Shown: positions 1 through 24,707 of the stretch, piece after piece
Layout: the number at the start of each line of letters is the position of its first letter
Numbering within the stretch: the stretch's first letter is position 1
Source of the DNA: Candidatus Hadarchaeota archaeon
Lineage (GTDB): Archaea > Hadarchaeota > Hadarchaeia > Hadarchaeales > Hadarchaeaceae
Direction: 5' to 3'
Assembly: GCA_040755315.1 (NCBI GenBank)
Contig: JBFMBF010000017.1
Span: 1 to 24,707 of the forward strand
Length of the DNA stretch: 24,707 nt
Program-made: the position numbers and the translations under genes
Notes under the pieces: model-generated
Databases searched by the model: none
The model's input: only the letters and a program-made list of their open reading frames with translations
Told to the model about the DNA's origin: nothing

Positions 1-35
1 CGGTCAGAAAGGAGGGCGACTTCTACTCCGCCACC

Positions 36-3000
36 ATGGATCGATACGACGGCAGCTACCTCATTGATGTCTATGTGGGCGGAATGCTCACCTGGTCGAA
101 CGCCGGCAGGTGGTGGGAGCAGTGGGGCGTGGGACAGACCAGAGCAGCACCCCCGATACTGCTCATGATCCGCGACAGCGTAACCGGGGAATACGTGCAG
201 TACCACGACGCTCAGCGGGTCCGGGTCAGCCGCGTGGCTGTTGACACCTGGGTCTACGATTTTGAAGTTTTTGGGATTCTTCCGAGTGTCCCCGGCCATC
301 TCCTTTTAAGGGCGCAGAGAGCCACAGATGGAACCTTGGCTGTAACCCTGCAGGGTCACACAGGTCTTCATCCTTCGGACATCTTCCTCCAGAATCACGA
401 GACCGATGTCCTGCTCTGGTCGAACGCTGGCGGCACGGAGCAGAACCACGTCGGCGAAACGCAGACGGTTTCGGGTTACATCCTGCGCTGGTGCTCCGTC
501 CTGCCCTCGCTGACTTACTCTTACACCGTGCGGGGGGATCATCCCGACAACTACATGATTCCAACGGAAGCATTCTACTACGGCGGGGTCGCTGAATCCG
601 TCAGCTACACCGCATCCGCAAGCGTGACAATCGAAGTCAGGGAGGGTGACGCGGGGGTCCCTGGAGACGCCGGTAACACCATCGCTCAGGCGCGCGCCAT
701 AACCCCCGGCGACTACTGGGGCTACTTCGGCCCGGACGATCCATCCGACTTCTACTCCATCCAATCGCCGAGCGGGCTGCTGAGCGCAAGCATGGCGCCG
801 GGCAGCGACTACGACATCTACCTCTACGACGCGGGCCAGAACCTGCTCGCGAAGTCGGAGAACCGGGGGGACGCGGACGAGGAAATAACATATGCTGTCA
901 AAACGCCGGGGCAGTATTTCCTGGAGGTCCGGAAAGTCGAGGGGTTCGGACCGTATACCTTCAGCGTGGAAATAGAGCCGGAGCTGCCGGTGGTGGCGGT
1001 GGGGCCGGGGCTCAGCTCCCCGGCCGTCGCCTACGGGGACAACCGCTTCCTGGTAGTCTGGAACGACAGGGACAGCCGGATAGCTGGGAAAATATACGAC
1101 CTTGATGGGAATGTTGTAAAATCGAAGTTCACGGTCGCAGCGTCAACTATGCTTGGCGGTCCTTCCGTGGCATTCGGCGGCGGCAGCTTCTTCGTGGCCT
1201 GGCCTTACCAAGATCATTTGGGTGTGTGGCGTATCGGTGGCGCCGTCTTCGACCCGGACGGCAGCGTCGTGAAACCCGACTTCGAGATTGCCAGCGGCTC
1301 AAGCGCGAAGGTCGCATTCGGCGGCGGCAGGTTCATTGTGGCTTGGAAGAATGGGAATGAAATCCGCGCGGAAATGTTCAACGGCTGGGGAGATGGGTTG
1401 GGCACCTTTTCGATCTCCCATCCAGACCATTCGTATTTTGAACCCTCCGAGCCGTTTTCTCCACCGGCACCGCAGGAAGGCGCCGTAGAGGAGTGGAACT
1501 TCCAAAGCATTTCTTTCTCGGGCGGCAGGTTCCATCTGGGCTGGATTGGGCGAGCCTACAAATGGGGACGTTACAGCGAGGCCGAAGAACCAATCGTTTC
1601 AATAAGGTGGGACTGGAGCCGCACACATTTCGGCATAACCCCTGTCACGCCAGCTGGAGTCTTGGGTGAAACTAAAATTTTTGGACTTCGGGAAGAGTAC
1701 TTCGATGAAATTAAAATAGAATATCCCGGTTATCCTCCTTCAGAATCTTCATCATCTTGGTCGAAGGGCTCGTTCAACACAGCTTCTGCCCTGGCCGGAG
1801 GGGACAAAATAATGGTTGGACTCGGCGCAGAAGGTCTTGAAAATATCCTGATCCTGAACGCAGGCGAATATAGTTTGCTGGAGCAGCAGAAGTTCGGGTT
1901 CGGCCCGTCACGACTGATGGTTTTTGACGGAGTCCGGTTCATGGCGGTATTTCCGGGACATGAAAAAGCGGTGTTCACGGACGGGGAAGGCGTTTGGGAC
2001 GAAATTAATCTGAAGGTCTCAATTGCAAATCCCGCGGGGGCAGCGGAAGGCGGAAAATACTTCATTGTCGGGGAAAAAGATGGGAACATCCAAGCCATCG
2101 GCGCCCCAGTATTCCAATCTCTTATTTCTCCGGGCAACAGAAGTCTTGTTGTTTCCCCAGCCTTGGCGATGGACTGGTCGGACGCCAAAGACATCTACGG
2201 AGGAAGCTGCACCTACACTTTACTGCTTGGCAAAGACTCGGGCCTGTCGGTGCCATCTTTCGCCGCCCCAGACATCCTTGCTTCAAACTACTCTTCGATG
2301 CCGGAGCTCGATGACCTTACATATTATTGGCGCGTCGCTGCTCACGGAAAAACAAATATCCGGCTGGAAAACTTGTCCCAGGAAATCAGCGTTGGCCTGC
2401 GCCCGGAGTACAATTCTTGGTCCGAAGTCGGCCTATTTACCGTCGACACCCAAAGCCGGGCCTCCCTCATCGCCGCGGTCAACGGCGCCGCAGGACAATC
2501 ATTATGGATTCCAGCCATGCCCGCCGCCATCACAGCTGAAGCCATGGACAATGTGATAGATGTTGGCGGCATAGAGCTGTGGTACCGGTACAGCCACGAC
2601 GGGGCGAACTGGACCGGATGGGCGCCGGTTTTGGTTGATTATGTGAAAAGCGGAGGCCCCGAGCCGGTCAACGATTCAAGAGCTCATGAAGTTTCCCAGC
2701 TGCCGTGGGAGTGGCAGTACCCGGCCATCAGCAGTTACGAGAATGGAAGGGGCAGGCGTTATTACTACTTCAGGGACTTCTACGACTGGGGCCACTACGA
2801 ATTTTTCAGTGTTTTGAAAGATCGGTGGGGCAATAGGGAACTTCATCCATCCGAGGCGGACGTGCGCGTGTATTTCGAGAAGCCGACGTCGGTGAGGCTT
2901 GGCGACAGCGTGCGTGGTAAAGTTTCAAACTTCCCGAAGCGTTACGATTTCGACGTCCCCGAGAACACGCCGCAGTTGTACGTTAACTTGGACTGGTCCC

Positions 3001-6000
3001 GCGGCGACCTCGACCTGCATCTTTACGACCCGTCAGGCAGACACATCGGCACCACTGGCGAGAACCGTGACCATGAGATTGGCATCCTTGGCGCCGAATG
3101 CTCTGGGCCACTTTCCAAGCCCGAATGGATACTCGTGTCCAAGCCCAGGCCCGGGCGCTGGTCCGCGGAGGTTCGTCCTTATGGTCTAGAAGCGGAGGAG
3201 AATTTCACACTTGAGGTATTTACCGCAGCATCAAGGCCCGAATCGTCTCTCAGCTTGGTTGGGCCGTACTGGCACAACGCTTCGACGACACCGTTTGAAG
3301 TCAGAGCGGAGGCGTTTGAAACCACCATCCGGAAAGGTTGGGAGACAGTTGGTGCCCTGTGGGTCCGCCAGTTTGGCGCTTTGCATGAAGATGTTGCGTA
3401 CGGCATAGTTGTGGACAGCGCGGGAGATGTCTATGTGGCGGGAAGTTTAAGGGACGGCCTGTCCGGTCAGGTTCCTCAAGGAAGCACGGACGTTTTTGTT
3501 CGGAAATACAATGGTCAAGGAAGTGAGCTATGGACCCGCCAGTTTGGCACTTACAGTCAGGATGAGGCCTGGGGAGTTGACATTGGCAGGACGGATGTCA
3601 CAACCGATGGGAACGGCAGCATATACGTCGTTGGTTATACTTGGGGCGCTTTGTCTGGCCAGAGCCACTATGGGGGCAGCGATGGTTTTGTTAGAAAGTA
3701 TGACTCTCATGGCAACGAGCTCTGGACAAGGCAGTTCGGCACTTCAGATGTGGACGCCGCTTTCGGCGTTGCCGCGGGAAGTGATGGAAGCGTGTACGTG
3801 GCAGGCCACACTTATGGTAACCTGTCCAACCAAATCAATCAAGGATTCTCAGACGTGTTCCTGCGGAAGTACGATGCTCATGGCAGCGAGATCTGGACCC
3901 GCCAGTTCGGCACCTCCGGCTATGATTCAACATGGGATGTAACTGTGGATGGCGCCGGAAATGTTTACTCCGTTGGTTTCACAAGTGGCGCCTTGCCCGG
4001 CCAAGCTCACTTAGGAGGTTACGATGTGTTCATAAGGAAATACGATCCTCATGGCAACGAGCTATGGACGAAGCAGTTCGGCACAACTGGCCACGACGAG
4101 GCTTTTGGCGTGGCTTCAGAATCTTCGGGAAACATTTACCTGGTAGGTATTGCTGATGGGGCCTTGCCAGGCCAGGTCGGCTACGGAAGTAACGACGGGT
4201 TTGTGCGGAAATATGATGCGCACGGCAACGAGCTCTGGACGAGGCAGTTCGGAACTTCCTTAGGCGACTGGACTTACAAGGCAGGCGTCGACGCCGCCGG
4301 AAATGTATACATCGCCGGAGCCACAGAAGGGGCTCTTACAGGCTACAGCCAAAAGGGAAATTATGACGCATGTGTGTGGGCATACGATGCCAAAGGCAAT
4401 GAACTCTGGTCCTATCAGTTTGGCACTCCGGGAGTTGACGAGGCTTTCGACGTTGCCGCCGACGGTGCGGGGAATGTTTATGTGGTGGGCTGGGCTTCGG
4501 GTGCCCTGTTTGACCAGACACACCAAGGATATTCCGACGCCTTTGTGATGAAAATAGCGACGTCGGGGATCAAGCAAGTCGAGCTTTGGTACCGCCGCTC
4601 GTCTGACAATGTGGTCTGGTCTGACTGGAAGCCGTGTTCCACCGACAACTCCGAGCCGTTTTCATGGTCGTTCGGCGCTCCGGACGGAGACGGGTATTAT
4701 GAATTTTACAGCGCGGCAATGAACAGGGCTGGAAATCGCGAGTTGCCCCACGTAACAGCCGATGCTCAGGTCAGTGTTGATAAAAAACCTCCACAATCGT
4801 GGGTTCTTTCCCTCGATTCCGGCTGGCGGAACGCGTCGACGACCCCCTTTGAAGTGACAGCCAGTGCATCTGACGGGTTGAGCGGAACCGAGAAAGCCGC
4901 GCTCTGGTACAGGCATTCGGGCGACAACCTCACATGGGGGCGATGGAAACTCTTCGGGACGGACAATCAAGGACCCTGGTCTTGGTCTTTCACGGCTCCA
5001 GATGGCGGAGGATACTACGAATTTTGTTCCACAGCAGTTGATCTTGCGGGCAACGAGGAAGGGGCGCTGATCGATTCCCAACTGTTCAAGATTTCGACTT
5101 TTTCCGGGAGCGTGCGTGGCAGAGCCGTGGCAGAGTTTGAAAACGGAGAATCACATGCCCGCACGAGTTATGCGGACTGGATTGGAATATTTGGTGAGCA
5201 AATCTACGGATATTGGGATGACGGCTGGCCACACTGGATTCATATGGCCATTATGGACAAAGATGAATTTGTAGTGAAAGCCAAGCTGGAAGAATTTTTG
5301 GAAGAAATTGAAGTTGTTTCAGTACCGGTTCCACAACACGTTAGATACTGGCTTTCCCAACTTGACGACCCGGCCGAGTACGGGTTTGGTTCTCAGTGGG
5401 ATGTTGACACGACAACAATCTTCCAGGGATTCAAGGGGAGGATGTGGTTACCAGAACCGATAAAAACCGGAGAACTGGCAGTGCTTTCCGCCGGAGGATA
5501 CATTTATAGTGAAATTTTGCGCGAAGAGATATACGAAAATGTGCGGGCTGAGATTTTTGACCTACTGGGGGAGTTGGAAACTATTGTACGGCACCCCGCA
5601 AGAGCCGAGGCTCGCTTGGCTGTTGACATTACTCCTCCCGAATCGTCTGTTGGACCCATAACACCTTATTGGAGGGTCGCAGGCGCGGTGCCATTCAATG
5701 TTCGCGCCACGACATCCGATGCGCTGAGTGGAGCCGAAAACGTTGAACTCTGGTATCGCCACTCTCAGGACAACCTGATATGGGGCGACTGGAAACTGGT
5801 CGGTGAAACTCCTGCCGTGGAAATAAATCTGCTAAGTGAAAGCTTTGACGGGAAAACTTGGAGTTCATTGGCACTGCAGGGGTGGGATCCTCAGGGCGGA
5901 GCCAATCCCTCCGTGACGGACGGCGTGCTTTTTGTCCCACTAAACTCTTACCCGAAAAAACCCCTGACAGTGGATCCGCCGTTTACAGTTGAGGCCAAGA

Positions 6001-9000
6001 TAAAAAGCGACGGTTGGTCCCACCTCTACATCGCGGGAATAGACGAAATGCAGGTCACACCGCCGGCCGACAACCTCTGGCACACGGCCACCATCATCGC
6101 CACGGCTCCGGTCGACGGAAGGTTCAAAGTGTTGGCATACCTGGACAACGAACTCCAGGATGTGGCCGAAGACTTGGACGCTTCTTGGGCAAGGCTCGAG
6201 TATATAGAGCTGGAGGGTCCGGCCGCATCGGGGAATGCCTGGTTCGACAACATCGTAGTGTACAGGCGGGTTGAACCGAAGTGGTCGTTCAGCGCTCCGG
6301 AAGGGGACGGTTATTATGAGTTTTACTCCATAGCGATTGACCGGGCCGGCAACCGCGAGGAGCCTCCAGACGCGGCAGACGCGCAGGCTGGCGTCGACAC
6401 TACTCCTCCAGAGTCGTCGGCGAATCCGGTCGAGCCCTATTGGCACAACGCCTCGTCCATGCCCTTCGAGGTAACCTCCGCCGCGTCGGACGGCCTGAGC
6501 GGCGTCGGGAAAGTCGAGCTGTACTACAGATACTCGGCGGACAACTTGGACTGGAGCCACTGGAAACCCTACGGCGCCGATTCAGTACCATCGGACGGCT
6601 TTAGCTGGGGCTTCGGCGCCCCCGAAGGCGACGGATACTACGGGTTCATGACCATCGCCACGGACTCTGCAGGGAACGCCGAATCCAAGCCTCTGGCGAG
6701 CCATGAAAACAGTGTCTTCGGCCGCGTCTTGTACGACAACGGCGACCCGGTTGAAGGGGTCCAGGTCAGCTTTTCGTACTGGGACGAACAGACGGCTTCT
6801 TATGAAACAATCAAATACACCGATTCGAACGGCTACTACGAGATACCGATAACCTCGGCGAACCCGCACGGTTACAGCGAGTGGGGCTTCAACGTGATCA
6901 AGTGGATGCCGAGCGGCATGTGGGCCGGTATCGGTACTGGGTTCGAGAACGGCCCGCTACACGTCTTTGGGGAGTACGCCGGAACTTACCTGCCGGAAAG
7001 CAAAACTTGGGCTGTCGACGGCATGATGGGCTCGCGCGTTGACGTTGCGATTTCAGCGAAGCCGGTCACATTCTGGGGCCACAGCGAGTACAAGCGGTTT
7101 TACAACATGGCGGGCTCGCAAACTCTGACGTTTGACTACCCGTTCGGGAAGGCGGACGCGACGCACATGGGAGGGGGGAACGTATACATCGAGGGGGGCG
7201 ACCTGCGGACGAAGTCATTCGATGCGACGCTTTACGACGCGACCGAAGGCAAAGCGATTCTGACGGTAACTGTGGGCGGGCGCGGGGAATACTGGGATTC
7301 GCTTGTCATCGACAATAAAACCGTGTTGCAGAACCTTCTCGGCCACCAGCTGGAGTGGCGAATCAACGCGGCCGATGTCATAGACTACATTTACGCTGGC
7401 AAGTCCTTCTGGGGCGTTGTTCAGAATGTCCCGTCCTACGGCTGGACGCAATCAAGGCACCTTGTCGTGGCGGACTACTCTCCAAATCACGGCGTTGGGC
7501 GACAGGAATCCGAGGCCGGCGTGGATACTGCACCCCCGGAGATTGAGCACGACCCCCTTGACGAATGGCAGAGTTCCGACCCGTACGAGGTCAAGGCTAC
7601 CGTGGTGGATGAAACGTCCGGCCTCGCGCCCGGCTTTCCCTCGCTCCATTATCTTACATTGAACAACCCGACATTTTCAGACGGGTTCGACGGCAGCGCT
7701 CTGGACGCAACGAAGTGGGCCACCGGAAGCACGAAGGTGACCTGTTCTCAAATCGCGACTGCAAACGGGGCGCTTGAGTTGACGGCGAGGGCGGCCAGGT
7801 CCGGAACATACGGCGCGAACTACGTCGTCTCAAAATCACCGTTCGACTTCAACCAGGGGATGGCGTTTGAAATCCCAATGAGCGTCTCAACCTATGACGC
7901 CCCGGCCGACTTCAGGGGCGAGTTCTACCTGACGCCTACATTCACTACCACAACCAACCCGCACGACCAGCCGGACTGGTTAAGGCTCTCAGCGAGCGTC
8001 GACCGCGAAGGAGTCAGGTGGATGCTGCAGCGCAGACGCGGCGGGGGAGGGATTGGGACGCTCGGCGAGAACGAAACCTTCGAGGGGAACGAAAACGCAG
8101 AAGAGCCCCACATGTACACCTCGGGCCCGACGCGGAAGCTCAGCAGCGCCTGGAGGATTTTCATAGACAGCGAGAACGTCACCGTCTGGCTCGACAACGA
8201 GCTGGTGGAGCCGACCAGGCCACACGGGATGAATTTCACCAGCGCATACGCCTACCTGGCCCTGCGGACGAAAGTCGCCCCAGTCTACACCGTCAGGTTC
8301 GACCGTTTTGCCGCCGGAGCGCTGAACTGGACCCAGGCAAACATGCAGCCAACGGGACAGCCGGACGAGTACTCGGCTTCAATTCCCGACATGCCTGATG
8401 AAGCGGCGGTCTGGTACTACATCGGCGCGGCAGACAGGGCTGCAAACACCTCCACGAACCCAGCCGGAGCCCCAGCGAACCCGTACATGTTCATCGTGGA
8501 CAAGGCGCCTCCGGTATCGTTTGTAACCCCCATCACGCTATTCTGGCAGAAATCAACCTCGTTGGCAGTCTCGGCAACCGCGTCTGATGAGGGTAGCGGC
8601 GTTGAATCGGTCCAACTGTTTTACAGATACTCGCCCGACAACCGAATTTGGGGAGACTGGGTATCGCTCGGTGCCGACGGCAATAGTCCGTGGAAGTGGC
8701 AGTTCGGCTTCCAGGACGGCGAGGGGTTCTATGAGTTCTACAGCCTAGCCGTCGACCGCGCCGGCAACGTTGAAGATTTGCTGCCTGAAGCTGACGCTGG
8801 CTGCGGCATCGATTTGACCCCTCCAGAGTCATCTGTCAATCCCGTGACGCCTTACTGGCAGAACGCTTCGATGGTGCCGTTCGTCGTGAATGTCACCGCA
8901 TTTGATGCAACGAGCGGCGTGAAAAGCGTCGGCCTGTACTACCGATATTCAGCTGACAACGGAATCTGGGGCGAATGGGCGCTCCACGGTGTCGACGAAG

Positions 9001-11504
9001 CCGCCCCGTATTCCTGGCAGTTTTCAGCTCCAGACGGCGACGGTTACTATGAGTTTTACAGTGCCGCCACGGACGCTGCTGGAAATGCTGAAGCCGCGTC
9101 AACGGCTACCTCGGGCTGGCTGGCGGGATGGCAGCGCCGCAGGCCGGTGACGATCAGCAACGGCGCGGGGCAGCTGGACGGATACCAGGTGAGAGTCGAG
9201 GTGCCGCGGAGTTCCGACATGAGGCAGGGCTACGAAGACCTCAGGTTCACGATGGGTGACGGCGCAACCCTGCTGCCACACTGGGTCGAGAACCGCGGCA
9301 CGGCATCCGCAGATGTCTGGGTCCGGGTGCCATCGGTCCCAACGGGAGAGACCACAGTCTACATGTACTACGGCAACACGGCCGCCATGGACGCGAGCGA
9401 TGGGAACGCCACTTTCGAGTTCTTCGACGACTACTCAGGAACCTCGCTCGATACCGGAAAGTGGAACGTGAGGTACGGCTCGCCAACCGTGGCCAACTCT
9501 GTTTTGACTCTTGAGGGCAGCGACGGCAAGGACGCGATAAGGAGCAAGGCCTCGTGGGGAACCGGATACGCGTTCAGGTATAAGGACAGGCCGAGGAACG
9601 CGACCGAGTCCCAGGACGCATGGGCCAACGCCAACAGTTCGTGGGACTTCTCGGACGACTCCGAAGCCGTGCTGGCTTTCCCCGGCAACAACCTTATGTA
9701 CTTCAGGACCAGAACGGGCGGCAGCCCGACCACAAGCACCGGCGTCTGGACGGTTTGGGATCCCGACTGGGCCGTCTTTGAGATACAGAGGCCCGACTCC
9801 TCGGCAGCCAGGCTGTTCGGGAACGACACTTTGATAGTGCAGAACACGTCAAACATCCCAACCGTGCCGCTGTTCGTGGGTCACGAGGCAAACGTGAGTA
9901 CCCTTCTGGTGGACTGGTCCCTCGTCCGCAAGATAGCTCTAATTGAGCCGACCACGAGCGTTGGGGCAGAAGAGCAACAGGCGGGGCGGGCGGATGCCAT
10001 GTGCGGCGTGGACACCGTGCCGCCCGCGACCGGTCACGAGCTGTCTGGAGAAGAGGGTGACAACGGCTGGTGGCGCAGCAACGTTGGCATTGAGCTGGGC
10101 GCCGAGGACAACCTGAGCGGCGTGAGCAGGACGCTTTACCGAATCGACGGCGGGGCGTGGCAAACCTATGCTAACCCGTTCATCATCGGCGACGGCATTC
10201 ACATCGTTGACTACCGCTCTGCCGACATTGCTGGCAACTTGGAGGCAATCAGGCCGGTCGAGATAAAAGTTGACACGACCCCGCCAGTTTCATCGGTGAA
10301 TCAAATCGAACCATTCTGGCAGGACTCGGCGCCGTTCACAGTCTCGGTGATGGCGTCCGACGCCACAAGCGGAGTTGAGAGAGTCAAGCTGTTTTACAGA
10401 AGCTCGATAGACAACTCGAACTGGACGGCGTGGGAGTTGTTCGGCAGCGATGATTCGGCGCCGTACGAGTGGCAATTCACGGCGCCGGACGGCTACGCCT
10501 TGTATGAGTTCTACTCGGTTGCCGCAGATGTCGCCGGGAACGTTGAGAGCGCGCCGGATGTTGCAGATTCTTCATGCGGGTTGACAATCCCGGCCGAGGT
10601 AGACATCGACCCCGACACCCTGAACCTGAACAGCAACGGCAAGTGGGTCACCGCCTACATAGAGCTGCCGCAGGGTCACGATTTCGGGAACGTTCGCATA
10701 CTGGGCATAATGCTGAACGACGCGGTCCCGGCGGAGTCGAGCCCCACATACGGGTTCGTGAAGGACCCGCAACTGGTCGATCGAGACGGGGACGGGCTGC
10801 CGGAGCTGATGGTGAAGTTCAGCCGTTCGGCGGTGCAGGCGCTGGTGGACGTCGGCGATGTGAAGCTGACGGTGACCGGGAAGTGGCACGCGGTGCTGTT
10901 CGAGGGGAGCGACAACATCCGCGTGATTGATCCGGGCCAAGACCAGGGCAGCCAAGGAAACGGCCAAAGGTCGCCGACGACGCCTCCAGGACAGAGTGGG
11001 CAGCCTTCAGGTCAAGGGGGTGGCCAAGGGCAAAGCAGCCAGGGAGGGCAGCAGGTGGGCCAGGGACAACCCCAGACACCTTTAGGGCATGGCACCGGCG
11101 GCGGGAACCAGGGCAGTAGCCAGAGCCAGGGCAACGGGCGGGGGCAGTCGCAGTCCAACCCGGGGCACGGCGGCCAGCCACCAGGACAGAACTCCAACGG
11201 CCAGGGCGATGCTGGCCAGGGACAAGGGAACGCGCAGGGCGGCTCCAGCAATCAGGCAGTTGATAATCAAAGCCCGGTAGAAACGTCCCAAGCGCAGGAG
11301 AGTCAGGGCACCTGCAATCAGGACAATCAGGCTCAGGTCGGCCAAGACAACCAATCGCAAGTAAACCAAGTTAATGAAAATCAATGGGTGCCGAGCACGC
11401 CCCAAGGACAGGGAAACCAGAGCGGACAGCAGGCAAACAAGGATAACCAATCATCCCAAGGCCAAGGCAATCAAAACGGGCAGGGAAAGGGCAAGACCAA
11501 ATAA
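36..11504 (+). CDS. Giant (>=3822 aa) multidomain, probably secreted or cell-surface protein; N-terminus probably lies outside the window
   Basis: Single uninterrupted ORF. The same frame is open from nt 3 (VRKEGDFYSAT before the Met at 36), and no signal peptide is visible. Contains PPC-like, propeller, Ig-like, lectin-like and DUF2341-like segments, many N-x-S/T sequons and a Q/G-rich C-terminus. Confidence 0.9.
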   Translation: MDRYDGSYLIDVYVGGMLTWSNAGRWWEQWGVGQTRAAPPILLMIRDSVTGEYVQYHDAQRVRVSRVAVDTWVYDFEVFGILPSVPGHLLLRAQRATDGTLAVTLQGHTGLHPSDIFLQNHETDVLLWSNAGGTEQNHVGETQTVSGYILRWCSVLPSLTYSYTVRGDHPDNYMIPTEAFYYGGVAESVSYTASASVTIEVREGDAGVPGDAGNTIAQARAITPGDYWGYFGPDDPSDFYSIQSPSGLLSASMAPGSDYDIYLYDAGQNLLAKSENRGDADEEITYAVKTPGQYFLEVRKVEGFGPYTFSVEIEPELPVVAVGPGLSSPAVAYGDNRFLVVWNDRDSRIAGKIYDLDGNVVKSKFTVAASTMLGGPSVAFGGGSFFVAWPYQDHLGVWRIGGAVFDPDGSVVKPDFEIASGSSAKVAFGGGRFIVAWKNGNEIRAEMFNGWGDGLGTFSISHPDHSYFEPSEPFSPPAPQEGAVEEWNFQSISFSGGRFHLGWIGRAYKWGRYSEAEEPIVSIRWDWSRTHFGITPVTPAGVLGETKIFGLREEYFDEIKIEYPGYPPSESSSSWSKGSFNTASALAGGDKIMVGLGAEGLENILILNAGEYSLLEQQKFGFGPSRLMVFDGVRFMAVFPGHEKAVFTDGEGVWDEINLKVSIANPAGAAEGGKYFIVGEKDGNIQAIGAPVFQSLISPGNRSLVVSPALAMDWSDAKDIYGGSCTYTLLLGKDSGLSVPSFAAPDILASNYSSMPELDDLTYYWRVAAHGKTNIRLENLSQEISVGLRPEYNSWSEVGLFTVDTQSRASLIAAVNGAAGQSLWIPAMPAAITAEAMDNVIDVGGIELWYRYSHDGANWTGWAPVLVDYVKSGGPEPVNDSRAHEVSQLPWEWQYPAISSYENGRGRRYYYFRDFYDWGHYEFFSVLKDRWGNRELHPSEADVRVYFEKPTSVRLGDSVRGKVSNFPKRYDFDVPENTPQLYVNLDWSRGDLDLHLYDPSGRHIGTTGENRDHEIGILGAECSGPLSKPEWILVSKPRPGRWSAEVRPYGLEAEENFTLEVFTAASRPESSLSLVGPYWHNASTTPFEVRAEAFETTIRKGWETVGALWVRQFGALHEDVAYGIVVDSAGDVYVAGSLRDGLSGQVPQGSTDVFVRKYNGQGSELWTRQFGTYSQDEAWGVDIGRTDVTTDGNGSIYVVGYTWGALSGQSHYGGSDGFVRKYDSHGNELWTRQFGTSDVDAAFGVAAGSDGSVYVAGHTYGNLSNQINQGFSDVFLRKYDAHGSEIWTRQFGTSGYDSTWDVTVDGAGNVYSVGFTSGALPGQAHLGGYDVFIRKYDPHGNELWTKQFGTTGHDEAFGVASESSGNIYLVGIADGALPGQVGYGSNDGFVRKYDAHGNELWTRQFGTSLGDWTYKAGVDAAGNVYIAGATEGALTGYSQKGNYDACVWAYDAKGNELWSYQFGTPGVDEAFDVAADGAGNVYVVGWASGALFDQTHQGYSDAFVMKIATSGIKQVELWYRRSSDNVVWSDWKPCSTDNSEPFSWSFGAPDGDGYYEFYSAAMNRAGNRELPHVTADAQVSVDKKPPQSWVLSLDSGWRNASTTPFEVTASASDGLSGTEKAALWYRHSGDNLTWGRWKLFGTDNQGPWSWSFTAPDGGGYYEFCSTAVDLAGNEEGALIDSQLFKISTFSGSVRGRAVAEFENGESHARTSYADWIGIFGEQIYGYWDDGWPHWIHMAIMDKDEFVVKAKLEEFLEEIEVVSVPVPQHVRYWLSQLDDPAEYGFGSQWDVDTTTIFQGFKGRMWLPEPIKTGELAVLSAGGYIYSEILREEIYENVRAEIFDLLGELETIVRHPARAEARLAVDITPPESSVGPITPYWRVAGAVPFNVRATTSDALSGAENVELWYRHSQDNLIWGDWKLVGETPAVEINLLSESFDGKTWSSLALQGWDPQGGANPSVTDGVLFVPLNSYPKKPLTVDPPFTVEAKIKSDGWSHLYIAGIDEMQVTPPADNLWHTATIIATAPVDGRFKVLAYLDNELQDVAEDLDASWARLEYIELEGPAASGNAWFDNIVVYRRVEPKWSFSAPEGDGYYEFYSIAIDRAGNREEPPDAADAQAGVDTTPPESSANPVEPYWHNASSMPFEVTSAASDGLSGVGKVELYYRYSADNLDWSHWKPYGADSVPSDGFSWGFGAPEGDGYYGFMTIATDSAGNAESKPLASHENSVFGRVLYDNGDPVEGVQVSFSYWDEQTASYETIKYTDSNGYYEIPITSANPHGYSEWGFNVIKWMPSGMWAGIGTGFENGPLHVFGEYAGTYLPESKTWAVDGMMGSRVDVAISAKPVTFWGHSEYKRFYNMAGSQTLTFDYPFGKADATHMGGGNVYIEGGDLRTKSFDATLYDATEGKAILTVTVGGRGEYWDSLVIDNKTVLQNLLGHQLEWRINAADVIDYIYAGKSFWGVVQNVPSYGWTQSRHLVVADYSPNHGVGRQESEAGVDTAPPEIEHDPLDEWQSSDPYEVKATVVDETSGLAPGFPSLHYLTLNNPTFSDGFDGSALDATKWATGSTKVTCSQIATANGALELTARAARSGTYGANYVVSKSPFDFNQGMAFEIPMSVSTYDAPADFRGEFYLTPTFTTTTNPHDQPDWLRLSASVDREGVRWMLQRRRGGGGIGTLGENETFEGNENAEEPHMYTSGPTRKLSSAWRIFIDSENVTVWLDNELVEPTRPHGMNFTSAYAYLALRTKVAPVYTVRFDRFAAGALNWTQANMQPTGQPDEYSASIPDMPDEAAVWYYIGAADRAANTSTNPAGAPANPYMFIVDKAPPVSFVTPITLFWQKSTSLAVSATASDEGSGVESVQLFYRYSPDNRIWGDWVSLGADGNSPWKWQFGFQDGEGFYEFYSLAVDRAGNVEDLLPEADAGCGIDLTPPESSVNPVTPYWQNASMVPFVVNVTAFDATSGVKSVGLYYRYSADNGIWGEWALHGVDEAAPYSWQFSAPDGDGYYEFYSAATDAAGNAEAASTATSGWLAGWQRRRPVTISNGAGQLDGYQVRVEVPRSSDMRQGYEDLRFTMGDGATLLPHWVENRGTASADVWVRVPSVPTGETTVYMYYGNTAAMDASDGNATFEFFDDYSGTSLDTGKWNVRYGSPTVANSVLTLEGSDGKDAIRSKASWGTGYAFRYKDRPRNATESQDAWANANSSWDFSDDSEAVLAFPGNNLMYFRTRTGGSPTTSTGVWTVWDPDWAVFEIQRPDSSAARLFGNDTLIVQNTSNIPTVPLFVGHEANVSTLLVDWSLVRKIALIEPTTSVGAEEQQAGRADAMCGVDTVPPATGHELSGEEGDNGWWRSNVGIELGAEDNLSGVSRTLYRIDGGAWQTYANPFIIGDGIHIVDYRSADIAGNLEAIRPVEIKVDTTPPVSSVNQIEPFWQDSAPFTVSVMASDATSGVERVKLFYRSSIDNSNWTAWELFGSDDSAPYEWQFTAPDGYALYEFYSVAADVAGNVESAPDVADSSCGLTIPAEVDIDPDTLNLNSNGKWVTAYIELPQGHDFGNVRILGIMLNDAVPAESSPTYGFVKDPQLVDRDGDGLPELMVKFSRSAVQALVDVGDVKLTVTGKWHAVLFEGSDNIRVIDPGQDQGSQGNGQRSPTTPPGQSGQPSGQGGGQGQSSQGGQQVGQGQPQTPLGHGTGGGNQGSSQSQGNGRGQSQSNPGHGGQPPGQNSNGQGDAGQGQGNAQGGSSNQAVDNQSPVETSQAQESQGTCNQDNQAQVGQDNQSQVNQVNENQWVPSTPQGQGNQSGQQANKDNQSSQGQGNQNGQGKGKTK
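663..975 (+). other. PPC-like (pre-peptidase C-terminal) domain 1 within the giant ORF
   Basis: Motifs DAGNT..A..I, D.SDFY.I, DYDIYLYD, DEEITY, PGQYFLEV, GPYTFSV. Confidence 0.75.
1000..2100 (+). repeat. Degenerate beta-propeller-like repeats (PxVAxGxxxFxVxW)
   Basis: PAVAYGDNRFLVVW, PSVAFGGGSFFVAW, AKVAFGGGRFIVAW, ISFSGGRFHLGW; boundaries approximate. Confidence 0.6.
2890..3225 (+). other. PPC-like domain 2 within the giant ORF
   Basis: YDFDVPE..QLYVNLDW..GDLDLHLYDPSG...PEWILVSKPRPGRWSAEV..FTLEV. Confidence 0.7.
3360..4560 (+). repeat. Seven tandem SBBP-type beta-propeller repeats (57 aa, 171 nt)
   Basis: W-x-x-Q-F-G motifs start at 3360, 3531, 3723, 3894, 4065, 4236 and 4407 (spacing 171 nt, once 192 nt). 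Each is followed by D.A.GV..D..GNVYV.G and D.FVRKYD..G.EL or close variants. Confidence 0.9.
9113..9975 (+). other. DUF2341-like domain plus lectin-like extension within the giant ORF
   Basis: GWLAGWQRRRPVTI, YQVRV, DLRFT, LLPHWVE, VWVRVPSVP, VYMYYGN, ATFEFFDD, VDWSLVRK. Confidence 0.8.
10930..11501 (+). repeat. Gln/Gly/Asn/Ser low-complexity C-terminal tail (~190 aa)
   Basis: Repeated GQG, QGN, PPGQ and QDNQ units; ends GQGKGKTK; no hydrophobic transmembrane segment. Confidence 0.9.
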
Positions 11505-11561
11505 TCCAAGGTTTTTGCATGATTTGGCGCGATTCAACAAACCGTTTTCTTTGTGATTGCC

Positions 11562-13061
11562 ATGCTTGAGATAATCCAGCGCGACGCGATGGCTAGAATA
11601 GGGCGACTGAACACCGCCCACGGCAACATCACAACTCCGACCCTGATGCCGGTCATCAACCCCATCGATATTTTTCTCACGCCCAAAGAGATGAAAAAGG
11701 AATTCGGCGCCGAGCTGATGATGACGAACGCCTACTTCACCATGCGCCATTTCGGCGAGGAAGGGAAAAAGCAAGGCATTCACGGAATTCTTGACTACGA
11801 CGGCCCGGTGTTTACCGACAGTGGCGGGTACCAGATTTTGCGCTACGGGGATGTCGACGCCACACCTGAAGAAATCGTGCGGTACGAGGACGCCATCGCC
11901 CCTGACATCGCGACGATCCTCGACATCCCGACTGGAGTGGTCGAGAACAGGGGGCAGGCGGAGGAGACCGTGCGCGTCACGCTCGAACGCGCGAAGCAGG
12001 GCGTCCAGCTCAGGTCGAACAAGAAGGTTATGTGGTGCGGCCCGATCCAGGGCGGACTTTTCCCCGACTTGGTTGCCACTTCAGCGCGGGAGATGGGAAA
12101 ACTCGATTTCCATGTCCATGCAATCGGGAGCCCGGTGGAGCTGATGGAGGGCTACCGCTACGCCGAGCTTGTGGAGCTGGTGATGGCGGCGAAGCAGAAT
12201 CTTCCGCTCGATAGGCCGGTCCACCTCTTCGGGGCTGGCCACCCGATGATGTTCTCCCTCGCTGTTGCAATGGGCTGCGACCTCTTCGACTCGGCGGCTT
12301 ACGTGCTCTACGCGCGGGACGGGAGGTATCTGACCTCCGAAGGAACGCTCAGGCTTGATGAACTACTCTGGTTCCCCTGCGAATGCCCAGTCTGCTCGGA
12401 AACAACTCCGGAAGAGATGCGAAAGCTTCCAGAGAAAGAGAGAGTCAAACTTCTCGCCAAGCACAACCTCCACGTCAGCTTCGGCGAGCTCCGCCGCATC
12501 AGGCAGGCCATCGCGGAGGGGCGGCTGTGGGGAATCGTCCAAACAAGGTGCAGGTCCCACCCCCGCCTTCTCGACGGGCTGAGGAGGCTGATCCAATACT
12601 CTGAATTCATCGAGTGCTTTGACCAGGTCACGAAGCCATCGGCGTTCTACTACTCCGGGGAAGAGTCTGCCGAAAGGCCGGAAGTCACCCGCCACCGCCG
12701 GAGGCTGCAGGAAAGGTACGAGCCTCCTCCGCTGCCGACGCTGGCGCTGCTGCCGTCGTTTGAAAATTCAATGCCGGACCTGGAAGAGCCCGAACAAACT
12801 CACTTGGTCAGGCTCATCCCACCGTTCGGCGTTGTCCCTGAAGAGCTCGAGGAAGTCTACCCTCTCTGGCAGTTTGACGTGCCGAGGGAGCTTGACAAGG
12901 AGCAGATGCGGTCGGTCACAGAGTCGCTGGAGCGATACCTGCGCAAGCACGGCGGGAAATACAAGCGCGTGGTACTCTACAACGACGAAAAGAGATGGAG
13001 CAACCTGCTGGTCGAAGCATGCGAACCCGTCAGGGAAAAGCTCAGTGTAATCAGCCTCTGA
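11562..13061 (+). CDS. tgtA: tRNA-guanine(15) transglycosylase (archaeosine TGT), short form without a PUA domain
   Basis: RD..ARIGRL, TPTLMPVINP, TDSGGYQ, LDIPT, HLFGAGHP, GCDLFDSAAY, zinc site CECPVC...HNL. ATG at 11562 is preferred over GTG at 11553 from the family N-terminus. Confidence 0.95.
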   Translation: MLEIIQRDAMARIGRLNTAHGNITTPTLMPVINPIDIFLTPKEMKKEFGAELMMTNAYFTMRHFGEEGKKQGIHGILDYDGPVFTDSGGYQILRYGDVDATPEEIVRYEDAIAPDIATILDIPTGVVENRGQAEETVRVTLERAKQGVQLRSNKKVMWCGPIQGGLFPDLVATSAREMGKLDFHVHAIGSPVELMEGYRYAELVELVMAAKQNLPLDRPVHLFGAGHPMMFSLAVAMGCDLFDSAAYVLYARDGRYLTSEGTLRLDELLWFPCECPVCSETTPEEMRKLPEKERVKLLAKHNLHVSFGELRRIRQAIAEGRLWGIVQTRCRSHPRLLDGLRRLIQYSEFIECFDQVTKPSAFYYSGEESAERPEVTRHRRRLQERYEPPPLPTLALLPSFENSMPDLEEPEQTHLVRLIPPFGVVPEELEEVYPLWQFDVPRELDKEQMRSVTESLERYLRKHGGKYKRVVLYNDEKRWSNLLVEACEPVREKLSVISL

Positions 13062-13109
13062 ACATGCGCTTGAATCCAACAATTTACGACCTGCCCGCGT
13101 TTTTCCCCC

Positions 13110-13116
13110 TTAAATA
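13110..13116 (+). promoter_or_regulatory. Putative TATA box (TTAAATA) for a plus-strand transcript of the intergenic/tRNA-like region
   Basis: Matches archaeal TATA consensus downstream of the tgtA stop and a T-tract; no purine-rich BRE. Confidence 0.35.
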
Positions 13117-13160
13117 CCCCGTCCGCTCAAAGCTTCGGCGGGAAGATGACAAACACTGAA

Positions 13161-13232
13161 CCAATTAAAATAAAAAAATCCCGCGGGGCAACCCACGGGA
13201 CAACCCGCAGCCCTGCTGAATTGACATCTGTC
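13161..13232 (-). ncRNA. Putative antisense small RNA unit 1, complementary to the 5' half of the tRNA-like RNA
   Basis: Minus strand reads AGCAGGGCUGCGGGUUG-UCCCGUGGG(UUGC)CCCGCGGGA-UUUUUUUAUUUU, with upstream AAAAATTATTTA at 13253-13242. 13180-13217 aligns to 13266-13300 with 29/35 identities. Confidence 0.5.
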
Positions 13233-13262
13233 ACGCTCGCCTAAATAATTTTTGGGTGAGGT

Positions 13263-13348
13263 GGGCCCGTGGGGTAATCTGGATAGCCCGCAGCCCTGCT
13301 AACCAGCGGGTACGAGGCTAAGTCCGGGTTCAAATCCCGGCGGGCCCG
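13263..13348 (+). tRNA. tRNA-like RNA with Arg-like body and aberrant anticodon arm; identity undetermined (possible non-canonical intron or pseudo-tRNA)
   Basis: Acceptor GGGCCCG/CGGGCCC plus G73; U8-G9; D arm GGGT-AATCTGGATA-GCCC; T arm CCGGG-TTCAAAT-CCCGG. Anticodon stem CAGCC/GGCTA encloses 20 nt instead of 7; variable loop is 3 nt. Confidence 0.75.
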
Positions 13349-13350
13349 CA

Positions 13351-13412
13351 CCATTAAAACAAAAACGGGCGGTCAAAAGACAGCCGCAACCCCTGCTAGT
13401 TCGCATTTGTTT
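13351..13412 (-). ncRNA. Putative antisense small RNA unit 2, paralog of unit 1 (could alternatively be the hisF 3' UTR/terminator)
   Basis: Minus strand reads AGCAGGGGUUGC-GGCUGUC(UUUU)GACCGCC-CG-UUUUUGUUUU, with upstream TTTTATC at 13423-13417. Shares flanks CCA(A)TTAAAA.AAAAA and CAT.TGT with unit 1. Confidence 0.4.
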
Positions 13413-13440
13413 GACAGATAAAACTTGTTTAGAGGTCTTG

Positions 13441-14265
13441 TCAGATTCTAACTGCGATCCCTCGTTTGGCCAGGAAATTCTTGACTTCCTTCACTTTGTA
13501 TTCCCCATAGTGGAAGATGCTCGCGGCCAAGGCAGCGCTCGCCTGGGTCCTCTTTAAAACTTCGTACATGTGCTCCGGCCCGCCCGCCCCGCCAGATGCT
13601 ATCACAGGTATCCCCACCATCTTGCTCACCGCGCCCGTGAGCTGGATGTCATAACCCTCCACTGTGCCGTCCCTGTCCATGCTCGTTAGCAGTATCTCGC
13701 CCGCGCCGCGCCTCTCCACCTCGAGCGCCCACTTGATGGCGTCCAGCCCCGTGAACTTCCTCCCGCCGTAAATCGAGCACTCAAACCAGCAGGGGCCTTC
13801 CGGGGTCTCAACAACCACTTTTCCCTTGGCCTCCCCCTTTGAGCGGATGTACCTCCTCTTGGCGTCTATCGCGACGACGCAGGCCTGGCTGCCAAAGTAC
13901 TTCGAGATCTCGCCCACGAGGCGCGGGTTCTTCACAGCGGCTGTGTTCACGGCGACCTTGTCCGCCCCCGCCTTGAAAGCCTTCCCCGCTGCCTCGACGG
14001 AGCTGATTCCCCCGCCAACTGTCAGCGGCACGAACACCTCCTCTGAAGTTTTTTTGATCACGTCGGTCATGGTCGCCCTCCTCTCATGGCTGGCCGTTAT
14101 GTCAAGGAAGACTATCTCGTCGGCCCCGTCCTGGTAGTACTTCCTCGCGAGCTGCCATGGGACGCCGGCGTACCTGATCTGCTTGAACTCTATCCCCTTG
14201 ACGACGCGGCCCCGGGAGACGCCGAAGTCGCAGTCGAGGCACGGGATTATCCTCCGGCTGAGCAT
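13441..14265 (-). CDS. hisF: Imidazole glycerol phosphate synthase cyclase subunit HisF
   Basis: [61 protein letters not shown]. Confidence 0.97.
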
Positions 14266-14266
14266 C

Positions 14267-14860
14267 TCAGGCCTCCAGGAAGTTCCGGAGCATCTTCAAC
14301 CCAACCTCTCCGCTTTTCTCCGGGTGGAACTGCGTCCCGAAGAGGTTGCCTTTCCAAACGGCCGCCGTCACTGTAGCACCGTAGTCGGTCGTGGCCGCAA
14401 TCACTTTCTCCTTCGGCGAGGCGTGGTATGAGTGGTCGAAATACACATAACCTTTCTTGACGCCATTGAAGAGAGGGCAGCCGCTTTTTGTCACCTTCAG
14501 CAGGTTCCAGCCTATTTGTGGGATTTTCAGTGGAGTCCTGATTTTCACTATTTTCCCTGGGATAAGCGGCAGGCCACGGGCCCGCGGTGACTCCTCAGAC
14601 ATCTCGAAAAACATCTGCATGCCGAGGCAGATCCCGAGAACCTGGACTTTCGAGCTGACGGCTTCCTTGATCTTCGGGAAAAAAGGTTTGAAATTTTTCA
14701 CTCCGTCGCCGAAAGCCCCAACTCCTGGTATGATTATCTTTTCGGCCTTCAGCTTTGACGGGCTCGACACCACGACGGGTTTTACACCCACGTATTTTAC
14801 CGCGTTGTACACGCTCCTGATGTTGCCCATCTTGTAGTCCACTATCGCGACTTTGACCAT
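14267..14860 (-). CDS. hisH: Imidazole glycerol phosphate synthase glutamine amidotransferase subunit HisH
   Basis: [23 protein letters not shown] (catalytic Cys), GTQFHPEKS (His/Glu); 1 nt from hisF. Confidence 0.96.
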
Positions 14861-14969
14861 CGGAACCCTGACGACTGTGGTTCTGGGCTTAATTTGGTTT
14901 TGGGAGCGGCGCTTGGCTTAACCTTATCAAAAAGTGTGGGTTTATTTAATCGGGAGTAAGGTAAGGTGC

Positions 14970-16559
14970 ATGCAAAAGACGGCAAAAATAAGAAAGCTGG
15001 CCCATAACGGCGTCCTGGTCCCGGCCTACGGGCCGCAGGGTTTTGCCATAGGCTACGATGGCAGAAAAATCAAACTGACGCCGGATCAGGAAGAGATGGC
15101 AGTTTCCTGGGCCCGGAAACTAGGGACGGACTATGTGAAAGACCCGGTCTTCGCGAGGAACTTTGCCAGGGATTTCTCCAAAGCTCTCGGGCTGGAAAAG
15201 GAAGCTAGGATGGACGACTTTGACTTTTCAAGAATAACTCAATGGCTGGAAAAGGAAAAAACAAGGAAAGAAAAAATGCCGCGGGAGGAAAAAAGGGCGC
15301 TGGCTGAAGCCAGGGAAAAAATCAGGGAAACCAACAGGGAAAAATACGGCTATGCAGTCCTGAACGGCGAGAAAGTTGAAATTGCCAACTACATGGTGGA
15401 GCCACCGTCGATATTCATGGGGAGAGGCAAGCATCCTCTGCGCGGGAGATGGAAGCCAAGTGTTGAATACGAAGACATCACCCTGAACCTTTCTGAAGAT
15501 GCTCCAACCCCAAAGCTTCCAGCTGGCAGAAAGTGGAGTGGAAGGGTGTTTGACCCCACGGCCCTCTGGGTGGCGAGGTGGAGGGACAAGCTGGCAGACA
15601 AGATGAAGTACGTCTGGATATCGGAGACTGCCAGGCCGAGGCAGGAGCGGGAGATGGAGAAGTTCAACACCGCGCTGAAGCTTCAGGACCGTATAGAAGA
15701 TGTGCGCAGATACATTTTACAAAACCTGAACTCGAAAGATATGCTCAGGCGCAAGGTGGCAACTGTTGCTTACCTGATAGACGCCCTCAAGCTCAGAGTC
15801 GGTGACGAGAAGGAAAAAGACGAAGCCGATACCGTAGGGGCCACCACCCTGCGAGGCGCGCATGTCAAGATAAACTCGGGTGGAAAAGTGAACTTTGATT
15901 TCTTGGGGAAGGACTCGGTGAGGTGGACGAAGACGGTGGAGCTGCCGCCGCAGGTTGTTCATAACTTGAAATCCCTCATCAAGGGGCCCCGTGACATGAT
16001 ATTCAATGGCGTCCGCTCAAACCTTGTAAACTCTTTTCTGAACGAGGCGATGCCTGGTCTTACCGCGAAGGTCTTCAGAACTTACCATGCCACGAAAATA
16101 GTGAGCGACTATCTCTCCCAAAACAATGTTTCTCCTTCAGACCCAGAAATCAAGAAAAAATTTGTCGCGACATCGGCAAACCTCCGGGCTGCCATTGCCT
16201 GCAACCACAAGCGCAAGCTCCCAAAGAGTTGGGAGTCGTCTATGGAGAAAAAAACAATGCGCCTCAAGTCGCTGGAAGAAAAGCTCAGAGAACTCAGGGA
16301 CATGCCCAAAACAATGGCACGGCTCAAAAGGATGAAGAGGCTGCGGGCGGAAATCAAGTCCGCGAAATTGAAGCTTGAAATGGCCAGCATGACCAAGAAC
16401 TACAACCTCGTCACATCACTCAAGAGTTACATAGACCCGAGAGTCTACGCCATCTGGGCCAAGAAAAACTCGTACGACTGGAAGCAGGTATACCCGAAGA
16501 GCCTGCAAAGGAAGCTGTTGTGGGTCGAAGAAGACTTCGGCAAGTGCCAATCAGATTAA
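14970..16559 (+). CDS. top1B: Eukaryote-like DNA topoisomerase IB
   Basis: L.HNGV, VEPP.IFMGRGKHPLRG, LRVGDEK, FDFLGKDS, LTAKVFRTYHA, CNHKR, TSLKSYIDPR (catalytic Tyr codon 16428-16430). ATG at 14970 is preceded by AAGGTG and by TTTATTTAA at 14941. Confidence 0.95.
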   Translation: MQKTAKIRKLAHNGVLVPAYGPQGFAIGYDGRKIKLTPDQEEMAVSWARKLGTDYVKDPVFARNFARDFSKALGLEKEARMDDFDFSRITQWLEKEKTRKEKMPREEKRALAEAREKIRETNREKYGYAVLNGEKVEIANYMVEPPSIFMGRGKHPLRGRWKPSVEYEDITLNLSEDAPTPKLPAGRKWSGRVFDPTALWVARWRDKLADKMKYVWISETARPRQEREMEKFNTALKLQDRIEDVRRYILQNLNSKDMLRRKVATVAYLIDALKLRVGDEKEKDEADTVGATTLRGAHVKINSGGKVNFDFLGKDSVRWTKTVELPPQVVHNLKSLIKGPRDMIFNGVRSNLVNSFLNEAMPGLTAKVFRTYHATKIVSDYLSQNNVSPSDPEIKKKFVATSANLRAAIACNHKRKLPKSWESSMEKKTMRLKSLEEKLRELRDMPKTMARLKRMKRLRAEIKSAKLKLEMASMTKNYNLVTSLKSYIDPRVYAIWAKKNSYDWKQVYPKSLQRKLLWVEEDFGKCQSD

Positions 16560-16598
16560 CAATAAAAGATAACGCCCCGCGTCCGTGCTTTGCGGGGC
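16560..16598 (-). terminator. GC-rich hairpin between the convergent top1B and cyclase genes, followed by a U-rich tract on the minus strand
   Basis: GCCCCGC (16574-16580) pairs with GCGGGGC (16592-16598); minus strand continues GTTATCTTTTATT. Confidence 0.45.
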
Positions 16599-16609
16599 CA
16601 AGATTGACT

Positions 16610-17446
16610 TTACCCAACAAGCGCCAGCACTCGCGCCCAGGCGGATTCCGCGCCCTCAATCTTGATCGGGGCACAAGAGATAATCACGCGCCTGTTCTGA
16701 AGCTCGGGCTTGCTTATTTCCCCACCCAAGTTCTCCAGATGGATGCACTTGTGCGGAAACAGCTTGTTGTGCGTCAGCTGGTAGTCCTCGGTCGGGAAGA
16801 GCTTCTCCAACTGTGCCTTGCCGAACTTCTTCTCGCAGTAGGCCCGGACCCTCTCGCACTGGCCGAAAGTCCCCTTACCCAGAAATCTGCCTATGGGCAA
16901 GTCCATCGGGTGGTCAGTGGAAACTGCGTCGACGCCCCAGATGTGCACCTTTTTCTTGATCAGCCAGTTAACCATGTCTGGATGGGCTCCGGGGTGCCTG
17001 AGTATGTAGCGTTCCTCGTCTGCATCCGTCCCGTACGCGGCGTACTTGTGCCAGCCAGTGTGTAGAATGACGATGTCCCCCTCGTGAACGTCTGCCCTTT
17101 CCTCGATCATCTCAGGCGTGTAGACATCCAAGTCGTCCATGTCCTTGCTCAGGTCCACAATCACGCCTGGACCGAACAGCCATTCCATGGGTAACTGGTC
17201 TATGGTCTCGCCCTTCGTGCTGAAGTGACGTGGCGCATCGAGGTGGGTCCCTATGTGCCATGAGCTCGTGATAATCTGGGCGTTCACTCCGTGCTCCGGC
17301 TTTCGTTTGAAGTACTTCATCTCGAAAGGCGGGTAGTAAGGCCAGAAATGCGTGTGGATGCCGAGCGGCTGCGTAAGGTCGTATGCTTTCACCTTCTTCT
17401 TCTCAACCATTTCCACCAGCTTGCCTGACTTAGCTTGCTTAGCCAT
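16610..17446 (-). CDS. Cyclase family (kynurenine formamidase-like) metal-dependent hydrolase
   Basis: HIGTHLDAPRH (HxGTHxDxPxH), GDIVILHTGW, HPG, GVDAVSTD, HLENL, ARVLA. Strong SD GAGGAGGT at 17460-17453 and TTATAA at 17486-17481. Confidence 0.92.
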   Translation of the reverse strand: MAKQAKSGKLVEMVEKKKVKAYDLTQPLGIHTHFWPYYPPFEMKYFKRKPEHGVNAQIITSSWHIGTHLDAPRHFSTKGETIDQLPMEWLFGPGVIVDLSKDMDDLDVYTPEMIEERADVHEGDIVILHTGWHKYAAYGTDADEERYILRHPGAHPDMVNWLIKKKVHIWGVDAVSTDHPMDLPIGRFLGKGTFGQCERVRAYCEKKFGKAQLEKLFPTEDYQLTHNKLFPHKCIHLENLGGEISKPELQNRRVIISCAPIKIEGAESAWARVLALVG

Positions 17447-17515
17447 TTTACAACCTCCTCGGGGATTTCAGGCGGGGAAGTTATAAGGATTGCGGGTGTT
17501 TTCCCGGAGCCAGTT

Positions 17516-17995
17516 TCATGTTTTCAAAATATGCAAGAATGGTCCTTCAGGCCTGTCCTTCACTGTGCTGTGGACTATGAATGTCTCCGTCTCGCGGACT
17601 CCCTTCAGCTTGTGTATTTTCTTTATCATCCTCGTCAACTCCTTGCTGTCCTTCACCAGAACCTCGAACACGGCGCTGTACCTGCCGAAGAGGCGGTAGA
17701 ACTCTGTGACCTGGGGCAGTCCTCCGATGGCCGCCTCGTTCTTCTTCCTGGACTCAATGTTTGGATCCTCACGTAAGAAGACGTACGCCTTTGTCCCCAG
17801 CCCGAACTTCTCGGGGTTGAACCTCGCCGTGAACGACTTTATGGTACCGTCCGACCCGAACTGCTTTATTTTCTTGGCCACCGTCTGCCTTGAAGCTCCG
17901 ACTTTGCTGGATATTTCCACGACGGACTGTGAGCTGTTTTCAACCAGCTGGACCAATATTTTCCTGTCCAAATCCCTCAATTTACCACTTAACAT
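17516..17995 (-). CDS. Lrp/AsnC family transcriptional regulator
   Basis: N-terminal HTH (LDRKILVQLVENS..S..EI...VG.S..TV..KI..F...G.I) and C-terminal RAM domain (YRLFGRYS..FEV, GVRETETFIV). Confidence 0.92.
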   Translation of the reverse strand: MLSGKLRDLDRKILVQLVENSSQSVVEISSKVGASRQTVAKKIKQFGSDGTIKSFTARFNPEKFGLGTKAYVFLREDPNIESRKKNEAAIGGLPQVTEFYRLFGRYSAVFEVLVKDSKELTRMIKKIHKLKGVRETETFIVHSTVKDRPEGPFLHILKT

Positions 17996-18048
17996 TTTGT
18001 TAACAGAAACACTTAAAAAGTTAACGTTTTTATAAGGAAAGAGATTGC

Positions 18049-19938
18049 ATGGGACGAGTACTGGAAGAAAAGCTCAAGGGAAAAAACTACGAAAGGCTAT
18101 TCAGTTTGAATAACCCCCCCCTCCATCGTTTCATCGCAAAGTATGTGGAACTCTGCAATCCAGACGATGTGTTTGTTTCCATGGATTTGCCGGAAGACTT
18201 CCGCTACTTCCGAGAACAAGCGATAGCTCACGGGGAAGAGAAAAAGCTTGCCATTGAAGGGCACACCGTTCATTTCGACGGGTATTACGACCAAGGCAGG
18301 GATGAAAAAAACGTCAGGTTTCTTGTGCCAAAGGGACCAGACTATGGCTCTTACATGAACGTCGCAGCGGAAGGCGAAGAGTCAGAAATCCCCAACCTTC
18401 TGAGAAACATCATGCAGGGCCACAGGATGTACGTATGTTTCTTCTGTTTGGGGCCAAACAACTCAGAATTCTCTTTACCGTCCGTCCAAATAACTGACTC
18501 CAGCTACGTGGCGCATTCATCTGTCTTGCTCTACCGCCCCGGTTATGAAGAGTTCAAAAGGCTGGGCGACTCCCCAATGTTTTTCAAGTTCCTGCACGCC
18601 GAGGGAGAGCTTGAAGGGGGGGTGAGCAAAAACATCCACCTGCGCAGGATATACATAGACCTCAAAAATGACACAGTGTACAGTATGAACACCCAGTACG
18701 GCGGCAACACAATTGGCCACAAGAAGCTGGCGATGCGTTTGGCAATACATCAGGCATCGGAAGAACACTGGTTGACGGAACACATGTTTCTGATGGGCGT
18801 CCACGGTCCTAATGGAAGAGTGAGTTATTTCACGGGGGCGTTTCCATCACTCTGCGGGAAAACCTCCACTTCCATGATGAAAGGGGAAACCATCGTTGGG
18901 GACGATATAGTCTATCTGAAGAAGAAAGGCGGTAGAATGCACGCCGTCAACGTAGAAAAGGGGATATTTGGGATACTGGACGGCATAAATCCTAAAGACG
19001 ACCCCATCTTGTGGAAAGTCCTTCACAGCCCTGGCGAGATAATATTTTCAAATGTATTGGTAACTGAGGACGGCAATGTTTTCTGGCGCGGGGCAGGAGA
19101 TGTCCCCAAAAAAGGGTTCAACTATTCTGGAGAGTGGTTCCTTGGCAAGAAAGACGCTGGGGGGAATGAGATACTGCCTGCGCATAAAAATGCGCGATTC
19201 ACACTTGATCTCAAGCAATTGGATAACGTGGACCCGGAGTTGGATAATCCAGAGGGGACCCCCGTGAGCGGGATAATTTATGGCGGCAGGGATTCTGACA
19301 CCTGGGTGCCGGTGGAGGAATCTTTTGATTGGACGCATGGAGTTATAACAAAAGGGGCATCGTTGGAGTCGGAAACCACCGCGGCCGCGCTTGGGAAGGA
19401 AGGGGTTAGGAAATTGAACCCCATGGCGAACTTGTCTTTTCTCTCCATCCCATTGGAGCGATACATAAAAAATCACCTGAATTTTGGCCGCGCTTTGGAA
19501 TCTCCTCCTAGAATTTTTTCCGTTAATTACTTCTTGAAAGATAGAAATGGCAAGTTCCTGAATGAAAAGGAAGACAAGGCAGTGTGGCTCAAATGGATGG
19601 AGCGGCGCGCACACAACGAGGTCGGGGCGGTGGAAACGCCCACGGGGCTAATCCCACAACATGAAGATTTGAAGAAATTGTTCGCGCAGGTATTGAACAA
19701 GGATTACTCAAAGAAAGAATACGTAGAACAGTTCACGCTGAGGGTTCCGGAGCACTTGGCCAAGGTGGACAGAATCATTGAGATTTACAGGCAAGTCCCC
19801 AACATCCCAAAGGTTCTTTATGAAGTACTCGAAAAACAGAAGGGTAGATTGATGACAGCAAGAGAAAAGTTTGGTGATTACATCGAACCGGACAAGTTCC
19901 GAATGATCACAGCAGGTGAAAGAAGGGCCAAATCATGA
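18049..19938 (+). CDS. pckG: Phosphoenolpyruvate carboxykinase (GTP)
   Basis: VQITDSSYV, YGGNTIGHKK, WLTEHM, GAFPSLCGKTS, IVGDDI, AHKNARF, IIYGGR, NPMA, FSVNYF. Confidence 0.95.
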   Translation: MGRVLEEKLKGKNYERLFSLNNPPLHRFIAKYVELCNPDDVFVSMDLPEDFRYFREQAIAHGEEKKLAIEGHTVHFDGYYDQGRDEKNVRFLVPKGPDYGSYMNVAAEGEESEIPNLLRNIMQGHRMYVCFFCLGPNNSEFSLPSVQITDSSYVAHSSVLLYRPGYEEFKRLGDSPMFFKFLHAEGELEGGVSKNIHLRRIYIDLKNDTVYSMNTQYGGNTIGHKKLAMRLAIHQASEEHWLTEHMFLMGVHGPNGRVSYFTGAFPSLCGKTSTSMMKGETIVGDDIVYLKKKGGRMHAVNVEKGIFGILDGINPKDDPILWKVLHSPGEIIFSNVLVTEDGNVFWRGAGDVPKKGFNYSGEWFLGKKDAGGNEILPAHKNARFTLDLKQLDNVDPELDNPEGTPVSGIIYGGRDSDTWVPVEESFDWTHGVITKGASLESETTAAALGKEGVRKLNPMANLSFLSIPLERYIKNHLNFGRALESPPRIFSVNYFLKDRNGKFLNEKEDKAVWLKWMERRAHNEVGAVETPTGLIPQHEDLKKLFAQVLNKDYSKKEYVEQFTLRVPEHLAKVDRIIEIYRQVPNIPKVLYEVLEKQKGRLMTAREKFGDYIEPDKFRMITAGERRAKS

Positions 19939-21131
19939 AGTTGTCAAAAAGAGCTAGTTTGATCGGGCCCTCTCCAACGCTCGGGATAACGGCGAAAGCG
20001 AAGAAGATGCAGGCCGAAGGTATCGATGTCATAGGGTTCGGTGCCGGGGAGCCTGACTTCGACACCCCGGAAAACATCAAGGACGCGGCAAAAAAGGCGA
20101 TAGACGCCGGCTTCACGAAGTACACCCCCACCTCTGGCATTCATGAGCTGAAGGCGGCGATATGCGAGAAGCTCAAGCGGGACAACTCGCTGGACTACAG
20201 CCCGGAAGAGGTGCTGGTCTCATGTGGCGCGAAGCATTCCATTTTCAACGCAATTCTTGCAATGTGCGATGAGATGGACGAGGTGGTGCTGCCTGCGCCG
20301 TACTGGGTCAGCTACCCCGAGATGATCAAGCTTGCCGGAGCAAGGGCGATAATTGTCAAGACAATGCAGCAGAACGGTTTGAAAATCACGGCCGAACAGC
20401 TGAGCAATGAAATAACTCCTGAAACAAAGCTTTTCATACTGAACTCTCCGTCGAATCCAACGGGGATGGCCTACTCCAAAGAGGAGCTGAAATCTATTGC
20501 CGAGGTTCTTGTCGATGATAACATCTACTGCCTTTCCGACGAGATTTATGAAAAAATAACCTATGGCGGGGTGCAGCATGTCAGCATCGCCTCCATGTCC
20601 CAGGAGATGAAAAATCTGACCATCGTGGTGAACGGTGTTTCAAAGCCATACTCCATGACTGGTTGGCGGATAGGCTACGCCGCTGGGCCGAAGGAGATCA
20701 TACAGGTCATGTCAAACATCCAGGACCACTCCACATCTAATCCCCCTTCCATCAGTCAGAAGGCTGCTCTTGAGGCTCTGACGGGGCCTCAGGAGAAGGT
20801 TGGAGAGATGGTCAAAGCATTCGCCAAGAGGAGAGACTACATCGTGAAGAGACTGAACTCGATTGCAGGTATCGAGTGCCTGACGCCTGAAGGTGCATTT
20901 TATGCCTTTCCAAACGTGTCACAGCTTTACGGGAAGAGACACGGTGGAAAAATGATTAAGGACTCTTTCTCGCTGACGGAGCTTTTGCTTGAACAGGCCC
21001 GGGTTGCGGTTGTCCCGGGAGCAGTCTTCGGAAGCGACGAGCATTTAAGGTTCTCCTACGCAACATCTATGGAAAACATCGAGAAAGGGATGGATAGAAT
21101 CGAGGAGTTCATGAAGAAAATAAAAGGGTGA
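19935..21131 (+). CDS. aspC: PLP-dependent aminotransferase class I/II (aspartate aminotransferase, subgroup Ib-like)
   Basis: GAGEPDFDTP, PYWVSY, NSPSNPTG, SDEIY, NGVSKPYSMTGWRIGY, PEGAFY, LRFSYA; ATGA overlap with the pckG stop. Confidence 0.9.
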   Translation: MKLSKRASLIGPSPTLGITAKAKKMQAEGIDVIGFGAGEPDFDTPENIKDAAKKAIDAGFTKYTPTSGIHELKAAICEKLKRDNSLDYSPEEVLVSCGAKHSIFNAILAMCDEMDEVVLPAPYWVSYPEMIKLAGARAIIVKTMQQNGLKITAEQLSNEITPETKLFILNSPSNPTGMAYSKEELKSIAEVLVDDNIYCLSDEIYEKITYGGVQHVSIASMSQEMKNLTIVVNGVSKPYSMTGWRIGYAAGPKEIIQVMSNIQDHSTSNPPSISQKAALEALTGPQEKVGEMVKAFAKRRDYIVKRLNSIAGIECLTPEGAFYAFPNVSQLYGKRHGGKMIKDSFSLTELLLEQARVAVVPGAVFGSDEHLRFSYATSMENIEKGMDRIEEFMKKIKG

Positions 21132-21134
21132 AGA

Positions 21135-22397
21135 ATGACGAAAATTTACTTAATAGATGTGACGAACAGGGACGGAGTGCAGACCTCCAGGATTTGTCTT
21201 TCAAAGCTGCAGAAGACCATGCTGAATTATTTTCTTAGCCAGATGGGAGTCTTCCAGTCCGAGTTCGGCTTCCCCGTCACCCACCACGAGACAAACTACC
21301 TGAACGCCAACTTGGAGCTTGCAAAGCTCGGGGTGTTCGGGCAGACGCGGCTGGGCGGCTGGGTCCGGGCGATAGAGAAAGATGTCAGGACGGCGTTCGA
21401 GCTGGTTCCGGCGATAGAGCACCTCAACCTTTCCATCTCCACCTCCGACCAGATGATCATGCACAAGTTCAAGGGGAAGCTGGACCACGCCCAGGTGATA
21501 AAGGAGATGACGGACGCCGTGAAGCTTGCCAGGGAACTCGGCGCAAAAAGCATCGGGGTGAACGCGGAGGACGCCTCGAGGACCCGCCTCGAATATTTGA
21601 TAGAGTTCGGCAAAGAAGCGAAAGCTGCCGGTGCTGACAGGATTCGTTACTGCGACACCCTTGGGTATGACAGCCCGTTCACGATATACGAGAGGGTGAA
21701 GAAGCTCGCGCAGGAAGTGAAAACACCAATTGAAATCCACTGTCACAACGACTTGGGGATGGTGGTGGCCACTTCCGTGTGCGGCGCGATGGGGGCCAAC
21801 GACGCGGGACAGGACGCGTACATCAACACCAGCGTGAACGGCATGGGGGAGCGGGCAGGTAACGCCGACCTAGTAGCTGTAATCCTGGCGATTAAGCACG
21901 GCAGTGGTATAGAGCGCAAGTACACCCTTGACGAGAGGGTAAACTTGAAGATGGCGTGGAGAACCTGCAAATATGCGTCTTATGCTTTCGGCGTGCCGAT
22001 TCCGATAAACCAGCCTGGGGTCGGCGCGAATGCATTTGCCCATGAGTCCGGGATACATGCAGACGGGGCGCTGAAAGACAGGAGGAACTATGAGCTTTAC
22101 GACTTCGAAGAGTTGGGGAGGGGAGAGCCGGACATCATCGAGACCGGTCGGCAGATCACTGTGGGAGAGTACTCGGGAATCAAGGGCTTCAGAAATGTTT
22201 TCGACAAACTTGAGGTGGAATTCAAGGACGAGGCCGAGGCCACGAAAATACTCGAGCTGGCGAGGTATGCAAACGTTCACAACCAGAAACCACTAGTCAA
22301 CGACGAGCTGCTATTCATTGCAAAGTACCCGAGGGTATGCCGCAAGATAATGACGATGTCTCCGCCCGCAAAAATCATGGGCGAAAATCGAGATTGA
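21135..22397 (+). CDS. DRE-TIM Claisen-condensing enzyme, homocitrate-synthase-like; probable Re-citrate synthase
   Basis: DVTNRDGVQ, NAEDASR, YCDTLG, HCHNDLG, NGMGERAGNA, AFAHESGIHADG; no LeuA regulatory domain. Confidence 0.8.
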   Translation: MTKIYLIDVTNRDGVQTSRICLSKLQKTMLNYFLSQMGVFQSEFGFPVTHHETNYLNANLELAKLGVFGQTRLGGWVRAIEKDVRTAFELVPAIEHLNLSISTSDQMIMHKFKGKLDHAQVIKEMTDAVKLARELGAKSIGVNAEDASRTRLEYLIEFGKEAKAAGADRIRYCDTLGYDSPFTIYERVKKLAQEVKTPIEIHCHNDLGMVVATSVCGAMGANDAGQDAYINTSVNGMGERAGNADLVAVILAIKHGSGIERKYTLDERVNLKMAWRTCKYASYAFGVPIPINQPGVGANAFAHESGIHADGALKDRRNYELYDFEELGRGEPDIIETGRQITVGEYSGIKGFRNVFDKLEVEFKDEAEATKILELARYANVHNQKPLVNDELLFIAKYPRVCRKIMTMSPPAKIMGENRD

Positions 22398-22402
22398 AAA
22401 CT

Positions 22403-22870
22403 TCAGAAGAACTCGTAGAGCTGCTTGAAGATTGCCTTCAAATCTTCCGTCTGATCCTTGAAGACCTCGGTCCCGCCCTTGTAGCGGAGGGCGTAGATGA
22501 TCCTGATTGGCATTATTCTCGACAGGACAACGGCGCTTGCGCCCAGAAGGAGCTTGACGCTGGCGGCCCCCCCGGTGTAGTTTATGATGACCTCGTCGCC
22601 GGTCTTTATCTGCCCGAAGACTCTGGCCACCGCATCGCCCACCGAGCGCACGTCGAAGATGTCGCAGGTCTCCCAGACTATTTTTGTGTTGGACTTCTTC
22701 GCGGCGTTTTCCACAACAACTTGGCTGGGTTCCGTGTAACCTCCTCCGGAGGAGATGTTTTTCATCTGATATTCAGAGCATATGATGTGGGTGACATCCG
22801 GTTTTTCAGTCTCAAGCGCGAACTCTATCGTCGCCGGGACCTCTCCCAACCCCTGTATCAATACTTTCAA
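22403..22870 (-). CDS. Standalone CARF-domain (CRISPR-associated Rossmann fold) protein, ~155 aa
   Basis: KVLIQGLGEVP, PDVTHIICS, VIINYTGG followed by a helix, and IIY, which follow CARF strand order. TTG at 22870 is preferred (GGTG upstream, TTTATGTA at 22908-22901); the ORF track starts at 22900. Confidence 0.7.
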   Translation of the reverse strand: MKVLIQGLGEVPATIEFALETEKPDVTHIICSEYQMKNISSGGGYTEPSQVVVENAAKKSNTKIVWETCDIFDVRSVGDAVARVFGQIKTGDEVIINYTGGAASVKLLLGASAVVLSRIMPIRIIYALRYKGGTEVFKDQTEDLKAIFKQLYEFF

Positions 22871-22952
22871 ACCCACACCAATCCCCCCTTCTCCAACCAC
22901 TACATAAAGGTTTCCGAGACAGTTTTAACAGGCCTGTCCAACTTGTGATTGT

Positions 22953-23831
22953 ATGGTTACTGCAGAGTTGGGTAATGTCAAAGTTGGGGACGGGTGGCCA
23001 GTCGCGGTTATGGGAGTCATCAACCTTGGCGCGGACTCCTTTTACCGCGGTTCGATCATGGGCTTCAAACAGGCCGCGGCGCGAGCAGAGGGGATGGTGA
23101 ACGAGGGGGCGGCGATAGTCGATGTCGGGGCTATGGCGACCGGGCCGCACGCGAGGCCGATTTCCGCCGAACTTGAGGTGAAGAAGCTGACGCCGGTTAT
23201 CAAGGCGATTGCCCGCGAACTTGACATCACGATATCTGTGGACACTCAAAGGGCCGAGGTGGCCGAAGCAGCCATCGAGGCTGGGGCCTCGGTGATTAAC
23301 GACGTGAGCGGGCTGAAGGCCGACCCGAGGATGGCCGAAACAATAGCTAACCACGGATGCTCGGCGATCTTGATGGCCACCGAGAGGGCCCCAGGAGATG
23401 TTTATGAGGTTGACGAAATCAGGCGCGTCTTAGTGAAAAGTCTTGAAATATGTAAAAATCATAGAGTCCCATTCAAAAAAGTTGTTCTTGACCCTGCGGT
23501 CGGCTACTGGCCAGCGAGGCTGAAGCGGCTGGGGCAAAAAGCTTGGGGTCGGCCGAAAGGCGTGGGTTACCCCTACGCTGCTTTCTTAGACCTGAGGATA
23601 ATCGCCAAGCTTCAGGAGTTCAGGAAAATCGGGAGGCCCATCTGCGTTGGAGTCTCTAGAAAATCATTTCTGGGGGCCGTGCTCGGCATGAAAGACCCCG
23701 CGCAAAGGCTTGTAGGGTCTCTCGCGGCCAGCACCATAGCAGTCTTCAATGGGGCAGATGTCCTGAGGGCACACGACCCCGCGGAAACGCTGCAGGCCGC
23801 GCGGATAGCCGAAGTGGTAAGACGGTTGTAA
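22953..23831 (+). CDS. folP: Dihydropteroate synthase family protein
   Basis: VMGVIN...DSFY, VDVGAMAT.P, ISVDT, INDVSG, VLDP.VG, GVSRKSF, LRAHD; TTTTAA at 22923-22928 upstream. Confidence 0.9.
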   Translation: MVTAELGNVKVGDGWPVAVMGVINLGADSFYRGSIMGFKQAAARAEGMVNEGAAIVDVGAMATGPHARPISAELEVKKLTPVIKAIARELDITISVDTQRAEVAEAAIEAGASVINDVSGLKADPRMAETIANHGCSAILMATERAPGDVYEVDEIRRVLVKSLEICKNHRVPFKKVVLDPAVGYWPARLKRLGQKAWGRPKGVGYPYAAFLDLRIIAKLQEFRKIGRPICVGVSRKSFLGAVLGMKDPAQRLVGSLAASTIAVFNGADVLRAHDPAETLQAARIAEVVRRL

Positions 23832-23832
23832 C

Positions 23833-24579
23833 ATGGAACTTTTTGGACTCTCCATCCCGCTAGTAAAGCCGGGAGATGACTTGCCAAGACTGCTTGTGAT
23901 GGCGGCTAAGGATGCTGGAGGCCTCGAAAAAGGAGACATCTTGGTGGTTTCTTCGAAAGTGGTGGCCACTGCGGAGGGAAGGATGGTCGAGCTTTCAAAG
24001 GTAAAACCGTCGAAAAAAGCGAGGCTGCTGGGGGTGGAGACCAAGCTCCCCCCGGAGTTTGTTGAAGTGGTTCTGAATGAGGCGGACAGGGTACTCGGTC
24101 ACGTTGAGGGTGCAATATTGACTGTTAAAAGTGGTGTGCTGAGCGCTAACGCTGGGGCTGACCAGTCAAACGTGCCACGAGGATTTGCCGTGCTGATGCC
24201 CAAGGACCCTGATGGCTCTGCTGAGAAAATCAGGCGGGCGGTTCTCAAGAGGCTCGGGGCAAAAGTGGGCGTCGTGATCTCCGACAGCAGCGTCAAGCCG
24301 CTGAGGCTTGGAACCGTCGGGCAGGCTGTCGGCGTGGCTGGCTTCGAGCCTGTGGTCGACTGCCGCGGCCAGCCTGACCTCTACGGGCGGCGGCTCAAGA
24401 TTACCTTCCAGGCTGTCGCTGACCAGCTGGCCACCGCGGTGCAGCTGTTGATGGGAGAGGGCGCGGAAAAAATCCCGGCCGTGGTAGTGCGCGGCTCTGG
24501 AGTAAAGACTGTTGAAAAACCAAAAAGTTCTCCGAAAGTTCCGCTGAAAAAAGACATCTATTCAAAACTGTTCAAATAG
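23833..24579 (+). CDS. cofE: CofE-family gamma-glutamyl ligase (F420-0:L-glutamate ligase-like)
   Basis: PLVKPGDDL, GDILVVSSKVV..AEG, ANAGADQSN, P.DPD.SA, VVISDS...PLRLG..G.A.G, GQPDLYGR.L..T...VADQLA, GEG.E..P.VVVRG. Confidence 0.9.
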   Translation: MELFGLSIPLVKPGDDLPRLLVMAAKDAGGLEKGDILVVSSKVVATAEGRMVELSKVKPSKKARLLGVETKLPPEFVEVVLNEADRVLGHVEGAILTVKSGVLSANAGADQSNVPRGFAVLMPKDPDGSAEKIRRAVLKRLGAKVGVVISDSSVKPLRLGTVGQAVGVAGFEPVVDCRGQPDLYGRRLKITFQAVADQLATAVQLLMGEGAEKIPAVVVRGSGVKTVEKPKSSPKVPLKKDIYSKLFK

Positions 24580-24580
24580 G

Positions 24581-24665
24581 TGGGCCCGCGGGGATTCGAA
24601 CCCCGGTAACTACCGATCCCAGACTTCTTGTGAGGGTAGTGTCTTAACCACTGGACCACGGGCCC
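24581..24665 (-). tRNA. tRNA-Val(CAC) with a 13-nt intron at position 37/38 (24616-24628)
   Basis: GGGCCCG TG GTCC AGTGGTTA AGAC A CTACC CT-CAC-A[AGAAGTCTGGGAT]C GGTAG TTAC CGGGG TTCGAAT CCCCG CGGGCCC A. BHB has central helix CUCA/UGGG and bulges CAA and AUC; A73. Confidence 0.93.
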
Positions 24666-24686
24666 AAAATCAACTTGTGGCGTTGG

Positions 24687-24694
24687 TTATAAAA
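24687..24694 (-). promoter_or_regulatory. TATA box of tRNA-Val
   Basis: TTTTATAA on the minus strand, 22-29 nt upstream of the tRNA 5' end. Confidence 0.6.
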
Positions 24695-24707
24695 TTGGAG
24701 GTGCTAG

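Follow-up and report, generated by a model that had tools for sequence, protein, structure and literature searches.

The window, i.e. the whole stretch of 24,707 nucleotides of Candidatus Hadarchaeota DNA that was analysed, opens with a giant ORF on contig C17 of a genome of 1.21 Mb that is 87% complete. Housekeeping-like genes follow downstream, the nearest of them being tgtA. Between positions 2445 and 10583 the giant ORF contains ten Ig/FN3-like repeats (R0-R9). R6, R8 and R9 are intact, and R1, R2, R3, R4, R5 and R7 each bear an insert, here called a passenger. The features are as follows.

3 to 11504, + strand: giant ORF, 3,833 codons in one frame, open at the contig 5' end
2445 to 2867, + strand: R0, divergent scaffold repeat with two extensions of ~18 aa in the C'E and EF loops
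3222 to 3317, + strand: R1 scaffold, strands A-B (38 bits, profile 5-28)
3318 to 4559, + strand: passenger 1, SBBP beta-propeller, 414 aa, in the BC loop of R1 (Pfam PF06739, E 3.7e-38, 7 stretches)
4560 to 4778, + strand: R1 scaffold, strands C-G (rejoined-half alignment)
4779 to 5069, + strand: R2 scaffold, strands A-F and start of G (HMM and model)
5070 to 5594, + strand: passenger 2, 175 aa, in the G-strand bulge of R2 (GC 0.47 versus 0.57 in the flanks)
5595 to 5624, + strand: R2 closing strand, second half of G (tail 10.7 bits; model strand 278-282)
5625 to 5807, + strand: R3 scaffold, strands A-C' (HMM and model)
5808 to 6266, + strand: passenger 3, beta-sandwich of 153 aa in the C'E loop of R3, possibly ConA-like, from motif resemblance alone
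6267 to 6395, + strand: R3 scaffold, strands E-G (pLDDT 95-97)
6396 to 6695, + strand: R4 scaffold, strands A-F and start of G (HMM)
6696 to 7493, + strand: passenger 4, 266 aa, at site c of R4, with an N-terminal CarboxypepD_reg/Big_1-like stretch below cut-off
7494 to 7523, + strand: R4 closing strand, degenerate (0.2 bits)
7524 to 7658, + strand: R5, divergent Ig host, strands A-C (sequence alignment)
7659 to 8324, + strand: passenger 5, 222 aa, in the CC' loop of R5
8325 to 8498, + strand: R5 host, strands C'-G (direct sequence reading)
8499 to 8810, + strand: R6, intact scaffold repeat (Pfam Big_7, 22.2 bits, just under the cut-off of 24.1)
8811 to 9101, + strand: R7 scaffold, strands A-F and start of G (HMM and model)
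9102 to 9980, + strand: passenger 7, DUF2341, 293 aa, at site c of R7 (PF10102, E 1.2e-26)
about 9414 to 9935, + strand: modelled jelly roll within passenger 7, ConA/GH16-like (VIA, model 202-375)
about 9936 to 9980, + strand: closing strand of passenger 7 (confident model strand 381-384)
9981 to 10010, + strand: R7 closing strand (18.7 bits; undocked in the unaided model)
10011 to 10271, + strand: R8, short intact Ig repeat of the OmpL47 type (NCBIfam NF047446, 62.5 bits, cut-off 40)
10272 to 10583, + strand: R9, intact scaffold repeat (Pfam Big_7, 28.5 bits, cut-off 24.1)
10584 to 10940, + strand: C-terminal domain with a DxDxDG motif, 119 aa, found in 10 ORFs of the genome
10941 to 11501, + strand: Gln/Gly/Ser/Asn-rich tail, 187 aa, with lysines at the end

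The first-pass annotation of this DNA had described six large inserts, and these are confirmed at the places it gave, all in the single frame of positions 3-11504 of the + strand. It had counted only two intact repeats and thereby overlooked R8. The insert of ~50 aa that it saw near 2640-2790 resolves into the two loop extensions of R0, which flank the W.W strand on both sides.

An HMM was trained on R6 and R9 alone and then run on the split repeats. In R3, profile positions 1-60 matched at aa 1875-1936 (E 9e-18) and positions 66-104 at aa 2093-2131 (E 2.5e-13); in R2, R4 and R7, positions 1-95/96 were matched at E 1e-28 or better. When the inserts were excised and the rejoined halves aligned, as had been suggested as a check, the five typical repeats R1-R4 and R7 were 38-58% identical to R6 and R9, the lowest value being that of R4 against R6 (38%). 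Thus, the scaffold does resume in register after each insert as claimed, the closing strand of R4 being degenerate. R5 belongs to a divergent Ig type and is 28-29% identical to R6 and R9 and 20-29% to the other repeats. Against the curated family profiles, R9 and R8 score above the cut-offs of Big_7 and OmpL47, respectively. Of 66 genomes in the phylum, 40 have a match to the scaffold profile, which also finds 3,929 protein representatives at E values of 0.001 or lower; a search with R5 found it in two of the 66 genomes. Twelve named loci with scaffold relatives belong to Hadarchaeota/Hadesarchaea (8), Thermoplasmatota (3) and Saccharibacteria (1), and the best two named protein matches are from Hadesarchaea.

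The modelled scaffold strands run from A (6-9), B (24-31), C (37-47), C' (57-62) and E (67-71) to F (78-88), with G past a bulge. On this frame the inserts occupy four loops: BC (R1, site a), C'E (R3, site b), CC' (R5, site d) and the G-strand bulge (R2, R4 and R7, site c). Three recurring loops had been proposed earlier; sites a and c stand, but the proposed site b combines two different loops, as the insert of R3 comes after strand C' and that of R5 before it. Only 8-10 residues of scaffold remain 3' of a site-c insert.

Structures of split repeats were predicted with AlphaFold2. The check gave a divided result: R2 and R3 were rebuilt with rows of intact repeats in the alignment, and the tail of R7 stayed undocked without them. 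The R2+R3 alignment contained 16 natural tandem intact pairs, in which MAFFT left a long gap opposite each of the two inserts, and two natural split relatives. In the resulting model the scaffold blocks reach pLDDT 85-97, the tail of R2 forms strand 278-282 and the two repeats are stacked end to end; because intact tandem rows stood in this alignment, the contacts are partly reproduced from them. The passengers have a mean pLDDT of 61, passenger 2 being mostly under 45 and passenger 3 at about 28-73. Across passenger 2, the solved chain 9kvu aligns to model residues 1-284 with 91 of 94 residues (Z 11.1, rmsd 2.0); across passenger 3, 4xed aligns to residues 283-541 with 95 of 97 residues (Z 9.1). 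The tandem FN3-like pair 3pdd covers residues 6-544 with 180 of 190 residues (Z 12.0, rmsd 6.5). When the R2+R3 model was searched with Foldseek, most matches were long alignments of low TM score to large chains with many domains, and neither passenger 2 nor passenger 3 could be named from them. For R7, the alignment held 30 rows, none of them over the tail. Here the head is modelled as strands A-F without a G strand, the passenger is well folded and the closing strand, residues 393-399 at pLDDT below 50, is not docked; this counts against refolding, although the conditions were demanding. In 133 trials, no R7+R8 alignment was obtained that was clean and also supported the tail. The models thus indicate that refolding of the halves and end-to-end stacking are feasible for R2 and R3. 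The earlier view of a continuous stalk instead of beads on a string agrees with the domain insertion seen in the sequence and with the stacking predicted for R2+R3.

Four of the six passengers have homologs at another loop (32-69% identity). A homolog of passenger 1 sits in the C'E loop of protein P0003 (32%). Passenger 3 has site-c counterparts in P0008 and P0168 (68-69% identity) and was matched in one of 66 genomes. Passenger 5 falls into a cluster with 13 site-c rows, two of them from paralogs of the same genome; the compared site-c members are 52-67% identical. It has no Pfam match, a PDB sequence search with an alignment gave nothing below E 0.3, and the ESM Atlas returned mostly unnamed clusters. 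DUF2341 occupies site c in the window versus CC' in P0034 (32-35%) and others; beyond this scaffold it occurs in a genome of the same genus and also within an FN3-type repeat. Passenger 2, for which no Pfam or NCBIfam match was found, has homologs at the same site only (loci L002 and L043, 31-35%). Passenger 4 received no family assignment, and no homolog of it was found.

Furthermore, DUF2341 is most likely a split host itself, whose own closing strand, 3' of the inner jelly roll, would pair back with it. The model of this inner domain shows the beta-jelly roll fold of GH16; its best fold match has Z 18.9 at rmsd 2.6 over 169 aligned residues (VIA; Foldseek E 9e-9), and its neighbours are GH16 enzymes (Z 17-19) as well as lectins and CBM66 (Z 16-17), at 8-17% identity. 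Of 49 copies with enough downstream sequence, 16 have the DUF2341 closing motif, counted with a strict pattern, no further than 450 aa past the beginning of DUF2341, versus 19 of 890 control windows. In L117 a Kelch propeller replaces the jelly roll ahead of this motif, and in L114 a variant of the motif follows 3' of Kelch repeats. DUF2341 would thus be a discontinuous host domain, a property that the 84-position Pfam model leaves uncovered.

Two paralogs in the same genome, on C1 (2,567 aa) and C31 (1,965 aa), each combine a signal-peptide-like start with split scaffold repeats and the C-terminal domain of the giant protein; a third paralog, on C9, has intact repeats only. In 150 representatives, 737 scaffold copies were found, 588 of them intact and 49 split in 30 proteins; nine of the 49 were left out as probable parser artefacts. 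Inserts were pooled from the loci, the representatives and eight of 24 further proteins (83 rows), and removal of 15 duplicate or doubtful rows and of three ortholog rows left 65 inserts of 108-444 aa in 29 proteins. Of these, 42 lie at site c, 12 in CC', seven in BC and four in C'E; P0082 was assigned to CC' by eye at a near-tied score. Single linkage gave 27 sequence clusters, one of which (F2) merges inserts of DUF2341 plus ConA with LamG-only inserts, and five of the ten clusters that have more than one member are spread over two or more loops. The search for the same scaffold with different inserts in relatives, a further check proposed at the outset, was therefore positive. Named passengers in the relatives include PQQ and Kelch propellers, CBM96, LamG and PF06439. 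The suggestion that passengers are interchangeable holds over evolutionary time, as the same families are found at different loops in paralogs and relatives.

No signal peptide was found in the visible part of the giant ORF, whose start lies beyond the contig edge. Its aa 1-220 resemble aa 659-873 of P0168, a protein with a signal-peptide-like N-terminus, and this and the N-termini of the paralogs suggest that the giant protein is secreted. No membrane helix or anchor was seen in the visible ORF including the C-terminal tail. The C-terminal domain stands at or near the C-terminus in most of the 10 ORFs that carry it; it has no family match in Pfam or NCBIfam, and in the ESM Atlas it met only unnamed clusters with low recognition. 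A docking or surface-retention role of this domain is a guess.

Taken together, we consider it likely that the ORF product is a row of Ig/FN3-like repeats, of which six are interrupted at four loops, and that the halves of these refold to give a probably extracellular stalk with sugar-binding side branches. The split halves would refold to complete Ig domains and stack; the stalk, outside the cell, would hold the passengers out sideways, and the shared C-terminal domain could retain it at the surface. The ConA/L-lectin, LamG, CBM96 and propeller folds, in which the catalytic motif of GH16 is lacking, suggest glycan binding, and the passenger folds likewise point to adhesion.

The weak point of this reading is the assignment of the strand behind an insert to its own split repeat. 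The 'ADA..GV' stretch at site c could instead be a linker or pair with the neighbouring repeat, so that three of the six inserts would stand in line after a six-stranded Ig domain. The undocked tail in the unaided R7 model, the weak tail of R4 and the tail length of just 8-10 residues speak for this. However, the site-c tail motif is the G-strand motif of intact repeats, and the tail is required for the solved homolog to reach 91 of 94 aligned residues. At repeat starts without an open scaffold upstream, the closing-strand motif has a median of -12.8 bits (n=77), and the three starts that reach 8 bits lie at a contig edge, after a CBM96 insert, and behind an upstream repeat outside the locus. 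After an open scaffold and insert the median is 10.7 bits (n=17, the four negative values having another domain in between), and in contiguous repeats 16.1 bits (n=23). The p value of 8e-7 for this comparison is overstated, as the sequences are related. In P0168 and P0169 the motif reaches at least 5 bits in 11 of 12 open scaffolds; a wider count gave 38 of 42 tails at this threshold and is partly circular, many rows having been chosen by tail score. The motif thus tracks the state of the upstream and not of the downstream repeat, which argues against a generic linker, and we regard the in-line arrangement as improbable. Hardly credible at all is an assembly chimera of paralogous genes. The contig does start within a repeat that is shared with contig C13, but a single frame is open over 11.5 kb, the 409-aa fragment P0152 covers R6, R7 and the insert junction with two substitutions, and the same junction types recur in independent proteins. 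The split-repeat architecture has good support from the sequence and moderate support from the models.

How passengers come to differ between loops, and what they do, allows further alternatives. The passengers could be cassettes swapped by programmed recombination that varies the cell surface within a population. Several paralogs of one genome do have passengers in common (the best passenger copy in the genome is that of passenger 5 in the C1 paralog, 75% identical at the nucleotide level over 523 nt), and contig breaks fall at shared gene parts. Programmed antigenic-variation systems are characterized by near-identical donor cassettes and mixed alleles in the population. Near-identical cassettes were not found in this genome (87% complete), and the DNA copies of scaffold motifs in the gene are only 60-88% alike. 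The longest words shared by insert borders are 5-6 nt in direct and 5-9 nt in inverted orientation, which is within the background of random places, and flanking repeats above background were not found there. An intein splice end (HN/HQ plus C/S/T) is present in none of the six inserts, and with border repeats at background level, inteins and mobile cassettes were rejected. P0008 and P0168, 73.5% identical, share one set of passengers, identically ordered, over 1,538 aa. When 42 site-c hosts were placed on a tree, the members of cluster F1 fell together with their hosts (5 changes versus 11.2 after shuffling) and those of F2 did not (6 versus 5.7); four of 39 branches of this poorly resolved tree are starred, and it does not give the order of events. 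Programmed exchange is thus very improbable, and the surface variation proposed in the first-pass annotation, if understood as programmed switching, is not borne out. From the sequences, exchange appears to be slow, and the pattern fits duplication of whole units with rare relocation: host-plus-passenger units would duplicate jointly, rare in-frame recombination would shift passenger coding segments among loops and genes, and dedicated switching machinery would be unneeded. With the same architecture, the protein could also be a scavenging platform for substrate capture and breakdown of polysaccharide or protein more than an adhesin. The inner domain of passenger 7 is nearest to GH16 hydrolases, the site-a passenger of L001 resembles the 3-keto-disaccharide hydrolase family PF06439, the sequence of another protein of the same genome has a complete subtilase within an FN3-like repeat, and P0168 contains PF00082. 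However, lectins and CBM66 score near GH16, and no enzyme family was matched by Pfam anywhere in the ORF of the window. The GH16 catalytic motif is ExDxxE or ExDxE, and a motif of the ExDxxE type was found in none of the 65 passenger rows. We therefore place adhesion or glycan capture ahead of a degradative platform, which is rather unlikely.

A broader picture can be offered tentatively. The Ig scaffold may be a universal chassis with four sockets, among which lectin, propeller and enzyme-like domains relocate and nest in tiers, and the resulting branched surface trees might dock via the C-terminal domain, a putative calcium-loop module that is new to the literature and common to many secreted proteins, separately from S-layer, lipid and PGF-CTERM anchors. 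The split rule flags segments without annotation as likely business ends and makes passengers 2-5 defined targets for structural work and glycan arrays. In addition, a natural domain of 104 residues that accepts inserts of 108-444 aa at four loops is a candidate chassis for protein engineering.

Among titles and the beginnings of abstracts, no earlier account of such a design was found for Hadarchaeota, nor one in which DUF2341 acts as a split host, nor one of the surface biology of this phylum. The text of PMC5550230 gave no match for split or inserted domains. In sequence (E 1.4e-4) and in fold (Z 11-12), the closest solved scaffolds are the B1 domain of CelAly (9kvu) and the FN3-like modules of C. 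thermocellum CbhA (3pdd, 3pe9), which are continuous domains, unlike the split repeats of the window. GH16 enzymes, L-type lectins and CBM66 share the jelly roll of the inner domain of passenger 7, which is without the GH16 catalytic motif. In the 10th FN3 domain and the Adnectins, the BC, DE and FG loops at one pole tolerate insertion (PMC3003446). By analogy, this pole may correspond to sites a, b and roughly c, and site d would lie in the CD loop on the other side; the Adnectin loops are short and engineered, whereas the inserts described here are whole natural domains of 108-444 aa.

The nearest functional parallel is found in bacterial RTX adhesins, as far as the available portions of the publications describe them. 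Split Ig-like (BIg) domains project ligand-binding domains in V. cholerae FrhA (PMC10865825) and A. hydrophila AhLap (PMC12077191), and 35 RTX adhesins have been surveyed (bioRxiv 10.1101/2025.09.30.679566). These sources report a crystal structure of a split domain with its passenger and describe nesting at a second level, two positions for budding and the swapping of binding domains. As in the giant protein, a discontinuous Ig-like stalk domain buds its passenger sideways, passengers include carbohydrate-binding modules, and a passenger may itself be a split host. The refolding of an Ig-like domain around its insert is indicated here by the sequence and by the alignment-aided model, whereas the tail is undocked in the unaided R7 model. 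In 14 pieces spanning the whole visible ORF no RTX repeats were matched by Pfam, and the C-terminus is the Gln/Gly-rich tail. RTX adhesins have a retention module at the N-terminus, which in the giant protein lies beyond the contig edge. Thus, the giant protein appears to work like the split-domain RTX adhesins without being one of them. As described in the accessible text, those adhesins have two budding positions and typically two or three ligand-binding domains; here four loops are used, all in one chain, and six repeats are loaded. The host is an archaeon and the Ig family a different one (Big_7/OmpL47-like, FN3-like), one passenger family is found at different loops, and at least 27 passenger clusters are present. 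Overall, the principle has already been published for RTX adhesins. Our results extend split-domain display, so far a trait of bacterial adhesins secreted by type I systems, to uncultured archaea that use a different scaffold, and they provide direct cases of one passenger family in different loops, as for passenger 3 with 68-69% identity; what is new is the archaeal scaffold with its four sockets and movable passengers, the second tier of hosts being a further distinctive trait.

In locus L057, a DUF2341 passenger starts midway through an FN3-type repeat that belongs to another family than the scaffold of the window, and passenger nesting is therefore not confined to that scaffold. An ORF of 4,169 codons has a subtilase (S8, E 1.8e-48), together with a CarboxypepD_reg domain, nested within one of its FN3-like repeats. 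In loci L117 and L114, a Kelch propeller comes after DUF2341, and the DUF2341 closing motif comes after the propeller. The Kelch propeller is here an alternative passenger of DUF2341 as second-level host.

L057:2813-3736, (-), DUF2341 passenger in FN3-type repeat
L004:8708-10561, (-), contig G000:C2, nested subtilase and CarboxypepD_reg
L117:748-1638, (-), DUF2341, Kelch propeller and closing motif
L114:703-1593, (-), DUF2341, Kelch propeller and closing motif

Within the studied gene, passenger 2 (window:5070-5594) shows the lowest values among 25 gene segments (GC 0.47, GC3 0.49), the remaining segments having a GC of 0.53-0.63. This low GC suggests an origin different from that of the rest of the gene.

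Ten ORFs of the genome carry, at or near their end, a domain of 119 aa that contains a DxDxDG motif. Several of these ORFs have a signal-peptide-like start, and in five a Gln/Gly/Asn-rich tail comes after the domain. Searches of Pfam and NCBIfam gave no match for this domain, which may serve these proteins in common for surface docking or sorting.

window:10584-11501, 119-aa DxDxDG domain and tail; same domain on contigs C1, C3, C7, C8, C9, C14, C22, C31 and C38

At L003 (G000:C9:1-6060), intact scaffold repeats stand beside extended arrays in which the unit is a Trp/Thr-rich repeat of 16-17 aa. A membrane helix at the C-terminus and a Pro-rich tail are present as well. A 541-aa ORF of the window (window:14934-16559), resembling a type IB topoisomerase as judged by its motifs, had no match in NCBIfam.

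The first 252 nucleotides of the window (window:1-252) match the end of contig C13 (L011) at 90% identity, with the same starting base, and the C13 frame ends in a stop after 130 codons. Probably, the assembly broke here at a repeat that both contigs share, and one paralog is truncated. Additional paralogous pieces were found at the ends of C9 (L012) and C7 and at the start of C1. The contig-end pieces comprise either the C-terminal domain and tail or the leader and first domain. Thus, the family has more members than can be seen in the assembly.

Follow-up and report, generated by a model that had tools for sequence, protein, structure and literature searches.

A recurrent cassette in Hadarchaeota joins an abnormal tRNA-like RNA to a predicted cognate antisense RNA: a putative RNA-only toxin-antitoxin-like module

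Introduction

Two validated types of RNA-only toxin-antitoxin (TA) system are recorded in TADB 3.0, and neither has a tRNA as its toxin (PMC10767807). In the type VIII pair SdsR-RyeA of E. coli, two RNAs are made from opposite strands by convergent promoters with read-through into the downstream gene, and the antisense RNA constitutes the antitoxin (PMC6610125, PMC10767807). The cassette described here would resemble it in all these respects. However, the toxin SdsR belongs to the sRNAs, and RyeA overlaps it along its full length (PMC6610125, PMC10767807), while the cassette would employ a tRNA as its toxin and draws its antisense RNA from a separate partial duplicate; moreover, it belongs to a diversified multi-copy archaeal family whose toxicity is putative. 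CreTA is likewise an RNA-only addiction module of archaea that bears on tRNA-dependent translation (PMC8501985, PMC10767807). Yet CreT works as a mini-mRNA by which rare tRNAs are sequestered, and CreA mimics a crRNA and acts via Cascade on the promoter (PMC8501985). The present toxin candidate has a tRNA fold and no mini-ORF, Rfam returned no CRISPR-repeat match, and the pairing would be directly between RNA and tRNA, so the cassette was not assigned to CreTA.

Unusual tRNAs provide a second set of precedents. Allo-tRNAs and the tRNAs of irregular polycistrons are, like those of the cassette, extra and non-canonical; they lie near TA genes, have been suggested to be missense or nonsense suppressors, and two variants killed E. 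coli (PMC5389517). These bacterial RNAs adopt 8/4 or 9/3 folds, unlike the cassette tRNAs with their 7/5 fold, archaeal intron and expanded loop (PMC5389517, PMC7609411), and the word "antisense" is absent from the main text of PMC5389517. The +1 frameshift-suppressor tRNAs gain an 8-nt anticodon loop by the insertion of one base, which recalls the cassette tRNAs, but they are mostly laboratory mutants, the few natural cases from mitochondria and phages being rare exceptions (PMC5009743). The consulted parts of PMC5009743 describe no conserved expanded-loop family with a dedicated antisense RNA.

Partial direct copies near a full tRNA gene are also known from att sites, where the fragments flank elements of 9-23 kb at canonical tRNAs (PMC9897764). 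In the cassette, by contrast, a promoter spacer of ~45 nt separates the copy from a non-canonical tRNA with which it covaries; given this spacer and an integrase-family gene that sits on another contig, the locus was not classed as an att-site fragment. In the phage antisense RNAs C4 (P1/P7) and CI (P4), a tRNA-shaped RNA and short matching sequences share one small locus, and the complementary targets of the tRNA-like RNA are found within the transcript to which it belongs. The cassette differs in that its copy repeats the tRNA sequence directly, and in that the transcript of its antisense promoter has no conserved gene to control. In the literature searched, where subscription journals are poorly covered, no account of such an antisense-tRNA arrangement was found.

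Organization of the locus

The window is the whole stretch of DNA analysed, 24,707 nucleotides of a Candidatus Hadarchaeota archaeon (contig JBFMBF010000017.1, assembly GCA_040755315.1); it is contig C17 of the genome termed G000 below, and L numbers denote fetched loci. The cassette lies between two genes outside it, tgtA for the archaeosine tRNA-guanine transglycosylase (11553-13061, plus strand; TIGR00432, 574 bits) and the convergent hisF (13441-14265, minus strand; TIGR00735). A candidate promoter, P1 (13100-13143, plus strand), comprises a TATA-like box (13110-13117), an imperfect dyad (13123-13141) and a predicted start at ~13137, and would drive a leader and a supernumerary tRNA-like RNA (13263-13353, plus strand). 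The gene of the latter, at 13263-13348, matches RF00005 with 43.2 bits. The RNA has an Arg-type body (A20, G73), an A15-U48 pair, a predicted mature anticodon loop of 8 nt, a CCA displaced by 2 nt (13351-13353) and a predicted 12-nt intron (13303-13314) whose bulge-helix-bulge lies one register off. A20 is a determinant for the arginyl-tRNA synthetase.

Upstream of this RNA is a partial direct copy of its positions 4-36 (13180-13217, plus strand), first noted in a preliminary description of the sequence. Realignment with 13266-13300 exactly reproduces the 29/35 identities and the one 3-nt insertion reported there. The six differences are indeed five T>C changes, at tRNA positions 13270, 13275, 13278, 13280 and 13284, and a G>A at 13286, and all 12 C and 5 A positions of the 35-nt alignment are unchanged. 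The copy has a local alignment score of 31, reached in 0 of 5000 shuffles of the 152-nt upstream region, the best of which scored 25. Directly beyond the two ends of the alignment the differences are of the pairing-breaking kind (A13301 versus G, G13265 versus T).

On the minus strand, the hairpin (13201-13178; z -2.4) and U-run that had been described are present, the latter being the oligo-U terminator at 13167-13179, an A-tract on the plus strand. The AT-rich box reported upstream could be placed at 13242-13253. It falls within P2 (13242-13258, minus strand), a predicted antisense promoter with a conserved motif made of a purine-rich BRE-like element and a T-rich TATA-like box, which is overlapped by a sense-leader hairpin of the GCU subfamily (13236-13260, plus strand). 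P2 would produce an antisense RNA of ~48 nt (13170-13217, minus strand) predicted to pair with the anticodon loop through its 5' end, which is followed by the hairpin and the U-run. Beyond the tRNA-like RNA, a third, weaker copy (13379-13397), overlooked earlier, belongs to a second, degenerate antisense-type unit (13356-13427, minus strand) with an A-tract (13356-13366) and an AT-rich box (~13419-13424). Its predicted binding is -2.0 to the local tRNA-like RNA and -4.1 to that of L065, and the unit is either orphan or decayed.

The window also encodes a surface protein of 3822 aa (36-11504), in which SBBP beta-propeller repeats occur together with DUF2341 and Ig-like domains, and a Type IB (eukaryote-like) DNA topoisomerase (14934-16559), here in an archaeon. 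An intron-bearing tRNA-Val(CAC) at 24581-24665 is identical to G000:C25:1-85; both are contig ends, and the identity is probably an assembly overlap.

A patchy family of cassettes

BLAST with this region of the window revealed paralogous loci, both within G000 and in its two genus-mates. A pattern made of the spacer and the tRNA ends gave 12 matches in GTDB and 11 in metagenomes, and all 12 from GTDB are in Hadarchaeota records (older names included, one spelled Hodarchaeaceae). With a covariance model built from 17 sequences, one of them from G000, G000:C11 and C35 scored ~100 bits and the other G000 matches at most 68. Out of 131 tRNA-shaped bodies, 24 cassettes were kept, 21 with the copy upstream and three with it downstream. 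Six rows with at least 13/16 matches were dropped (three neighbouring canonical tRNAs, an AT-rich chance match, a near-duplicate and the duplication at G000:C8), and L069, L160, L167 and G000:C28, missed by the parser, stand outside all counts. Intact cassettes occur in about 11 of the 66 phylum genomes, which are incomplete, and all in one family; the distribution is patchy. Absence from relatives, as of a decayed tandem duplication, would have counted against the preliminary description; the locus is instead one member of a family, with 24 cassettes analysed, that is seen only in Hadarchaeota. The covariation proposed there could not be read from orthologous tgtA-hisF intergenic regions: the 3' flank of tgtA holds no cassette in any of the 29 other loci fetched (35 other genomes have a tgtA match). 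Searches of viral contigs gave 0, 0 and 5 pattern matches, the five without a T-arm, and a plasmid search returned no cassette copy.

T-arm bodies of G000 served as a control: among 47 of them, 41 lack any flanking repeat of at least 9 nt, and the six that have one comprise five non-canonical tRNA-like genes and one body that is not a tRNA. Two promoter-independent searches yielded 19 matches, namely two canonical tRNAs, 11 intact members and six broken ones. Every one of the 11 intact members carries the antisense unit, and all six lacking the unit also miss the 5' acceptor strand. Since deletion between the direct repeats can remove both parts mechanically, this co-loss is weak evidence; G000:C24, for instance, equals G002:C17 minus a clean deletion between 20-nt repeats.

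L067 contains an array of P1-led units (L067:350-2400), made up of two tandem cassettes, a DUF4258/zinc-ribbon gene pair, two antisense units without a partner (orphans) and an RHH/HTH gene, and no known recombinase was seen in it. Genome-wide, the scan for orphan units was noisy (11 matches versus 6 and 6 in controls), and the count was therefore limited to those that match known sequences of the family. At G000:C8, a 55-nt 5' duplication that is exact and has a promoter-like spacer is plausibly the birth stage of a cassette. That locus (G000:C8:3377-3700, L044) has the duplication upstream of a Leu/Tyr-like tRNA-shaped RNA and then a 234-aa PIN-like protein, whose gene follows a different cassette in G015 and P1 directly in G019. 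One cassette type lies, in L047, L057 and L069, directly upstream of a 461-aa gene that we take to be the CCA-adding enzyme, judging from its N-terminus. Across the family the genes downstream of cassettes vary or are absent, which led us to reject a type III TA system with a fixed protein partner.

P1, sought as a regular expression, precedes 18 of the 24 cassettes. The exact pattern matched many coding regions and was replaced by a matrix built from those sites and applied to G000 only, where it finds 25 sites, with none scoring between 14 and 24 bits. In that genome P1 also precedes HTH, RHH, Cas2-like, LAGLIDADG, SNase and OB-fold genes and hence marks a putative regulon. The ~47-bp motif (examples at window 13100-13143, C22:10982, C1:71782, C3:80005 and C18:21130) combines a TATA box with an imperfect dyad over the start site, and is seen ahead of genes that are pilin-like by eye too.

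Geometry of the antisense unit

Upstream-type cassettes follow the order P1, A-tract, optional hairpin, copy, spacer and tRNA-like gene, and the three downstream copies show the same layout. The minus strand of the spacer bears the conserved purine-rich element and T-rich box. This P2 box lies 23-24 nt past position 36, or 25-29 nt in five cassettes, mostly those whose copies extend past 36; measured to the end of complementarity, the distance ranges from 21 to 28 nt and is 25 nt in 12 of 21 cassettes. At offset 24 or 25, 20 of the 21 have a pyrimidine-purine initiator, compared with 1 of 21 at offset 26. From the positions of the initiator and of the end of complementarity, it follows that the predicted antisense RNA begins where pairing begins, at 13217 in the window rather than at ~13221 as first proposed.

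Complementarity stops at or beside the predicted 5' splice site, and for the 24 predicted antisense RNAs the copy is preceded by an A-tract or another run rich in A. The 35-nt duplex with a hairpin, put forward earlier for the window, stands there and mainly in the GCU subfamily; it does not extend to many other cassettes, where a copy of 15-25 nt pairs and the U's follow directly, with no hairpin. Most copies are without the acceptor strand, and a split or trans-spliced tRNA was rejected for this reason. Neither leaders nor copies have a conserved ORF start or frame; both partners of the cassette are accordingly non-coding, and a leader peptide was rejected. In the downstream-copy cassettes (G000:C28:10564-10780, C38:3480-3700, L037:1380 and L046), inspection by eye shows long leader-trailer stems that lengthen the acceptor stem and a hairpin inserted ahead of CCA; that of G000:C28 is a divergent Tyr-like member.

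Abnormal features of the tRNA-like RNAs

The family cloverleaf is paired in 94.7% of cells, 14 of its 22 pairs show two-sided changes, and the Levitt 15-48 pair is A-U in 12 members and G-C in four; the tRNA-like fold is under selection. The acceptor and T-stem follow the 7/5 arrangement and are paired in 98.3% and 96.5% of cells. These RNAs are extra, as G000 has canonical genes for Ser(GCU), Val(GAC) and Asp(GUC), among them a long-arm tRNA-Ser(GCU) at G000:C19:12355. Many of its canonical tRNAs have D-arm or multiple introns (C3:10423, C5:3011, C12:8266, C19:16034, C22:1524), and ARAGORN with relaxed intron settings gave only noise.

Several departures from the norm recur. CCA is never at 74-76 in the family (0/24, versus 67/100 non-family bodies) and is displaced by 1-4 nt in 13/24 versus 1/100, A15 is present in 18/24 versus 3/100, and C33 in 14/24. 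The splice helix is complete (4/4) in the canonical register in 3 of 22 inserts as against 25 of 32 controls, while a helix of 3/4 or 4/4 pairs is regained once the register is moved by one step. The mature anticodon loop is predicted to have 8 nt in 14 of 24 members, 13 by the best splice register, for which the scoring is a custom heuristic of this analysis, and one, intronless, read directly. The only such loop among the 32 controls belongs to an intronless long-arm tRNA that was parsed wrongly. The intronless member, L037:1380, already carries the same 8-nt loop that prediction gives G000:C35 after splicing. Members of the GAC/GGC group can be aligned to tRNA-Arg(GCG) if a single base is taken as inserted. 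Suf mutants, which are +1 frameshift suppressors, likewise have expanded anticodon loops. A splicing endonuclease is encoded in G000, on contig C30.

In the window the shifted helix joins 13297-13300 with 13309-13312 by 4/4 pairs, and the outer stem has one pair. With A15, a displaced CCA, a short variable arm and either a GCU anticodon or an 8-nt loop, this RNA departs from a canonical archaeal tRNA, which has a 7-nt anticodon loop with U33, a G15, CCA (where encoded) at 74-76 and an anticodon that agrees with its body. Depending on stacking, its modelled anticodon loop could read GCU or CUA, and both would mismatch the Arg-type body. It is also one base short near 43-45 relative to G000:C13 and may be decaying.

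Each antisense RNA follows its own partner

When binding energies including unfolding were compared, the cognate tRNA-like RNA ranked first of 24 in 19 of the 24 cassettes (21 by duplex energy alone). The median predicted binding was -18.0 kcal/mol to the own partner, +0.8 to non-partners and +1.7 for the sense strand. The partner fell below rank 1 in five cassettes, and two bind weakly (-7.6 and -3.4). Two of the features that mark type VIII are found here: both partners are predicted to be non-coding, and by computation the antitoxin candidate is complementary to its partner and specific for it (rank 1 in 19/24). For the window, the antisense RNA is predicted to bind its own partner with -21.0 kcal/mol and the sense strand with -0.7, and its best binding among 35 other G000 tRNA-like bodies is -10.6. 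Anticodon stems differ widely among cassettes, with copies that change to match their own partners, and this would make every cassette self-specific.

Across the 21 upstream-type cassettes, transitions compatible with G-U pairing occupy 19 of 141 T/G sites and pairing-breaking ones 7 of 258 C/A sites; at positions 27-36 the figures are 4/71 and 0/139. The claim that every substitution preserves G-U pairing therefore holds for the window alignment and fails for the family, where seven transitions break it; the bias is real, not absolute. Fisher tests gave p from 6.5e-5 to 0.014, values that overstate the case because the cassettes share ancestry; as distinct site-type events there are 11 compatible, five breaking and six transversions. 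Moreover, the identical asymmetry would arise if the stems of the tRNA itself drifted by C>U and A>G beside a static copy. In view of this kinship and of wobble drift, the promoter geometry and the tracking of partners are weighted above the G-U bias. DGR-type adenine mutagenesis was rejected, as G>A is as common as T>C.

Overall, the idea that a small RNA from the minus strand enters the D-arm and the anticodon arm is borne out at the level of prediction by an RNA of ~48 nt, the fixed promoter spacing, the covariation with its own partner, the -21.0 kcal/mol and the G-U bias.

A proposed mechanism

A dedicated antisense RNA directed against an abnormal tRNA is the core common to the readings considered, and we hold it to be very probable. 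That the whole is an RNA-only toxin-antitoxin-like cassette, in which a miscoding or stalling tRNA, mostly Arg-derived, is silenced by its cognate antisense RNA, is the reading that we favour with modest confidence. P1 would give rise to the extra tRNA, derived from tRNA-Arg in most members, and splicing would leave an abnormal anticodon loop, either of 8 nt or of 7 nt with C33 and an anticodon mismatched to the body. Once charged, such a tRNA might cause +1 frameshifting, nonsense read-through or Ser-to-Arg misreading, or stall ribosomes, and growth would slow. P2 would meanwhile supply a short, unstable antisense RNA from the duplicated piece of the tRNA 5' exon, which would start at the anticodon, zip into the anticodon stem and D-arm and thereby prevent the tRNA from folding, being spliced or decoding. 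P1 may in addition be damped by the convergent transcription that starts at P2.

A more specific version is tentative. The cassettes might encode selfish "poison tRNAs" that are spliced, charged with arginine and, through 8-nt loops, shift frame or read stops, each licensed by its own antisense RNA, their anticodon stems diversifying to escape resident antidotes. Miscoding leaves unexplained the member at G000:C38, with its normal-looking GUC loop and G73. Frameshift suppressors are often tolerated. Enlarged anticodon loops need not give quadruplet reading (PMC5009743). C33 and the displaced CCA could equally leave the RNAs inactive in translation.

Alternative explanations

A first alternative is a decoy that does not decode and instead ties up the splicing endonuclease, the ligase, a synthetase or the CCA enzyme, or baits an anticodon nuclease, with the antisense RNA unfolding it. 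C33 in 14/24, a CCA never at 74-76, the loss of G15, the rarity of a 4/4 helix in the canonical register (3/22 inserts versus 25/32 controls) and the normal loop of C38 would all suit such an RNA, as would the PIN-like protein (DUF3368/PIN, a lead only) after some cassettes. However, the downstream genes differ or are missing, and the restored helix of the shifted register together with the predicted spliced loop of the intronless member suggests that the spliced decoding end matters. We regard the decoy as unlikely.

Ranking next, and doubtful, is an inducible recoding or stress tRNA that benefits the host through frameshifting, read-through or dormancy, placed under the P1 regulon with the antisense RNA as its off switch. 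The diverse G000 genes behind P1 do look like a regulon, and some cassettes sit between P1 and a conserved downstream gene. Yet intact cassettes were found in only ~11 of 66 genomes and are often collapsed, and conflict is the better match for diverging self-specific pairs and for orphan antisense units. G000 uses TAG and TGA as ordinary stops: its long ORFs end with TGA in 325, TAA in 154 and TAG in 120 cases, and no PylRS above the cut-off was found in that genome; with all three stops in use, pyrrolysine recoding was rejected.

It is improbable that the cassette is a non-functional remnant of duplication or integration, a displaced 5' tRNA fragment beside a pseudo-tRNA, even though integrating elements commonly leave partial duplications of tRNAs (PMC9897764) and the 55-nt duplication at G000:C8 is exact. 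The copy ends at the anticodon loop. Integrases are known to cross over at this loop. Against a remnant, the spacer is of 23-29 nt with a conserved promoter-like motif rather than a 9-23 kb element, the spacing, initiator and U-run are conserved, downstream copies keep the same layout, C>T or A>G changes occur in 0 of 139 sites at positions 27-36, and the cloverleaf covaries. No integrase lies near the cassettes, the sole PF00589 match in G000 being on C40.

Least probable is that the antisense RNA guides the modification, editing or processing of the tRNA-like RNA, or that the sense strand acts in cis as a refolding switch. In favour, complementarity ends at or beside the predicted 5' splice site, and one fold of the sense leader shows alternative pairs. 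On the other hand, the splice helix lies within the duplex, which has no room for a target pocket, Rfam gives no C/D, H/ACA or other match, and a sense-strand switch predicts the opposite bias, with C>T and A>G tolerated, and has a sense copy that binds with -0.7 here and a median of +1.7. The absence of C/D and H/ACA hallmarks noted before thus extends to all 24 predicted antisense RNAs, none of which shows them by eye. Nothing points to a modification or editing guide, and of the three roles first suggested, refolding switch, guide and antidote, the last fits best.

Significance

The cassettes are real and lineage-restricted, and if the tRNA-like RNAs are toxic, they would constitute a variant of RNA-RNA toxin-antitoxin logic. 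The "poison tRNA" version, if true, would establish a TA class with a tRNA as toxin and an instance in which a tRNA has an antisense RNA dedicated to its control. A conserved family of expanded-loop tRNAs controlled by antisense RNAs would mean that decoding itself is usable in genetic conflict, and its quadruplet or suppressor tRNAs, natural and already equipped with a switch, would be useful for code expansion. The cassette units, of ~220 nt, are directly testable in a model archaeon. Finally, for the Hadarchaeota, such a family would account for the "undetermined" extra tRNA calls in these genomes.

What the first reader, a model, noticed from the sequence alone, without database searches (positions are those of the whole stretch)
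13261..13353. tRNA-shaped RNA with an intact elbow but no readable anticodon
Seen: perfect acceptor and T arms, U8, G18G19, A20 and G73 (Arg-like). However, it has a C27-A43 mismatch, a 3-nt variable loop (AGT) and 20 nt where the 7-nt loop should be; most of these fold into the hairpin CCTGCT-AACC-AGCGGG. Removing 13 nt in different registers gives loops CT-TAC-GA (Val), CT-GAC-GA (Val), CT-GCC-GA (Gly) or CT-GCT-AA (Ser), none matching the Arg-like body. I found no register with a proper BHB, unlike the tRNA-Val in this window. An alternative fold pairs TAGCC (13284-13288) with GGCTA (13316-13320) into one long irregular helix that melts the D stem. The acceptor can extend to 9 bp (13261-13269/13341-13349) followed by an encoded ACCA. 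Inference: a non-decoding tRNA mimic or two-state RNA, or a pre-tRNA that needs a trans helper to be spliced.
Basis: partly seen in the sequence, partly recalled or inferred. Interest (0 to 1): 0.8.

Follow-up and report, generated by a model that had tools for sequence, protein, structure and literature searches.

The report
Miscoding tRNA with antisense antidote RNA
This odd tRNA gene belongs to a family of archaeal tRNAs with oversized anticodon loops, nearly always paired with a tiny opposite-strand RNA gene able to bind and unfold them; the pair looks like an undescribed all-RNA poison-and-antidote module, but toxicity and expression are untested.

Summary
The element is one of 36 full-length tRNA-derived genes I collected from 15 of 66 genomes of its phylum (Hadarchaeota, by earlier notes). 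32 of 36 carry a cognate copy of their own D-arm-to-anticodon segment within 230 nt; 0 of 42 ordinary tRNA genes do. Read on the opposite strand, that copy is a small-RNA gene: TATA box about 24 nt ahead in 32 of 32, U-tract behind in 29. Here it (13217-13174, minus) can pair with tRNA nt 3-38. Removing 12 nt (13303-13314), not 13, gives a relaxed splice motif and an 8-nt anticodon loop (GCUA). Ten relatives have an 8-nt loop with no intron. The body has A20, G73, C35, U36 (arginine identity). Best reading: a frameshifting or miscoding tRNA held inactive by an antisense antidote, an RNA-only toxin-antitoxin-like cassette (0.55). Against: no expression or toxicity data; this copy lost G43; its nearest relatives do not share its splice register. 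No earlier scan note matched this sequence, and ten literature searches gave no such system.

The parts
13100..13146 (+). Cassette promoter/leader (TATA-like box 13110-13116 plus a conserved 30-nt motif); predicted to drive the tRNA precursor
   Evidence: Profile search finds the motif at about 30 places in G000, ahead of other such tRNA cassettes and of small regulator-like genes, an ERCC4-like and a nuclease-like gene; ahead of cassettes in relatives. Promoter activity is inferred.
13172..13217 (-). Predicted cognate antisense small RNA, about 44 nt, starting at the complement of tRNA nt 36 and ending in a hairpin and U-tract (A-run 13172-13178)
   Evidence: Direct repeat of the tRNA 5' half; duplex over tRNA nt 3-38, -73.4 kcal/mol against a shuffled mean of -40.0 and minimum of -57.7 in 500; net -19 kcal/mol after unfolding; 3' hairpin
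13240..13256 (-). BRE/TATA-like promoter of the antisense RNA; the TTTA ends 24 nt before the repeat
   Evidence: Spacing 20-27 nt in 24 of 25 units; TATA test positive in 32 of 32 units against 107 of 1152 control anchors
13263..13348 (+). tRNA-derived gene with Arg-type body (A20, G73), lost G43, and an interrupted, enlarged anticodon loop
   Evidence: family model R1 84.7 bits; cloverleaf covariation
13303..13314 (+). Candidate 12-nt intron (bulge-helix-loop form); removal leaves an 8-nt loop with GCUA at positions 34-37
   Evidence: Central helix 4 of 4, exon-side helix 2, outer helix 1; ARAGORN calls the in-silico product tRNA-?(Ser|Pyl)(gcta); chance for this copy alone about 9%
13349..13353 (+). 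3' trailer CACCA; not a CCA directly after G73
   Evidence: varies among relatives
13354..13432 (-). Second, diverged antisense unit (repeat 13379-13397, promoter-like 13415-13432, U-tract towards 13354); probably decayed or aimed at a sister variant
   Evidence: 70% repeat; duplex -27.5 kcal/mol but net 0 after unfolding

Best explanation
A protein-free two-RNA cassette. The plus-strand promoter makes a pre-tRNA with an arginine-type body and an abnormal anticodon loop (inferred). A convergent promoter makes a short antisense RNA whose 5' end meets the anticodon strand and which then pairs through the anticodon stem and D arm, so the tRNA cannot fold or be spliced (pairing shown in silico; expression inferred). 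When the antisense RNA runs short, the precursor is trimmed, the intron is removed where there is one, and a tRNA with an 8-nt loop enters translation (splice register shown by family comparison; splicing inferred). Most members would be charged with arginine and read CGY plus one base, shifting the frame. This copy presents GCUA: it could read UAG(C) through, or put arginine at AGC/AGU serine codons, with or without a +1 shift (inferred). Proteome-wide miscoding makes the tRNA the poison and the small RNA the antidote: an addiction or stress/abortive module.
For: Cognate unit in 32 of 36 elements and 0 of 42 ordinary tRNA genes. Same polarity (TATA, antisense body, U-tract) whether the unit lies upstream or downstream; both signals in 29 of 32 against 47 of 1152 controls. 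The cognate element is the best partner for 21 of 25 predicted RNAs, one of them trivially. No partner outside the cassettes but one weak site for four G000 RNAs. Perfect central helix in 11 of 20 interrupted members, 0.95 expected from shuffles. Ten intron-less genes in 9 genomes have native 8-nt loops, including all four YYGRCGGA loops predicted by splicing; five of them were found without using the loop; ARAGORN gives 7 of them 4-base anticodons; 9 of 10 have a cognate unit. Extra antisense units are stacked at some loci. The copy with no unit at all (G002 C10) has A32A33, a broken 1-72 pair and no splice helix. Many copies are destroyed by deletion between the repeats. The cassette is absent behind tgt in the 3 relatives with enough flank and at 24 other hisF-like loci. 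tRNAs with one extra loop base are known frameshift suppressors (PMC11122139).
Against: No expression, splicing, charging or toxicity data. This copy may be worn: G43 is lost and the rod is 16 kcal/mol (precursor) and 9 kcal/mol (spliced) more stable than the cloverleaf. Its nearest relatives (G002 C2, G002 C17, G001 C23) score only 2, 1 and 2 of 4 in the 12-nt-type register, and no intron-less gene with this loop was found in 66 genomes. One splicing-endonuclease gene of the single-subunit size was found, and that type is reported to be poor at relaxed motifs (PMC6379350), although an ordinary tRNA-Thr here has a weaker 12-nt motif. Four members would splice to 7-nt loops (UCA, GUC), so frameshifting is not general. 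An 8-nt loop can read plain triplets (PMC7609411). G-U bias of mismatches is 15 to 6, p 0.08. G053 C72 has an 8-nt loop and only a diverged unit.
Confidence: 0.55

Rival explanations
1. Non-decoding mimic: the RNA stays unspliced and acts as a decoy or inhibitor (of the splicing endonuclease, ArgRS, EF-1alpha or an anticodon nuclease), or as a C4-like regulator, still switched off by the antisense RNA.
For: Weak splice motif in the focal subfamily; single-subunit endonuclease; elbow and acceptor covary strongly; some cassettes sit 16-25 nt before an SD-led gene.
Against: Ten intron-less members with a uniform 8-nt loop; splice helix in 11 of 20; no partner sequence elsewhere in G000; here the next gene, hisF, is convergent; no Rfam C4/CI match at the element.
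Confidence: 0.18
2. Useful conditional recoding: the tRNA is released under stress to translate particular frameshifted or amber-interrupted genes, or to raise mistranslation; the antisense RNA is an off switch, not an antidote.
For: The leader is shared with regulator-like and nuclease-like genes; consistent N-ACG/N-GCG four-base anticodons.
Against: No excess of long +1 continuations after TAGC stops: 17 of 79, against 0.16-0.27 for other stops. In-frame CGCC occurs in 558 and CGTC in 213 of 1222 predicted genes, so decoding could not be selective. Distribution is patchy and copies are often deleted.
Confidence: 0.14
3. Pseudogene and duplication scars: the repeats are left by local duplication or integration and neither RNA has a function.
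For: Direct repeats near tRNA pieces are typical of integration sites (own knowledge); at least five collapsed copies in G000; this copy has lost a base.
Against: Fixed promoter spacing and U-tract on the opposite strand; the copy covers the same D-arm-to-anticodon segment on either side of the gene; compensatory changes in all four stems; no integrase among the 12 window proteins scanned.
Confidence: 0.08
4. The small RNA is a trans helper that refolds the precursor for splicing.
For: It is cognate and pairs stably.
Against: It occupies nt 3-38, including the central helix and D arm; intron-less members need no splicing yet 9 of 10 keep it.
Confidence: 0.05

Closest known systems
Type VIII (RNA-RNA) toxin-antitoxin loci: SdsR-RyeA and CreTA (PMC10767807 passages; PMC9458426 abstract)
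   Same: Two neighbouring RNAs, no protein; opposite strands as in SdsR-RyeA; many specificity variants.
   Different: The candidate toxin is a tRNA gene. The antidote is a separate, imperfect copy with its own promoter, not an overlapping transcript, and is not a CRISPR-type guide.
Frameshift suppressor and engineered quadruplet tRNAs: SufA6, SufB2, UAGN readers (PMC11122139 passages)
   Same: One extra base in the anticodon loop; the focal GCUA loop has the layout of a UAGN reader.
   Different: Those are selected mutants or engineered; here they are a conserved, mobile gene family under antisense control.
Natural tRNAs with enlarged loops: yeast mitochondrial tRNA-Thr(UAG), a phage and a sponge case (PMC5009743; PMC7609411)
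   Same: Natural 8-9-nt loop.
   Different: Those serve normal decoding or local rescue; no antisense partner is mentioned in the passages read.
C4 RNA of P1/P7 and CI RNA of P4 (recalled; RNase P reviews seen only as a listing)
   Same: tRNA-like RNA flanked by direct repeats in a mobile context.
   Different: There the tRNA-like RNA is the antisense effector on mRNA; here it is the target, and the repeats are same-sense copies with their own opposite-strand promoter.
SOS-induced type I loci such as tisB/IstR-1 (recalled)
   Same: Short antisense RNA from an opposing promoter holds a toxic transcript in check.
   Different: The toxin there is a peptide.

Membership tests
Ordinary intron-containing archaeal tRNA | BHB/BHL intron whose removal gives a 7-nt loop | tested here: not met
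   13-nt register has 1 of 4 central pairs; the 4-of-4 register gives 8 nt
Ordinary intron-containing archaeal tRNA | Supplies an anticodon missing from the genome | tested here: not met
   Ser-GCU, Val-GAC/UAC/CAC, Gly-GCC and Arg genes are present (multi-intron genes read by eye)
Ordinary intron-containing archaeal tRNA | Fixed locus across relatives | tested here: not met
   Absent behind tgt in 3 of 3 relatives with enough flank (a fourth contig ends) and at 24 hisF-like loci
Type VIII toxin-antitoxin | Both partners are RNAs encoded side by side | tested here: met
   Predicted from sequence; the short leader ORF is not kept in frame in relatives (by eye)
Type VIII toxin-antitoxin | Cognate, specific neutralising interaction | tested here: inconclusive
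   In-silico specificity 21 of 25; no binding experiment
Type VIII toxin-antitoxin | The RNA is toxic without its partner | not testable with these tools
   Only indirect: one unit-less copy is decayed (G002 C10), one is weakened (G053 C72)
Frameshift (quadruplet) tRNA | 8-nt anticodon loop in the mature RNA | tested here: inconclusive
   Met directly for 10 intron-less relatives; for this copy it depends on splicing
Frameshift (quadruplet) tRNA | Charged and causes +1 shifting | not testable with these tools
   Arg identity elements present
C4/CI antisense RNA | Rfam match, and loops complementary to flanking mRNA targets | tested here: not met
   No C4/CI hit at the element at E up to 5; flanks are same-sense copies
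tRNA-Sec / tRNA-Pyl | UCA anticodon with long variable arm, or 6-bp anticodon stem with small D loop (recalled) | tested here: not met
   7-bp acceptor, 5-bp T stem, 10-nt D loop with G18G19, short variable loop

The most novel reading that the evidence does not exclude
A natural family of RNA-only addiction modules in which the toxin is a deliberately miscoding tRNA (four-base, amber, opal or missense reader) and the antitoxin a 20-45-nt antisense RNA that blocks its folding and splicing, with stacked spare antitoxins giving immunity to sister variants; this copy would be a natural arginine-bodied UAGC reader, and a similar pair may exist in bacteria (L203).
Probability: 0.5. Interest if true: 0.95.

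Novelty: categorically new. Interest (0 to 1): 0.88.

Why it matters
Enlarged anticodon loops are described as rare exceptions in nature (PMC5009743). Here they form a conserved, diversified gene family, each with a dedicated antisense partner. If the reading holds, a tRNA would be a toxin, antisense control of tRNA maturation would be a natural mechanism, and four-base readers tuned by evolution would be available for code expansion. It also matters for annotation: ARAGORN with introns allowed files these genes as Ser, Val, Gly or Asp tRNAs. The whole system is under 350 bases and can be tested in laboratory archaea.

Tried and rejected
Sequencing runs: none was listed; no evidence either way, and no reads were laid. 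Viral contigs: three exact-pattern scans, 0 hits. Metagenome scan: 22 loci with a different, bacterial-type tRNA; of 22 one (L203) has an antisense-like unit in the DNA fetched. A first narrow pattern found only 2 known copies. Alignment A1 held one misplaced row and was replaced by A2. An unrestricted BHB scan was too noisy and was replaced by a register-limited one. Antisense RNA as a toxin against host tRNAs: rejected, best host duplex -32.7 against -47.5 cognate. Programmed UAGC recoding: no enrichment. K-turn in the internal loop: rejected by eye. Three downstream small proteins have no Pfam match. Literature: ten searches gave no tRNA-plus-antisense module; the library lacks most subscription papers, and no supplements were read.

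Full report
Observation. The window holds a tRNA-shaped gene at 13263-13348 (+) between an archaeosine-type tgt gene and a convergent hisF. Rfam scores it as tRNA (43.2 bits) and ARAGORN cannot name it. The C27-A43 mismatch and the 3-nt variable loop are one event, loss of G43, which the paralogue on contig C13 still has. The host is a 1.2-Mb archaeal genome; the name Hadarchaeota comes from earlier scan notes and was not checked.

Not a missing tRNA. The DNA behind tgt lacks the element in G001, G004 and G009 (G053's contig ends; G002 gave no match), and model R1 finds nothing at 24 hisF-like loci of relatives. It is an insertion.

A cassette. A 20-nt repeat occurs before, inside and after the gene. 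DNA, model and pattern searches over up to 66 genomes of the phylum gave 36 full-length relatives in 15 genomes, 7 genera and 2 families. This is a lower bound: I read only about 48 of the top model matches. In alignment A2 (13 rows) 92.7% of cells pair and 15 of 21 cloverleaf pairs change on both sides (kin and a structure drawn from these rows inflate this). Almost every member follows the same leader motif, which in G000 also precedes about twenty protein genes.

The repeat is an antisense gene. In 32 of 36 members a copy of the D-arm-to-anticodon segment lies within 170 nt upstream or 230 nt downstream (score at least 11); 0 of 42 ordinary tRNA genes reach 10. The copy changes with the tRNA beside it. 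On the minus strand all 32 have a TATA-like box 19-28 nt ahead and 29 have a U-tract behind, against 107 and 47 (both) of 1152 control anchors. Polarity is the same upstream and downstream. The four without: G002 C2 (10.5, all signals present), G000 C28 (copy of another segment), G053 C72 (diverged unit, weakened stems) and G002 C10 (no unit; A32A33, broken 1-72 pair). For the focal gene the predicted RNA runs 13217 to about 13174 and pairs with nt 3-38 (-73.4 kcal/mol; shuffles -40.0 mean, -57.7 best of 500; net -19). The cognate tRNA is the best partner for 21 of 25 predicted RNAs; one of these ran through its own gene, so 20 of 24 is the fair count. Four G000 RNAs have no partner outside the cassettes except one weak site. 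Mismatches lean to G-U, 15 to 6, not significant. The downstream unit here is worn (net 0).

The anticodon. Limiting the search to the loop, 11 of 20 interrupted members have a full 4-bp central helix (0.95 expected): 7 in a register that leaves an 8-nt loop, with five more at 3 of 4, and 4 in the 7-nt register (UCA twice, GUC twice). Ordinary genes of this genome show 3 of 4 in Ile, Arg-CCU and Thr-GGU, the last with a 12-nt intron. The focal gene has 4 of 4 (two G-U) for a 12-nt intron at 13303-13314; the product is called tRNA-?(Ser|Pyl)(gcta). Independent support comes from ten intron-less genes in nine genomes with native 8-nt loops: five from a pattern that allowed 64 loops and returned only YYGRCGGA, five from a pattern with no loop information. 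Their four-base anticodons are G/C-ACG or G-GCG, an arginine anticodon plus one base. Others have 6- or 9-nt loops (G004 C34, G001 C50). A20, C35, U/G36 and A/G73 define arginine identity in bacteria; archaea are not characterised (PMC9976931 passages).

Limits for this copy. Alone, its motif has about 9% chance. Its three nearest intact relatives score 1-2 of 4 in that register; by eye most have one more base before G39, which would give 9-nt loops or no splicing. No intron-less gene with this loop was found (11 matches in 66 genomes: 6 cassette copies, 4 ordinary Ser tRNAs, 1 other). The rod fold beats the cloverleaf by 16 and 9 kcal/mol; MFE loses the T arm in 18 of 36 members and 9 of 36 ordinary tRNAs. 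One endonuclease gene of about 180 residues was found; such enzymes are reported to handle relaxed motifs poorly (PMC6379350 passages).

Mechanism. Shown: architecture, cognate complementarity, promoter and terminator geometry, cloverleaf covariation, 8-nt loops in relatives, patchy presence. Inferred: transcription of both RNAs, blocking of folding and splicing, arginylation, miscoding, toxicity. In-frame CGCC lies in 558 and CGTC in 213 of 1222 predicted genes, AGC in 1127, and 79 end in TAGC, so any such reader would act proteome-wide; there is no sign of genes built to need it. Spare units are stacked at G000 C8, G001 C6, G002 C39 and G061 C56, two of them resembling other members, and many copies have collapsed by deletion between the repeats, for example G000 C24 against intact G002 C17. 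The deletions are a mechanical result of direct repeats and are weak evidence of cost. Together this fits a poison-antidote module best (0.55).

Known systems. It would work like a type VIII pair; only creTA and SdsR-RyeA are named as validated (PMC10767807 passages; PMC9458426 abstract). Membership cannot be claimed without a toxicity test. One-base-larger loops cause +1 shifts in suppressor and engineered tRNAs (PMC11122139 passages), but natural cases are few and need not shift (PMC5009743 passages; PMC7609411 passages, with no mention of antisense or toxicity). Ten searches found no tRNA gene paired with an antisense antidote; subscription papers and supplements were not seen. Earlier scan notes hold no look-alike; the nearest are phage tRNA-shaped RNAs whose loop is itself the antisense, the opposite logic.

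Verdict. Real, conserved, undescribed as far as I could search. The antisense pairing is well supported (about 0.9); the toxin reading is likely but unproven; this particular copy may be partly decayed. Interest 0.88.

Noticed in passing
L193-L214 (metagenome contigs), best case L203:20-266: Bacterial-type tRNA genes with an Arg-like D arm, a GAC anticodon and a poorly closed anticodon stem, found in varying gene contexts. In L203 an upstream 13-nt copy ending at the anticodon reads on the minus strand as a -10 box, antisense body and strong intrinsic terminator (z -6.9): possibly the same design in bacteria.
   Followed up: partly
window 13100-13146 and about 30 sites in G000: The leader motif also heads small regulator-like genes (several flanked by palindromes), an ERCC4-like, an OB-fold-like and a nuclease-like gene, and in G008 a gene pair that looks like a RelE-type module (read by eye); possibly a stress regulon or a mobile promoter.
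   Followed up: partly
L050 (G000 C8:3377-3680, minus): A long-variable-arm tRNA-like gene preceded by a perfect copy of its 5' half with an antisense promoter, a second unrelated antisense unit, and followed by a gene without Pfam match whose homologues follow cassettes in G015, G048, G053 and G054.
   Followed up: partly
L065, L071 (G053 C4, G052 C41); L042, L094 (G000 C35, G002 C34): Cassettes sit just before the CCA-adding enzyme gene or the L7Ae gene; here beside tgt. Several insertion sites are next to RNA-handling genes.
   Followed up: no
window 24579-24665 (minus): Ordinary tRNA-Val(CAC) with a strict 13-nt BHB intron; the same gene stands at the end of contig C25, suggesting the two contigs join there.
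   Followed up: partly
window 36-11504: A 3822-residue ORF with beta-propeller, DUF2341 and Ig-like domains, probably a surface protein.
   Followed up: no
window 14934-16559: A eukaryote-type (type IB) DNA topoisomerase gene.
   Followed up: no
G000 tRNA set: Many tRNA genes carry one to several introns at non-canonical positions although only one splicing-endonuclease gene of single-subunit size was found.
   Followed up: partly
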